In this document: in pieces, positions 1-64,000 of the stretch
Position numbering within the stretch: the first letter of the stretch is position 1
Layout: the number at the start of each line of letters is the position of its first letter
NCBI GenBank assembly: GCA_016840085.1
Contig: JAEOTA010000064.1
Location: 1 to 64,000, forward strand
Source of the DNA: Promethearchaeota archaeon
GTDB lineage: Archaea; Asgardarchaeota; Lokiarchaeia; Sigyniarchaeales; SOKP01
Direction of reading: 5' to 3'
Length of the DNA stretch: 64,000 bases
Made by a program: the position numbers and the translations under genes
Notes under the pieces: model-generated
What the model saw: the letters and a program-made list of their open reading frames with translations, nothing else
Told to the model about the DNA's origin: nothing
The model's database searches: none

Positions 1-5
1 ATCAC

Positions 6-980
6 TTGTTAATAACTTCTAAGAATATAGTTGATGATGACTATGCGTGGAAAGTTATGGCAAAAGCTACCAAATATCCCTATGATGATGAGAGTGATAA
101 TTATGAAACATTGAAAATGGGCTTAGAAGGCGGTTATGATCCAAGTGGTCGTTATATCAAATTGCGAAGACACCATCCTTATACTTATGGAAATGAAAAA
201 GAAGTACCTTTAAAGAAAAAACCTGAAGAAAAATATCCAGGAGAATGGAGAGATAAATGGGAAGAAGATAAAGATTATACAGTTAGTTGGCCACCTGAGG
301 ATATCTTAGAAGAAGATTATTTTGCTTTCATAAGAAAAAAGACTATTAAGAATTTAAAAAATCAGAGAATAAAAATTGAAGAATTTAAATCCAGTTTAAT
401 GGATGGAATTGCAATTAAAGAAACTATTAGGAATTGGGCTTTCAAGAAAAAGATTTATGTCCAAAATATTCAACAAATGCAAGGGAAAATCGATACTATT
501 GTTGTAATATTTGATATAGATGATGAAGATGTCGAAAAATATCCTTATAAATTAACTTGGTGGGCAGAACATGATCGGGAAAGTGATATGGCTTTTTATT
601 CAACAAATCCTGGTGATTATATTATTGGTCCAGGGATTACACATGTAGAAGTTGGAGGATTGCTGTCGATCTTTCCAGCAATATTTCTAAGATCCATTTT
701 TGATCCGTATATGGATTATGAATATAAAGATACAAAGAACAAAGCAGAACGCCTACTTAAGGCAGCTATTATTTATTCAAAAGAACGTTATATCGCCTAC
801 GCAGCAAAAGAACCACCTCGCAAATATTTCTATTCACTAGCAGGAATTAAAAATCGCGAATTGGTTTATATTCCAATAGATAATTTTAGTAAAGACTCAC
901 TTAAAACAATCAAACATATTCATATTCTTGCTGGGAGGGACAAAAGAAAAATTGCTCATAATTATATATTTTTGGATTGA
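6..980 (+). CDS. Conserved hypothetical protein, C-terminal part (5' truncated by window edge)
   Basis: 324-aa ORF whose frame is open to the window start. It has protein-like composition, but no function could be recognised with confidence. Confidence 0.7.
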   Translation: MLITSKNIVDDDYAWKVMAKATKYPYDDESDNYETLKMGLEGGYDPSGRYIKLRRHHPYTYGNEKEVPLKKKPEEKYPGEWRDKWEEDKDYTVSWPPEDILEEDYFAFIRKKTIKNLKNQRIKIEEFKSSLMDGIAIKETIRNWAFKKKIYVQNIQQMQGKIDTIVVIFDIDDEDVEKYPYKLTWWAEHDRESDMAFYSTNPGDYIIGPGITHVEVGGLLSIFPAIFLRSIFDPYMDYEYKDTKNKAERLLKAAIIYSKERYIAYAAKEPPRKYFYSLAGIKNRELVYIPIDNFSKDSLKTIKHIHILAGRDKRKIAHNYIFLD

Positions 981-1043
981 TGATGAAATAAATATAGAAA
1001 ATACCGTAATATTTTTTAGATCATTTTACCTTATTTAAATTAT

Positions 1044-1188
1044 AAAGTGGATGTGGATGCTATGAATATGTATACTAAATTCTTAAGTTTTGCAAAGAAT
1101 ATTATTAAGACCATATCCACGATTATTATTATCTAAATTCATTTATTTGTGAAGTGAATTTTCTAAACTTTTACTCCACATCCTGCTT
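1044..1188 (+). promoter_or_regulatory. Putative structured leader/switch element upstream of ileS
   Basis: GTGGATGTGG(A) 1047-1057 is complementary to both CCATATCCAC 1111-1120 and TCCACATCC 1175-1183. Internal hairpins lie at 1081-1110 and 1136-1160. Confidence 0.3.
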
Positions 1189-1299
1189 CATAAATAAAGT
1201 ATATGTGAATTATGATATAATCTCATAAATGTTAATTAAATATTTTTTTAATATTTTTAAGTTAAAAAAACTGATGGATATAAAAAAATCTTAAGTAAG

Positions 1300-4164
1300 G
1301 TGTTAAAAATTTCATATAATGAAAAAGAAGTAGAACTTTTGGAATTTTGGCAAGAAAATGAAATATTTGAAAGAAGTGTGGAGCAAAGACCAAAGGAAAA
1401 ACCATTTATATTTTATGATGGCCCCCCATTTGCCACTGGTTTACCCCATTACGGTCATATATTAAGTTTTGTTACAAAGGATGTATTTCCAAGATATTGG
1501 ACAATGAAAGGCCACCACTGTGAAAGAAGATGGGGTTGGGATTGCCATGGTTTGCCAATAGAGAGTATTTGTGAAAGAGCACTAAATTTAAAGCAGAAGA
1601 ACGAAATATACGAAATGGGTGTTGGTAATTTCAATGAATTTTGTCGATCAAAGGTGCTTTGGTATACAAATGAATGGAAAATAACTGTTGATAGAATGGG
1701 TAAGTGGATAGATTTTGATAATTCTTATAAAACTATGGATAGTACGTATATGGAAACTGTGTGGTATATTTTTAAGAAAATATACACCGAAGGGTTCGTG
1801 TATAGGGGTAAAAAAGTACTGTTTTATTGTCCTCGGTGTGAAACTCCACTTTCTAATTTTGAGATTTCGATGGATAACAGCTATAAGGATATTACTGAAC
1901 AATCTATAACAACAAAATTCAAATTGAAAGGAGAATCAAGAACTTATTTTCTAGCTTGGACCACAACGCCCTGGACCTTAATCGGGAATGTAGCTTTAGC
2001 TGTAAATAGTGAACGAAAATATGTAAAAATAAAGCTTAATGATGAATATTTAATATTGATAAAGAACCAGCTGGCGATAATTAAAAAAGATTATGAAATC
2101 GTTGAAGAATTTAAGGGAAAAGCCCTAATAAATAAAGAATATGAACCTCTATATCAAGTATCTACAGATATTAATAAAAAGGGGCATTTTATAATTGATG
2201 GTGGTAGCGAAGTGTTATCTGATGAGGGAACAGGAATTATACACCTAGCGATATATGGGGAATTTGATTACGAAATGATAAGAAAGTATGACCTCCCCAT
2301 AATTCAGCATATTGATGAACATGGTGATCTGGCTGATGGCCCAAGAGATTGGATAGGAATGTGGTTTAAAGATGTAGATGAAGAGGTCTTAGAGGACTTA
2401 GAACAACGGAACCTTTTATTTAATGCAGAAGATTACACACATTCATATCCATTTTGTTATAGATGTGATACTCCATTAATATATAATGCTCTTGATGCAT
2501 GGTTTATAGATATTCAACGAATAAAACCAAGGCTTTTAGAAACGAATGAAAGAATCAACTGGTATCCTAAAGAAATTTCTAGAAAATATCAAAGTATTGT
2601 AAATAGTGCTCCTGATTGGTGTATCTCAAGAAATAGATTTTGGGCTACTGCTATGCCCATTTGGGAATGTGAAGAATGTAAACAAATTAAAGTCATCGGA
2701 TCCATTAAAGAATTGCAGGAAAATGCGGTTGAAAACGTTCCTGATGATTTAGATCTACATAGGCATATAGTTGATGAAATACATCTTAAATGTTCATATT
2801 GCGGTAAAGTTATGAATCGTGTACCTGAAGTCTTTGACTGCTGGTTGGAATCTGGATCAATGCCATATGCCGCAAAACATTATCCGTTTGAGAATGTGGA
2901 ATGGTTTAAACATAATTTTCCGAGTGATTTTGTTTCTGAGTATATTGGACAAGTTAGGGCGTGGTTTTATTATATGCATGTAATATCTGTTCTCTTATTT
3001 GATGACATTCCATTTAAAAATGTTGTTGTAAATGGCATTATACTCGCTGAAGATGGATCTAAAATGTCTAAATCGAAAAGAAATTTCCCTGATCCAAACC
3101 TAATAATTGAAAAATATGGAGCTGACGCCTTAAGAATTTATCTAATGTCATCTCAATTAATGAGGGCACAAGATTTAAATTTTAAAGAGGAAATTGTAAA
3201 GCAAGTGTACCGAAGATTTAATTTATTGTTAATAAATGTTCTAAAATTTTATTCATTGATTAATATTAATAATCTTACTGTGGATATAACACATTCAGAT
3301 AATATTTTAGATCGATGGATTATAAGTTTATTGAATAACCTTATACGGGATATTACACAACTAATGGATGATTATGACACAGCAGAAGTAAGTAGATTAT
3401 TCTTCAATTTCATTGATGATCTCTCTACATGGTATATTAAAAATAGTAGATATAGATTTAAAAGTGAGAATATAAATGATAAATTATCAGCGATGAATAC
3501 ATTGTCATATATACTTTACAATTTGGCAAAACTCCTGGCTCCTTTAACTCCATTTATTTCAGAGATAATATACCAGAAATTGAAAGAGAGAGGACTCGTA
3601 AATTTAAAATCAGTTCATTTAGAATACTGGCCTGAATTTGATGAAAAATTGCTTGATGGTGAAGTTCATAAAAATATGGATTTGACAAGAGAAATTGTAA
3701 GAAGATCCTTAGAATTAAGAGATAAATCTAAAATTCCAATTAGACAGATTTTAAATAATGTAACTTTAAGAGGAGTGAATCTAGATAAGGAGTATTTGGA
3801 TGTTATAGCAGACGCTATAAATGTGAGAAATGTATTAATTGAAAAAGGAGATGAAGCTGAACATTTGGTAGAATTAGACACAATAATAACACCAGAGTTG
3901 AAGTTAGAAGGAATTGCTAGAAACTTGATAAGACATTTGAATAATTTTAGAAAACAACTGAATCTATCAACTAAAAATAGGATCAACTTATATTTAAAAA
4001 CCAATAATCGAGAAATTACGGAAGCTCTAGGAAAACATGAAGATAAAATTAAGAAGATGATTCAAGCAGATACAATCATTCAAAATGTGAAAGGAAAGGA
4101 AGGTACTAAGAAATTTAAAATAGAAAATGACCTTGTTGAAGCATTTATTGAGATAAAAAATTAA
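1300..4164 (+). CDS. ileS: Isoleucyl-tRNA synthetase (archaeal/eukaryote-like type 2)
   Basis: DGPPFATGLPHYGH (HIGH-like), GWDCHGLP, AWTTTPWTL editing motif, WCISRNRFW, KMSKS. Confidence 0.96.
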   Translation: MLKISYNEKEVELLEFWQENEIFERSVEQRPKEKPFIFYDGPPFATGLPHYGHILSFVTKDVFPRYWTMKGHHCERRWGWDCHGLPIESICERALNLKQKNEIYEMGVGNFNEFCRSKVLWYTNEWKITVDRMGKWIDFDNSYKTMDSTYMETVWYIFKKIYTEGFVYRGKKVLFYCPRCETPLSNFEISMDNSYKDITEQSITTKFKLKGESRTYFLAWTTTPWTLIGNVALAVNSERKYVKIKLNDEYLILIKNQLAIIKKDYEIVEEFKGKALINKEYEPLYQVSTDINKKGHFIIDGGSEVLSDEGTGIIHLAIYGEFDYEMIRKYDLPIIQHIDEHGDLADGPRDWIGMWFKDVDEEVLEDLEQRNLLFNAEDYTHSYPFCYRCDTPLIYNALDAWFIDIQRIKPRLLETNERINWYPKEISRKYQSIVNSAPDWCISRNRFWATAMPIWECEECKQIKVIGSIKELQENAVENVPDDLDLHRHIVDEIHLKCSYCGKVMNRVPEVFDCWLESGSMPYAAKHYPFENVEWFKHNFPSDFVSEYIGQVRAWFYYMHVISVLLFDDIPFKNVVVNGIILAEDGSKMSKSKRNFPDPNLIIEKYGADALRIYLMSSQLMRAQDLNFKEEIVKQVYRRFNLLLINVLKFYSLININNLTVDITHSDNILDRWIISLLNNLIRDITQLMDDYDTAEVSRLFFNFIDDLSTWYIKNSRYRFKSENINDKLSAMNTLSYILYNLAKLLAPLTPFISEIIYQKLKERGLVNLKSVHLEYWPEFDEKLLDGEVHKNMDLTREIVRRSLELRDKSKIPIRQILNNVTLRGVNLDKEYLDVIADAINVRNVLIEKGDEAEHLVELDTIITPELKLEGIARNLIRHLNNFRKQLNLSTKNRINLYLKTNNREITEALGKHEDKIKKMIQADTIIQNVKGKEGTKKFKIENDLVEAFIEIKN

Positions 4165-4240
4165 CAAATATCTAAAGAAGAATACAAAAATCTTTAGAAC
4201 TTCCGTAAAATTCTTATTTTTACTTATTCTTTATTATTTT

Positions 4241-5668
4241 ATGCTTAAAATCTATAATACTATGACTCGGCAAAAGGAAGTATTTAAGCCTTTAGAGGAA
4301 GGTCGAGTAAAAATCTACACATGTGGCCAAACCGTTTATGATGATGTACATATTGGTAATGCTAGAACTTATAGTTCTTGGGACGTGGTTATCAGATACC
4401 TCCGATACAAAGGTTACAATGTGTTCCATGTTCAAAACTTCACTGATGTCGGTCACTTAACTGATGATGCTGACCAAGGAGAAGATAAAATTGAAAAGAG
4501 AGCAAAAGAAGAAAAAATTAATCCCTGGGAGCTTGTCGATAGACAAATTCAAGAGTATTGGCAGGTTATTGATGATTTAAATATTCAAAGACCAAATATA
4601 TCTCCAAGAGCAACAGCTCTTATACCAGACATGATTGAACTTATTAAAATTTTGTTAGAAAAAGGTTATGCTTATGAAGTACAAGGAAACGTATATTACG
4701 ATACTGCCAAGTTTAAAGACTATGGAAAACTTGCGAGATTGAAACTTGATGAAGAAAAGGCAAGAGCACGTGTAGGCCAAGACCCATTGAAAAAGAATTA
4801 TTTTGATTTCGCGCTATGGTTGAACGCACAGAAGGGAGATCAAGTCCATATTATGAGATGGAATTCTCCTTGGGGTGAAGGATATCCAGGTTGGCATCTT
4901 GAATGCTCGGTAATGGGAATGAAATATTTAGGAGACACCTTAGATATTCATGGTGGGGGAATTGATCATATTCCTACTCATCATCCCAATGAGATTGCTC
5001 AGTCTGAAGCGGCTACAGGAAAAAAGTTTGTAAATTATTGGATGCATGCCGAATTTATAACTTTAAATGGAAAAAAAATGAGTAAAAGCCTTGGAAACTA
5101 TGTCACCGCACGTGAATTAATTGATGAACATGGAGGACTTGTTGTGCGAATGGGTCTCGTCTCAGGGCATTATCGTTCTGCAGTGGATTGGAATCCAGAT
5201 GTTATTGAAAACGCAAAAAATAATATAGAAAAAATAAGAAATTGTTTAAATGCAATTGAAGATGCTTCTGGTGGAAAGGTAGTAACTCTTAAATTGGCAA
5301 TAAAAGATGTCAGAAAGGATTTTGAGGAAGCAATGGATGACGATTTTAATAATCCAAAAGCTCTTGCAGCTATATATGAATTTATAAAGAAGATTAATAG
5401 TTCATTAGATAACAAAAAAGAAATACTTATTCAAGCAAGGCAAACGTTACTTGAACTTCTCGGCACCTTTGGTCTTGGTTTCACTAGAAAAGAAGAAGGT
5501 GTTGATATAAAACTAAATGAGATAATTGATATAATACTTAATATTCGCGAACACGCAAGAAAAGAAAAAAATTATGAATTAAGCGATGAAATTAGAGAAA
5601 AATTAAGAAAAGTTGGAATTCAAATTGAGGATGGAACCGAAGGAGCACGATGGAAAATAACTACATAA
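4241..5668 (+). CDS. cysS: Cysteinyl-tRNA synthetase
   Basis: CGQTVYDDVHIGN, PGWHLECS, DIHGGG, KMSKSLGN, C-terminal anticodon-binding helix bundle. Confidence 0.97.
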   Translation: MLKIYNTMTRQKEVFKPLEEGRVKIYTCGQTVYDDVHIGNARTYSSWDVVIRYLRYKGYNVFHVQNFTDVGHLTDDADQGEDKIEKRAKEEKINPWELVDRQIQEYWQVIDDLNIQRPNISPRATALIPDMIELIKILLEKGYAYEVQGNVYYDTAKFKDYGKLARLKLDEEKARARVGQDPLKKNYFDFALWLNAQKGDQVHIMRWNSPWGEGYPGWHLECSVMGMKYLGDTLDIHGGGIDHIPTHHPNEIAQSEAATGKKFVNYWMHAEFITLNGKKMSKSLGNYVTARELIDEHGGLVVRMGLVSGHYRSAVDWNPDVIENAKNNIEKIRNCLNAIEDASGGKVVTLKLAIKDVRKDFEEAMDDDFNNPKALAAIYEFIKKINSSLDNKKEILIQARQTLLELLGTFGLGFTRKEEGVDIKLNEIIDIILNIREHARKEKNYELSDEIREKLRKVGIQIEDGTEGARWKITT

Positions 5669-5697
5669 AGAGTAATTTATAAAAAAAAAAAAGATAA

Positions 5698-6126
5698 TTA
5701 ACGAATAATTAGATCCCATTTATTAAAACGAGCAGGATCTCCTCCATTTTCGATAAAACTAACATAATTTTTTAAGCCTTCTAACATTAAATCTGCTGTT
5801 TTCTTATATGATTTTGTTAATTTTTTATCGTCAAATTCAGTCCAAATTTTAACATCTGTCCCCTTTGTTTTAGGATCTAAAATATATCCGATGGAATGTA
5901 CATCACTTTTTTCCATTTTCCATGTTGCAATTTTATTTTCTTCAGTCTCAATGTCTATAATTGTAAAACTTCCAAGATCAGTGTCTAATTTGATTTTTTG
6001 ATCTTCAATCTCAATTACACCACTTACAACTGGATTCCATTTGGGTGTATTAAATCCGTCTGTTACTATATTAAAAATTTTATCAGGAGTAGATTCAATT
6101 CCTATCTTTCTTTCAATTCTTGGCAA
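5698..6126 (-). CDS. SRPBCC/START-fold (polyketide cyclase-like) protein
   Basis: N-terminal IESTPDKIFNIVTD..PKWNP pattern and C-terminal helix typical of SRPBCC; TTG start. Confidence 0.7.
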   Translation of the reverse strand: MPRIERKIGIESTPDKIFNIVTDGFNTPKWNPVVSGVIEIEDQKIKLDTDLGSFTIIDIETEENKIATWKMEKSDVHSIGYILDPKTKGTDVKIWTEFDDKKLTKSYKKTADLMLEGLKNYVSFIENGGDPARFNKWDLIIR

Positions 6127-6330
6127 AAAATCACTATATTTTAAAGTTTAGATAAATATATGATTTTCATTCTTTTATACATTTGTATAGAATCAATTTG
6201 AAAAATTAAAGAGTTTCTCTATATTTTATGGAATTTAGAGATTAAAAGAAGAAGCAAATAATATTTTTATTAGTTACATTATCTAAAATTAAATTATAAT
6301 AATAATAAATTTAAATAAGGTTAAAATGAA

Positions 6331-7086
6331 ATGGAATTAAGTTCTATGACTATTTGCATAACAGGTGCCTCAAGTGGTATTGGACACGCAATAAGTTTAG
6401 GGTTTCTTAAAGATGGAGCTAAAGTTGTAGCTGTAGACATTAATGGTGAAGGATTAAAACCACTTGAAGAAAAAGGAGCAATTATTAAAATCATCGATGT
6501 AACTGACTTTACTCAGGTAAGTTCGATGGTTAAAACAGCTGTAGATGAAACAGGACGTCTTGATGTCCTCTTCAACAATGCTGGAATTGTACGAATAAGA
6601 AATATTCATGAATTCAAGGATGATGAATATGAACACGTGATTCGCGTCAACCTTTTTGGACCTGTTTATGGGATACGTGCTGCAATTCCCGTCATGAGAT
6701 CTCAGAACTTTGGTCGTATAATTAATCTTGTATCGCGAGCTGCTGAAGCCGGAGATAATGGAATGTCTCCATATAATTCCTCTAAGGCTGCCCTGTGGTC
6801 AGTGACAAGAAGTGCAGCAGTTGAAAATATAGATTATAATATTTTAATCAATGGTATGATTCCTGGACCAACAAAGACAAATATGAACCCACGTGGACAG
6901 AATCCTGAGCTTGTTTATCCTTCTGCTCGATGGATGGCTACATTACCTTCAGGAGGACCTACTGGTAAGGTCTTTTGGAATCAAAAAGAGTATGTTATGT
7001 TCAGTAAAGAGAATGTCACTTATAATTTCGTAAAAAAGGACTGGAAAACAGGTAAATCTACAGTATTAGATTTGAATGAGAGATGA
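6331..7086 (+). CDS. Short-chain dehydrogenase/reductase
   Basis: TGASSGIG, NNAG, catalytic YNSSK. Confidence 0.92.
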   Translation: MELSSMTICITGASSGIGHAISLGFLKDGAKVVAVDINGEGLKPLEEKGAIIKIIDVTDFTQVSSMVKTAVDETGRLDVLFNNAGIVRIRNIHEFKDDEYEHVIRVNLFGPVYGIRAAIPVMRSQNFGRIINLVSRAAEAGDNGMSPYNSSKAALWSVTRSAAVENIDYNILINGMIPGPTKTNMNPRGQNPELVYPSARWMATLPSGGPTGKVFWNQKEYVMFSKENVTYNFVKKDWKTGKSTVLDLNER

Positions 7087-7092
7087 TTTTAC

Positions 7093-7896
7093 GTGAGTAT
7101 TGAAAAATTTGATTTAGAAAACGTTCAGATTGAAGCCATTGTTAGTAGCTCAGGTGAGATTATTGTACTATTACCAAGTCTAGGAGCAGATGCTTCAAAT
7201 TATGATGATTTTACTCCTCTTCTTAATCAGGCTGGCTATAAGACAGTTGCAATGAATATGAGAGGAATTGCGGGAAGTAAAGGTCCATTAGAAAACCTTA
7301 CATTGCATGACCTTGCTAATGATGTGGCTGGGGTGATACAATCGTTAGGGGAAAACCCTGTCCATGTACTAGGTTGGGCATATGGAAATCGTGTAGCTCG
7401 TTGTCTTGCGGAAGATCACCCACACCTAGTTAAAACGGTAATTTTAGTAGCTGCAGGGGGTAAAGTTCCACCAGACGAAGAAACATCAAAAGCATTTGCA
7501 AAATTGTGGAGCCCTAGTTTAAGTAGAGAAGAAAGATTGGACGCGATAAAATTTTCGCTTTTCTCACCTTCAACAGACATGAAGACTGTTATTCAGGCAA
7601 TGACAGGGCGCAGAACTTGGCCAGAAGCAACTCAGGCTCAATCAAAAGCAAACCAAGCTACTCCCATTATAGAATGGTGGAACGGTGGACAAGCACCCAT
7701 GCTGGTTATACAAGGTATCGATGACCGGATGGCTGTTCCGGAAAATGGATATATCTTAAAAAGAGATAATGAAGAAAGGGTTAAATTGGTAAATATTGAT
7801 AAAGCAGGTCATCTTATGATTCATGAGCAACCAAAACAAGTAGCTGAAGAAATAATATCATTTCTTTTTTATCAAACTTCTGAAAACGATTGCTAA
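7093..7896 (+). CDS. Alpha/beta-hydrolase fold protein (nucleophile Ser replaced by Ala)
   Basis: GWAYG at the nucleophile elbow, QGIDD, AGHLM..EQP. Confidence 0.82.
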   Translation: MSIEKFDLENVQIEAIVSSSGEIIVLLPSLGADASNYDDFTPLLNQAGYKTVAMNMRGIAGSKGPLENLTLHDLANDVAGVIQSLGENPVHVLGWAYGNRVARCLAEDHPHLVKTVILVAAGGKVPPDEETSKAFAKLWSPSLSREERLDAIKFSLFSPSTDMKTVIQAMTGRRTWPEATQAQSKANQATPIIEWWNGGQAPMLVIQGIDDRMAVPENGYILKRDNEERVKLVNIDKAGHLMIHEQPKQVAEEIISFLFYQTSENDC

Positions 7897-8018
7897 GAAT
7901 AGATGAATAAAACTTTACAGCTGTTCAGTTTAATTTTTATTTAATTTTTTTAATCGAATTTAAAAAAAATAGTTAGAAAAAATTTATAATAAATTGTATA
8001 GGTTTTTTTTAAAAAAAG

Positions 8019-9761
8019 TTATTCTTTAATTGCCTCTAACAGTTCCTCGATTTCGGCTTGAATTATTTCCGGCTTCTTTGCCGTTTGACCATATATTGCT
8101 AATTTCCTCTCTATAATTGGACGATGCAAGGTGTTCATTGCGCAGAAGGGTATTTCGCTAACTTTAGTAGGATCGTCCGGATCGATGACTCCGTAATGGA
8201 CAAGGCATCTACATACCCTATCGAGGTCAAAGTTGTAAGCGTCTTGGAAATGCATCGATGAAATCATTAGATTGCGTGAATGTAGGAAATTTGCTGCTGA
8301 ACTGTAATTTGGTGCCATAATTAATCTACTGAAAGCCTGGAATGTTTTGCTAGTTATAACTTTTGCTGGATTCTTAATATATCTTACTGCTCCAGCAAAA
8401 TAATATGCTTTCATAATTTGTTTATATCCTAATTCCGTCATGTCATCAATAAAATCTCCAATTTTAGCAAAGATTTTCCCGAAATCTGCTAAATTAATAC
8501 CTTTTAATAACCCCGTAGGTTTTGGAATCTCTCGGTCTTGAACCATATCCCAAACTTTATTCGACCATTTTATTAAACCTTCAACATCAAAATAATTTTC
8601 AATAGACTCCCATTCGTTATTGTCATTCACAATACATATGGTACAAAAACCACAATCAGCGTGACTTGTCATGCTAAATGCCGGTACATCGTCGAACCAT
8701 GCTACCAATTTTGTAAATTTCGCTGTAAGTGCTATTGGATAGAATTTAGTAATTGCATTATTGGTATGTGCATTAATTGCATCTTTTAAATCGGAGGTTG
8801 TATATCTTATATCCATTAAATCTTCAAAACTTATTCGCCCAGTTAGAGAAACAGGTTGGAAAACAACACCAGACACAAGATCACAGTTATCTTTAGCATA
8901 ATCCATAATAGCGCCTATACAATGGTCATTTACTCCTTTAGCGATTACTGGAACTAACATAACCCCATAGAAACCAATCTTACGGGCGTTTTCTATAACC
9001 CTCTTTTTTAGAGGCCATAAATTCACACCCCTTATTTTTTTCCATACTTCTGGGTCATCTGTAGCATCAAATTGAAGGTATATCGCATTCATTCCAGCAT
9101 CCATACATTTCTTCATAAATTCAATAGATTTACCAAAACGGACGCCATTGGTTGTTACCATTATTTCTGTAAAGCCTAATTCTACACCTTTTCGGATAAT
9201 ATCGGGCAAATCATCTCTTACAGTTGGCTCTCCTCCTGAAATTTGAAGTAGAGGTGCAGGGATAGGCTTCATTGATCTAAAATGTTCCATTATTCGTGTA
9301 AGTTCTTCAAATGTAGGCTCAACAACATAACCCATTGCGCTTGCATTTGCAAAACATATAGGGCATGTAAGGTTGCATCGATTTGTTATGTCTATCAAGC
9401 ATATATTAGGGGCGCTTTTATGGTTTTCACACAGTCCACAATCATAGGGGCATCCTTTGTTTATTTTTTTAATTCCAGAAGATGTGTATTCGGGCTTAGT
9501 AGAATTATTTACAGTAGAACCTACTTCTTCTGTATATTTCTGTTGCCATTTATAATCTTCTGGATGAATAGAAAGTTTATCTTTAAATTCTCCATGTTCT
9601 TCGCAAGATTTTCGCATCATAACCCAATTTGTTTCGGGATCAACATAGATTTCTGCCTCAACATGTTTCATACATTCTGGACAAAGACTGGTAGTTGTCC
9701 GAATAATCTCAACGTCTTTACTTTGAGCAGTTTGAGACTCTAATTCTGTCATAAGAATCAA
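8019..9761 (-). CDS. tes: Radical SAM tetraether lipid synthase (Tes/GDGT-MAS, MJ0619 family)
   Basis: N-terminal SLCPEC...CEEHG, GCPYDCGLCENH, CxxxCxxC (CNLTCPIC), GGEPT, C-terminal MHFQDAYNFDLDRVCRC..IPFCAMN. Confidence 0.85.
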   Translation of the reverse strand: MILMTELESQTAQSKDVEIIRTTTSLCPECMKHVEAEIYVDPETNWVMMRKSCEEHGEFKDKLSIHPEDYKWQQKYTEEVGSTVNNSTKPEYTSSGIKKINKGCPYDCGLCENHKSAPNICLIDITNRCNLTCPICFANASAMGYVVEPTFEELTRIMEHFRSMKPIPAPLLQISGGEPTVRDDLPDIIRKGVELGFTEIMVTTNGVRFGKSIEFMKKCMDAGMNAIYLQFDATDDPEVWKKIRGVNLWPLKKRVIENARKIGFYGVMLVPVIAKGVNDHCIGAIMDYAKDNCDLVSGVVFQPVSLTGRISFEDLMDIRYTTSDLKDAINAHTNNAITKFYPIALTAKFTKLVAWFDDVPAFSMTSHADCGFCTICIVNDNNEWESIENYFDVEGLIKWSNKVWDMVQDREIPKPTGLLKGINLADFGKIFAKIGDFIDDMTELGYKQIMKAYYFAGAVRYIKNPAKVITSKTFQAFSRLIMAPNYSSAANFLHSRNLMISSMHFQDAYNFDLDRVCRCLVHYGVIDPDDPTKVSEIPFCAMNTLHRPIIERKLAIYGQTAKKPEIIQAEIEELLEAIKE

Positions 9762-10123
9762 TTTTTGTTTTAGTTAAATTACTATTTTTTTAATAAAATA
9801 GTTATCAAAGTTTTTATATTTTATGATTTGAATAATAGGATTATCAATATTATTAAAAAACGTTGAAATTTTTATTAAAATTGGGAATTTGACTTTTTAG
9901 TTTACATTTTTTATTTTATTTTTATAATCTAAAGCTAATTTATATCATATCGTGTAAAGATTTAGGCTCAAAACTCTTCTATTGATTAAGGATTTTTACT
10001 TTCCAGATATTTTGACAATTTTTTTTTCTCCATAAAACCGTTATTAGATATAATTGTTAAGACAATTGAATATTAAATTTATGTAATCAATTTTTTTAAT
10101 GCTTTTAGAGATTAATAAAGGGT

Positions 10124-10244
10124 GACTCCTGCCAAACTAGACGCAATAACGCGTCAAAAAATACAATAGGGGGAGGAGGGCGAAATCAGAGTGTAAGAAT
10201 TTACACTACCAAAAGACAAAAATCCAGGGTGTTAGGCAGGAGTC
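10124..10244. ncRNA. Candidate structured ncRNA (or MITE-like element), 121 bp
   Basis: GC-rich island in AT-rich intergenic DNA. Terminal stem GACTCCTGCC(A)AAC/GTT(A)GGCAGGAGTC; internal hairpins GACGC/GCGTC and AGTGTAA/TTACACT. Confidence 0.5.
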
Positions 10245-10503
10245 TTGTTTTGTTATTTTTATTTTTGCTGTTTGAATTTATAATTAATTTGTATTTTTTT
10301 TATTGATCTATTATTTAAATTTTTATCTTAAAGATAATATATGAATTGATGTTTATAAATTAATTCTATAATCTCTATAAGAATTTATTTAAATTGAATA
10401 AGAAAAATAGAGTATTAAATCAAGTAAAATTTTTTTCAATATATTAATTATATAATACATAATCCTAATAATGAAATAGAAATAATGAAAGTGGCACTTA
10501 ATA

Positions 10504-10890
10504 ATGACTAGGGATAATGAGGAACAATCAGTAGGAAGACCAGAGCCAGAATTTAAATTTGGTATTGGAACGGTAATTTGGATTATAATTGGTTTTGTAG
10601 TGTCTTGGGTAAATATGTTAATAATCTTGGATTCAATGCAAATTTGGTCTTATTTATCAATTATCTTTACTTCAATAATTCCCTGTGTGATTATTGCATT
10701 GAAAGACCGATTTTGGGGGTATGGGTATATATTCGGATTTGCGATTGCAGGAATCCCATTTTTGATTATTGTTGATTTATTTATAGGGGGGTATGTTTTT
10801 GCAACCAGTTCATTTATTTTTACAATTCTATGGTTAATTTTTTGGAAAGGGTGGAGATCTTTATCATCAATTAGACGAGTTGAATCATAA
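10504..10890 (+). CDS. Small multi-pass membrane protein
   Basis: 128 aa with about 4 hydrophobic segments. Confidence 0.75.
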   Translation: MTRDNEEQSVGRPEPEFKFGIGTVIWIIIGFVVSWVNMLIILDSMQIWSYLSIIFTSIIPCVIIALKDRFWGYGYIFGFAIAGIPFLIIVDLFIGGYVFATSSFIFTILWLIFWKGWRSLSSIRRVES

Positions 10891-10909
10891 AAAGAATTGT
10901 ATTGATTAA

Positions 10910-11116
10910 TTACATTAAAACTAGTTGCTTGCATTTAACACATAATTTTCTCTCATCTCTTGCCTTTTTGGCACACTCCATACAATATCTTGTTTTACAA
11001 GCAGGACAAGTGTAGATTTCACCTTGAATCTCACCTTTATGGAAAAGGCAAAAATTTTCCTTAATTTCAATAGAAGGAGGGAGTACTGGTGGAGGAGGTA
11101 CTTTTTTCTCGTTCAT
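10910..11116 (-). CDS. Small RING-like zinc-finger protein with poly-Pro N-terminus
   Basis: CxxH...CxxC.CxxC...CxxC in 68 aa; N-terminal VPPPPVLPP. Confidence 0.7.
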   Translation of the reverse strand: MNEKKVPPPPVLPPSIEIKENFCLFHKGEIQGEIYTCPACKTRYCMECAKKARDERKLCVKCKQLVLM

Positions 11117-11153
11117 TTAATCACTGTATTAATAATAGAGAAACCAACCATTT

Positions 11154-11624
11154 TTAAGCTAGGGATGCAATATTTTCAATATTTACATTGATTACTTTCG
11201 CAACAGCCATAAATTTTTCTTTTATATTTTCAATAGAGAGATTACCACTATCTATAATATCACCATTCAAATAAGTTTCATAAAAGCATTTTTCCATTTC
11301 ATAACATAAACCTGTTGTATGCAATATATCCTTACTTAAATTAAGCTCATTTAATACATTTGAAATGCCTTTAACCAGATCAGGTGAGAATTCTTTTAAT
11401 TTTATGAGTATCTTTTTAATATTTTTATTTTGGGTTGGAAAGCAGCTAATCTTAACAACATCTTCTCTGGAAATGAAAATCAGTAAGTAGAAAGGAGATT
11501 CCTGAATTTCTTCCTTAATTTCAGAAGGAAAAATGGGATTCGCGTTCAATTCATCATTATTAATTATCAAACCTATGGAAATTCTATTTTTTTGGACAGA
11601 ATTATTAGTTTCCATAATCATCAA
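11154..11624 (-). CDS. Hypothetical protein
   Basis: 156-aa ORF co-oriented with the zinc-finger gene; no family recognised. Confidence 0.7.
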   Translation of the reverse strand: MMIMETNNSVQKNRISIGLIINNDELNANPIFPSEIKEEIQESPFYLLIFISREDVVKISCFPTQNKNIKKILIKLKEFSPDLVKGISNVLNELNLSKDILHTTGLCYEMEKCFYETYLNGDIIDSGNLSIENIKEKFMAVAKVINVNIENIASLA

Positions 11625-11849
11625 ACACTCTTGGATAATAGAAAGTAATACTTAAGTAAAATTATATTAATTTTTATTATTGTTTATTTTTATTTTTTTA
11701 CAAATTTTAAATAGTTTACTTTTAACCAGATATTAAATTATTCTAATTTTTATGAATTATTTTAGATATGAATCTAATATTACTAAGATATTATTTATAT
11801 TTTATACATTAATCAATTTTTCTCTATTTAAGCATGTATTTAAAGTATT

Positions 11850-12380
11850 ATGATTTTAAGTTTTTATTTTATAAAATTAAGAATAATGTATCATAATCAG
11901 ATCAACAGAAAAAATAATAATTTTGGATTTACTTTGGATAAGGTTAATTCTCAAGAATGTAGATTTCATGCAATTTATTTCTTAGACTATGAGACAGGAG
12001 CTTTACTTGTCAGCAACAGATATTCAGATAATCTGAGTTTTTTGAAAGATGACTTAATATGTAGTTTTCTAAATGCTATTAATTTGTTTATTAACGAATT
12101 AAATGAAGGTGTTAATGAAGAACTTCAAGAGATAAATTTTAAAGATACAAGAATACTGTATGAGAGAGAAGGTCGTCTCTTGGTTATTGCCGTTACTAAA
12201 AAGACTAATCTTCAAATAGAGAGAGGTATTGTAAGAGAAATATTAGAAGATTTTTATATTAGATTTAAAAAGCATATAAATAATTTTAATGGGGCAATAG
12301 ATCCACTCATTTTAAATTATAAAAAAAGACTAGAAGGAATGAATTTGAATTCATTATTCAAATTTAATATTAGATTATAA
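11850..12380 (+). CDS. Longin/roadblock-like domain protein (likely start ATG 11886)
   Basis: AIYFLDYETGALL, DLICSFLNAINLFINEL, LQEINF pattern typical of Asgard longin-type domains. Confidence 0.65.
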   Translation: MILSFYFIKLRIMYHNQINRKNNNFGFTLDKVNSQECRFHAIYFLDYETGALLVSNRYSDNLSFLKDDLICSFLNAINLFINELNEGVNEELQEINFKDTRILYEREGRLLVIAVTKKTNLQIERGIVREILEDFYIRFKKHINNFNGAIDPLILNYKKRLEGMNLNSLFKFNIRL

Positions 12381-12390
12381 TAGTTAGAGA

Positions 12391-13425
12391 TTAATCCTCT
12401 TTGGGATCATCTTTTTTAATTTTTTTAACTTTAGATTCAAATTTTTTCACGATTTGCTTAGCATCAGATTTAATTTCGTCAATTTCGCGTTGTTCCTCAA
12501 TTTCTTTTGCTTGTTTTTCAATCGTACTGAGGACTTTTTTTTTAGCATTTTCAAGGTCTGGATGGATCTTCTTCCGTTGTTCATCTAACTCTCTTCGTCT
12601 ATCTATCATAAATGCTTTCTCGCCTATTGATTTCTCAATCTGTTTTGCCGGACTTTCAAGATCTGGACGTATTTCTTTCCGTTGTTCATCTAACTCTCTT
12701 CGTTTTTCTATCATAAATGCTTTTTCGCCAATTGATTTCTCAATCTGTTTTGCCGGACTTTCAAGATCTGGACGTATCTCTTTCCGTTGTTCATCTAACT
12801 CTCTTCGTTTATCTATCATAAATGCTTTCTCGCCAATTGATTTCTCAATTTGTTTTGCCGGACTTTCAAGATCTGGGTGAATAACTTTCCGTTGTTCATC
12901 TAACTCTCTTCGTTTATCTATCATAAATGCTTTTTCGCCAATTGATTTATTTATAGCTTCACTTTTTTTCTCTATATCCAGATGAATATCTTTAAATTTA
13001 TCTTTTTCACGACTAATTAAAAATGCCTTTTCACCAACAGATTTCTCGATTTTTTCAGCAGCACCTTTGATGTCAGGACGAATTTTTGCACGTTGAGTAG
13101 CACTCTCTTTTTGTCGATCAATCATAAATGCTTTTTCTCCAACAGATTTCTCGATTTTTTCAGCTGTCCCCTCTATATCAGGTTTTAACTCTTTTAACTG
13201 AGCATCAGTATCTTTCTTTCTATCAATCATAAAAGCCTTTTCTTCAATTAAATTAGAAATTTGTGCTTTTCCTTCCTTAAATGACTTCTTTCTTTCGGTT
13301 TCTGTATTTTTTAGATAAATATCTTTTTCTTCTTTTTCTTTTTTGTAAAGATCATTTACAAGTTTCTTTTGTTTCTCTATTTCTTCACTTTTTAAAGGTT
13401 TTTCATTCTTACCCACTATTCTCAC
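12391..13425 (-). CDS. Charged tandem-repeat (35-aa) helical protein
   Basis: Seven EKAF(M/L)I-containing repeats, K/E-rich; GTG start. Confidence 0.8.
   Translation of the reverse strand: MRIVGKNEKPLKSEEIEKQKKLVNDLYKKEKEEKDIYLKNTETERKKSFKEGKAQISNLIEEKAFMIDRKKDTDAQLKELKPDIEGTAEKIEKSVGEKAFMIDRQKESATQRAKIRPDIKGAAEKIEKSVGEKAFLISREKDKFKDIHLDIEKKSEAINKSIGEKAFMIDKRRELDEQRKVIHPDLESPAKQIEKSIGEKAFMIDKRRELDEQRKEIRPDLESPAKQIEKSIGEKAFMIEKRRELDEQRKEIRPDLESPAKQIEKSIGEKAFMIDRRRELDEQRKKIHPDLENAKKKVLSTIEKQAKEIEEQREIDEIKSDAKQIVKKFESKVKKIKKDDPKED
12551..12945. repeat. 105-bp tandem repeat (about 4 near-identical copies; more diverged copies to about 13245)
   Basis: CTATCATAAATGC recurs with 105-bp period near 12601, 12706, 12811 and 12916. 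Confidence 0.9.
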
Positions 13426-13559
13426 TTTCAGAAGAGTAATAACACTTTTTGTAATTATAATAGTAGATTTATTATTTAATTATTTTGAGATTTAAATTTA
13501 AATTAAGTTTTGAGATAATGGACATATAAACATATTCAATACAGATTTTTCACTCTTAT

Positions 13560-14309
13560 CTATTTTATAGGAATAGGCTCAATGGAATCATCTTGAATGT
13601 GGTTCATAAGGCTTAAGACTGTTAATTGCATCGTAAGCATCTCCTCTACTTCCAAAAGTAATTTATTATATTTCTCTGAATCCTTTATTATGTTATATTT
13701 TGAAATTAATTTATCAAATTCGTATCTTAAATTTACTTTCAATTTCTCTTGGTGATCTAAGTTGAGTTCTTGAGATTTAAACCACTTATCTATTTCGGTT
13801 TTAAGTTGAATTTCATTATTGTTAGCTAAATCGTAAGAAACTTCCACTTCTTTATGGTAATTTAATTTATTAAGATTATTTTGATCATGATACATTGGTT
13901 TAAGTAGTAGGCAAAGATTTGTAACTAAAGGTTGGAGTTCGAGTTTTTCAAGAGATTCTGCTAATAAATTTAAAACTTGTTCCTTCTGGTCAATTTTGAC
14001 ATAGTTTATATACTCTTGGATAAAATGCATAATTGCGTTTTTTATTAATAGTTCCTCAAAGTCATAAATTGAATCTAATGTTAATTCTAAAGCATTATTG
14101 ATGCAGTCATATAACGAGCTCATAAAAGGTATATTGTCATTAAACATGGAAAATTTGTTAATAAAGCCTAAAATATCTCCTAAAATTTCAAGTTTGTTCT
14201 CATCAGGCTCAGTTTTAAAGTATAGATTAATGGTTTGTTCTAAATCATAATTTTCATCAGGGATAGATAAAAACTCCTTTATTTCCGAAAAAACTGAACT
14301 TAAATTCAC
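13560..14309 (-). CDS. Hypothetical helical protein
   Basis: 249-aa ORF, no recognised motif. Confidence 0.7.
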   Translation of the reverse strand: MNLSSVFSEIKEFLSIPDENYDLEQTINLYFKTEPDENKLEILGDILGFINKFSMFNDNIPFMSSLYDCINNALELTLDSIYDFEELLIKNAIMHFIQEYINYVKIDQKEQVLNLLAESLEKLELQPLVTNLCLLLKPMYHDQNNLNKLNYHKEVEVSYDLANNNEIQLKTEIDKWFKSQELNLDHQEKLKVNLRYEFDKLISKYNIIKDSEKYNKLLLEVEEMLTMQLTVLSLMNHIQDDSIEPIPIK

Positions 14310-14378
14310 AATAATTTTATTCGTTTATATTCTTTAAAAAAATTTATTTATTTTAAGATTGAAAGAAAAAATTTAGTT

Positions 14379-15725
14379 TTAAAATGCTGTTGTTATTAAT
14401 GCCGTAGTGCCATGTTTTTGAGCTTCTTGAAGATATTTCATTGCTTCTTCAAATGACAAAGGTGTTATATCGATAGCTGACATACCTGCTAATTTAAGCT
14501 CGGCAGTAACAGTTTCAGCTAGATTATTACAATCTCCTGAAAAAAATACATTCCTGCGACCGAATTCTTTTCTAAGTTGTTTCCCAACTTCGTCTATTGC
14601 GCAATATCCTGCGATTAAACCTTTAGTATATCCTTCTGTTCTCAATTGTTCGATTATATCATCATCATGTCCTTTTCCCATCACTATAAACCACCCTCCT
14701 TTAAATTTTTCTGGATAATCAAAAGCAAAACTCTGCAATACTGTTAACGGATTGTTAAGACACCCTTCTCTACATATTAACTCTTTACCTTTCACAATTT
14801 TAACATTTTCAGGAAATTTTTGAAGCAAATTCCAATCATATACTTCTTTATATTCTTCCAGATCCTTTCCAATAACTTTAATTTTAGCTAAATCACCTTC
14901 TCCAAGACCTCGTTCATATGCTATTCTTAAATGTGGAACCTCATCAAGATTTAGCCCAAATATTCTTGCACCTACGACATCAACAGCTAAAGTATCTCTG
15001 CCACCAATCAAAATATTAAACGGGATTACAGTTTTATTTTCCCATGCAGTAGGAGGGTAATGACCATAGATAGTTCCTTCAGTACCATCTATAAGAGTAA
15101 TATCAGGTTTTATCAATTCATAAACTTCTACTAATTTTGAATGTAAATTGTAATTATGATCTTTTCCACGGTCAGCATGTTGAGGAAAACCCCATTGATT
15201 TTTTATACCTAACGTAACTACTGCCATAGAATGAGTTTTTAGTTTTGGAACATTAATATATGTTATTAAATCTCTGTTTTCCATAATTTCTACAATCGTG
15301 CGTGGTAATCTGAACGTCATCAAATTATATCCTTTAGGGTCTTCTTTCGCTGAAGGTTTACCTTTAAATTCAAATGTTTCTGTATCCTCTTCATCCAAAT
15401 ATATAATTTTTGCTCCCGTTTTTTCACACACTTCTGTATAACCATTAATAGCAAAAACAATCCTAGTGAAATTCGCCTGTGTGGAATTTTCCATTACATA
15501 AACTTTTGCTCCTTTCTTTTTTAAATAAAGAATAACAGCTTCTAAAACTTCTGGTGACGTGTATGTATGTTTCTTAAAATCAATACCATTAATTTTGATA
15601 TATGCTTCTTTTGATTTTTTGAGTATGGATTGTCCACTATTTTCGATCTGATCGAAAATTTTGTTTACAGCTGATTTAATCCCTTGATTTGTATCTTCAA
15701 TATAAACTTCAGTCATATTTATCAC
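14379..15725 (-). CDS. DUF362 family (putative Fe-S) protein
   Basis: YTSPEVLEAVI, INVPKLKTH, TLGIKNQWG, PDITLIDG, DTLAVD; C-terminal Cys residues. Confidence 0.8.
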   Translation of the reverse strand: MINMTEVYIEDTNQGIKSAVNKIFDQIENSGQSILKKSKEAYIKINGIDFKKHTYTSPEVLEAVILYLKKKGAKVYVMENSTQANFTRIVFAINGYTEVCEKTGAKIIYLDEEDTETFEFKGKPSAKEDPKGYNLMTFRLPRTIVEIMENRDLITYINVPKLKTHSMAVVTLGIKNQWGFPQHADRGKDHNYNLHSKLVEVYELIKPDITLIDGTEGTIYGHYPPTAWENKTVIPFNILIGGRDTLAVDVVGARIFGLNLDEVPHLRIAYERGLGEGDLAKIKVIGKDLEEYKEVYDWNLLQKFPENVKIVKGKELICREGCLNNPLTVLQSFAFDYPEKFKGGWFIVMGKGHDDDIIEQLRTEGYTKGLIAGYCAIDEVGKQLRKEFGRRNVFFSGDCNNLAETVTAELKLAGMSAIDITPLSFEEAMKYLQEAQKHGTTALITTAF

Positions 15726-15827
15726 ATTTTCTTATAATATTGACTTAAGCTCTATTATTTATATTAATTTCCTTGAAATGAAGAAATATGAATATAAAGG
15801 GAAATAATTAAACATAAGGAAGAATGA

Positions 15828-15864
15828 TATCTGACATATGTCAAATACTCGAAAAGTTTAAATA
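15828..15864 (+). promoter_or_regulatory. Palindromic operator adjacent to BRE/TATA of the PadR-ABC operon
   Basis: Perfect palindrome TGACATATGTCA at 15832-15843, followed by GAAAAGTTTAAATA at 15851-15864. Confidence 0.5.
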
Positions 15865-15929
15865 TGAAAATTCCTTTTTTTTAATAAGTATTTTTCTTTA
15901 GTTTTTCAGTTTTCAATGTTGATATAAGT

Positions 15930-16664
15930 ATGGTTAGAAGAAATATAGATCATTTTAGGTTCAGTGAGGATTTTCAGAAATTTAAGGGAGAAAATCCCCA
16001 TGAGCATCGTCAGCCTCCACATCCGTCTCCAATTGGAGGGATATCACCTTTTGGACCAATGCTACCATTTCAAGGTCCACACTTTAAATTTCCAATACCG
16101 ATGGGTCGAGAATTTTTTCGAGAAATAAGGGATTATATGATTTTACTAATAATTGCAGAGTATCCAGAGGGTATAACTGGGTATCAATTACAGGAAAAAT
16201 ATAACTTTCCAAGAGGTACGCTTGTAAAAACACTACAGGATTTAGAAAGTAAAGGTTATTTAGACACTAAAGAGGAAATTATAGACGGACGGGCAAATAA
16301 ATTCTATATAGTAACAGACGAAGGGAAGAAATTTTTAGAAGAATTGAAATTGAAATGGGCAAACATTTTTGGTAAGATGGCAGAAATAAATCCTCTTGAG
16401 GGATTAAAAACAATGGTATTCGCAAAAATAAATGAATTTGAGTCATTAGATGATGCTATAGATTTTTTTAGGGGTATAAGATCGTGGATGAAAGGAATGC
16501 TCCAACGTATTGAGAGTAGAATAGAAAAATTTAAAAGATCTAGGGAGGATTTAGACGAATTAATTGAGGACATTGATAAAATGGATCATTTAGACAAAGA
16601 GAAGATTAAAGAAATAGTTAATGAATCAATTAAAAAAATGGAAGAGGAACATAAAAATGAATAA
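15930..16664 (+). CDS. PadR-family transcriptional regulator
   Basis: wHTH TGYQL...RGTL..LQDLESKGYL...KFYIVTDEGK; C-terminal coiled coil. Confidence 0.85.
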   Translation: MVRRNIDHFRFSEDFQKFKGENPHEHRQPPHPSPIGGISPFGPMLPFQGPHFKFPIPMGREFFREIRDYMILLIIAEYPEGITGYQLQEKYNFPRGTLVKTLQDLESKGYLDTKEEIIDGRANKFYIVTDEGKKFLEELKLKWANIFGKMAEINPLEGLKTMVFAKINEFESLDDAIDFFRGIRSWMKGMLQRIESRIEKFKRSREDLDELIEDIDKMDHLDKEKIKEIVNESIKKMEEEHKNE

Positions 16665-17679
16665 GAAAAATCAAGAAATTTTAATACAATTTAAAAACCT
16701 AACCAAGAAATTTGGAAATTTTTATGCAGTAAAAGATGTTAATTTAGAAATAAGAAAAGGTGAAATCGTAGGTTTCCTTGGCCCAAATGGTGCTGGAAAA
16801 ACTACTACAATGAAAATGATGGCGTATTTATTAAAACCTAATGAAGGTGAAGTATGGATACGAGCTAACGGCGATCTTCAGAAATTAACAAGGAGGAATA
16901 AGGATTTTCTCTTAGATAATATTGGATTCCTTATAGAAATTCCTGCTTTTTATGGAAAAGTAACTCCTAAGCAAATTTTGAAATACTTTGCAAAATTGAA
17001 GGGCTATCCACGTAAAAAGCTTAATGAGAGGATTGACACTGTTCTAAAAATGGTTGGAATGTTAGAATGGAAAGACAAAAAGATTGGGACTTTTTCTAAA
17101 GGAATGCGACAAAGAATTGGTATAGTTTCCGCAATTGTTCACGATCCAGACATAGTTGTCTTAGATGAGCCTCAAACAGGTTTAGATCCAACAGCAAGGA
17201 AAGAAGTTCGAGATTTCATTTTGAACTTAAAGAGAATGGGAAAAACTGTGTTTCTTAGCAGTCATTTACTATATGAAATCAGTGAAGTGGCGGATAGAAT
17301 TGCAATAATTCATCATGGACAAATAATCGCTTTTGACACATTAGATAACTTAGAAGGAAAAGCAATGAAAAGTGTCATCCATTTTGAGTTGTTAAATCCT
17401 CCAGATGACAATATAGACGAGTTTATTAAGCGATTAAAAACAATAATTGTTCCATTAACAGGGATAGCAGAAGAAGAAAGTTGGATTAAATATGATAACG
17501 ATTCTAAGATTTTCCAAGTTTTTTTTAATGGAAATCCTAAGAATCAAACTGAAATTCTAAGAAATCTTCTTGATAATGATTATGAGATCTTAGAATATTC
17601 GGTACCAAAAGCCGGGCTTCTTGAGAGTTTATTTATTGAACTAACTAGAAAAAATGAAATAGGAGGTGTCTATAAATAA
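16657..17679 (+). CDS. ABC-2 type exporter ATP-binding subunit
   Basis: GPNGAGKTT, FSKGMRQR, LDEP, SSH; ATG 16657 overlaps the padR end. Confidence 0.92.
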   Translation: MNKKNQEILIQFKNLTKKFGNFYAVKDVNLEIRKGEIVGFLGPNGAGKTTTMKMMAYLLKPNEGEVWIRANGDLQKLTRRNKDFLLDNIGFLIEIPAFYGKVTPKQILKYFAKLKGYPRKKLNERIDTVLKMVGMLEWKDKKIGTFSKGMRQRIGIVSAIVHDPDIVVLDEPQTGLDPTARKEVRDFILNLKRMGKTVFLSSHLLYEISEVADRIAIIHHGQIIAFDTLDNLEGKAMKSVIHFELLNPPDDNIDEFIKRLKTIIVPLTGIAEEESWIKYDNDSKIFQVFFNGNPKNQTEILRNLLDNDYEILEYSVPKAGLLESLFIELTRKNEIGGVYK

Positions 17680-18584
17680 TGACATTAGAAAGCGAACAAA
17701 TTGAAACTGAAATGATGTTAATAGAAAAACAAAAAGCTGGATTAAGGAGAGATTTTACTCAAATTGGGACTACTATAACTTTTGAACTTAAGAAATCTTT
17801 AAAAACTTTTATCTTAATGCTTCTTGTATTTTTAGGAATATTTGTAATTTTCCTATTGGTTCAAGAGTTACAATATGCGCAAGATGTACCATTACCAGAG
17901 GATCCTATTGATTATATTAGTTCATACATGAGTATGTTCGGGTTTATGATTATATTAAGCGCTGCAGGATTTGCTGGGTCAATTATTGCTGAAGATTTTC
18001 ACAGACACACTGGTAATTTAATATTCCCTAAAATAAGCAAAACACGGCTATTAATAGGGAGAGTTATTTCACGATATGCTTTAAATGCGATATCTGTATG
18101 CTTTTATTATATCTTAGTTGCAGCCATTACCTTTATAAAATATGAAGAGATTCCACTTGTTTTATGGGGTTCAATGGGATGGGCACTCTTATACACTTTC
18201 ATGATATTTTCATTTGTAACTCTTATGAGTAGCATAATGAAAAGTACCGCGATAAGCATCATCGTTAGCATACTTTTTATGCTAATTGTATTCAATATGA
18301 TCAGCATGATTCTAAGATTTGCGGGTTTAGAAATTGAACCACTTTTTATACCTACTTATTATGAAGGTATTATTACTGCTAGTATGGCGATGCCTGATCC
18401 TAGATACACAGAGATTAGAATGCCTACAGGCCCAGACCATCAGGGAGATGGAGAATTTGCAACATTTTTACAATGGATTACCCCAACGGTAACTGCTGCA
18501 CTTATAGGAATATTGCTTTTTACAACAATATTTCTAGGGTTAGCATATTTTCTGTATAGACGAAGGCAAAGTAAGAGCGAATAA
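17679..18584 (+). CDS. ABC-2 type exporter permease
   Basis: About 6 TM segments, GSIIAED motif; translationally coupled to the ATPase. Confidence 0.85.
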   Translation: MTLESEQIETEMMLIEKQKAGLRRDFTQIGTTITFELKKSLKTFILMLLVFLGIFVIFLLVQELQYAQDVPLPEDPIDYISSYMSMFGFMIILSAAGFAGSIIAEDFHRHTGNLIFPKISKTRLLIGRVISRYALNAISVCFYYILVAAITFIKYEEIPLVLWGSMGWALLYTFMIFSFVTLMSSIMKSTAISIIVSILFMLIVFNMISMILRFAGLEIEPLFIPTYYEGIITASMAMPDPRYTEIRMPTGPDHQGDGEFATFLQWITPTVTAALIGILLFTTIFLGLAYFLYRRRQSKSE

Positions 18585-18634
18585 ATAATGAATTACATTT
18601 TTTTTAATTTTTTTTCTCTAATAAAAAAATATTT

Positions 18635-19987
18635 TTGGAATTAACAATTTATTTGAACAAGAAAATGACTGAGAATATAATAGAAGTAAAAAACCTGACA
18701 AAGATTTATGAAGATGGTAATGTTCTTGCAGTTGATAATATTAGTTTTTCCATAAAAAAAGGCGAGATACTTGCTTTATTAGGACCTAATGGTGCAGGAA
18801 AAACAACTACGATAAGTATGCTTGCTACATTATTATTCCCTACAAAAGGTGAAGCATATGTAAATAACTTTGATGTTACAAAAGATCCAGATAAAGTAAG
18901 AAAAAGTATCGGAATTGTATTTCAAGAACCCTCTTTAGATGGTGATATGAAAGGATGGGAAAATTTAGAATTACATGCAGTTTTGTATGGAATGTCAAAG
19001 AAGGAAAGACAGCCTAAAATTAAGGAAGTTCTTAAATTGGTGGATCTTGAAGATAAAGCGGATACACTTGTAAACAATTATTCTGGAGGGATGAAAAGGC
19101 GATTGGAAATTGCCCGAGGATTATTACATGAGCCTAGAATCCTATTTTTAGATGAACCAACCTTAGGTTTAGACCCTCAAACTCGTAGAAAGATTTGGGA
19201 AAAGATTAAAGAATTAAATAAGGGTGATTCGAATATTTCCATTTTAATTACTACTCACTATATGGATGAAGCAGACGAACTTGCTAATAGGATTTGCATT
19301 ATGGATCATGGGAAGATAATTGCTATGGATACATCTGAAAATCTTAAAAAACAATTATCTGGAGATGTTATTGATATCCAATTTGAAAATGGTGATGAAA
19401 ACTTTAAAATTCCTCAACTCATAGAACAGATACAAGAAATACCTGGAGTGAAAAATGTTTCATTAGGATCAGGTGTAACTCAAGATATAATGCCAAAAAT
19501 TCAACTCCCAAAGGGGATGCCTAATATTAATCCCGAAATGATAAAAGCACGAATTAGAGAGATATTGTCAGACCCAAAGAAACTAATAATGGCATGGAAG
19601 AAAATGCCAATGGGAGCCCAGATGTTTCTAGATGCTCCCTTAGCAATGAGAAAGAAGATCGCAGATATGTTTGATGACAACCTTTTAGAAGAAGTTCCTG
19701 ATAATATAAAACAAGAGATAATAAAAATAAAGAAAGGAGAATATGAAGAGGAGGAACACGATTCTGAACCATCTATCTCAATTTCCTGCGAGAGTGGAGG
19801 ACAACAACTTCCAAAGATTATTCAAAAAATTAATGATAACAATTTAAGGATAAAAAATGTAAATATGCATCAACCTACCTTAGAAGATGTGTTCCTCCAT
19901 TATGTAGGGAGTACAATACGAGAGGAGTCTTCAAATCATACAAAAGATATCAAACAACTTATACAATTAAGGCAATTAAGGAAGTGA
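18635..19987 (+). CDS. DrrA-like ABC ATP-binding protein with C-terminal insertion (likely start ATG 18665)
   Basis: GPNGAGKTT, YSGGMKRR, LDEPTLGLDP, TTHYMDEA, PTLEDVF. Confidence 0.92.
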   Translation: MELTIYLNKKMTENIIEVKNLTKIYEDGNVLAVDNISFSIKKGEILALLGPNGAGKTTTISMLATLLFPTKGEAYVNNFDVTKDPDKVRKSIGIVFQEPSLDGDMKGWENLELHAVLYGMSKKERQPKIKEVLKLVDLEDKADTLVNNYSGGMKRRLEIARGLLHEPRILFLDEPTLGLDPQTRRKIWEKIKELNKGDSNISILITTHYMDEADELANRICIMDHGKIIAMDTSENLKKQLSGDVIDIQFENGDENFKIPQLIEQIQEIPGVKNVSLGSGVTQDIMPKIQLPKGMPNINPEMIKARIREILSDPKKLIMAWKKMPMGAQMFLDAPLAMRKKIADMFDDNLLEEVPDNIKQEIIKIKKGEYEEEEHDSEPSISISCESGGQQLPKIIQKINDNNLRIKNVNMHQPTLEDVFLHYVGSTIREESSNHTKDIKQLIQLRQLRK

Positions 19988-19993
19988 TCATTT

Positions 19994-20797
19994 ATGTCTG
20001 ATTTAAGTATGTTAAAAACAAAAATTAATTATAATGCCGTGTGGATACTAGCAAAAAGAGAGTTAGTAGGATTCTGGAGAAGTAAATCAAGAGTTATATC
20101 ATCATTAGCTCAGGGTTTATTATTCTTAATTGTATTTGGTGCCGGATTTTCATCTTTCTCAATAACTATTGAGGGCACGTCTATTAATCCAAGAGCTTTC
20201 ACAGCTTCTGGAGTTGCAGCAATAGTCATATTATTTACAGGAATATTTGGTGGTATGGCAATATTTCGAGATAAAATGTTTGGATTCATGAAAGAATTAT
20301 TAGTTGCTCCTGTAAGTCGTAGAACACTGATGCTAGGAAGAACTTTGGGGATTGCTTTACAAACACTAGTACAAGTAATAATTATGATCGGTTTAAGTAT
20401 AGCTATTGGGTCTTTCGGATATGATCTCGATTTAATTTGGCGAGTATTATTGGTATTGCCTGTAGCTTTATTAGCAAGTATTGGGATAGTGGGTATGGGA
20501 TTAACGATAAGTACTCGTCTAAATGACATGCAGTCCTTCGGATTAATCCAAACTTTTATTGTGATGCCAATGTTCTGGATTTCGGGTGCCCTATTTGCTT
20601 TTAACACCGTGCCACTTTTTATGCAAATAGCGATGATGTGCAATCCATTCACTTATAGTGTAGATTTATTTCGGGCAGTTTTATTAGGTGCATCTTTTTT
20701 CCCTATTTGGTTGGATCTTATCGTAATGACTTGTTTTGGGGCATTATTTATCCTTATTGGTGCTCGATCATTTAATAAAATGGAGATAAGTCAATAA
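19994..20797 (+). CDS. DrrB-like ABC-2 permease
   Basis: DKMFGFMKELLVAPVSR, NPFTYSVD, 6 TM segments. Confidence 0.9.
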   Translation: MSDLSMLKTKINYNAVWILAKRELVGFWRSKSRVISSLAQGLLFLIVFGAGFSSFSITIEGTSINPRAFTASGVAAIVILFTGIFGGMAIFRDKMFGFMKELLVAPVSRRTLMLGRTLGIALQTLVQVIIMIGLSIAIGSFGYDLDLIWRVLLVLPVALLASIGIVGMGLTISTRLNDMQSFGLIQTFIVMPMFWISGALFAFNTVPLFMQIAMMCNPFTYSVDLFRAVLLGASFFPIWLDLIVMTCFGALFILIGARSFNKMEISQ

Positions 20798-20909
20798 GAA
20801 CAAATTTATTAAAAACTTTCAATTACTTTTTAAAATATCCTTTTTTGAAAAAATAAAAAACAATAATTATAAGAAGAAGTAGAGATAGAGGAAAAGGAGT
20901 CGATTTTTT

Positions 20910-22679
20910 ATGAATTCTGCTCAAATGATATTAAAGTACTGGTTAAAATCGAAGAAATTTTTTATTCTTGAATTCACATTCTTATTGTTATCTACAATTT
21001 TTTATATAATTATCCCTATATTTATAGGAAGGATGGTTGGTGTATTAGATCCCAATCGTTCAGTTATAGCTAATGCTAGTGATCTATTGATTAACTTCTT
21101 TTTTATATTAATATTTACGAGCTTAAGATATATATTTAATAGAGCTGCAAGACTTAGAGGTGCTGAAGTGTCTTCTAGGGCAGTTTATCATCTTCGCACA
21201 GATATTAGTAATGCTATTTACCGTCAATCATTCTCATATTTTGATAAGACAGAAACAGGTCAATTAATATCTCGGGCTACCAGTGATGTAGAAGAAACAC
21301 AACAGATATTTGGAATGGGTTTAACTTTAGGTATACAATCATTTCTTCAGATAGGAGGTGTAATTCTAGGATTTCTTCTCTTTAGTATAGAATTATCTTT
21401 TATCTTAATTATAGCAATAGTACTTTCTTTAATCTTATCTTATTTTATTGCAAAAAAATTAAAACCCATATTTTTAGAAACAAGAGAAAGTTTTGGTGAT
21501 GTAACTAATACTATAAGAGAAAACATTGTGGGGGCTCAAGTAGTTCGTATGTTTAACACGCAGAATAAAGAATATCAAAAATTCCAAAAAAACAATAAAA
21601 GATTTTATAAAGCAAGTGTAGATTCTGTTAAATATAATTCCATTTATATGCCTTCCATTTATATCCTTATCGGGATTTTAACAATTATTACTTTATTTAT
21701 TGGAGGAATGTGGGTTATTGAAGGGAGAATGGAACTTGAAACAATAGTAATTTTACTTTCCTACATTGCATCTCTGGGTTTTCCATTAATGATGTTAGGA
21801 CAAATCATGTTAGTATATATTCAAGCAGATGCCGCACTCACCCGAGTAAGGGAAGTTTTGGAATCTACTCCAGATATAAAAGACTTTCCAAATGCGAATC
21901 CAATAATTTCTCTAAAAGGAGACATTGAATTTGATAATGTGTCTTTTGGATATACCCATGATCATCGGATTTTAAAAGATGTATCATTTAAAATACCCAC
22001 AGGAAAAACCTTGGCGATCTTGGGTACCACTGGTTCTGGAAAATCTACAATAATCAATTTGATACCTCGCTTCTATGAAGCAAGTGATGGAAATATTAAA
22101 ATTGATCAAATAGATATACGTAATTATCTATTAAAGGATTTAAGACAAAATATCGGTATTGTGTCCCAGGAAACTTTCTTATTTAATAAATCAATTGCTG
22201 ATAATATTGCTTATGGGAAAAATGATTCTTCAAGAGATGAAATTATTAAAGCTGCTCAAATTTCTGATTTACATGATTTTATTATTTCTTTACCTAAAGG
22301 ATATGATACTATAGTTGGTGAGAGAGGTACAAGACTATCTGGTGGGCAAAAACAGCGTTTATCAATAGCTCGAGCATTAATAATCAAACCAAAAATCTTA
22401 ATTTTAGACGATTCAACAAGTTCTGTTGATGTTGAAACTGAGTATAAAATTCAAAAAGCACTTACGAAAATAATGAAAGAGACCACAACTATTATTATTA
22501 CCCAAAGAATTTCTACAATCAGAGGAGCAGATTACATTTTGATTCTAGATAGAGGTCGCGTAGTTGGTTTTGGAACTCATGATGAATTGATAAAAGCAAA
22601 TGTTCTATATAAACAAATCTACGAAACTCTATACCAAAAACAAAAATCAAAAATTAAATTAGAAGAAGGAACTAACTAA
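20910..22679 (+). CDS. ABC exporter, fused TMD-NBD (MdlA/MsbA-like)
   Basis: TMD plus GTTGSGKS, LSGGQKQR, degenerate LDDS and TQR switch. Confidence 0.92.
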   Translation: MNSAQMILKYWLKSKKFFILEFTFLLLSTIFYIIIPIFIGRMVGVLDPNRSVIANASDLLINFFFILIFTSLRYIFNRAARLRGAEVSSRAVYHLRTDISNAIYRQSFSYFDKTETGQLISRATSDVEETQQIFGMGLTLGIQSFLQIGGVILGFLLFSIELSFILIIAIVLSLILSYFIAKKLKPIFLETRESFGDVTNTIRENIVGAQVVRMFNTQNKEYQKFQKNNKRFYKASVDSVKYNSIYMPSIYILIGILTIITLFIGGMWVIEGRMELETIVILLSYIASLGFPLMMLGQIMLVYIQADAALTRVREVLESTPDIKDFPNANPIISLKGDIEFDNVSFGYTHDHRILKDVSFKIPTGKTLAILGTTGSGKSTIINLIPRFYEASDGNIKIDQIDIRNYLLKDLRQNIGIVSQETFLFNKSIADNIAYGKNDSSRDEIIKAAQISDLHDFIISLPKGYDTIVGERGTRLSGGQKQRLSIARALIIKPKILILDDSTSSVDVETEYKIQKALTKIMKETTTIIITQRISTIRGADYILILDRGRVVGFGTHDELIKANVLYKQIYETLYQKQKSKIKLEEGTN

Positions 22680-22683
22680 AAGG

Positions 22684-25182
22684 GTGATAAAATTAGTGTA
22701 TAACAATCAAGAGGATAAAGACGAAGAGGAGCAAAAAGAAATAATTCAACCTAGCGCAAGTTCCCGACATCGATTTATGTTTGAAGATGAGAAAGCTAAA
22801 TTAGATCATCCAAGAAAAGAATTATGGAAATGGCTATTGTCATATATAATTCCATTTCGATGGAAATTTTCATTATTTTTCATATTTTTGTTAATAGGCA
22901 CGGTTATATTATCTATAACCCCGGTATTATCAGCAAGCATTATAGATAATGGAATCGTTACTAGAAATGGCGATTATATTCTAATGATGAGTACGATTTA
23001 TTTATCTTTAATGATTTTGATGGCAATAACTAATTATATATCCCAATTTGGTATGGGTAAATTATCTCAGAGAATTACTTTTGAGATTAGAAATGATATT
23101 TTCTTTAAATTACAAGAAATGTCTTTAAGTTATTTTGATCAAAGATCATCAGGAGATATTATATCAATAACAACTAACGATGTTACAATCCTTAATCAAT
23201 TAGTTGGTGGTCAATTTGTTCAAATTATAACTAGTTTTGTTTCAATTGTCCTAACAGTTGTATTTATGTATATATTGAATCCATTTTTGGCTCTAATTAG
23301 TATGGTAATTTTTCCATTATTTTTTTTTACAACATATATTTTTAGAAAGATCGCAATTAAATTATTCAAAGAATCAAGAAAGACAATTGGTAAAGTTACT
23401 TCTTCGATACAAGAAAATATTGAAGGAGCAAAAGTTGTTCAAGCATATGGGCAAGAAAAAAGAGCTTCTTCAGAATTTGATAAAGCTAATATAGCAAATT
23501 ATAATGCAATGGTTAAAATTCGAAGATATATGGCAACCATCTTTCCTTTAATTACATTAATTACAACTATCCTTACAGCAGGGATTTTATTAGCTGGGGG
23601 ATTTACAATTCTAGGAAATGTCTCTATTTTTGGAATTCCTGTTTCAGTAGGCGTACTTAGTGCCTATATCAGTATTTTAGGTCAATTCTTCAGACCCTTT
23701 ATGATGTTAATGCAAATTCAACAAGTAATCGAAGCAGCTATGGCTGCAAGTGACCGAATATATTCTATATTAGAAGAAAAAGCAGAAATTCCAGATCCAA
23801 GTTCACCTAAAGTATTCAGTGAAGTGGAAGGTGGTGTTGAATTTGAAACAGTAAGTTTTGGCTACACATTTAAGAAAAATCAAATAGTTGATGAGAAGCC
23901 TTTAGGAAACTCTATGATGAATCAAGTTATCAAGACAATAAACTCCTTTCCTGAACCTTATTCATCTTTTATTCTTGATAATATGAGATTTATACCTAAT
24001 AATATTAGACAAAAACTTTTTTTAAATCTGATGGGAAGTACACCAGATGAAATTCCAGAAAAAATTGATAAAATTTTAGCCGAATTTCAATTTGCAGTTC
24101 CTAATACAGTGATAGCAAGTAAATATCCTGAATATAAGAATTCTTTTAAACTTAAATCTTTAGAAGATAATTTAAAAAAAAAAAAAGATTTTACATTTGA
24201 ACAAATGATATCATCAGAAACAGTTCTTATGATGGTAAAATTCTTAGAAAGAGCATTGCGAGCCGAGAGAGGAATACAATCGAGTAGTGCTAGAATGGGC
24301 GGAGAAGGTGGAAATTTAATTAGTGGTAAAATGGGGCGTATGTCGCCTAGTACTATCAAAAGAATGCTTGCTAGTATTGAAATTTCTCCCGAAATCCAAG
24401 AACAGATACCTAAACTTGTATTTGACGCCATTGAAGAACAAAAAAAAATTATTCAACATGAACAATCAACGGGTTATGTTTTAAAAAATCTTGATCTAAA
24501 AATATCTTCAGGCATAACATTAGCTATTGTAGGAGAAACTGGTGCAGGTAAGACTACCTTGATCAAATTAATTGCACGATTTTATGATATAAATGATGGA
24601 AATATTCTTATTGATGGTATAGATGTTCGAAATGTTCGAAAGGAAGATTTAAGAAATTTGATTGGGATTGTCCCCCAAGATGCTTTTATTTTTACAGGAA
24701 CAATCGAGGAAAATATATTATATGCATTTGAAGAGCCAACTCCAGAATTAAAACAAAGAATGATTGAAATCTCGAAATTTCTGGGTTTACATAATTTCAT
24801 TGAAACCCTATATAAGGATTATAATACAAAATTAAAAGAGAACGGTTCAAACATTTCTATTGGTCAAAGACAACTAATTGCTTTTGCGAGAGCCTTAATA
24901 ACTAATCCTAAAATCCTAATACTGGATGAAGCTACATCCTCAGTTGATCCATATACAGAAACATTAATTCAAGATGCATTAAATAAAGCACGCAAGGGAC
25001 GAACTACAATTATTATAGCCCACCGTCTATCAACAATAAAAAACGCTGATCAAATAATCGTTTTAAGTGCTGATAAAAAAGCAATAATAGAACAAGGAGA
25101 TCACGATACATTACTTTCCTTGAATGGAAAGTATAAGCGTCTACTAGAAATGCAACATCGTGATATTGAAGTAGATAAATAA
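22684..25182 (+). CDS. ABC exporter, fused TMD-NBD (MdlB-like) with a 200-aa insertion in the NBD
   Basis: GETGAGKTT, ISIGQRQ, LDEAT, AHRL; probable heterodimer partner of the upstream gene. Confidence 0.92.
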   Translation: MIKLVYNNQEDKDEEEQKEIIQPSASSRHRFMFEDEKAKLDHPRKELWKWLLSYIIPFRWKFSLFFIFLLIGTVILSITPVLSASIIDNGIVTRNGDYILMMSTIYLSLMILMAITNYISQFGMGKLSQRITFEIRNDIFFKLQEMSLSYFDQRSSGDIISITTNDVTILNQLVGGQFVQIITSFVSIVLTVVFMYILNPFLALISMVIFPLFFFTTYIFRKIAIKLFKESRKTIGKVTSSIQENIEGAKVVQAYGQEKRASSEFDKANIANYNAMVKIRRYMATIFPLITLITTILTAGILLAGGFTILGNVSIFGIPVSVGVLSAYISILGQFFRPFMMLMQIQQVIEAAMAASDRIYSILEEKAEIPDPSSPKVFSEVEGGVEFETVSFGYTFKKNQIVDEKPLGNSMMNQVIKTINSFPEPYSSFILDNMRFIPNNIRQKLFLNLMGSTPDEIPEKIDKILAEFQFAVPNTVIASKYPEYKNSFKLKSLEDNLKKKKDFTFEQMISSETVLMMVKFLERALRAERGIQSSSARMGGEGGNLISGKMGRMSPSTIKRMLASIEISPEIQEQIPKLVFDAIEEQKKIIQHEQSTGYVLKNLDLKISSGITLAIVGETGAGKTTLIKLIARFYDINDGNILIDGIDVRNVRKEDLRNLIGIVPQDAFIFTGTIEENILYAFEEPTPELKQRMIEISKFLGLHNFIETLYKDYNTKLKENGSNISIGQRQLIAFARALITNPKILILDEATSSVDPYTETLIQDALNKARKGRTTIIIAHRLSTIKNADQIIVLSADKKAIIEQGDHDTLLSLNGKYKRLLEMQHRDIEVDK

Positions 25183-25292
25183 GGTAATTTCTACTACTTA
25201 TTTTCAAATCTATATACTAAATTTTTTAAAAAACCCTAAATTAGAATCTACTTTTAATTAATATAATAAATTATTCTCGAGGTGAAGTAGGA

Positions 25293-26015
25293 ATTCCATA
25301 TTTCGATTATTCTGGAAAAAAAATTTTCTATCAAATCAAAGATAATAATTTTCAAAATGCCCTTATTTTTATCCATGGATCTGGTGGAAATTCAAATATT
25401 TGGAGAGAACAATTTAATCTAAATATTGATTATAACATATATGCTCTTGATTTACCCTCTCACAATAATTCTGATGAGTTTTTAGAACACTCTCTTGAAT
25501 TATATGTAGATGTAGTTAGAAGGTTTATAGAAACTTTAGATCTAAAAAATGTTATTTTAGGTGGTCATTCCTTAGGGGGAGCAGTAATACAATCTTACTA
25601 TTTTAAGTATCCAAGCGATATCACCGCATTAATTTTAATTGGAACTGGAGGGAGATTGCGTGTTATGCCCGTAATCTTAGAAACTGTGAAAAATAACTTT
25701 CAAATGTTTATAGATAGTATAGATGATGATCTTAAAAAGGAGTATTTGAAAACAGCCCCGAACGTTATATATGATGATTTTAAAATTTGTGATGGATTTG
25801 ATACACTTGATAAAACTGCCTTAATCAATATCCCTTGTTTAATATTAGTTGGTAAAGAAGATATTATGACTCCTGTAAAATATTCCGAATTTTTTCACAA
25901 AAAGATTAACATTTCTGAACTTGTAATAATTGAGAAGGCAGGGCATTTGGTAATGTTAGAACAGCCAAGAAAAATGAATCAAGCAATAGAAAATTTTATT
26001 AATAATTATTTTTGA
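25293..26015 (+). CDS. Alpha/beta hydrolase, probable ATT start
   Basis: Frame is open 121 codons upstream of the track ORF (25656) and encodes IPYFDY..FIHGSGG..LDLPSH..GHSLGG; SD-like GAGGTGA at 25279-25285. Confidence 0.85.
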   Translation: MPYFDYSGKKIFYQIKDNNFQNALIFIHGSGGNSNIWREQFNLNIDYNIYALDLPSHNNSDEFLEHSLELYVDVVRRFIETLDLKNVILGGHSLGGAVIQSYYFKYPSDITALILIGTGGRLRVMPVILETVKNNFQMFIDSIDDDLKKEYLKTAPNVIYDDFKICDGFDTLDKTALINIPCLILVGKEDIMTPVKYSEFFHKKINISELVIIEKAGHLVMLEQPRKMNQAIENFINNYF

Positions 26016-26502
26016 ATCATAAGGAATAAAAATTTCTTTAACCTTTATTAAACACTTTCCTGATTATAGAATTAAAAGATTTATTTTTGAATTTAATACT
26101 GATCGTATTGTTCTTAGTAATATTGAAATACTTTTTTCTATAATTTGGAAAATGAACTTCATACTACTATGAAGTATTTAACAAGTATTTTATGAATGAG
26201 GTTTACATTATATTTATAAAGAAAAAATTTCATGAAATCTTTTCAAAGTATTTATAAAGACAAAATCGCTTGGGTCGATAAAGCATAAATTATTAAATTT
26301 ATTACCCCTTATAATTTAATAGAATTGAAGCTTCTAAATTTAAACAAATAAAGTTTATAAACACGTTAAATAGATTATTAAAATTAGTACTATTTTAGAG
26401 TAAAATAAATTGGTTATATTCTTATGGGAAATTTGTTAAAACTCTATAAAATTCTAATAATATTTAATTATTGAGTCTAAGATTGGGTTTTGATCAATAA
26501 TA

Positions 26503-28242
26503 ATGGATAATGAAAAAGATGTAAATTGTCAAGATAGAAAAAAACATTATAATAAAGGATATCAGCACAAAAACAATTCAGAATTTAAAAATTATTTTAA
26601 TTATAAAGAATTAGAATGTGTTCCTATTTTTGATAATTTGAATAATCAAAACAATCTTTTTCAAGGATCTATTGCTGATATTATTAAAAATATAATAATG
26701 TTGGCGAACGAAAAGAGAATTAGACTTAAAATGTTTACTCAACAATTAGAAATATTTAAAAACTATACAACGAATTCTGAAAGGACTGTCTTTATGACTG
26801 CCACAAAATTACTTCAAGATCTTATATTGGATGGCAAAATACCCGTTTTCATAAATAATTCTTATCAAACTTCATTAGGGAGGAGTTATATTAGTAGAGG
26901 TGAAAAAGGTTTTGATCATTTTTATTCATATGCTGAAGCAATATATGAACATCGTTGTCTATTTGATATGAATACAAAAATAGATATTTATATTGGACAC
27001 ACGGAAAAAACGATAAGAAAAAGGTTTGAATATGAAATTGAGAAAGCTATTAATGAATATAAAGAGCTAGGGGAATTACCATCCAGATTAATTGAACAAG
27101 CTATATTGATAGCTACTGAAAAAGAAGTTAGTGCTGTGGGAGTTAAAATTTATGGAGTAGAGAATGAAAAATATAATGATCTAGATCATTTTCTTAGTGT
27201 GTATTTAAGCTTACAAGAAAGTTTTAAATTTAATATTAGAAAACAGCTGGCAGATTCTCTTTTAAAAAAATATTTTGAAACAAATATCCTTGAAAAACAT
27301 TATTCAAAAATAGATGTGTGTGATCGTGAAAAATGGTACAAACAGAATTATCCAGATTCATATGGAACGGTCAATCCATTTGGGCTTAATATGAATTCTA
27401 ATGTTGAAAGTGTTAAGAAATATATTACCTTACCGATGTATGATATTGCCTTTATGCTCTCTTTAGGATATCGAGTACCTAAAATTTCAAAATTATTAAA
27501 AAAATTATATGGAATAAAGGAGGCTTCTGAAGATAATGTTTATGCCCGAATAGCACAATTCTATTGTAGTGTTGAAAATGTTGAAGATAAATTTTTAAAA
27601 CCTGTTATTCAAGCATTATTAGAAAATTATCCTGAGCTATCAGGAGAAAAAATTGGTGAAATAATTCATAGGAAAGGAGGTAAACAATTCTTTGAAGCAG
27701 AAGGATGTCCATTTAAACGATGGTTTGGAGATATTAAATTAAGGGAATTAAAAAAGGCCATGGCTCTTAATGATTTTAACTGGACTAATATAAGTTATTT
27801 AGTAGAAAAAATTAGGAAAGGAGATTATATAAAAGGATTTCATAAATCTCATTGGATAAAATTATTTATAAAAGGAGCTTCTAATGATGAGTTAGCATCA
27901 AATGCAGGTTATGAAAGTGCCGATTCTTTTAGAAAACATTTCTTTGAATTGGAAGAAACCAAAAAAGCATTTGGTGTTTCTAGCAAAAAAGAAGCCATAA
28001 AAAAATATAGAAAGTTAAAAACCATTATAATATTAAAAAATACCTGTTCACTTTCGTTCTCGACTTTTGAAAATATATATACGAATATATTTGGATTTCA
28101 GAGTCGTCAAGAATACGTAAGTAAGTATAAACAACATTATAATACTGGAGATTATTTATTCGAAAGATCTCTTAAAAACTATTTTGAGGCATTATTTGAT
28201 GGAATGTCCTTGCAAGAGATAATAGTTGTATATGGATTTTAA
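26503..28242 (+). CDS. Large hypothetical protein with GIY-YIG-like nuclease motifs
   Basis: AIY...IYIGHT..IRKRF, DREKWY, NPFGLN. Confidence 0.6.
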   Translation: MDNEKDVNCQDRKKHYNKGYQHKNNSEFKNYFNYKELECVPIFDNLNNQNNLFQGSIADIIKNIIMLANEKRIRLKMFTQQLEIFKNYTTNSERTVFMTATKLLQDLILDGKIPVFINNSYQTSLGRSYISRGEKGFDHFYSYAEAIYEHRCLFDMNTKIDIYIGHTEKTIRKRFEYEIEKAINEYKELGELPSRLIEQAILIATEKEVSAVGVKIYGVENEKYNDLDHFLSVYLSLQESFKFNIRKQLADSLLKKYFETNILEKHYSKIDVCDREKWYKQNYPDSYGTVNPFGLNMNSNVESVKKYITLPMYDIAFMLSLGYRVPKISKLLKKLYGIKEASEDNVYARIAQFYCSVENVEDKFLKPVIQALLENYPELSGEKIGEIIHRKGGKQFFEAEGCPFKRWFGDIKLRELKKAMALNDFNWTNISYLVEKIRKGDYIKGFHKSHWIKLFIKGASNDELASNAGYESADSFRKHFFELEETKKAFGVSSKKEAIKKYRKLKTIIILKNTCSLSFSTFENIYTNIFGFQSRQEYVSKYKQHYNTGDYLFERSLKNYFEALFDGMSLQEIIVVYGF

Positions 28243-28408
28243 AATATTTATCTGCTACTATTAATTAATAAAGTTAACTTTTTTCTTAATCTAACCTTTT
28301 AATTATTGCAGAGAATAGATATAGAATATGATTTTTAAATTATAATTCTCAATTTCAAAATAATTTGTATGAAAAGAAAAAAAATTAGCCATTTATAAAA
28401 TTTTAAGA

Positions 28409-29206
28409 ATGCGTCAGTACACATATGGTCCTTTTCAATCAAGACGATTAGGGCTCTCATTAGGCGTAAATGTTTTGCTAAATTATAAATTATGCACTTT
28501 CAATTGTGTTTATTGTGAAATTGGTTTAACAGATCAAGAAAATTTTGTGTCTCCAGAATTTAGAATAAAATTACCGCCTTCACCACACTTTAGAAAAGAA
28601 TTAATTTCAATCTTAAAATATGTACCTCATCTAAATTCTATTACTTTTGGATATAATGGTGAACCTACATTAAATGAAAATTTATTAGATTTCTTAGAAG
28701 TAGCTTCAGATGTGAGAGAGAGGTTAAATTGGACAAACAAAAGACCTATTCTTACATTATTTACTAATTCTAGTACTTTATATTTTAAAGATATAAGAGA
28801 AAAAGTCAGAGAATTTGAACTTGTTTTAGCAAAATTAGATGTAGCAACTAATGACGATTTTAAAAGAACTAATCGACCACACAGCAAATCAACAAATATT
28901 GAAATTATTATTGAATCACTTACTAAACTAAGGCAAGAAATGCCTAGAGGACATAAATTAGCTATTCAAAGTTTAATTTATAATTCATATAGAGAAGATT
29001 TCATTCCAAATAATAATACTATAAATTTGAACAAATTAGCTCAAGCCTTAAAAATGATAAGACCTGATTTTATACAAATTTATTCGACAGCAAGGATACC
29101 CGCAGAATATTTTGTCTATTCGATAGATGACGAAAGAAAAAGGGAAATAGTGAAAGAATTAAAACTTAAAATTAATGATGATGATATTAAAATAAATTAT
29201 TATTAG
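28409..29206 (+). CDS. Radical SAM Fe-S oxidoreductase (COG0731-like)
   Basis: YGPFQSRRLGLSLGVN, CTFNCVYC, GEPTL. Confidence 0.85.
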   Translation: MRQYTYGPFQSRRLGLSLGVNVLLNYKLCTFNCVYCEIGLTDQENFVSPEFRIKLPPSPHFRKELISILKYVPHLNSITFGYNGEPTLNENLLDFLEVASDVRERLNWTNKRPILTLFTNSSTLYFKDIREKVREFELVLAKLDVATNDDFKRTNRPHSKSTNIEIIIESLTKLRQEMPRGHKLAIQSLIYNSYREDFIPNNNTINLNKLAQALKMIRPDFIQIYSTARIPAEYFVYSIDDERKREIVKELKLKINDDDIKINYY

Positions 29207-29270
29207 TAGGTTAAACAAAAATATTTATAATTTATTTTTTTATTAAGTAGATATTTATAGATTTAATTTA

Positions 29271-30284
29271 GTGATTGAAATCGACGAGAAATATATTGCT
29301 GGAGTAGATATAGGAGGAACTTGGATACGAGTTGCGGTTTGTCCAGTAAATTTAAAAGAAGAAAGTATTAGAATAAAAATCACTAAAACATTAAAAGAAA
29401 ATAAATATTCAATTAGTAATTCAGTTTGTAAGCTTATATCAGAATTAATAGATGAAAATTATATTAAAAAAACACAAATTTTAGGAATAGGTGTAGCTTC
29501 AGCTGGTCCATTAAATACTGAAACAGGCGTTGTCTTTAATAATGCTAATTTAGGATTTAGAGAAATTCCTTTAAAAGAACCAATTGAAGAGAAATTTCAC
29601 GGAATACCTCTATATTTTATTAATGATTGTAATGGAGCTGTGTTAGGTGTGCATTACTTTGAAGCAGATGGAGGGGAAAGAGATAACCTTGTATATATCA
29701 CTATTTCTACTGGAGTGGGAGGAGGTGTCATCTGTAATGGGCATCTATTACTAGGTAAAGAGGGAAATGCGGCAGAAGTAGGGCATGCATTAGTTGAGCC
29801 AAGAAGTAGAGCTCAATGTAATTGTGGAGCGTATGGGTGTTGGGAAGCTTATAGTTCTGGAACAGGTGTCCGAAACAGGGCATTAGATGCATTGCAAGAA
29901 GGAAAACTTAATGCAGATATCTTAATGAGCATTTTAGAAGAAGATAAATCTAAATTAACAGCCAAAGAAGTTTTTCAAGCAGCTAGAGAAGGTGATGAAT
30001 TATCTAAAAAGATAGTTAATGATTGCATATTCTATACAAAAGTAGGAATTGGTATAGTTAATAATTATTATGATTGTACTTCAATTTATTTTGGAGGGGC
30101 AATGATGAAGGATAAAGAACAGATAATTCCTCACGTAATTGAGCAATTTGAGAGGGATCCTATTAAATTCACTATGAATCATCCTCCAAAAATAAAATTA
30201 ACAAAATATCGAGATGAAATTGGTTTAAGAGGAGCATTAGCTTTTGTGAAATATAAATTAGAAAATCACCAAGTTATTTCTTAA
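29271..30284 (+). CDS. ROK family sugar kinase (glucokinase-like)
   Basis: GVDIGGT, NDCNG, STGVGGG, EVGH, CNCGAYGCWE. Confidence 0.92.
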   Translation: MIEIDEKYIAGVDIGGTWIRVAVCPVNLKEESIRIKITKTLKENKYSISNSVCKLISELIDENYIKKTQILGIGVASAGPLNTETGVVFNNANLGFREIPLKEPIEEKFHGIPLYFINDCNGAVLGVHYFEADGGERDNLVYITISTGVGGGVICNGHLLLGKEGNAAEVGHALVEPRSRAQCNCGAYGCWEAYSSGTGVRNRALDALQEGKLNADILMSILEEDKSKLTAKEVFQAAREGDELSKKIVNDCIFYTKVGIGIVNNYYDCTSIYFGGAMMKDKEQIIPHVIEQFERDPIKFTMNHPPKIKLTKYRDEIGLRGALAFVKYKLENHQVIS

Positions 30285-30311
30285 AATTGAATCAAAAATG
30301 AAGAAATTCTA

Positions 30312-31742
30312 ATGGAAAGGGAAAATTTAATATTCACTTTAAGTGGAATCCGAGGAATAGCAGAAAAAGCTTTGGATTTCAATATCACGAAAAAAATTAC
30401 TATTGCCTATGGATTATGGCTTGATGGTAAAAATACACAAGTTGTTGTAGGGAAAGATACCAGACCAAGTGGAGAAATAATTGAAAAAGCTGTGATTGAA
30501 GGCCTAATCACAGTTGGTTTAGAAGTTATCAATCTAGGAGTGTGTCCTACTCCTATTATTATTCATGCTAAAAATAAGCTTAATATTCCGGGAGGTATTA
30601 TTATCACAGGCTCCCATAACCCACAAGAGTGGAATGGATTAAAACTTCTTTCTACAAAAACCTTTCTTAATAATAATGATCTAAAGGAAATCTCTATTAA
30701 ATTAAATGAGATTGATCTAAACCATTACCCTTCAATAAAAGTTAATCGCAATCGATACATAAAAACCTTAGATCCAATTAAAGATTATATTCAAGATCTC
30801 TACAAATATATTGATTATAAAGGCATTATAGCCCAAAATGATCTTAGTGTTGTTATTGATACAGGAGCAGGAGCAGGAAAAGTCGCGACATCTCAAATCC
30901 TCAGTAAAATAGGATGTAAAGTGAAATTAATTAATGATGATTTACTGGTTAATAAGATATTTCCGAGAGAGATTGAACCTATTGAAGAAAATTTAAAAGA
31001 TCTAATAATGGAAGTTTGGCAAGGTAACCATGATATTGGTTTTGCGCATGATTCTGATGCTGATAGATTAGCAATAATTGGTGAAAACGGGATATGCTAT
31101 CCTGAAGATATTGGATTAGCACTTATTACTGATTATTACCTTAAAAATAATTCTGATAGGGGGAAAGAAATTATATTTGTGACAAATTTGGCTTCTTCTT
31201 TAAGATTCGAAGTAATTGCTGAAAGGTATGGCGCTCAGGTAATTAGAACGCCTATAGGAGAAAGATTTTTAATAGAAAAAATGAATGAGTTAATAGAAGA
31301 CCCATCTAAAAATTGCCTTGTATTTGGAGGAGAAGGTTCATGTGGAGGAGTTATAATCCCTGATTTTAATAACACAAGAGATGGAATTTTTGCCTCCGCT
31401 AAAATTATTGAAATTTTAGTTAAAACAGGAAAAAAAGTATCAGAATTGGTATCAACACTCCCTAAATATTATTCATATAGAGAAAAAATCAATATTAAGA
31501 ATAAAAATATCAACGAAATTATTAGATTATTAAAGAAAGAATTGTTAGAAGAAGGAGAAGAAATAGAACAATTTAATCTTGATCTCAGATTTGGAAAAGA
31601 AAAAGAGTGGTTTGTTTTAATTCACCCTTCTAATACTGAGCCAATAATTAGAGTTATAAGTGAAGCAAAAAGAAAGTCATTAGCGAGAGTTTATTGTGAG
31701 ACAACAGCAGAACTTATAAAGCTAGAAATATCAATGTTATAA
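30312..31742 (+). CDS. Phosphohexomutase (PGM/PMM/GlmM family)
   Basis: TGSHNP, DSDADR, PSNTEPIIRV. Confidence 0.92.
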   Translation: MERENLIFTLSGIRGIAEKALDFNITKKITIAYGLWLDGKNTQVVVGKDTRPSGEIIEKAVIEGLITVGLEVINLGVCPTPIIIHAKNKLNIPGGIIITGSHNPQEWNGLKLLSTKTFLNNNDLKEISIKLNEIDLNHYPSIKVNRNRYIKTLDPIKDYIQDLYKYIDYKGIIAQNDLSVVIDTGAGAGKVATSQILSKIGCKVKLINDDLLVNKIFPREIEPIEENLKDLIMEVWQGNHDIGFAHDSDADRLAIIGENGICYPEDIGLALITDYYLKNNSDRGKEIIFVTNLASSLRFEVIAERYGAQVIRTPIGERFLIEKMNELIEDPSKNCLVFGGEGSCGGVIIPDFNNTRDGIFASAKIIEILVKTGKKVSELVSTLPKYYSYREKINIKNKNINEIIRLLKKELLEEGEEIEQFNLDLRFGKEKEWFVLIHPSNTEPIIRVISEAKRKSLARVYCETTAELIKLEISML

Positions 31743-31871
31743 TTTTTTACAATATTTTTGTTGAAATTGCAATGTGTTTTCCCATCCATTTCCCATTTTC
31801 TCTTTCTATAAGGTTCAATCTACCGTTAAATTTAAATATTTAAGTATAATATATTTATTTTAAACATATTT

Positions 31872-32040
31872 GTTGATTATTTCATGGTAATTAAAGATCA
31901 TAGATGGATCGGGTTGGATTGTGGAGATACCTTAATCCGTACTCCGTCTATAAGTAAATCAATGACCATGACATTAATGTATGTAGGATTTAATGTATAG
32001 ATCCTTAATGCATTATCCTAATAAATACATAAAAATCAGC
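31872..32040 (+). ncRNA. Candidate two-hairpin ncRNA (about 170 nt)
   Basis: Closing stem 31872-78/32034-40 encloses two long imperfect hairpins. Non-WC pairs are G-U on the + strand. TATA-like TTTAAATA near 31831. Confidence 0.5.
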
Positions 32041-32239
32041 AAAACATTGACTCTTTTCCTTTAACTTTTCATACTTTACTTAAATAGGAATTTACATAAT
32101 TGAACTGAATCTCTACTTCTTAGACATTTTCTACACTGTATTAGCTTTGGTGCAGGATAATTTCAAATTAGGATAAATAAATATGTTTTTTTCCAAAAAA
32201 TAAATTTATAAAAAAAATTAAAAAAATATAAAAAATGAG

Positions 32240-32500
32240 GTGAAAGAGTTGTTAGAATTAAAGGAATTGGCAGAGAAAAGAGAAGCTGCTAAACTTAAAA
32301 AAGCTCAAGAATTAGAAAAATTAGAATTACTTGAGTTTAGCCACAATAAACCACAAAAGAAACAAGATAGATTAGAAAAGCTAAATCTAAAGTTATTAGA
32401 ACTTTACGAAAGAGCGAAGTATAATCCAAGATACTTAGAAGAAAAGCAAAAATACTTAAGAAGTCTAGAAGTCCTGAAAGAAAATTACAGGAATCTTTAA
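32240..32500 (+). CDS. Small charged coiled-coil protein
   Basis: 86 aa, K/E/L-rich; GTG start. Confidence 0.55.
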   Translation: MKELLELKELAEKREAAKLKKAQELEKLELLEFSHNKPQKKQDRLEKLNLKLLELYERAKYNPRYLEEKQKYLRSLEVLKENYRNL

Positions 32501-32561
32501 TGCTGCTAAAGAGATAAAAAGACAATAAAGGTGAATTATAATATCAGCAAATAATAATGAA

Positions 32562-33818
32562 ATGGACCAAGAAATAGTAGATCTCCAGACTGTATACGAT
32601 AAAACAGAGAAAATTCAGAACACTATTCACAATAGAATTCATGTAAATAAATGGGAGTCAAATTTAAGGAAATCATATTTATTTCATTTTTTCATGGGTC
32701 TTCACTTGATATCAGGAGTACTATTACCCTTTTTCCTGACTTGGGGAAAATTAACTTTCGTCGAGGTTATGTTGTTACAAAGCTACTTTACAATTATGAT
32801 TTTAATATTTGAGATACCTTGTGGCGCTATAGCTGATTATATTAGCAGAAAGGTCTCTTTACAACTAGGAGCTTTAATCACTGCGATGGCAGCATTAATC
32901 TATGGAAGCTATCCGAACATAATCATTTTTGCTATTGGTGAAACTTTATGGGCTTTTGCTAGTGCTTTAACCTCTGGTACTGATCAAGCTTTTATATATG
33001 ATACATTGAGAAAACTTGAAAGAGAGGATGATATATCAAAAGTGATGGCTAGAAATAGGAGTTTCACATTGTTTGGCATAGCAATTTCAGCTCCAATAGG
33101 TTCAATCATAGCTGCGTATGCTTCGTTAAACCTGGTAATGACTTTTATGTTTATTCCATTTTTCATCGCAACATTAATATCACTGACATTAAAAGAACCA
33201 AATCATGATTTAGAGAAAAAGAAAACTGAGAATTATTTCACTGTAATAAAATCTGGATTTAATGAACTCAAGAGAAATAGCGTTCTAAGAGTATTATCGT
33301 TTGAAATGATAATAACAGAGACAGCAGTCTTCTATATAATTTGGCTATATCAACTTTATCTTGAAGCATTACAATTTCAATTAATATTCTTTGGATTCAT
33401 AAGCACATCAATGACTTTAATACAGATAGTTTTTAACAACATAGTTATAAAACTTGAAAATAAATGCAATAATAAGAAACGGTTCTTACAATTTTATTCG
33501 ATAATACCAGGAATAGGATTTATTCTTATGTCAGTGATTTTCTTCATCCCGGTTAGCATTCCTTTAATTCTTATAGTAATAGGATTCGGTTTTTCACGGA
33601 GCTTACTGTTTACTAAGGCGATAAATAGCCAAATTGAGACACAGAATAGAGCCACAGTGATAAGCACAATAAATATGATAGCAAGTCTTATAAGAGCGAT
33701 TCTTTACCCTTTCATTGGATACTTTGTAATGATTAATTTAAGTATAACATTTCTATTTCTGGGTGCCATGATAATCGTGTTTGCATTGTTCTCAAGAATT
33801 AAGAGCGAATATTTATAA
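32562..33818 (+). CDS. MFS transporter
   Basis: EIPCGAIADYISRK, SGTDQAFIYD; about 12 TM segments. Confidence 0.9.
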   Translation: MDQEIVDLQTVYDKTEKIQNTIHNRIHVNKWESNLRKSYLFHFFMGLHLISGVLLPFFLTWGKLTFVEVMLLQSYFTIMILIFEIPCGAIADYISRKVSLQLGALITAMAALIYGSYPNIIIFAIGETLWAFASALTSGTDQAFIYDTLRKLEREDDISKVMARNRSFTLFGIAISAPIGSIIAAYASLNLVMTFMFIPFFIATLISLTLKEPNHDLEKKKTENYFTVIKSGFNELKRNSVLRVLSFEMIITETAVFYIIWLYQLYLEALQFQLIFFGFISTSMTLIQIVFNNIVIKLENKCNNKKRFLQFYSIIPGIGFILMSVIFFIPVSIPLILIVIGFGFSRSLLFTKAINSQIETQNRATVISTINMIASLIRAILYPFIGYFVMINLSITFLFLGAMIIVFALFSRIKSEYL

Positions 33819-33972
33819 TAAACTTGTTTTTTTAATTTTGAATATTTAATTTTTAAGGAGATTAAGAATATGGGAGAAAAAAAAATCCTTATCATAAAAT
33901 ATTATTTTCTATTTTTGTAATAGCAAATTCTTTTTATTTGATTAAAAATGAAAAAGTAAGAGGTATCGAAAC

Positions 33973-35508
33973 ATGAAAAGAGTATATATTACAACTCCAA
34001 TATATTATGTGAATGATGATCCACATATTGGGCATGCTCATACAACAATTATGGGTGATATTCTAAAGCGTATTTTAAAAATGCGTGGAGTTCAAGTTTT
34101 TTATACAACTGGTGTTGATGAACATGGACAGAAGAATCAAGCTAGTGCCCACGAAAGCGGTTTTTCTGTAAATAATTATTTAGACCAAAAAGCTACTGTT
34201 TTTAAATCTGTATTTGAAAAATTAAATATTTCTTTTGATTTTTTCGTCCGAACATCACGAGAGGGTCATAAAAATTATGTAAAGCAGGTTTTGGATGAAC
34301 TTTTTAGCAATAAATTGATTTATAAAAAATATTATGAAGGGTTGTATTGTCTTGGATGTGAACAGTTTAAAAAAACTTCAGATTTAGATGAGAATGGGCT
34401 GTGCCCTGATCATAAAAAAGAACCTGAAATTCAAAAAGAAGTGAATTATTTTTTAAAAATTAGTGAATACCAATCCTGGTTAATAAATTGCATAAAAAAG
34501 AATAAAACTCTCATTCAGCCCACAGTTTATCAAAAAGAGGTTTTAGCCATGTTAAATGAGCCATTGGATGATTGGTGTATTTCTCGCCCAAAAAGCAGGG
34601 TGACATTGGGAATTGATTTCCCATTTGATAGTAATTTTGTTACTTATGTATGGTTTGATGCACTTTTAAATTATATTTCAAATCTCAAGCTAAATTTTGA
34701 AGGAGAATCCGAGTTTAATAATTATTGGGCTAATTTAATTCATCTCGGGGGAAAAGATATAATTAAAACCCATTGTATCTATTGGCTTATAATGTTAAAA
34801 ATTCTTGATTTAAATCTACCAAAATCTATCCAAATTCATGGACATTGGGTCGGTAAAGGAGGAATCAAGATGTCAAAATCGTTAGGAAATGTTATAGACC
34901 CATTAAAACTTCAACAAAGAATTGGAACAGATGCCATTCGATTTTTTTTATCTAGTAAAATGACAAATAAAGATTCTCGGATTAACCCCTCACTTATTAA
35001 ATCTTGTTATGAGAATGATCTTGCAAACAATATCGGAAATCTATTGTATCGTGCCTGTAAATTTACACTAAAGAACTTTGGTGATAAAGTACCAGAACCT
35101 GGAGATTTAATTGAAAGAGAAAAAATTTTACATTTATTTTTAGAGAAAATATTGAAAGTAAATATAAGTCAGCCCAGCTTAAAGATTTCTTATGAATTAG
35201 CTAATTCAATCCTAATTATTGGAAATAAACTAAATAAATATTTTAATGATGCAGCCCCTTGGAAACTCATAAAAGGAAAAAACAAAGAGAAAGAAGTGAA
35301 AACAGTCTTATATACTGTTCTGGATGGAGTTAAAGTTCTCTTTGAATTGGCATATCCAATTATTCCAAATACTGCAAATGAAGTTTTAGAAATTATTGGA
35401 GCAAATAGAATACCTGATCGAATTATTAATCACAATATTCAAGTGGGTAAACTCAAACCAGGTTCAAAAATTTTAAGTCCAAAAATAATCTTTCCAAAAT
35501 TAGTTTAA
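33973..35508 (+). CDS. metG: Methionyl-tRNA synthetase, bacterial MetRS1-like, no C-terminal OB domain
   Basis: TTPIYYVNDDPHIGH, TGVDEHGQK, YVWFDAL, KMSKSLGN. Confidence 0.93.
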   Translation: MKRVYITTPIYYVNDDPHIGHAHTTIMGDILKRILKMRGVQVFYTTGVDEHGQKNQASAHESGFSVNNYLDQKATVFKSVFEKLNISFDFFVRTSREGHKNYVKQVLDELFSNKLIYKKYYEGLYCLGCEQFKKTSDLDENGLCPDHKKEPEIQKEVNYFLKISEYQSWLINCIKKNKTLIQPTVYQKEVLAMLNEPLDDWCISRPKSRVTLGIDFPFDSNFVTYVWFDALLNYISNLKLNFEGESEFNNYWANLIHLGGKDIIKTHCIYWLIMLKILDLNLPKSIQIHGHWVGKGGIKMSKSLGNVIDPLKLQQRIGTDAIRFFLSSKMTNKDSRINPSLIKSCYENDLANNIGNLLYRACKFTLKNFGDKVPEPGDLIEREKILHLFLEKILKVNISQPSLKISYELANSILIIGNKLNKYFNDAAPWKLIKGKNKEKEVKTVLYTVLDGVKVLFELAYPIIPNTANEVLEIIGANRIPDRIINHNIQVGKLKPGSKILSPKIIFPKLV

Positions 35509-37331
35509 TCTTTTAATTCATTTAAAATAATCTCAGCTAATTTTTTCCCCACTATCTGAGATAATTCTTTTAAAGAAGCCCTTTTTATATTGATAACACT
35601 CCCAAAATAATTAAGTAATTTATTTCTTGTAACTGGACCTACTCCTTCAATATCGTCTAAAATTGAGCCTGTCATGCGTTTTTTCCTTTGCTTTTTGTGG
35701 AGTCTTACAGCGAAACGGTGAGCTTCGTCCCTCACTCTTTGAAATAATTTTAAGAGTGGTGAATTTTTAGGAAGGATAATAGGGTTTTTATTATTAGGTA
35801 TAAAGAGTTCTTCATACTTCTTAGCTAATCCTATAATAGGAATTTCAAGACCTAGTTCTTGTAACACAGAAACACCCGCGTTCAATTGTCCTTTTCCCCC
35901 ATCTATTAATATTAAATCGGGAAGTTCTAAGTTTCGGTTTAATAACATTGTATATCTTCTTTTTAAAACTTCTTTCATCATTGCAACATCATCGGGTGTC
36001 GATTTAGTTCTTATTTTAAAGTGCCTGTAATTCTTATTATATGGTTTTGCTTCTAAAAAATAAACCATTGAGCCAGTTGCGTCTCTCCCTTCAATATTTG
36101 AAATATCAAAGCCTTCAATGATCCTAGGTTCTTTTTGTAGTTTTAAAATTTCTTTTGCTTCTTTTAATACCTCTTCTCTAAAATCTTCTTCATCCATTTT
36201 AATCTGTTCCATTTGAACCTGCTGATTAACCATAACTTTAGCATTTCTATTAGCAATTCGTATTAGGCTTATTTCATAGTCATCTATAGGAGATCTTATT
36301 TGTATCTCTCCTTTTATATCTTTTAAATACTTAATTAGAATATCAAATCTTTCGCTTACTTCAGCAATAATTATTACATCTGGTAATTGGGTTTTAAAAT
36401 CTTGATAATATTGTTCCAAGATAGAAGAAAGCAACTCACCTTTATGAACTAGTTTTTCTCTTAAATCGAAATTAAAAGAATTTTTATTTATTATTCTACC
36501 CTCTCTAATATGAATTATTATCATTGCCACATAATTATCTTCAGAATGATATCCAATGATATCCTTATTCGCATCATGATTTAAGAATACATGTTGCTGA
36601 TCGGTAGCATGATCAATATCATCCAATTTATCTCTCCAGAAAGCTGCTAATTCAAATTCTTGGGATTTTGCAGCATTTTGCATTTTTTCTTCGATTTGTT
36701 TTTTTAGTTCACTTGTTTCTCCTTTTAAAAACATTTCGATTCTTTTAATATTGTTGCGATATTTTTCTTTTGTTATTTCAGTGAAGCATGGACCCAAGCA
36801 AAGTTTTAATTGATAATATAAACAAGGGTTTTTTTTCTTTCTACCAGGTTTTTTACAAGAACAGTAGGGGAATATTTTCCTTAAATCCCTTAGTATTCTT
36901 ACAATTTCTTTTTTATCTGTATAAGGTCCTAAAAACAAATTGTTTTGGGAATATTTTTCTGGATTTCTAATTACACGGATTCTGGGAAAGTCTTCTGAGT
37001 AAAAAATTGCTACCCAAGGATATGATTTAGAATCCCTCATTATTACGTTATAGCGAGGGAGATATTTTTTGATTTGGATATTTTCTAAAAGGAGTGCTTC
37101 TTTCTCATTTTCTGTTATAATATATTCAATAGAACGAATCTTATTTATTAATTCTTTAATTTTTTCCTCATAATAGGGATCTGTATAACTAGTTTTTAAG
37201 AAATATTGATTTACTCTTTTTTTTATATTTTTAGATTTTCCGATGTAAAGTATTGAACCTTTCTTATCTACAAATAAATAAACTCCAGGTTCGTTAGGTA
37301 AACTTTTTCTTTGTAATTCTAAGTCCTTCAT
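35505..37331 (-). CDS. uvrC: Excinuclease ABC subunit C
   Basis: PGVY..LYIGKSKN GIY-YIG, UVR domain, FDISN, DGGKGQ, RDEAHRFA, C-terminal HhH. Confidence 0.96.
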   Translation of the reverse strand: MKDLELQRKSLPNEPGVYLFVDKKGSILYIGKSKNIKKRVNQYFLKTSYTDPYYEEKIKELINKIRSIEYIITENEKEALLLENIQIKKYLPRYNVIMRDSKSYPWVAIFYSEDFPRIRVIRNPEKYSQNNLFLGPYTDKKEIVRILRDLRKIFPYCSCKKPGRKKKNPCLYYQLKLCLGPCFTEITKEKYRNNIKRIEMFLKGETSELKKQIEEKMQNAAKSQEFELAAFWRDKLDDIDHATDQQHVFLNHDANKDIIGYHSEDNYVAMIIIHIREGRIINKNSFNFDLREKLVHKGELLSSILEQYYQDFKTQLPDVIIIAEVSERFDILIKYLKDIKGEIQIRSPIDDYEISLIRIANRNAKVMVNQQVQMEQIKMDEEDFREEVLKEAKEILKLQKEPRIIEGFDISNIEGRDATGSMVYFLEAKPYNKNYRHFKIRTKSTPDDVAMMKEVLKRRYTMLLNRNLELPDLILIDGGKGQLNAGVSVLQELGLEIPIIGLAKKYEELFIPNNKNPIILPKNSPLLKLFQRVRDEAHRFAVRLHKKQRKKRMTGSILDDIEGVGPVTRNKLLNYFGSVINIKRASLKELSQIVGKKLAEIILNELKD

Positions 37332-37477
37332 GAATAAATTAAAATCTATTGATATTTATGATATAATAGTTTGTTGAATTTTTTATTTTTATCAACAAAA
37401 GAATCAAGATATAATTAATAATTAAAGAGAATAAATGTTATTTATTATTATTAAACATAAGCAGTAATAGGTTTAAT

Positions 37478-37693
37478 GTGAAAAGTAGTGTTTTTATGGT
37501 TAATATTAGAATTTGTCCAAGATGTAAAAAGCCTACATTAAGAAACGCAACAAATGTTAGTGGTTGGCTTGCTCCCGATTTATATGAGTGCAGTGATAAG
37601 AAGTGTGGTTATATTGGTAGATTTTATATTGAAGTTGATTCAGAAGATTTTAAATTAGATCAAGAAGAAAATTCTTTTAATTTAGAAGAATAA
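37478..37693 (+). CDS. Small zinc-ribbon protein
   Basis: CPRC...YECSDKKCGY. Confidence 0.7.
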   Translation: MKSSVFMVNIRICPRCKKPTLRNATNVSGWLAPDLYECSDKKCGYIGRFYIEVDSEDFKLDQEENSFNLEE

Positions 37694-37704
37694 AACAATA
37701 ATTT

Positions 37705-38646
37705 GTGATTTTTATGGAACAATTATTAAACGATGCTGAAAGAATTAGGTCATTAGAAATACAAGGTGCTACTAATGTAGCACTTAGAGCAATTGACTTT
37801 TTAAGTGATTATGCTAAAAGATTAAAATGTGAGAATATTGACAAATGTTTTGAGAGCCTTTATAATGCAAGAGATATTTTAATTGAAACAAGGCCCACGG
37901 AACCTGCTATGAAAAATGGTTTGAAATTTATTATGAAAAAATTAGAAGAAGATAAAGAAAACTTATATGCTGAGTATATTTCTGATTTCATTGAAAAATA
38001 TAAGAATCAATACTATGATATGATTCAAATATCAAAGAAAAGAATTGCTGAAATTGGCGCTCGACGAATTCCTGCTACCAGTAAGAAATATACTGTAATG
38101 ACACATTGCCATTCATCTTTAGTTGCTGCGATTCTATTAGAGGCTAAAAAGCAGGGAAAGAATTTCAAGGTAATAAATACAGAAACTCAACCTAGATTGC
38201 AAGGTCGGAAAACAGCAAAAAAGTTATTAGATGCTGGAATTGAAGTCACTCAAGTTATTGATAGCGCAATGCGATGGGCTGTTAGGCATTTTCAAGTAGA
38301 TTTAATTTTAATTGGGGCAGATAGTATTACTTCTGAAGGAACAATTATCAATAAAATAGGATCAAGATTGCTAGCATTAGTAGCTCATGAAGAACACGTA
38401 CCTTTTTATGTGGCATCTCCATTATTGAAATATAATCCAGAAACCAATTTGGGTATTTTAGAAATTATCGAAATGAGAGAGCCAAAAGAAATATGGGAAA
38501 ATCCTCCAGAAGGTATAGAGATCCTAAATCCTGCATTTGAGACAGTAAGTAGAAGGTATATCGATGGATTAATTACAGAAGCAGGAATATTTGCTTCAAG
38601 TCATGTCCCAAATTATTTCGCGAAAATATATCCAGAAATGGTGTAA
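37705..38646 (+). CDS. e2b2: Ribose-1,5-bisphosphate isomerase (eIF-2B family)
   Basis: IQGATNVA, TRPTEP, THCHSS, GADSI, NKIGS, NPAFE; form III RuBisCO nearby. Confidence 0.82.
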   Translation: MIFMEQLLNDAERIRSLEIQGATNVALRAIDFLSDYAKRLKCENIDKCFESLYNARDILIETRPTEPAMKNGLKFIMKKLEEDKENLYAEYISDFIEKYKNQYYDMIQISKKRIAEIGARRIPATSKKYTVMTHCHSSLVAAILLEAKKQGKNFKVINTETQPRLQGRKTAKKLLDAGIEVTQVIDSAMRWAVRHFQVDLILIGADSITSEGTIINKIGSRLLALVAHEEHVPFYVASPLLKYNPETNLGILEIIEMREPKEIWENPPEGIEILNPAFETVSRRYIDGLITEAGIFASSHVPNYFAKIYPEMV

Positions 38647-39065
38647 TGTTCCAATAGTTAGTATCGAGAATTTCACTAATTCTATTGAGGGATTTCATTA
38701 ATATTGTAAATAAGGATATTAATACTTGCATTTATAAAAATCGTTAATGAATAATTCCCCGTTATCTGATAAGACATAAATTTTATGTATTGATTTTTAG
38801 AAAATCTTTATACTCCAAATTTGAATATACTGAATAGAATTCATATGGATTAATTTTGCTATATAAGAGAAAGAAAAATATCGTAAAAATAGTATATCGT
38901 GTTGATTTTTTAATGATTTAGACGGACGTATCGTTGAGTCTATTTACACACTTGTGATAAGTGTATTATTAATAAAAAAGATAAAAAAAAAATTTAATTT
39001 GAAAAATAAGAAGTATAAAAAATTGAAATTAAAAAATAAATAAGAAATGTTTTTAGGAGTTTAGT

Positions 39066-40724
39066 TTGACAATTGAAATCTTTATTAACTTTTGTAGAGT
39101 TGTTACTGATTTTATAAAAGAAAATATTGATGCTAAAAATAATGATTTTGATAATTATATAAAGTATATTAAAAATAAAGGAGTCAATGGTAATTTAATT
39201 CTTAAAGAAATTCTCAAAGAAGATAGGTTAAAAGAGTTTATTATAACAGCAGGAATAAGAGCAGATAAAAGAAAAAAACTACAACTCAGAAGATGCTCAC
39301 AAGTTATCTCTCTAGCCTTAATTAAATGTCCTGAATACAACAGTCTTAAAGAGAAGTTAACCAAATTGACTAATTTGAGTGATACACAAATAAGGAACTT
39401 AATAAAAAGATATATCCCCCTTTTAAAAGAATTTAACCCTAATCTAAATTTAAGCAAATGGTTGCCTAAATCTTATATTTATACTTATACTAAAGTTAAG
39501 AAATTAGTGGAGGAGGTAGGTTTAGAGAAGACTAGTAAAAAGGGCATCTTATTAAAACCTAAACAAGAACAACAATTTGAAGAGTTAGCAAAGAAGCAAA
39601 AGCCATCTCGAGTTCCGCTATTGGTGAAATGTGGAGCTTGTGGATATAAATGGTCTACTAATGCATTTAATTTACAACAAAAAAATTGGTGTAAATACTG
39701 TGTTTTTAATATATATACATATGATAAAGTTAAAACATTAGTTGAGAATAAAGGTTTTGAAAAATCAGGTGTAAAAGGAATACTACTAAAACCAGAAAGT
39801 AAAAATGAATTTAAGGAATTAGCAAATAATAGAAAGCCAAATAGAGTCCCACTTTTGGTGAAATGTGGAGTTTGTGGATATATATGGTCTACTAATCCCG
39901 ATCGTTTACAACAAGGAAAATGGTGTGAATGTTGTGGTAAAGGAATGTACACATATGATAAAGTTAAACAATTAATAGAAAATGTAGGTTTTGAAAAGGC
40001 AGGTAAAAAGGGAGTATTAATAACGCCAAAAAATAAAAAAAATTTTGATGAACTAACTCATAAACACCCTCCAAGTCGAGTTCCTTTATTGATAGAATGT
40101 GGAGTATGTGGGTATAAATGGTCATCTGATGCAGATCGTTTACAAAGAAAACATTGGTGTCCAACTTGCTCCGAAGGTGAATTCGAGCAGATATGTCGTT
40201 GGTATATCGAAAAAGTTTTTAGTTTTATATTCCAGTCAAAAATAACTTTCCCGAAAACGCAATTAAACAAAGTAATTAATTTCTATAATATAAAATACTA
40301 TACTGAAGCAGAAAAAGATTTAATCCATGATCTGATTAAATATGGACATTTAGATGGTTATTCTAAAATTAAAAATAGAATAAAAACTATAAAAATAGCA
40401 TTTGAATATAATGGTGAACAACATTATAAGTTTCTAAAACATTTCCATAAAGATAAAGCGGATCTCATACATCAAATACTTCGAGATAAAGTAAAATAGA
40501 AGCTTTGTGAAGAAAATAACATAATTCTTATTGAATTTCCCTACTATATTGATAAAAAAATGAAAAATTCGAAAAAAATTCAAAATTATATTGTTAAAGA
40601 GCTTAGGATAAAAGCTAGTATTGAAATACCTTATAATTTACCTAAATACAACCATAATTGTCCAGATTTTGGACAGTATAGGTTAGATCAATATCTTAAA
40701 GATAATAATCAAAAACTATTTTGA
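39066..40724 (+). pseudogene. Zinc-ribbon repeat + PD-(D/E)xK/Vsr-like endonuclease interrupted by one in-frame TAG (40497-40499)
   Basis: Three 78-aa CxxC...WCxxC repeats, HLDGY..AFEYNGEQHY. The frame continues after the TAG as KLCEENNIILIEFPY to TGA 40722-40724. Confidence 0.72.
39480..40175 (+). repeat. Three diverged 234-bp intragenic repeats
   Basis: YTYxKVK codons start at 39480, 39714 and 39948. Confidence 0.85.
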
Positions 40725-40764
40725 GATATTTATAGCTTTTTTTTAATTTTAATATATTATATAA

Positions 40765-42042
40765 TTATTTCCCCCATTTTTCAATTGCTTTTTTCAATTC
40801 TGGTGAAGTCTTAGCTTTTTCTTCTAAAGAAGAACCTTCTAATACAGAATCTATCGCCTGTCTTATTGCCTTTGCCCCTGCTTCTGTACCGTTAGGGTGA
40901 CCGTGGCAACCTCCACCAAATTGGAATACCATATCTTTGCCTAATATCTCAATTAAATCGGGGATATGCAATGGACTTAAGCCTCCAGAAGCAACAGGTA
41001 AAGTTGGTTTAATTTTTCCCCAATCTTGATTAAGAATTGTTTGACTATTGTCTTCAATTTTTGATTTAGTAATTACATTATTAATTTCCAATACTTCTTT
41101 TTTAGCGCCCTCCATTTTTCCCACTACCGTTCCTGTGTGCAATTGATCCATACCAATTAATCGCATTAATTTAGCTAAAGCTAACATAGTCATTCCATGT
41201 TTTTTGTTTCGAGTAAATGCTGCGTGCATTGCTCTGTGAGCGTGAATTACTAAGTCTTTATCATCGAGGTATTCTCTAATTTCTTGTAAAGCTGAAAAGC
41301 CTATGGTCACTATATCTACCATTACATATTCACCACCATTATCCTTGATAAAATCAGCCCGTTTTTTCATTGTGCTGAGAGGTGATGTTATGTTCGGCAT
41401 ATAGAATTTCCTTTCACCAGTCTCGCTTTCAACTTTATCACGGATTTTCAACGTTTCTATAATTCTTCTCTCAAACTTATTAAACACCATACTTGTTAAG
41501 TTTTCATCATCTTTAACGATGTCAAGTCCTCCTCTCCAAGCTTCTCCACACACTTTTGCATGCTCGGATTCATTCAATCCTACCTTTGGTTTTACAATTG
41601 TTCCTAGAAGCGGACGATCTCTGATTTTAGTCAATTTTCTAATGCCTTCAATTCCGAATTTTGGTCCCTTATATGCATTTATGACATCTCGAGGAAAACT
41701 TATATCTAATAATCTCAAATATTTTAGTGCTTTCATTCCAAAAATATTTCCAGCAATAGCACTTAGTATCTGAGGTAAATTATTGATTTCGAAAAGTTGT
41801 TTAGTATAAGCAATTTTTACTACATTGTTTTCAGGATTAATATAAAACGCCGCTGGTTTGAGTCTTTCAGCGATATCAACAGATAATGTTGCTATTTCAG
41901 TCCAAGTACCAATCGAACTTTCTTTTGCTATTTCTTCACATGCTTGTTCTATATCCTTACAATCTAGTGCTTTTTCTACATAATACATCGCGATAAGATC
42001 ATTTTCATTTGGTTTATACTTTAAATTTACGTAGTGTACCAA
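40765..42042 (-). CDS. rbcL: Ribulose-bisphosphate carboxylase, form III
   Basis: ESSIGTW, GTIVKPKVG, DIVKDDEN, HAHRAMH, HTGT..GK, SGG, GGGCHGHP; TTG start with GGTGA upstream. Confidence 0.95.
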   Translation of the reverse strand: MVHYVNLKYKPNENDLIAMYYVEKALDCKDIEQACEEIAKESSIGTWTEIATLSVDIAERLKPAAFYINPENNVVKIAYTKQLFEINNLPQILSAIAGNIFGMKALKYLRLLDISFPRDVINAYKGPKFGIEGIRKLTKIRDRPLLGTIVKPKVGLNESEHAKVCGEAWRGGLDIVKDDENLTSMVFNKFERRIIETLKIRDKVESETGERKFYMPNITSPLSTMKKRADFIKDNGGEYVMVDIVTIGFSALQEIREYLDDKDLVIHAHRAMHAAFTRNKKHGMTMLALAKLMRLIGMDQLHTGTVVGKMEGAKKEVLEINNVITKSKIEDNSQTILNQDWGKIKPTLPVASGGLSPLHIPDLIEILGKDMVFQFGGGCHGHPNGTEAGAKAIRQAIDSVLEGSSLEEKAKTSPELKKAIEKWGK

Positions 42043-42175
42043 TTAATTTCACCAAACTTGATTTTGTTTTCAATTTAAATAAATAGATGAATATTTCTTA
42101 ATAAGAAATGAATTATAATTATAAAATCATAAAAAATTAATAATATTTTTAATTATCTTACAGAGTGAAGAAACT

Positions 42176-42487
42176 ATGAGTGAAGCAAAAAGCAAAGTTA
42201 TGACTATAGACGTTAAAGATCTTAGTTTTAAAAATGAACAGCACGTTCTTGATATGATAAGATTCTTATCAGAGGCGCTCCCACAAATAAATCTTGATCG
42301 TAATGGAAATGATATTAGCGTTGAAATGCCAATTGCATTATCCAAGAGAGCTTTAAAACTAAGGATTAAGAAATTTTTGTATAAAAAAGGTTTAAACAAA
42401 GATTTCAGACCCATTTCCCATAAATCAATAGAATCAGAAGGATATATAGTAAAAGAAAAGAAAATTGTTGAATTAAGTTATTATTAA
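42176..42487 (+). CDS. rpl22e: Ribosomal protein eL22 homolog
   Basis: LSKRALKLRIKKFLYKKGL aligns by eye with eukaryotic L22e FSKRYLKYLTKKYLKKNNL; N-terminal TID motif. Confidence 0.75.
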   Translation: MSEAKSKVMTIDVKDLSFKNEQHVLDMIRFLSEALPQINLDRNGNDISVEMPIALSKRALKLRIKKFLYKKGLNKDFRPISHKSIESEGYIVKEKKIVELSYY

Positions 42488-42537
42488 ACCTTATTCTCTT
42501 TAATTATAATTATATAGTTAAAAAACTATACTTAGTT

Positions 42538-43512
42538 GTGTCTTTGAATAATACAAATCTCAATTTATCAATCGAATCTATTGACGACTTAATGCGATGT
42601 ATTAATTTAGCAAGTCTCTTAGAATTATCAGGATGGCCAAAACCTGGAAATATACATCGCACTAAAAATTATGAAAATACTAAATTTGAACATTTTTTAG
42701 CAGGAATTGCTGCGATTCAGCCAAATTTTAGAGAATTTTGTAGAAGAATTTCACAATATTCATTTGAAAGTAATAAAGAGTTTAGAGAAATAAATTTAGG
42801 GCTCTTCTTCAAAAAAGCAGCAAAAGAAATGATGAGATGGCAAAATGGAGGAAATGTTTTATTGGGACATATTTTAATATTAAGTCCCCTCGTAGCTGCC
42901 GCTATAATTTGCTTAAAAAAAAGGAAAACTGACTTTGCTAATTTTAAACTCTATTTAAGTAAAGTTATTGAAGAAACTACTGTTGATGACACAGTTAATT
43001 TATATAAGACCATAAGGTTATGCAACCCTGGAGGATTAGGGAAGATTGATAAATATGATATCAATGATGACAATGCATTAAGAGATATAAGATCAGATAA
43101 AATTAAATTAAAAAAAATTTTTGAACTATCCAAAGATTATGATTTAATAAGTTTAGAGTATTCGACTAATTTTAAGATAATTTTAAGTGAAGGTCTTCCA
43201 TATTTTATAGGAATATATAATATTTTTAAGGATCCAAATATCGCAATTGTAAATACATTTTTAAAGTTACTTTCAGCGCATCCTGATACACTCATAATCA
43301 GAAAATCAGGACTAGAATCCGCTTTATATGTTTCAAAATCCGCATCAGAAATTTTGGAATTTGGAGGAATTTCTTCAGAAAAAGGGTTTAAATTGTCTAC
43401 CCAATTAGATATAGAACTCCACGAAAAAAAAGGGAAAATGAATCCAGGAACTACAGCTGATCTCATTTCTGGTGTAATCCTTTGTGCATTGCTTTTTGGG
43501 TTTAGATTTTGA
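42538..43512 (+). CDS. citG: Triphosphoribosyl-dephospho-CoA synthase family (archaeal CitG)
   Basis: PKPGNIHR, DTLIIRK, NPGTTADL. Confidence 0.85.
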   Translation: MSLNNTNLNLSIESIDDLMRCINLASLLELSGWPKPGNIHRTKNYENTKFEHFLAGIAAIQPNFREFCRRISQYSFESNKEFREINLGLFFKKAAKEMMRWQNGGNVLLGHILILSPLVAAAIICLKKRKTDFANFKLYLSKVIEETTVDDTVNLYKTIRLCNPGGLGKIDKYDINDDNALRDIRSDKIKLKKIFELSKDYDLISLEYSTNFKIILSEGLPYFIGIYNIFKDPNIAIVNTFLKLLSAHPDTLIIRKSGLESALYVSKSASEILEFGGISSEKGFKLSTQLDIELHEKKGKMNPGTTADLISGVILCALLFGFRF

Positions 43513-43594
43513 ATTAAAAAAAATTATTTGTTAGGATTATTTTATTATGTTTAAGAGATATGGACAATTATTTTCTGTTTAGGTTTAAAAGATT

Positions 43595-43945
43595 ATGGAA
43601 TTCTGTGATGAATGCGGTAGTATGATGTTACCTTCAAATGTAAATGGAGAAAAAGTATTCAAATGTAAGTGTGGAGCAATTAAGCCTTTTTCTAAAGATA
43701 AATCTGATGCATATAAAGTAACCACTAAAATAGAACATTCAATAAGAGATGAAGTGACTAATCTTACTGAAGTCATGAAGTGGAAGGAAAAAAATTTAAA
43801 AAGTACTATTAAAAATTTTAAATGTCCTCGTTGTGGTTATTCAAAAGCGCATCTTGTGACGCGTCAGACGCGTAGTGCTGATGAGGGTATGACTCATTTT
43901 ATCATATGTTTAAAATGCGGCCGCCATATAAAAATAGGAAGTTGA
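43595..43945 (+). CDS. tfs: Transcription factor S (TFS/RpoM family)
   Basis: FCDECGSMM N-ribbon; CPRC..QTRSADEGMT..CLKC C-ribbon. Confidence 0.92.
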   Translation: MEFCDECGSMMLPSNVNGEKVFKCKCGAIKPFSKDKSDAYKVTTKIEHSIRDEVTNLTEVMKWKEKNLKSTIKNFKCPRCGYSKAHLVTRQTRSADEGMTHFIICLKCGRHIKIGS

Positions 43946-43957
43946 TTTATGAATTGA

Positions 43958-44254
43958 TTAATTAAAAAGTCTTCTTATTATTTCTATTTTTTCTATATCG
44001 TGTAAAAAATCAATTTGAATTAACTTATTAGAATTCCTTATTCCTGAGATAATTTTAATCTGCTTTGAAGAAACTTTAAGCTTTTTCTTAAATAAGTATA
44101 TTAATTCATTATTTGCTTTATTTTGAATCGGTTTTGAACGAATAGAAATTGATAAATAATCACCATGATCAATTAACTTTTGTCTTTTTGCATTTGGCTT
44201 AACCTTTAATTTTAATATAAATGATTTTTCTGAGTTTTTAGTTAGAAATGACAT
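43958..44254 (-). CDS. DUF167/YggU family protein
   Basis: VKPNAK, PIQNKANNEL, IISG. Confidence 0.85.
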   Translation of the reverse strand: MSFLTKNSEKSFILKLKVKPNAKRQKLIDHGDYLSISIRSKPIQNKANNELIYLFKKKLKVSSKQIKIISGIRNSNKLIQIDFLHDIEKIEIIRRLFN

Positions 44255-44275
44255 TACAATTTTATTAATTCTTGC

Positions 44276-45655
44276 TTATATTAAATTATCAATATTGGTT
44301 TTCAACCGATTATATGAAGGTTTTGATAATCTAATCCCTCCAGCTAATTTGTGTCCCCCACCTAATCCTCCTAATTCATTTTTTATATTAGAGATAATTT
44401 TATTTACACCACTCTCCGAATTTTTTTCAAGAAATTTTCTTGAACATCTAATACTTAGCTTAATTGTCCCTGACTTCTTTTCAGGACCACCTAATAATAA
44501 AATTTTATCAGAATCAAAAAGTTCATTGACAGCACTAAAACTTGCTGTATCTGACCAGTTACTTGGTGGAATTTTCCCTTTAACTTCTATAAAAATAGCT
44601 TTTTCTGTTTCATAACGAGGTAATTCATTAGTACAAATTATCAAATTCTGTGAAAGATTTTCAATATATTCAGAATAAAGATTTTTTGCATAACGTGTAA
44701 TGTTCCTCGCCTGTATAATTGAAATAGCAGCACTTATATTTTTGAAACATAAAATATTTAATAAAAGCGCATGTTCAAAAGCAAAATTTAATAAACCTGA
44801 TTTATGTGGGATAAGCGCATAATGACCAGTATTGTTTATGTTCAATTCTTTCTGAATAACTTGAATTTCATTGTCATTTAATTCAATAACTTTTTTTTTT
44901 GGATTTATTTGTAGTTTGTCTAAAAACATATTAATTTTTTGATCTGATTCTCCACTTAATCCATTAATGAAAGGTAAAATACTATGTTTTAAACCATTTT
45001 TAATAGAATTATGCATGTTCCCAAAAAGAATAAGTCCATCTTTGTCCTCAATGAGCTCTTCATCAATTAATTCTTGATATACTTCACGATTATATGATTG
45101 AAGTTTATCCATTGACTTTAAAGAGTCTCCAGCAATACCTATAACTGCTAACCATCCCTGCTTTATTATTTTTGGATTTATTTCTTTTGCAAACATGTAT
45201 GCTAATGTGGCTCCTGCGATATGTTCAAGTCCATCATAACCATGAATAGTTGGGTTGACGAAATATAAATTTTCAGGGAATTTTATGGTTTTAAAATCAT
45301 CGTCTACTTCGTGGTGATCGAGAATAAAAAAAGTTTCTTTTCTGTTTCTTATTATTGGTATAAGTTCTGAGAGGTTAGATCCAACATCAGTAAATACAAG
45401 GGCAGTTTTAGGACTTTGTCTATTCGATAAAATACCTCTTAAATAATTTTCCCAAGAAACAGATCTATTATAAATAAAATAATCATAATTTAAATTTATT
45501 TTATATAATAAATTTTGGATTATATGAAGGCTACTAATTCCATCAGCATCATTATGAGATATCGTAATAACTTGTGAATAGGCTCCATCGATAAATTGGT
45601 CTACGGCTTTATTAAAATCTTCCAAGAATCTTATTTTATTTGGCTTTTTGACCAT
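44276..45655 (-). CDS. DHH family phosphoesterase (RecJ/GAN/Cdc45-like)
   Basis: HNDADG, TDVG, LDHH, GGGHKLAGG. Confidence 0.87.
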   Translation of the reverse strand: MVKKPNKIRFLEDFNKAVDQFIDGAYSQVITISHNDADGISSLHIIQNLLYKINLNYDYFIYNRSVSWENYLRGILSNRQSPKTALVFTDVGSNLSELIPIIRNRKETFFILDHHEVDDDFKTIKFPENLYFVNPTIHGYDGLEHIAGATLAYMFAKEINPKIIKQGWLAVIGIAGDSLKSMDKLQSYNREVYQELIDEELIEDKDGLILFGNMHNSIKNGLKHSILPFINGLSGESDQKINMFLDKLQINPKKKVIELNDNEIQVIQKELNINNTGHYALIPHKSGLLNFAFEHALLLNILCFKNISAAISIIQARNITRYAKNLYSEYIENLSQNLIICTNELPRYETEKAIFIEVKGKIPPSNWSDTASFSAVNELFDSDKILLLGGPEKKSGTIKLSIRCSRKFLEKNSESGVNKIISNIKNELGGLGGGHKLAGGIRLSKPSYNRLKTNIDNLI

Positions 45656-45945
45656 TTAAATCATTTTACACCTAAAATTCAATAATCTATAATAAATCCT
45701 TCTTGTCAAATTGAATCGAATAAGTTCTACTCAATATAAAATTAATAGAAATACAAATATTCAAATATAATTTTACTAAATATACATTTTTTCATTAAAA
45801 ATCTTATAAATTCCAAATAAATTTTATGATTATAAACATTCCGATTTGTTTGGGCTTTTTAGAGGAAATTTTGATAAAAATTAAAATCTGAAGAAAAATT
45901 ATTTAAATTTAATTTTAATTTTCTGTTCTAAATATCTTAAAACAA

Positions 45946-47667
45946 ATGGCTATGATTAATATTAATCAATCTAGAAAGGTAAAATACTTAAGTATTTTTA
46001 CGGTTACAATTGTAATCTTTTCCATATGTCTTCCAACATTATTACAAAATTGGAATGGTAATTCTAACTCTCTTTTCAGTCACAATAATGCTTTGAAAGA
46101 TCATATTAATATAAGTAATTTCTCAAAGGAAAATTATAGTGCAATACTTTCAGAAGAAAAACATGGTTTAGGAAATATCACTGTAACTGATTTGTTGTTT
46201 AATCAATTGGAGTTAGGTATCTATAGCTATAATGATATTTATCCTCTCCTTACAGAGGATTATAATTCTACTGCTATAAATATGACTATCGAAGATTTCA
46301 AATTTATCAATGTTACAACACCAGCTAAACATGACAATCTTGATAACATTATCTCAAATAAAAATAATATTACTTTAATGCTTAATGAAAGTTTATATTT
46401 TAAGTATAATGATTCAAAAACGGGGTATTTAATTTATCTCTCTCGTTTATTTAAGTGCCGTCTTATCGATTTTTATATACAAAATGGAACAGATATTGTA
46501 AAGCTTGAAGAAAAAATAGATTTTTACTTTGACAATTATGATTTTATAGTTTTTCACTATAAGGACTTTCTCCGAGAAAACCCAACGTTTAACTTTTCTG
46601 GCGCGATTTTTAATTTTTCAATGCATTTCATTTGGGAATGGGACTTATTGATAGAAGATTGGGAGCTTATCCAAAATAATGGTTTAACAATAGAAAAAGC
46701 ATTAGAAGATTACCCAGTTGATTTTGCTTATAGTTTTCATTTAACTGGAAGAAAGTATAATCAAAGTGAAATAGGTCAGTATATTTTAGTTGATAATTTG
46801 TTTGTTGCCTTGAGGATTGATTTATTTGATAAAGATTTATTAAATAATTACATATTGGAATTAAATGATGAGATAGTAGACATTAACTCTCATTTAAATC
46901 CAAATAATTCGATTAATGTTTTATTATCTGATTCGTTCACACCGAATTATAACAATTTTAGATTAAATTTTACTACAATATTTACTTTACAATTTGATAA
47001 TCCTGTTGGAAAATTATGGAGTATCGATAGACTTGTGGCTAAACGAAATATACGAGAAAGAATTTATTTTGCTTCAATAACTGCAGGACCAAAACATTTT
47101 TATTTAAAATCTTTATCGTTTTATGAACCTAGTATTCTTTTTGAAGAAATGATTAGTGCATTCTCATTATTCGATAGACAAGTAGATTTTGAATATATCA
47201 ACACTTCTACTCTTGGCGAAACAAGGTTGATAGTGACTGTACCTTATTTGATTCTAGGGGAAACATGTCCTTTCACCCTTAAATACGAAACTACAACAGC
47301 TTTGAAGATTATTATTACCGATATCATTCGTATGCCATTAATCGGAGCAAAAATCAAACTTTTTTATTATGGTAAAGAATATGGAACATATATTTCATCT
47401 AATCGAGTTCAACCAATATCACTTGGAAAAACAGATGAGAATGGTGAAGTCATACTAAATAACGTTGTTATCGGAAACTACACTGTGAAAGTGTATTACA
47501 GGAATTCATTTCTAAAGGAGGCTTCTGTCAATACTTATAAGGAGAATAATTATGTACGCACAAATATTCCTCATTTCCCTCTCTGGATAGTAGTTTTTGG
47601 AGCATTAAATGGGATTATTATTGTTATAGGTGTTTTATTTTATTTCAAAAATAAAAAACTGCGATAA
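45946..47667 (+). CDS. Membrane-anchored extracellular protein with carboxypeptidase-regulatory-like domain
   Basis: N- and C-terminal TM segments, many NxS/T sequons, KTDENGEV..GNYTVKV. Confidence 0.75.
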   Translation: MAMININQSRKVKYLSIFTVTIVIFSICLPTLLQNWNGNSNSLFSHNNALKDHINISNFSKENYSAILSEEKHGLGNITVTDLLFNQLELGIYSYNDIYPLLTEDYNSTAINMTIEDFKFINVTTPAKHDNLDNIISNKNNITLMLNESLYFKYNDSKTGYLIYLSRLFKCRLIDFYIQNGTDIVKLEEKIDFYFDNYDFIVFHYKDFLRENPTFNFSGAIFNFSMHFIWEWDLLIEDWELIQNNGLTIEKALEDYPVDFAYSFHLTGRKYNQSEIGQYILVDNLFVALRIDLFDKDLLNNYILELNDEIVDINSHLNPNNSINVLLSDSFTPNYNNFRLNFTTIFTLQFDNPVGKLWSIDRLVAKRNIRERIYFASITAGPKHFYLKSLSFYEPSILFEEMISAFSLFDRQVDFEYINTSTLGETRLIVTVPYLILGETCPFTLKYETTTALKIIITDIIRMPLIGAKIKLFYYGKEYGTYISSNRVQPISLGKTDENGEVILNNVVIGNYTVKVYYRNSFLKEASVNTYKENNYVRTNIPHFPLWIVVFGALNGIIIVIGVLFYFKNKKLR

Positions 47668-47673
47668 ATTACT

Positions 47674-48000
47674 TTGATAGTTATTTTCTGTGATAATATA
47701 GAAGATTTTATTATATTTCTAAAGAAACGAATTATGAATGAGATCTTTTATGAATTCAAAGAAATTACAAGTGATTCATTATCTATTAAAGGAAATATTG
47801 AAATTGTGCTTCACTTTTTAGCAAAAATTGAAGAAATTATAATACTTTATGAGACTAAGCAAATTATAGCAAAATCAAGTAATTCTAATATTGATGGACA
47901 AGTAATTAATGCTTTAAAAAATATTTTTCAGGGAGTTGATCCCTCATTATCTCTTGTGAAGGGAAAAATACGAGAGATATTCCTGAGTTATTCTTCATAA
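47674..48000 (+). CDS. Hypothetical protein
   Basis: 108-aa ORF directly downstream of the previous gene. Confidence 0.6.
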   Translation: MIVIFCDNIEDFIIFLKKRIMNEIFYEFKEITSDSLSIKGNIEIVLHFLAKIEEIIILYETKQIIAKSSNSNIDGQVINALKNIFQGVDPSLSLVKGKIREIFLSYSS

Positions 48001-48040
48001 ATTCGGATGTAATATAATAGGATTATCTAATTTTCCTAAT

Positions 48041-49627
48041 TTAATTATGGTCGATTTGTTCCCCATATCCTATTAATCGATAACGTCTATTAATAATTCG
48101 AGAAATTGCATAAATGAAATTTTCTGGTGGACAAATAGGAGGTGTTAGTTTTATAATGACACTATTTTTTAATATTTTTGTAACAGTTCCCCCTGTTTTT
48201 TCAGTTCCCACAACTAATAATAATTTCTCTCCATGTTTGAGAGGTTGAACTTTCATTTGAACTTCAGATCCAATAACTCTATCTAAAAGATTTACATTTA
48301 GCTCAACTTCACTAAGAATATTAGGTAAAGTTCCTGTTCCTCCAACTAAATGGCCAATTAGATGATCTCCTTTTGTTAACGCGGGATCTAGTTTTGTTCC
48401 TAAGCCTATAAGACCGCCAGGTTTAGCATTTTCTAAAATGTTATTTCCTTGGCTAATACTTACGACTGTAGATTTTAATGGTACATATTGATCTTTAACA
48501 CGTATACCAGGGCTAATTTCGATTTGATCTCCAACTAAAATTTTTCCTTTTAAAACAGAACCTCCTATTACACCACCTTTTAAATCTTTAATTTCTTTAC
48601 CTGGACGATTGATATCAAAGGATCTTGCTATTAAAAATTGAAATAATTCGTCCTCTTTAAACTTTGGAGAAGGAATAACCTCTTCAAAAGCTCTCACAAC
48701 AAGATGCATATTCGCTCCAAAGACTGCAGATACGGGTATAACTGGAGCATTTTCAGCAACAGTTCCTTTTATAAATTCTTTAATTTGTTGAAAATTCTCT
48801 AAGGCTTGTTCTCGAGAAACAGCATCAATTTTATTTTGTAATATGATAACATTTTTTATCCCAGCAATATTTAAAGCTGCTAAATGTTCCCGTGTTTGGG
48901 GTTGGGGGCATTGTTCATCAGCTGCAATTAAGAGGCACGCCCCGTTCATTAATGACGCACCACTTAACATAGTTGCCATTAAAATCTCATGACCAGGCGC
49001 ATCAACAAAGGAGATATTTCTTCTAAACTCTAAATTTCCTTGACATTTCGGGCATGAAAATCGAAGTTTTCCTTTCTCTCTATTTTTCTCTGCAAGATGG
49101 GCTGTTGTATATTCATCACATTCAGGACAATAAAGAATTGAGGCATTAGAATATCCTAACTTTATTGAAATACCTCTTTCTTGCTCTTCAGAGTGTCGAT
49201 CAGTCCAATCTCCTGTTAACGCCTTTACTAGAGTAGTCTTCCCATGGTCTACATGCCCAACAAGTCCTATATTGCATTCTGCTTGTTTTTTTATTAATTC
49301 TTTTATTTTTGTTCCTTTTTCCTTAGAAATTAATTTTGGTTTAGGCTTTGGTTTAGATTTTGGTTTAGATTTTGATGGAATTTTTTCATCAGTTATTTCT
49401 TTAATTACTGTTGAAGATTTTGTTTTTGCATCTATTTCTTCAATTACTTTTTTAGCGTTTGTAATTATTTTTTCCGCAGTTGCTTTTCCCACGCCTTTTA
49501 TTTGTAATTTTATTAAATCTTCAGGTTTTACAGTAGCTAGTTTTTCAATTGAACCAATTCCTGCCGCTTTCATTTTTTCTGCGATAGATTTACCAATTCC
49601 CGAAATATCTTCTAATTCATAGGACAT
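48041..49627 (-). CDS. eif2g: Translation initiation factor aIF-2 gamma with N-terminal HhH extension
   Basis: GHVDHGKT, RGISIKLGY, DAPGHE, QPQTREH, NKID, RSFDINRPG, RYRLIGYG. Confidence 0.95.
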   Translation of the reverse strand: MSYELEDISGIGKSIAEKMKAAGIGSIEKLATVKPEDLIKLQIKGVGKATAEKIITNAKKVIEEIDAKTKSSTVIKEITDEKIPSKSKPKSKPKPKPKLISKEKGTKIKELIKKQAECNIGLVGHVDHGKTTLVKALTGDWTDRHSEEQERGISIKLGYSNASILYCPECDEYTTAHLAEKNREKGKLRFSCPKCQGNLEFRRNISFVDAPGHEILMATMLSGASLMNGACLLIAADEQCPQPQTREHLAALNIAGIKNVIILQNKIDAVSREQALENFQQIKEFIKGTVAENAPVIPVSAVFGANMHLVVRAFEEVIPSPKFKEDELFQFLIARSFDINRPGKEIKDLKGGVIGGSVLKGKILVGDQIEISPGIRVKDQYVPLKSTVVSISQGNNILENAKPGGLIGLGTKLDPALTKGDHLIGHLVGGTGTLPNILSEVELNVNLLDRVIGSEVQMKVQPLKHGEKLLLVVGTEKTGGTVTKILKNSVIIKLTPPICPPENFIYAISRIINRRYRLIGYGEQIDHN

Positions 49628-49751
49628 GTTAGTATAAAATTTAGGTATTATAACTGCTGTATAAATATTTTCCTATGAATCATTAAGAAAAGATTTTTTA
49701 TTAAATTAATCAATAAAATTAAGAGTTTTAAAAAGAAATAGAGATAAAGTT

Positions 49752-49970
49752 TTATTTAGTTTTTATTGTTTTAATCCCACCAGACTTTTTCTCCAGCTCT
49801 TTAAATGAGACTCTCAAAAGACTATCAACATAAAAAGTAGATGTTTTTTTACAATGTTTACACATAATATAGACTGGTGCGGGATATTGGGTAGGATCTA
49901 TATCTTCCATATCAATTTTGAATGTAATTTTGCTTTCGCAATGTGGGCAAAAATTAAATCGAAGAGGCAT
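49752..49970 (-). CDS. Small zinc-ribbon protein
   Basis: CPHC...CKHC in 72 aa. Confidence 0.65.
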   Translation of the reverse strand: MPLRFNFCPHCESKITFKIDMEDIDPTQYPAPVYIMCKHCKKTSTFYVDSLLRVSFKELEKKSGGIKTIKTK

Positions 49971-50068
49971 TTTCAGTTAATTTAATTTTATAATAAATAG
50001 ATTCTTATTTCTATTATATTTTTTTTAATATAAAATAAATAGTTATAATTGCTTATTACTGATTCTAA

Positions 50069-52192
50069 ATGGTTAAGTTATCATTAAAAATAGTTGTTTA
50101 TTCTTATCTTGGATTATTGATTCTTTTTCCATTTTTGAACCTTTTTTTAGATTATTATTCGGATAATTCAAATGATTTAGATTTTTCAAGAATCGAAATT
50201 GATCTTAGTAATGATACTGAAATTGATTTATCCTTATTACCAAAAATTGATTATGAAACATTAAATGGTATATGGTACAATCCAAAGATTGAAATGCTAA
50301 TTATATCACCTAACAGATCTGATTTTATTAATGTATTAAAACCATTGGTGGATTGGAAAAACGAGAAAGGTGTAAAGACAATTATCTTAAGCAATTATTC
50401 ATTATATTATGGTGTAGATGATGCTGCTAGGATTAGAAATATGATAAAATCTTACTATGAAAAAGAAGATATTAAATGGGTTCTTTTAGCTGGTGATGCG
50501 CAAGATGACTTGATCCCAATTAGAATGGTTTATAACCCTGATGTGTTAAGATGGGGTGAGGGCGCAAGGGAATCAATTCCAGGAGATTATTATAAACCTA
50601 CTGATTTTTATTATGCGGATCTTACAGGTAGTTGGGATAGTGATGGTGATGGAAATTGGGGAGAAGCTCCTCAAGACAATACTTATGGTTTAGATGAGAT
50701 CTCATGGATTCCTGAAGTCTATGTTGGTCGATTTCCAGCTGATACAGCTAATGAACTTGAAATTATGGTAAATAAAACATTAAAGTATGAGGTTGATCCC
50801 AATATTGGTAATTGGATGAATAGAATGCTTTTGGCTGGTGGAATATCTAGTTATGTTCCCCAAGAATATGAAAGTCACTTGACAGATTATATCATACAAA
50901 ATTATGCAAAATTTGAATTAAGTTGCACTCATTTAATAGAAGAAGGTAATCTTACCCGTTCAAACCTTAAAAATTATTTTGACGATGGATATTCAACAGT
51001 AATCATGGCAGGTCATGGAAGTCCAACAGCCTTCTATCGAAATCCTAGTAGTATTGGTTATACATCTTCGGATGCTAACTCAAGTTCGAATTTTCACATG
51101 CCCTCTTTAGTTTATCTCGATGCCTGTTCAACATCAAGCTACGATTATAATGATAATAGCTTAGGAGAAGTATTAATAAGAAGAATTAATGGGAGTGCTA
51201 TTGGTGCAATTGGAGCTCTAAGATTTAGTTATTATTTCGAAAATGATGAGAATCTTGAAAAATTAAATCGTGGGAATGCAAAATTATTTTGGGAAGAATT
51301 TTTTCTTAAAAAGAAGTATCAGCAAGGAAGAGCGTTATATGATTCAAAAGTTTCTTATATAAATAGTGATTATTATAAGAGAGGGGAAGGCTCAACAGAT
51401 TATGATTTTGAACGGAAAAATATTTTAACTTATTGTCTTTTAGGAGATCCTGAAGTCGATATTTACACTAATAGACCAAAAAATGCATTAGATCCTTCTT
51501 TTGGAGATATTTATGAAGGTCAACTAGTTTCTGCAATAATAAAAGACGTAAGTGGTAAAATTGTGCCTTATGCCAGAGTTCATTTTAAGACTATAGATGA
51601 CAAATATTATACCGCATATGCAGATGGTAATGGAGTAGTAAAATTTCGGGTTCCTTGCCAAACTAGTCAAATATATAATGTAACAATCACGGGACATAAT
51701 TTAATATCTTCTTATTTTAATTTTACCACTTATACCGATAATTCTATGCCCGAATTATTAAAAGTAGAACTTTTTCCTGAAAATCCTGGAACATCGGATA
51801 CACTTCATTTTAATATTACTACGTTTGACGATCATTCAGGGATAGAAAGTGTCTATCTGTTTATTTCTAAAGATAATTTCAAACATTATACAAATTATAG
51901 GATGATAAATGGAATCTTAGATGATGATAGTATTTTTATGCTCGAGACTGATAAGTTGAAACCTGGAAAATATTCCTACCTTATTATTTCAAGAGATTAT
52001 GCTAATAACACAAATGTTTTTTATGAAAAAAGTTTTAAATTTACAATACCTAAACCGCTAATCGATTATGTGCTTCCTATTTCTTTAATGTTAATTATAG
52101 GAGCTGCAGGAATTTCAATTTTTATCTTTTATAAAGGGTTGCAAACTTATTTAAAAATAATAAGAAATTACGAAAGAAATTTATCATCTTAG
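50069..52192 (+). CDS. Peptidase C25 (gingipain-like), membrane anchored
   Basis: WKNEKG, VLLAGD, TDFYYADL, VGRFP, catalytic AGHG and DACS, LLGDP; terminal TM segments. Confidence 0.88.
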   Translation: MVKLSLKIVVYSYLGLLILFPFLNLFLDYYSDNSNDLDFSRIEIDLSNDTEIDLSLLPKIDYETLNGIWYNPKIEMLIISPNRSDFINVLKPLVDWKNEKGVKTIILSNYSLYYGVDDAARIRNMIKSYYEKEDIKWVLLAGDAQDDLIPIRMVYNPDVLRWGEGARESIPGDYYKPTDFYYADLTGSWDSDGDGNWGEAPQDNTYGLDEISWIPEVYVGRFPADTANELEIMVNKTLKYEVDPNIGNWMNRMLLAGGISSYVPQEYESHLTDYIIQNYAKFELSCTHLIEEGNLTRSNLKNYFDDGYSTVIMAGHGSPTAFYRNPSSIGYTSSDANSSSNFHMPSLVYLDACSTSSYDYNDNSLGEVLIRRINGSAIGAIGALRFSYYFENDENLEKLNRGNAKLFWEEFFLKKKYQQGRALYDSKVSYINSDYYKRGEGSTDYDFERKNILTYCLLGDPEVDIYTNRPKNALDPSFGDIYEGQLVSAIIKDVSGKIVPYARVHFKTIDDKYYTAYADGNGVVKFRVPCQTSQIYNVTITGHNLISSYFNFTTYTDNSMPELLKVELFPENPGTSDTLHFNITTFDDHSGIESVYLFISKDNFKHYTNYRMINGILDDDSIFMLETDKLKPGKYSYLIISRDYANNTNVFYEKSFKFTIPKPLIDYVLPISLMLIIGAAGISIFIFYKGLQTYLKIIRNYERNLSS

Positions 52193-52193
52193 T

Positions 52194-52751
52194 TTAATGT
52201 TCTTCATTTTGGATTTTCTCCTTTTTCATTTTTATTAGATATAAAATTGAACTTACAGTCCCAAAAATACCTTGGATAATTAAGGCTAAGGATATCAATA
52301 AAACAGCAAGAAGATCCTTGAAAATAAATAAAAATATAATAATAAAGATACCTGCTACAGTAAATCTCAAAATAGAGGAAAGTTCACTGAATACAATTTT
52401 CCAGGTTTTAGATTTTTTTACTCGTGCTTCTAAGTCTCGATGATATTGATCTTCTCCAATTTCTTTTATATACCAACTCCCTTCTATGTTATTTGCAAAA
52501 ATTAAAATACTCCACCATAAAATAAAGAAACTAAAATAAAAGTCTAATGAACCTAATACTATAATAGGTATTTGCATTAAGATCATTCCTTTCCAGCCAA
52601 CACGTTTAGCTATTTTATTTGTTTCTAATTTCAATTCTTTAGAAACATATCGTGTGCTAAGTATATCAAGCGATCTCCCAATGAATGTTAAAAATGCGTT
52701 TATCAAATATTGATACCATTGTACATTACGTATAATTAATTGAAAAATCAT
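52194..52751 (-). CDS. Membrane protein of unknown function
   Basis: About 5 hydrophobic segments. Confidence 0.7.
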   Translation of the reverse strand: MIFQLIIRNVQWYQYLINAFLTFIGRSLDILSTRYVSKELKLETNKIAKRVGWKGMILMQIPIIVLGSLDFYFSFFILWWSILIFANNIEGSWYIKEIGEDQYHRDLEARVKKSKTWKIVFSELSSILRFTVAGIFIIIFLFIFKDLLAVLLISLALIIQGIFGTVSSILYLIKMKKEKIQNEEH

Positions 52752-52910
52752 ATTCTTCAGCTCATCTTACGGTATTCCTTTTAAATTTAATCTTTTTAAT
52801 GAAAAACTTTTTTTATTAGGCTTTATTATTTCTAACTACACTTTACCAAATAAGTAAAGATTTACATTGTAAATAATTATACTTATTAAATGGTATTAAA
52901 TCGTGGTTTT

Positions 52911-53091
52911 ATAACCACATAAATATATAGCATCTTGCTAAGCGCCGGACGTTAAACTTATAAGCGTTGCAGGATAGTACTGCAGTTGCGATCTGTGGGA
53001 AACCTCAAACTGTGAGTTCGCTCACGGTCATGGCTTTAAAGGATAATACCCGGTCCCATCCGAACCCGGAAACGCTTATTTATGTGGTTAT
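52911..53091 (+). other. Precursor processing stem with BHB-like motif flanking the permuted 5S rRNA
   Basis: Outer stem 52911-52924/53078-53091 (14 bp perfect); AAGCG/CGCTT; central CCGG/CCGG; bulges AC(G) 52949-51 and AAA 53070-72. Confidence 0.75.
52951..53071 (+). rRNA. rrf: 5S rRNA, circularly permuted (3' half 52951-53016, UUCG linker, 5' half 53021-53071)
   Basis: Loop C UCCCAUCCGAAC inside ACCCGG/CCGGAA; loop E AGUAC/GGGAA; GCGA loop; helix I ACTGTGAG/CTCACGGT. Confidence 0.88.
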
Positions 53092-53188
53092 TAATGACAT
53101 TAAACCTTTTATTTCTCTAAAAATAAGTTTTTATACGATTAATTATAAGTTTAATTAATATTTCATAATAAATTACCTAAAAACACGT

Positions 53189-53731
53189 ATGCCAAAAAAG
53201 TATATCGTTCTTTTTAAAACTATTGGTAGAAAGTGGTTTCTATTTCTTATTATTATAATAATTATCGTGGCAATAATTAACCCCGTAGCAGCAATTTGGA
53301 TGACCGGCATCACTTTAGTATTATTCCTTTTATCGTATGTTCCAAGAATATTTTTTAAAAATAGATTGCATAAATTCATGAATAAATTTTTTAAAATAGA
53401 AGATGAATTAATAGCCAGAAAACTAAAGAAATCTTTGAAAATAATTCAGGAAGATATGTTTGATTTATCCCAAAAACAAGATAAAAAGAAATGGTTGATT
53501 GTTTTTCTAAATAAACAATATATTTTTTATCATCAAGAAACTATTCAGGCATTTAAGGATCTTTACAAAAAAGGTTATAGTGAGAAAGAAATCCTTGATA
53601 ATTTAACTAATTACAAAATTGGTATTAGAGCTGAGGTTAAAGCAATAAAAGATACTTTAATTAAACTTAAAAGAATAAGTGAAAGGGAAATTTCTGTAAA
53701 AGAACATTACGAAAAGCAAAGATTTAATTAA
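53189..53731 (+). CDS. Hypothetical protein with N-terminal TM helices
   Basis: Two hydrophobic segments followed by a basic soluble domain. Confidence 0.7.
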   Translation: MPKKYIVLFKTIGRKWFLFLIIIIIIVAIINPVAAIWMTGITLVLFLLSYVPRIFFKNRLHKFMNKFFKIEDELIARKLKKSLKIIQEDMFDLSQKQDKKKWLIVFLNKQYIFYHQETIQAFKDLYKKGYSEKEILDNLTNYKIGIRAEVKAIKDTLIKLKRISEREISVKEHYEKQRFN

Positions 53732-53772
53732 TCTCTTCAGAAAGAAATTAATAAAAAAAAAAAAATTAATAT

Positions 53773-54066
53773 TTAATCTATAGTTCCGAATTTTAAATCG
53801 AAGCTAAAATATTTTCGAACTGGTTTTTTAACATTCCAAACACACTTTAAACCTTTTTCGAATTGAACAAGATCCCCTTTCTTGAATTCTATTTTCTCTT
53901 TTGTTTCTGGATCTGTGACTTCTACTTCTCCCTCAAGTATATAACAAGTTTCAGTATCTCCATAAGACCAATCAAATTCACTTACTTCTTTGCTCCAAGT
54001 CCCCCAAGATTTAACATTTAATTGCTCTAATTGCTCTTCAGACGGTATTTTCTTTTTCATTTTCAT
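53773..54066 (-). CDS. Cupin (DUF861/EutQ-like) protein
   Basis: FDWSY..ETCYILEGEV..GDLV.F.KG..CVW. Confidence 0.88.
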   Translation of the reverse strand: MKMKKKIPSEEQLEQLNVKSWGTWSKEVSEFDWSYGDTETCYILEGEVEVTDPETKEKIEFKKGDLVQFEKGLKCVWNVKKPVRKYFSFDLKFGTID

Positions 54067-54385
54067 TTTAATGCACCTAATTTAAAAATTAAATTTTACT
54101 TAATTAAATATTTTTTAAACAATGAATTGAGAGAAATTATTGTTCCTAGATTAATAAAATTTATTTTGAAAACCTTAATTAATGAATTATATTTTCAAAA
54201 AAGAATAAAAAACAAAAATAAAAAATTATTATACAAATAAATTACATTTTAAAATTCCGATTAAGTAAACAATATTAAATCAAAAAAAGATTATAATTAT
54301 AACAAAAAATTATTAATCTATTCTAAAAGCGTCTATATCTAATAATTAAAACAATTCGCCTAAAAATCAAAATGAGATTATATTA

Positions 54386-54907
54386 ATGCCCAAAAAGTTT
54401 ATCCTAAAGATTCTTACTGCCGGGGAGGGAGGTGTAGGAAAAACCACACTCCTTCATAGGTACGTGGAAGGTAAATTCTCAGCGGAGACGAAAATGACAA
54501 TAGGTGTTGAGTTTTTCCTGAAAGAGGTTGAGATTGATCAAAAACATTGCACTCTGCAGCTTTGGGACTTCGGGGGACAAGAAAGGTTTCGATTTTTGCT
54601 TGAAAGTTATGTATTAGGGGCAAAAGGAGCGCTGTTAATGTTCGATCTCACAAGAGTATCAAGCCTTGAAAATTTGCATCAATGGATAAAGATTGTTCGA
54701 AAGGGAAATCCGAATCTTCCTGTTCTTTTTTTAGGGACCAAATTAGATTTAGAAGATGAGATACAAGTTGATGATGATTATGCAAGATCATTTCTAAATG
54801 AATTTAACTTAATTGATTTTCTTAAGATTTCTTCAAAAACGGGCGAGAATGTTCATGAAGCTTTTAGTATATTAACACAAAAAATATTAGAGCGACAAAC
54901 TTATTGA
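54386..54907 (+). CDS. Rab-like small GTPase
   Basis: GEGGVGKT, TIGVEF, WDFGGQERFR, TKLD, SSK. Confidence 0.93.
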   Translation: MPKKFILKILTAGEGGVGKTTLLHRYVEGKFSAETKMTIGVEFFLKEVEIDQKHCTLQLWDFGGQERFRFLLESYVLGAKGALLMFDLTRVSSLENLHQWIKIVRKGNPNLPVLFLGTKLDLEDEIQVDDDYARSFLNEFNLIDFLKISSKTGENVHEAFSILTQKILERQTY

Positions 54908-55347
54908 ACTCCAAACTTGCATTAGTAGTTGTTGATTCTAATTTTGTACTTCTTCCTTTTCAGTTTAAAGTGGATTATTTAAATGAAATAAGGCACATGG
55001 TTGAAGGCAAACTTAAGTTTATAATATATCAACAGGTTTTGAATGAGCTTGAATCTAAGAAAAAAAGAGAATCGCAAGCAACGAAATTTATTAGACTTCT
55101 TGAGTCAGGCTTATCTTACCTAGACAAACATAAAGCGGATTATGATATTGATTTTATAAATGATATTAAGAACATTGAAGAAACAACAGATGATTTTTTA
55201 TTGAGAAAAATTATTTGTTTGAAAAAGGAAGGAAATAATGTATTTTTTGCAACTAACGATTCTAATTTACGTAAAAAAGCAAAAAAACAACACATAAATA
55301 CAATTTTCCTTAGGCAAAAAAAATATTTATCTATAGAAAGAATTTAA
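54904..55347 (+). CDS. PIN-domain nuclease, Fcf1/Utp24-like
   Basis: VVDSNF, VLNEL, TDD, ATNDSNLR; overlaps the GTPase stop codon. Confidence 0.82.
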   Translation: MNSKLALVVVDSNFVLLPFQFKVDYLNEIRHMVEGKLKFIIYQQVLNELESKKKRESQATKFIRLLESGLSYLDKHKADYDIDFINDIKNIEETTDDFLLRKIICLKKEGNNVFFATNDSNLRKKAKKQHINTIFLRQKKYLSIERI

Positions 55348-55474
55348 TTTAAATAATTTGCTATATCCAAACAAAAATTTTAAAATTTTATAAAAAGATG
55401 TAGATAATTAATAAGTATTGAATTCAACATTATAAAAAATTAAATCTTATTGTCTATTTTAATGCAATAACAGA

Positions 55475-55990
55475 ATGTCTAAGCCAAAAATTTTAAAAAT
55501 AATTACAGCAGGAGAGGGTGGAGTGGGTAAAACAACACTCCTTTATCGATATGTGGAGGGAAGATTTTTAGCAGATACACGCATGACCCTAGGCGTAGAG
55601 TTTTTCATCAAAGAAGTTGATGTTGGAGGGAAAAAGATAAATTTACAGGTGTGGGACTTTGGAGGTCAGGAACATTTTAGACCATTATTAAAAAATTATG
55701 CATTGGGAGCAAAAGGTGCACTATTACTTTTTGATCTTACCAGACCATCAAGCTTAGAGAAAATTAACCAATGGGTTAATATTTGCAGAGAAGATAACCC
55801 AGATATACCTATTATTTTTTTGGGAACGAAATTGGATTTGATTGATTTAATATCTGTTGATGATGGTTATGCTCTGAGATTTAAAGTAGAATATAATTTT
55901 TTTGAATATTTAAAAATCTCCTCGAAAACTGGTGAAAATGTGAATTTAGCATTTGAGTTGTTAGCAGAAGAAATTGTAAGGAAGTTATAA
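55475..55990 (+). CDS. Rab-like small GTPase (paralog)
   Basis: GEGGVGKT, TLGVEF, WDFGGQEHFR, TKLD, SSK. Confidence 0.93.
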   Translation: MSKPKILKIITAGEGGVGKTTLLYRYVEGRFLADTRMTLGVEFFIKEVDVGGKKINLQVWDFGGQEHFRPLLKNYALGAKGALLLFDLTRPSSLEKINQWVNICREDNPDIPIIFLGTKLDLIDLISVDDGYALRFKVEYNFFEYLKISSKTGENVNLAFELLAEEIVRKL

Positions 55991-56005
55991 AATTTTAGTA
56001 TGATA

Positions 56006-57205
56006 TTAAATCCTGTTTATTAGAATACTTTTAATATTTTCTTTATTTAAATTAACCGGATTATTCTTTAATCCAGTTTTCTCTGCAATTTTATCAACAT
56101 CTTCTTCTTTTATGGCATATTTAGCTAGCCTATCAATTTTTAATTCTTTTGTCCATTTTTCAAGTGTTTCAATTAATATCATGATATAATGGTCTATTTT
56201 TCCCTCTTCTATCTCTTCTTTACCTACTAATAAAGCGCCAATTTTAGCATGTTTTTGCAACCCTTTCTTGCCTGATGGTCCAATTTCTCGTAGAATTTTA
56301 ATATTCATTCTAGTAGCTTCAGCAAGAAGCGTACCACATACTACACCATGAGGAATATCAAAGAAACCGCCAATTGACGAAGCCAATCCATGAACAATTC
56401 CTAAACCTGCATTTGCTAAAGAAATTCCAGATATTAGTGAGCCGTATGCCATTGCTGCTCGAACCTTAACATTCGATGCTCCAGTTGAGCATGCTAATAT
56501 TAAATTTTCACTTATATATTTCATCCCACTAAAAGCTAAAGCATCAGTCATAAGATTAGCTTTAGGAGATACATAAGCTTCAAGTAATTGTGTAAAAGCA
56601 TCCATTCCACACGCGGCAGAAATAGTTGCTGGACAGGAAATCATTAACTCAGGGTCGATTATTGCTACATTTGGTATTAAATTATCATGACGAAGGGATT
56701 TTTTAAACCCATCTGGACCTATCTCGCTAATAACCGCATTTTTAGTAGCTTCACTTCCAGTACCTGATGTAGTTGGTATTGCTATATATGGAATTTTCTG
56801 ACCATCGTGAGCTTTGTCACCTACTCCTTCTAAATAATTTTTAATTGAATCTCTTTTTGGAATCATTGCGGAAATTGCTTTACCTGCATCTGTGACGCTT
56901 CCTCCCCCTATAGCAACAACTAAATCAGGCTTTTTATCTCTATATTGACTTGCAGCATTGTCAACTATATTAGGTGAAGGCTCACCTGAAATTGAAATAG
57001 TTGAATAGTTAAATGATTAACTTTCTAATATTTTTATTATCTCATCCCATTTTCCATATCTTTTAAGTGATTTTTCACCTATTACAAAAAGTATATTCCT
57101 TCCGTACCTAGGCATAATATCAAAAAGTTGAGTTAATGCACCAGAACCAAAAATTATATGAGGAATACTAGCAAAATTAAAAGGAGGACCCATAATATTC
57201 ATCAT
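56006..57205 (-). pseudogene. Iron-containing alcohol dehydrogenase interrupted by one in-frame TAA (57017-57019)
   Basis: The two track ORFs are in the same frame. The gap encodes SGEPS..AIGGGSVTDAGKA; PTTSGTGSE and HGLAS..PHG follow downstream. Confidence 0.85.
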
Positions 57206-57360
57206 TTTTGATTTTACTTTTAGCTTTATTATAATAATTTCAAATTAAAATATAATTTTATTGTAAGTAACATTAAATCATTAATATTGTTATAATAAGA
57301 TTTTTAACTTAAATTAGATAATTTGTTTTATAACAGACTAAAGAGCAATAATGATTTAAA

Positions 57361-57699
57361 ATGAAACAAGTCAATGAAAACGATTTTGAATATAGAAAAG
57401 GAGAAAGTGGTGTAAAATACTTAATGCGAGGACCAAGCATTGACTGGGGAGTAATATTGCTCAAACCAGGTGAGATGATGGGAGATAAAGCACATGGACA
57501 TAATTTCATTGATGAAACCTTCTACTTTGTAGAGGGTAATGGTGTTATGATCATTAATGATAAAGAATTTCCAGCGTCTCAAGGTAGCGTGTTTCTCTGT
57601 GAACCAAAAGAAATGCATAATATTAGGAATGATTCTGATAAACGTGTTAAAATTGTGTTCATTAAGGCGGAGTATCGTCCCGAGGATAAAATTGAATAA
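57361..57699 (+). CDS. Cupin_2 domain protein
   Basis: HGH..DETFYFVEG..EMH. Confidence 0.85.
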   Translation: MKQVNENDFEYRKGESGVKYLMRGPSIDWGVILLKPGEMMGDKAHGHNFIDETFYFVEGNGVMIINDKEFPASQGSVFLCEPKEMHNIRNDSDKRVKIVFIKAEYRPEDKIE

Positions 57700-57737
57700 T
57701 TAATTTAATATTTAATATAGCTTAATTGAGAGTTAAT

Positions 57738-58115
57738 ATGGCAAAAAAAAAAGGAAAAAAAGGAAAGAAAGGTAAAACATATGATCAACCAGTAATTACA
57801 AGGGTTAAATACCCGAGTAAAGAACTGGGAGAGATTTTTGCAATTGTAGTTGATATATTAGGCGGAGATCGAATGAGAGTATTTTGTGAAGATGGAAAGC
57901 ATCGGATTGGTAGAATCCGTGGAAAAATAAAAAAAAGAGTATGGATAAGGCGTGGAGATTTGGTAATTGTAAATCCATGGGAATGGGAAACCGAAACTAA
58001 AGATGGATTGGGGAAGGGTGAAATTACATGGAGGTATACTAGAGCTGAAATCTCGTGGCTTGAACGTAAAAACAGAATTCCAGATATATTAGATATTAAT
58101 AATATCTCATTTTAA
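57738..58115 (+). CDS. eif1a: Translation initiation factor aIF-1A
   Basis: LGGDRMRV.CEDGK.R.GRIRGKIKKRVWIRRGD. Confidence 0.93.
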   Translation: MAKKKGKKGKKGKTYDQPVITRVKYPSKELGEIFAIVVDILGGDRMRVFCEDGKHRIGRIRGKIKKRVWIRRGDLVIVNPWEWETETKDGLGKGEITWRYTRAEISWLERKNRIPDILDINNISF

Positions 58116-58288
58116 TTAAATTAGTTTTAATAGGCTCTCTATTCTAGTGCTTAAACCTTTTTCACATATCTAGCGTTAAGAATCTCAAAAAAGCAAAATT
58201 TTATAATTTAGTAATACCTAATAAGCTTATACTTTTTTTTCTGTTTATGTTTTATAAACCCAAATTCAAATGAGATTCGTGATAAAAA

Positions 58289-59038
58289 TTGTCTGAAAAA
58301 GAAGAGAATTTAAACGAGAGTGAAAGTAAAGAATTTGAGATCGATGAGAGTCCTATATCGGGATCTGAAGAAGAACTAACAACACTTTTTGCTGTAAGGA
58401 CAACTATTAATCAAGAGAGCAATATTCTTAAACAAATTTTTTATCGTTTCCGCATATTGGACATAATACCCGATATTCGGGCTATGCTCGTTTCTCCTCT
58501 GCTACCAGGCTACATATTCTTCGAGGCTCCGACTAAGAGGGAAGTCCAAATTGCTGTTCAAGGAATACCTCATATTAAAGGAAGAATAGTTCAAAATATT
58601 GAGTTAAGGGAATTGAAACATGTCTTACTCCCAAGAAGCGTCACTGAGTATTTAGAAGAAGGAGACACAGTTGAGATTATTAGTGGTGTATTTGAAGGTG
58701 CAAGAGCTATCGTAATGCGAATGCCTCATGATACATCAAGTAGTGAAGAAGTCGTCGTTCGATTGTTACAAGAAGAAACTCCAATTACAATTAAAATTCA
58801 TGGAGATTATTTGAAATTAGTTGAAAAGAAGAAACCTGTCCTAGAAGCTATGCCAGAAATAAAAGTTTCAGCAGGTACTGTCACTGATATGGAAAAAGCA
58901 ATAACTTTTGAAGATGAATTTGAAGAATTTGAAGAAGAATACCCAGATAGTTTGAGAAGTGAAGAAACTGAAGAATATTCTGATGATGAAGAAGAACTCG
59001 AAGAAGAAGATGAATGGGCTAAATTTGATGGTTTCTAA
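58289..59038 (+). CDS. spt5: Transcription elongation factor Spt5 (NGN+KOW) with acidic termini
   Basis: FAVRTTINQE, LPGYIFFE, KOW GDTVEIISGVFEG. Confidence 0.85.
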   Translation: MSEKEENLNESESKEFEIDESPISGSEEELTTLFAVRTTINQESNILKQIFYRFRILDIIPDIRAMLVSPLLPGYIFFEAPTKREVQIAVQGIPHIKGRIVQNIELRELKHVLLPRSVTEYLEEGDTVEIISGVFEGARAIVMRMPHDTSSSEEVVVRLLQEETPITIKIHGDYLKLVEKKKPVLEAMPEIKVSAGTVTDMEKAITFEDEFEEFEEEYPDSLRSEETEEYSDDEEELEEEDEWAKFDGF

Positions 59039-59256
59039 CACGAAATTACTTTTATTCAGAATATTTTCTTCAAAATAAACATAATTTATATTAATTAATC
59101 AACTCTAGTGTTGTCATATAACATAGCAATGGAATTATAACTATTCGTTGCGTTTACCCTAAGAATCTACTTAATAAGAGGATTTTTATATATAAACTTT
59201 TTTTAAAGAAATAATAAAGATTTGAAATTTAGATAAAAAATCTTCTATTGAGTTAA

Positions 59257-60006
59257 ATGATTAAAAATATCTTTATCATGAAATCCACAGGGGAATTAAT
59301 TTTTTACAAAACATATGAAGATATCTTTAATGTAAAACTCACAAGTAGTTTTTTAAGTGCAATCTTCTCGTTTGTAAAACAGACATTAAAAACTGAAGAA
59401 TTATCTGAAATTGAAGTAGGGCTTTTTAGGTTTATATTTGAAATTGAGAAAATTAGGAATGATGAATTACTGTTTGCGCTATTTAGTGATCGAACTGAAA
59501 ATTTAATTGAGTTAAGAAAGCAACTAAGAGAAATAAAAAACCAATTTCTAAATAAATTTGATGTAGATTTATTAACTGATCATTATGATGGTGAGATTTC
59601 AAAATTTCTCGATTTTGAAAATAATATTAATGACATCATGGAAAGCAGTAAACAATTAATTTCAGAAGAAATCCAAGAAGATTTAATAAATATTTTTAAT
59701 GAATTGCATACATTCTCTTCTTTTGTCGTATCCTCTGCAATTTTAACCCAAACGGGAAGGGTAATTGTTTCCTATTTAGAACATAATGTTCTTACAGAGA
59801 TTATAAGACTTCTAGAAGGAAGATTTCTCGCTGGTAATTATATAGTTAATGAACTAATCTCCTTAGAAAAATTTGGTGTGCTTTCATTAGTAGGAATCAA
59901 TGATAGTTTCATATCAGTAATTCAATTTAAAAAAAATTGCCCTTTTGAGACAGGACTTGTCATTTCAAAAAGATTCTCAAATAGACTGCAAAAATTAATT
60001 TGTTGA
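59257..60006 (+). CDS. Longin-like plus roadblock-like domain protein
   Basis: IFIMKSTGELIF..SSFLSAIFSF (longin-type); SSAILTQTGRVI (roadblock-type). Confidence 0.65.
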   Translation: MIKNIFIMKSTGELIFYKTYEDIFNVKLTSSFLSAIFSFVKQTLKTEELSEIEVGLFRFIFEIEKIRNDELLFALFSDRTENLIELRKQLREIKNQFLNKFDVDLLTDHYDGEISKFLDFENNINDIMESSKQLISEEIQEDLINIFNELHTFSSFVVSSAILTQTGRVIVSYLEHNVLTEIIRLLEGRFLAGNYIVNELISLEKFGVLSLVGINDSFISVIQFKKNCPFETGLVISKRFSNRLQKLIC

Positions 60007-60196
60007 ATTTTGTGAGATAGATTGTTCAAAACATAGTAATTATTATCTGTTTCATAAAAATTTTTAAAAAAAGAGTAATATCATTTTTGATATCGCTAAT
60101 CTGTTTTCCAAAAATTAAAAAATAAATTTACTTTTTACACTAGTATAATTACTTATCTAATAATTTAAAAATAATAATAATTAGGGCTAAAAAAAT

Positions 60197-61480
60197 ATGT
60201 CACGATTTATAGATCAAGTCATTAATGATGAGATTCTAAATAAACTTAGCTTAAAGAACAGATATTCCTTTTTAAACAATAACCTAATGGCAGTTTTGTC
60301 TTCAGAACAATTTAACTTTCTTAAAAAGGTTCAAAAATTCTGCATGAGGTTTGAAAAGAAAAATGGAATCACTCATGGCCCGGATGAAGACGTATACGAT
60401 TGGATACCAACTTTTGGTGCTGAAGGTTATATCACACGAGCACATAATTTTGAAATGATTGACATTACTTATGAAAATTATGGAGCTGTATATGATTTCC
60501 TTCGCTATTTAGCTATCGACATGTTCGATACTCAATTCGCCATGGGGAGTGGCGCAACAGTATTGGCAATAAATCCAATTTTTGAACACCATGAAAATGT
60601 TCCTGAAAGATTAGAAGCATTGAAAGACTTAGCTACTGGTAAAGCACCTGGTGCAATGCTTATTACAGAACCAGAAAGAGGTTCTGATGCGGTCCATCAG
60701 TTAACCACATGCGATGAACAGGAAGATAGTAGTTTTTTACTCAATGGTGAAAAAGTTTTCAACGTCAATGCACCAAAAGCGAAATGGGCAGTTGCATATG
60801 CTACTGCTGAAAAGAATAATGGAAATTTAATGGCACAATTCTTAATCAATACATCTTGGGATGGGTGGTCCTGTGAACGTGTAGGGGTTCCCTGGGTGCC
60901 AAAACTATATATAGGTCATGAATGGTTTGAAAATCTCAAGGTACCAAAGGAATATATATTAGGACCGGTTGGTAAAGGGAGGGAACATCTCTTTGAAGGA
61001 TTGGTCCCTGAAAGAATTGGTATCGCTTGTGGAGCTATTTCTCAATGTTGGGGAGCAGTATCTCATGCTGCGATTTATGCTAACATGAGAAAGCAGTTTG
61101 AGCAAGAAATTCTTAAATTTCAAGGAGTTGGTTTTCTTTTAACAGATTTATGGGCAAAAACTACTAATTTAACCCTCGGATTATTAAAATTCTGTGAAGC
61201 CTATGACGAAAAAATGGAAAAATTTGAAGGAAAAATCCCAACGAATATCTCTCGTGTAATGGTTGCAAGTGCTTCTCAACTTAAGTATCATTGTACTAAA
61301 CTCTCCAAACAGGTCTGTTATGAAGCTGCCAATTTAATGGGTGGTGCTGGTGTATCAGATAATACAGCAATGGAAGATTATATAAATATTTCTAGAATCC
61401 AGGAGATTATTGGAGGAACCCGACAAATTCAGCAATATATCATGAGCATGAGCCTCCGCCAACTTTTCAAAATGCTCTAA
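60197..61480 (+). CDS. Acyl-CoA dehydrogenase
   Basis: ITEPERGSD, LNGEKVF, RKQFEQ..FQG, MGGAG, IIGGT. Confidence 0.92.
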   Translation: MSRFIDQVINDEILNKLSLKNRYSFLNNNLMAVLSSEQFNFLKKVQKFCMRFEKKNGITHGPDEDVYDWIPTFGAEGYITRAHNFEMIDITYENYGAVYDFLRYLAIDMFDTQFAMGSGATVLAINPIFEHHENVPERLEALKDLATGKAPGAMLITEPERGSDAVHQLTTCDEQEDSSFLLNGEKVFNVNAPKAKWAVAYATAEKNNGNLMAQFLINTSWDGWSCERVGVPWVPKLYIGHEWFENLKVPKEYILGPVGKGREHLFEGLVPERIGIACGAISQCWGAVSHAAIYANMRKQFEQEILKFQGVGFLLTDLWAKTTNLTLGLLKFCEAYDEKMEKFEGKIPTNISRVMVASASQLKYHCTKLSKQVCYEAANLMGGAGVSDNTAMEDYINISRIQEIIGGTRQIQQYIMSMSLRQLFKML

Positions 61481-61574
61481 AATCTTTTTTTTTTTCTATT
61501 TCTTTTTTAATTGGTACTCCTTTTAGCTCATGCAAGATTAATAATTACAAATTCTAATCTGAGAAGAGTTAAAA

Positions 61575-63818
61575 ATGGAAGAATTACTTAATATTGCTAA
61601 AAATGCCTTTCCACCCATATCAGGATCAGAAAAGGTAAAGGGACTTCAAGAAGAGGTTGAAATTTTATGGGATAAATGGGGTATCCCGCATGTCTATGCG
61701 AAATCAGTGAGGGATGCATATTTTACTCAAGGTTATATCCATGCAAGTCATAGATTATGGCAAATGGATACTTTTAGACGTTTAATATCGGGAAAATTAT
61801 CAGAAATATCGGGTGAAGCAGCACTTCTAGGTGATAAATACTATAGAACAATTGGATTACATCGATTAGCGAAAATATGCGCGAAAAAAATAGAAGAAAA
61901 TAAAGATTCAGACATGTATCGCTGGTTAAATGCGTATGTGAATGGTGTAAATCTAGGTATTAAAAAAGCCCAAAATAATCCCCCTATTGAATTTTCTATT
62001 TTGGATATTAAACCTCGTGAGTGGTTATTAGAAGATTCTTTTAAAATTATTAGTTTGATTGAATGGGGATTAAGTAGTTGGAATTATCCTCTAGAAGTTT
62101 TGCGAGAGCACTTAATAACCAAACTAGGATCTGAAAAGGCTAAACAATTCATCCCTTTATTTTCAGAAGTAAATGTTAGTGAATCTTTAGGTAGTAATGC
62201 TTGGGTTGTAAGTTCCAATAAATCAGAATCTGGAGCTGTATTACATGCAAATGATCCTCACCTTCCACTTACATGTCCTGCTTTATGGTTTTTAATTCAT
62301 TTAAATTGTCCAGAATTAAATGTAATGGGTACTTCGCTTCCTGGATTACCAATGGTAGTTATAGGGCATAATGAGAATATAACTTGGGGTTTAACCAATG
62401 TTACTGCCGATACAATTGACTTATTTAAATTGGAGTTGAATCCTCAAAATCAGAATCAATATAAATATAATGGGAAATGGATTGATTTTGAAGCAATTGA
62501 AGAGTTAATAGGAGTCCAAGGTAAATCTGAACCAATACCTCATAAAGTTCTAATTTCAAAATTCGGTCCGTTGGTTGATTATTATGAAATAAATTTGAAC
62601 TATTATAATTTCAATCTTCCTGGAAAATATGCGTTACGATGGTCAAGTTTTGAACCAGAACTCCAGAACAATATCATGGGCTTTATCAAAGTAAATAATG
62701 CTTCAAATTGGGAGGAATTCAGAAATGGAATAAAACATATAACCATCAATCCTCAGAATTTTATTTATGGTGACGTAAATGGGAATATAGGGCATCAACA
62801 TGGTGGAAGAATTCCCGTAAGAAACTATGGGGATGGATCTAAGATAACTCCAGGCACAGATGAAAAATATAATTGGAAGAGTCTATCATCTTTTGAACAA
62901 TTATACTCAAATTATAATCCTAAAGTGGGTTTTATATATACCGCTAACTATAATGAGGATAAGGCGCCAAATGGTCTATTAATAGCACAAGACAGGATTG
63001 AACCCTTTAGACAAATCAGGTTAAAGAAGTTATTACAATCAAAAGAAAAATTTTCAATAGAGGATTTTAAGAAATTTCAACTTGATAGATATACTGAAGA
63101 AGCTGCAGAATTATTGCCTATAATGTTAAAATATTTAAAATCTGCTAAAATTTCAGAAGAATATTCTCACTTTATCACTATTTTAGAGGAATGGGATTAT
63201 CATTTGGCTAAAAATAGTATTGCTGGCACAATTTATAAAATATGGCATCAAAAGACGCTTGAATTCATTCTAACACCATTAATTGGTGAAGATTTATTAG
63301 AAACATTTCTGGGTAGTCGCCCTTTTAATCTAAAAAGAATTTTAGATTCCTATGAAAAAAATGAAAATGAACTTGAAGATATTCTGCTTAATTCCTTTAA
63401 AAATACGATTAATTTTCTAACAGATAAATTATCATCTGATTATAAAAAATGGCAGTGGGGAAATCTACATAAACTTACACTTGTCCATCCATTTTCACTT
63501 GTTAATGAGGATGCAAAAGTATTAAATATAGGTCCTTTTAAAATTGGTGGAGATTCAAATACGCTAAATAATGGTTCTTTTGACCCTTTAGACAATTATA
63601 ATGTCGTAGTAGGACCTTCATACCGTCATATACATGATTTATCGGATTGGGATAAATCAATAACAGTCATTCCAGGAGGACAATCTGGATTACCATTTCA
63701 TAGACATTATAAAGATATGATAAAGTCATGGGTAAAAGGAAAATATATTCCTTTTTTATTTACACGAGAAGCTATCTCTGAGAATTTAGAAGGCACTTTA
63801 CGATTAATACCGGAATAA
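61575..63818 (+). CDS. Penicillin acylase family Ntn-hydrolase (peptidase S45)
   Basis: DKWGIPHVYA, GSNAWVV, ANDPHL, PGGQSG. Confidence 0.92.
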   Translation: MEELLNIAKNAFPPISGSEKVKGLQEEVEILWDKWGIPHVYAKSVRDAYFTQGYIHASHRLWQMDTFRRLISGKLSEISGEAALLGDKYYRTIGLHRLAKICAKKIEENKDSDMYRWLNAYVNGVNLGIKKAQNNPPIEFSILDIKPREWLLEDSFKIISLIEWGLSSWNYPLEVLREHLITKLGSEKAKQFIPLFSEVNVSESLGSNAWVVSSNKSESGAVLHANDPHLPLTCPALWFLIHLNCPELNVMGTSLPGLPMVVIGHNENITWGLTNVTADTIDLFKLELNPQNQNQYKYNGKWIDFEAIEELIGVQGKSEPIPHKVLISKFGPLVDYYEINLNYYNFNLPGKYALRWSSFEPELQNNIMGFIKVNNASNWEEFRNGIKHITINPQNFIYGDVNGNIGHQHGGRIPVRNYGDGSKITPGTDEKYNWKSLSSFEQLYSNYNPKVGFIYTANYNEDKAPNGLLIAQDRIEPFRQIRLKKLLQSKEKFSIEDFKKFQLDRYTEEAAELLPIMLKYLKSAKISEEYSHFITILEEWDYHLAKNSIAGTIYKIWHQKTLEFILTPLIGEDLLETFLGSRPFNLKRILDSYEKNENELEDILLNSFKNTINFLTDKLSSDYKKWQWGNLHKLTLVHPFSLVNEDAKVLNIGPFKIGGDSNTLNNGSFDPLDNYNVVVGPSYRHIHDLSDWDKSITVIPGGQSGLPFHRHYKDMIKSWVKGKYIPFLFTREAISENLEGTLRLIPE

Positions 63819-64000
63819 AAAGAAAAAGGAATTAAGGAAAATAATAAATAAATTGTGTTTTTATGACACGGACATCTGATTTCTTTAAATCTTTTTATAT
63901 TTGAAAAATTAAAAGGATAATATCTTAATTAAACATTATTAAAATTAAAAATTTGAATATTTTATTAAAATGAGTGAAAATAAACGTTATAAAACTCAAG

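What the first reader, a model, noticed from the sequence alone, without database searches (positions are those of the whole stretch)
52911..53091. Circularly permuted 5S rRNA gene with a BHB-like splice junction that would yield a circular 5S rRNA
Seen in sequence: the conserved 5' half of 5S rRNA (CTCACGGTCATGGC...ACCCGGTCCCATCCGAACCCGGAA, 53021-53071) lies downstream of the 3' half (GTTAAAC...AAGC...AGTACTGCAG-TTGCGAT-CTGTGGGAAA...ACTGTGAG, 52951-53016). The normal 3' and 5' ends are joined by TTCG (53017-20), capping an 8-bp helix I. The flanks pair into AAGCG/CGCTT plus a central 4-bp CCGG/CCGG helix, with a bulge 3' of it on each strand (AC[G] 52949-51; AAA 53070-72), inside a 14-bp perfect outer stem. 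Established knowledge: archaeal splicing endonuclease cuts BHB bulges after the second nucleotide and RtcB ligates the ends; permuted tRNA and SRP RNA genes restored this way are known in some archaea. Inference: cutting at 52950^52951 and 53071^53072 and ligating gives a 121-nt circle whose junction reads CCGAACCCGGAA|GUUAA, which matches the canonical 5S sequence and restores the AA bulge of helix III. This implies a 5S rRNA that only becomes functional after splicing and that standard annotation could miss or call partial. I do not know of a described BHB-spliced permuted 5S gene, but cannot check the literature.
Basis: partly seen in the sequence, partly recalled or inferred. Interest (0 to 1): 0.97.

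Follow-up and report, generated by a model that had tools for sequence, protein, structure and literature searches.

The report
Permuted 5S rRNA gene, circular product
This Loki-type Asgard archaeon encodes its only detectable 5S ribosomal RNA with the two halves in swapped order between tRNA-intron-type cut signals; RNA data from close relatives show the transcript cut and rejoined into a ring of about 120 bases, which explains why 5S genes have looked missing in many Asgard genomes.

Summary
Confirmed. Window 52951-53071 is a circularly permuted 5S rRNA gene and the only 5S found in this 98.8%-complete Lokiarchaeia genome. Rejoining at the splicing-endonuclease positions (52950^52951, 53071^53072) gives a full-length 5S match (55.1 bits versus 26.9 + 15.0 in swapped order), the best of 49 junctions tested. 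DNA matches occur in 34 of 36 same-genus genomes (30 loci examined, all permuted), and the swapped layout in 19 Asgard families; 7 families have a conventional gene. The junction sits at four different registers, and a bulge-helix motif marks it in 68 of 84 loci (1.2 expected). Many relatives also carry ~30-nt BHB introns inside the 5S. Metatranscriptome contigs from relatives contain the predicted joint (53071 to 52951), wrap more than one turn of the circle and never cover the flanks. The motif here is relaxed (hBH/BHL), not a full BHB. Not shown: EndA cleavage, junction RNA from this exact genome, or that ribosomes hold the closed ring. The mechanism matches the Thermoproteus SRP RNA; I found no paper describing it for 5S. 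This scan noted the same thing before on other DNA (108 notes, at least 83 genomes).

The parts
52871..52893 (+). Putative archaeal promoter (BRE-like A-rich stretch, TATA box 52883-52890); predicts a start site near 52911-52916
   Evidence: Motif conserved at the same distance in same-genus loci; function inferred
52911..52925 (+). 5' arm of the outer leader/trailer stem
   Evidence: Perfect complement of 53077-53091; core conserved in family loci
52928..52940 (+). Small leader hairpin
   Evidence: Predicted fold; similar hairpin in many family loci; role unknown
52940..52944 (+). Outer helix h, 5' strand (discarded)
   Evidence: Pairs with 53073-77; first three pairs kept in 193 of 204 cells versus 140 in shuffles
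52945..52948 (+). Central 4-bp helix H, leader strand (discarded)
   Evidence: 4/4 pairs in 79 of 83 loci; a direct repeat of the partner in only 28
52949..52951 (+). 5' bulge/loop; predicted cut 52950^52951
   Evidence: Second base varies (A/C/T) among type A loci, as expected for a discarded base; RNA joint lands on 52951
52951..53016 (+). 3' half of 5S rRNA (end of helix III, helix II 3' strand, helices V and IV, helix I 3' strand)
   Evidence: Profile model 50-118
53017..53020 (+). UUCG tetraloop joining the normal 3' and 5' ends
   Evidence: TTCG is the commonest loop, 41 of 83 loci, plus other tetraloops; spanned by RNA contigs
53021..53071 (+). 5' half of 5S rRNA (helix I 5' strand to loop C, helix III 3' strand and AA bulge)
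   Evidence: RF00001 model 26-52; profile model 4-55
53066..53072 (+). Central helix H, retained strand, and 3-nt bulge; predicted cut 53071^53072
   Evidence: RNA coverage ends at 53071 with joints going back
53073..53091 (+). Trailer: outer helix h 3' strand and 3' arm of the outer stem (discarded)
   Evidence: no RNA depth beyond the 53066-79 bin
53105..53118 (+). T-rich tract, possible archaeal terminator
   Evidence: Sequence only; inferred, not tested

Best explanation
A stand-alone 5S rRNA gene is transcribed from its own promoter as leader - 3' half - tetraloop - 5' half - trailer (order shown; promoter inferred). Leader and trailer pair, so the leader's CCGG displaces the helix III partner and forms a relaxed bulge-helix motif (inferred from covariation). 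The tRNA splicing endonuclease EndA cuts after the second base of each bulge and RtcB joins 53071 to 52951 (enzymes present; their action inferred). The product is a 121-nt closed ring that folds as a normal 5S with helix III and its AA bulge restored and helix I capped (ring shown in relatives' RNA; fold computed). Relatives use the same chemistry to remove ~30-nt introns inside the 5S. The ring is most likely the form that binds uL18/uL5 and enters the ribosome (inferred, about 0.7).
For: Best junction of 49 is the EndA-rule junction. Only 5S-like locus in the genome. Motif at the homology-defined junction in 68 of 84 distinct loci versus 1.2 expected; 6 of the 16 misses are loop-C-intron loci whose true ends do form the motif. 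Four registers (-15, -1, 0, +1 relative to this gene) each restore the canonical sequence. Leader strand covaries with its partner: 268 of 272 central pairs versus 249 in within-register shuffles. RNA: joint 53071 to 52951 'goes back 121' in a 138-nt contig that also spans the tetraloop; many contigs of 150-152 nt, the size of a 120-122-nt cycle plus 30; zero depth on flanks in 4 studies. One 145-nt RNA contig matches genomic loci L080/L088/L093 (22 of 22 junction letters; 14 predicted and 14 observed differences to the window) with the joint made and their 31-nt insert absent. EndA, RtcB and uL18 genes present. Asgard EndA is reported as the (alpha-beta)2 type with the loop tied to relaxed-motif cleavage (PMC5829648). 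Circular fold gives the 5S three-way junction.
Against: No RNA junction from this exact genome: the only RNA piece identical to it (52972-53046) does not reach the joint. The predicted lowest-energy precursor is not the splice-competent fold (2.7 kcal/mol higher here; median 1.6 over 87 loci). The inner helix of a full BHB is missing. Contigs cannot show ends or abundance, and rolling-circle reverse transcription favours circles over linear 120-nt RNA (my knowledge), so ring dominance is not shown. Kin are not independent, so the counts overstate significance.
Confidence: 0.88

Rival explanations
1. The ring is only an intermediate: after ligation a nuclease opens the helix I loop and the ribosome holds a conventional linear 5S, as for permuted tRNAs. 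This differs from the best explanation only in the last step.
For: Permuted tRNAs mature through a circle that is re-opened (Soma 2007, cited in PMC4267664). Some relatives carry an insert at the helix I loop (L080, L088, L093), so that region is processed. Contigs cannot show ends.
Against: The cap is mostly a stable tetraloop (TTCG, TACG and related) on a stem that is extended in some families. RNA contigs span the loop and close the cycle even at depth 2-7, while no flank-bearing precursor is seen. Circular 23S in ribosomes (PMC12918454) and circular SRP RNA (PMC4731332) are precedents for working rings.
Confidence: 0.25
2. No ligation is needed: the transcript is trimmed to a linear permuted 5S in which the leader CCGG serves as the 3' strand of helix III, like brown-algal mitochondrial 5S.
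For: This is the predicted minimum-energy fold of the precursor here (pair probability 0.95). Linear permuted 5S exists in organelles (PMC4267664).
Against: RNA contigs show the joint and lack the leader. The leader strand follows the complement of the retained strand, not a repeat of it, in 55 of 83 loci. In type B genes the break falls just before loop C. The base that would form the AA bulge varies in the leader but is invariant in the retained copy (42 of 42).
Confidence: 0.04
3. Assembly artefact or a dead 5S relic, with the real gene unassembled elsewhere.
For: The assembly is a MAG with 16S and 23S broken at contig ends, so rRNA genes can be missing.
Against: Same layout in the 30 same-genus loci examined, in single-contig genomes and in 19 families; helices covary; expressed in 4 studies.
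Confidence: 0.01

Closest known systems
Permuted, circularised SRP RNA of Thermoproteus tenax (Plagens et al. 2015, PMC4731332)
   Same: Halves of a universal RNA in swapped order; leader and trailer form a BHB-type motif; EndA cut and RtcB ligation restore a functional element; gene missed by annotation.
   Different: Here the substrate is a ribosomal RNA; it occurs in 19 Asgard families, not two species; four junction registers; extra internal introns; no in vitro cleavage yet.
Permuted mitochondrial 5S rRNA of brown algae (Valach et al. 2014, PMC4267664)
   Same: 5S with helix I closed by a hairpin and new ends elsewhere; missed by RF00001.
   Different: Organelle form stays linear and permuted, with ends at the three-way junction and no splicing; here the break is in or next to helix III and is re-joined.
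Permuted tRNA genes (Cyanidioschyzon merolae; Soma et al. 2007, as cited in PMC4267664)
   Same: Swapped halves joined through a splice motif and a circular RNA.
   Different: The tRNA circle is re-opened to normal ends; here the old ends are joined by a short stable tetraloop and re-opening is not seen.
Circular or permuted archaeal 23S rRNA (PMC7758197, PMC12918454)
   Same: EndA/RtcB circularisation of an rRNA at a BHB; circular form can be in ribosomes.
   Different: Those genes are colinear and the BHB lies outside the mature ends; PMC12918454 states that 5S is not processed this way.
Circular 5S species in Halobacterium and Sulfolobus (PMC12558985)
   Same: Covalently closed 5S-derived RNA.
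   Different: They come from conventional genes, have variable ends and are proposed degradation products; here circularisation is needed to build helix III.

Membership tests
5S rRNA (RF00001) | Full-length match to the family model above cut-off as encoded | tested here: not met
   22.1 bits, model 26-52, cut-off 38; expected for a permuted gene
5S rRNA (RF00001) | All conserved 5S elements present in canonical order after rejoining | tested here: met
   55.1 bits over model 6-118 of a profile from 11 conventional sister-family genes; RF00001 itself could not be run on a rearranged sequence
5S rRNA (RF00001) | Three-way junction fold with helices I-V and the helix III AA bulge | tested here: met
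   Circular minimum-energy fold
5S rRNA (RF00001) | Component of the large ribosomal subunit | not testable with these tools
   uL18 gene present; no ribosome data
Canonical BHB (hBHBh') EndA substrate | 4-bp central helix with a 3-nt bulge and an outer helix | tested here: met
Canonical BHB (hBHBh') EndA substrate | Second 3-nt bulge closed by an inner helix | tested here: not met
   After the 3-nt 5' bulge T52952 faces C53065; the motif is the relaxed hBH/BHL type
Permuted ncRNA gene matured by tRNA splicing (Thermoproteus SRP type) | Halves in swapped order, no colinear copy | tested here: met
Permuted ncRNA gene matured by tRNA splicing (Thermoproteus SRP type) | RNA with the ends ligated at the predicted site | tested here: met
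   Contigs from relatives in four metatranscriptomes; not from this genome itself
Permuted ncRNA gene matured by tRNA splicing (Thermoproteus SRP type) | Cleavage by the host EndA | not testable with these tools
   EndA and RtcB genes present; the beta subunit and specific loop were not checked in this genome
Permuted ncRNA gene matured by tRNA splicing (Thermoproteus SRP type) | The circle is the functional form | tested here: inconclusive
   Closed cycles span the tetraloop, but contigs cannot show ends or proportions
Organelle-type linear permuted 5S | Mature RNA keeps free permuted ends, no ligation | tested here: not met
   Junction-spanning contigs

The most novel reading that the evidence does not exclude
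Most Asgard families sampled build their ribosomes with a covalently closed 5S rRNA made by tRNA-type splicing from a permuted gene, sometimes with extra BHB introns; the permuted state may be old in Asgard archaea, with several returns to a colinear gene.
Probability: 0.6. Interest if true: 0.9.

Novelty: new variant of a known kind. Interest (0 to 1): 0.82.

Why it matters
5S rRNA is universal and in prokaryotes is thought to come from colinear genes with free ends. A spliced, closed 5S makes the tRNA splicing enzymes essential for building the large subunit. It resolves a published gap: 5S genes could not be predicted in complete Heimdallarchaeum genomes (PMC8813620). It gives a simple annotation fix (search with a doubled or permuted model), adds BHB introns in 5S, for which I found no report, and bears on the state of 5S in the archaeal ancestor of eukaryotes. 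It is directly testable with existing metatranscriptomes and enrichment cultures.

Tried and rejected
Rfam at gathering threshold: nothing in the window. Sigma-70 promoter scan: uninformative for an archaeon. A first exact-motif extraction missed type B loci; fixed with fuzzy anchors. For helix IV and helix I inserts the profile score does not single out the splice register; those calls rest on the BHB geometry and on matching intron-free relatives. Two full-length RF00001 hits inside the family (G094, G110) were set aside as probable contamination: they follow a bacterial-looking 23S end and resemble no family member (my reading). The RpoB tree (24 rows, 4 dropped for lacking my anchor motif, 2 genomes without a match, unrooted, one marker) needs 5 changes of state (4 forced by supported branches) and the label is not significantly clustered, so it shows repeated switching but not the ancestral state. 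Literature: 'permuted 5S' gave one paper (organelles), 'circular 5S' + archaea none, five further searches no Asgard report; subscription papers are not covered. ARAGORN finds few tRNAs in this genome, not followed up.

Full report
Setting. The window is contig C60 of a 4.68-Mb, 29.5% G+C, 98.8%-complete assembly. Records that match a permuted-order pattern are titled mostly Promethearchaeia/Promethearchaeota MAGs, so the host is a Loki-type Asgard archaeon. The element lies alone between two diverging protein genes (52194-52751 minus, 53189-53731 plus), away from 16S and 23S.

RF00001 sees only loop C (model 26-52, 22.1 bits). A profile HMM built from 11 conventional 5S genes of the sister family f2 finds the 3' half first (model 50-118, 26.9 bits) and the 5' half second (model 4-55, 15.0 bits). 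The rearranged sequence scores 55.1 bits over model 6-118, and the junction set by the 'cut after the second bulge base' rule is the best of 49 shifts. Folded as a circle, 52951-53071 gives the 5S three-way junction with helix III and its AA bulge. No other 5S-like locus was found with RF00001, a broader Asgard profile or a permuted profile. One refinement: in the 3-nt register the 5' bulge has no inner helix, so this is a relaxed hBH/BHL motif. Asgard EndAs are reported as the (alpha-beta)2 type with the loop linked to cleavage of such motifs (PMC5829648). EndA, RtcB and uL18 genes are in the genome.

Conservation. The DNA matches 34 of 36 same-genus genomes, and all 30 loci fetched are permuted. 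In a class-wide RF00001 search only 13 of 151 genomes pass the cut-off, 11 of them in family f2; the weak hits elsewhere are permuted genes. Across the phylum the swapped order was seen in 19 families (f1, f4-f8, f10, f11, f13, f14, f18, f20, f22-f28) and a conventional gene in 7 (f2, f12, f15, f17, f21, f30, f31). Family f2 holds single-contig genomes of 4.4 and 6.0 Mb, sizes that fit the two cultured Lokiarchaeia (my inference); conventional genes there would explain why the layout went unnoticed.

The splice rule is the strongest comparative evidence. The junction is not fixed. Type A (this gene) breaks after the helix III AA bulge; type B, in the same genus, breaks 15 nt earlier, just before loop C; types C and D break one base later or earlier. 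I located each junction by homology alone and then asked whether a 4-bp helix, bulge and outer helix sat there: yes in 68 of 84 distinct loci, against 1.2 expected. Six misses are loci with a loop C intron, whose true ends do form the motif; most others have one mismatch or an interrupted outer helix. The discarded leader strand covaries with its retained partner (17 strand combinations; 4/4 pairs in 79 of 83; a direct repeat in only 28). Central pairs number 268 of 272 against a shuffle mean of 249, outer pairs 193 of 204 against 140. Kin are not independent, but four registers are separate evolutionary events.

Introns. Eighteen of the analysed loci carry 29-31-nt inserts at five positions (loop C, three in or near helix IV, one at the helix I loop); one locus has two. 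For loop C the best-scoring of about 1,800 excisions is the BHB one; for two helix IV sites a full BHB excision recreates the sequence of intron-free relatives. This gene has none.

RNA. Contigs from four metatranscriptomes (four studies; relatives mostly 85-99% alike) cover only 52945-53071, with no depth on leader or trailer. They show the joint 53071 to 52951 ('goes back 121') in a 138-nt contig that also crosses the tetraloop, further joints with the helix II start between, and many contigs of 150-152 nt, the length of a closed 120-122-nt cycle plus 30. A contig longer than one turn that crosses the tetraloop and both main junction sites cannot be read from a linear gene of any of these layouts. 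One 145-nt contig fits loci L080/L088/L093 exactly at the 22 junction letters and in the number of differences to the window (14), joined and without their 31-nt insert; an intron-free strain with the same 5S is not excluded. Limits: no junction from this very genome, no DNA run laid beside, and contigs show neither ends nor proportions.

Mechanism. Shown: gene order, conservation, motif covariation, ligated RNA in relatives. Inferred: promoter at 52871-93, EndA/RtcB as the enzymes, the ring as the ribosomal form. Against: the computed precursor prefers a fold in which the leader CCGG takes the place of the helix III 3' strand; the splice-competent fold is 2.7 kcal/mol higher, so refolding or enzyme capture is needed. 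The main open rival is re-opening at helix I (0.25). Stable tetraloop caps and loop-spanning cycles at low depth argue against it but do not exclude it.

Evolution. An unrooted RpoB tree needs five changes between permuted and conventional. A shared break at helix III in distant families suggests an old permutation with returns to colinearity, but this is not shown.

Comparison. It works like the permuted, circularised SRP RNA of Thermoproteus (PMC4731332). It differs from brown-algal mitochondrial 5S, which stays linear (PMC4267664), and from circular 5S species of Halobacterium and Sulfolobus, which come from normal genes with variable ends (PMC12558985). A 2026 paper states that 5S is not processed by circularisation (PMC12918454), and a study of complete Heimdallarchaeum genomes could not predict any 5S gene (PMC8813620). 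I found no paper on permuted archaeal 5S genes in the library searched. The scan has noted the same thing in at least 83 other genomes; those notes are not counted as evidence.

Verdict. Real, conserved and expressed; a new variant of a known maturation route, applied to a universal ribosomal RNA across much of Asgard. Interest 0.82.

Noticed in passing
L006, L007, L009, L013, L018, L031 (loop C); L008, L011, L031, L053, L055, L086, L087, L090, L092, L010 (helix IV); L080, L088, L093 (helix I loop): 29-31-nt BHB-type introns inside permuted 5S genes at five positions; I found no report of BHB introns in archaeal 5S.
   Followed up: yes
L146-L149 (G231, G179) and L159 (G166): Two permuted 5S copies per genome in family f10; several leaders carry a hairpin insert that interrupts the outer helix and may be an intron in the leader.
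   Followed up: no
L163 (G268:C2:29256-29407): A conventional-order 5S with an insert of about 30 nt after helix II starts; possible intron or expansion segment.
   Followed up: no
window 48041-49627 (minus): aIF2-gamma with a long N-terminal extension that looks like a helix-hairpin-helix domain plus a Lys/Pro linker; its GKT motif is uninterrupted here, whereas scan notes report a BHB intron at that site in relatives.
   Followed up: partly
G000 tRNA genes (e.g. C81:6390-6502, C81:35714-35817, C81:62610-62715): ARAGORN finds only 13 tRNAs, several doubtful; T-arm motif hits show more genes with A+T-rich inserts in the D-arm region, suggesting many non-canonical tRNA introns.
   Followed up: no
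L164 (G000:C88:61763-61874): SRP RNA scores only 35.6 bits (cut-off 96.5), model 128-244; by eye colinear but divergent or expanded.
   Followed up: partly
L035 (G044:C1:1399892-1400758): Three identical conventional 5S genes in tandem at about 374-bp spacing.
   Followed up: no
L032 (G094), L043 (G110): Full-length conventional 5S next to a bacterial-looking 23S end inside Loki MAGs; probably contaminating contigs.
   Followed up: partly
L105, L110: Records titled Thorarchaeota and Hodarchaeota by their depositors have the contig lengths of genomes that the search places in this window's family (G107, G083).
   Followed up: no
window 54386-55990: Two Rab/Ras-like small GTPase genes flanking a PIN-domain-like gene; judged from the translations only.
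   Followed up: no
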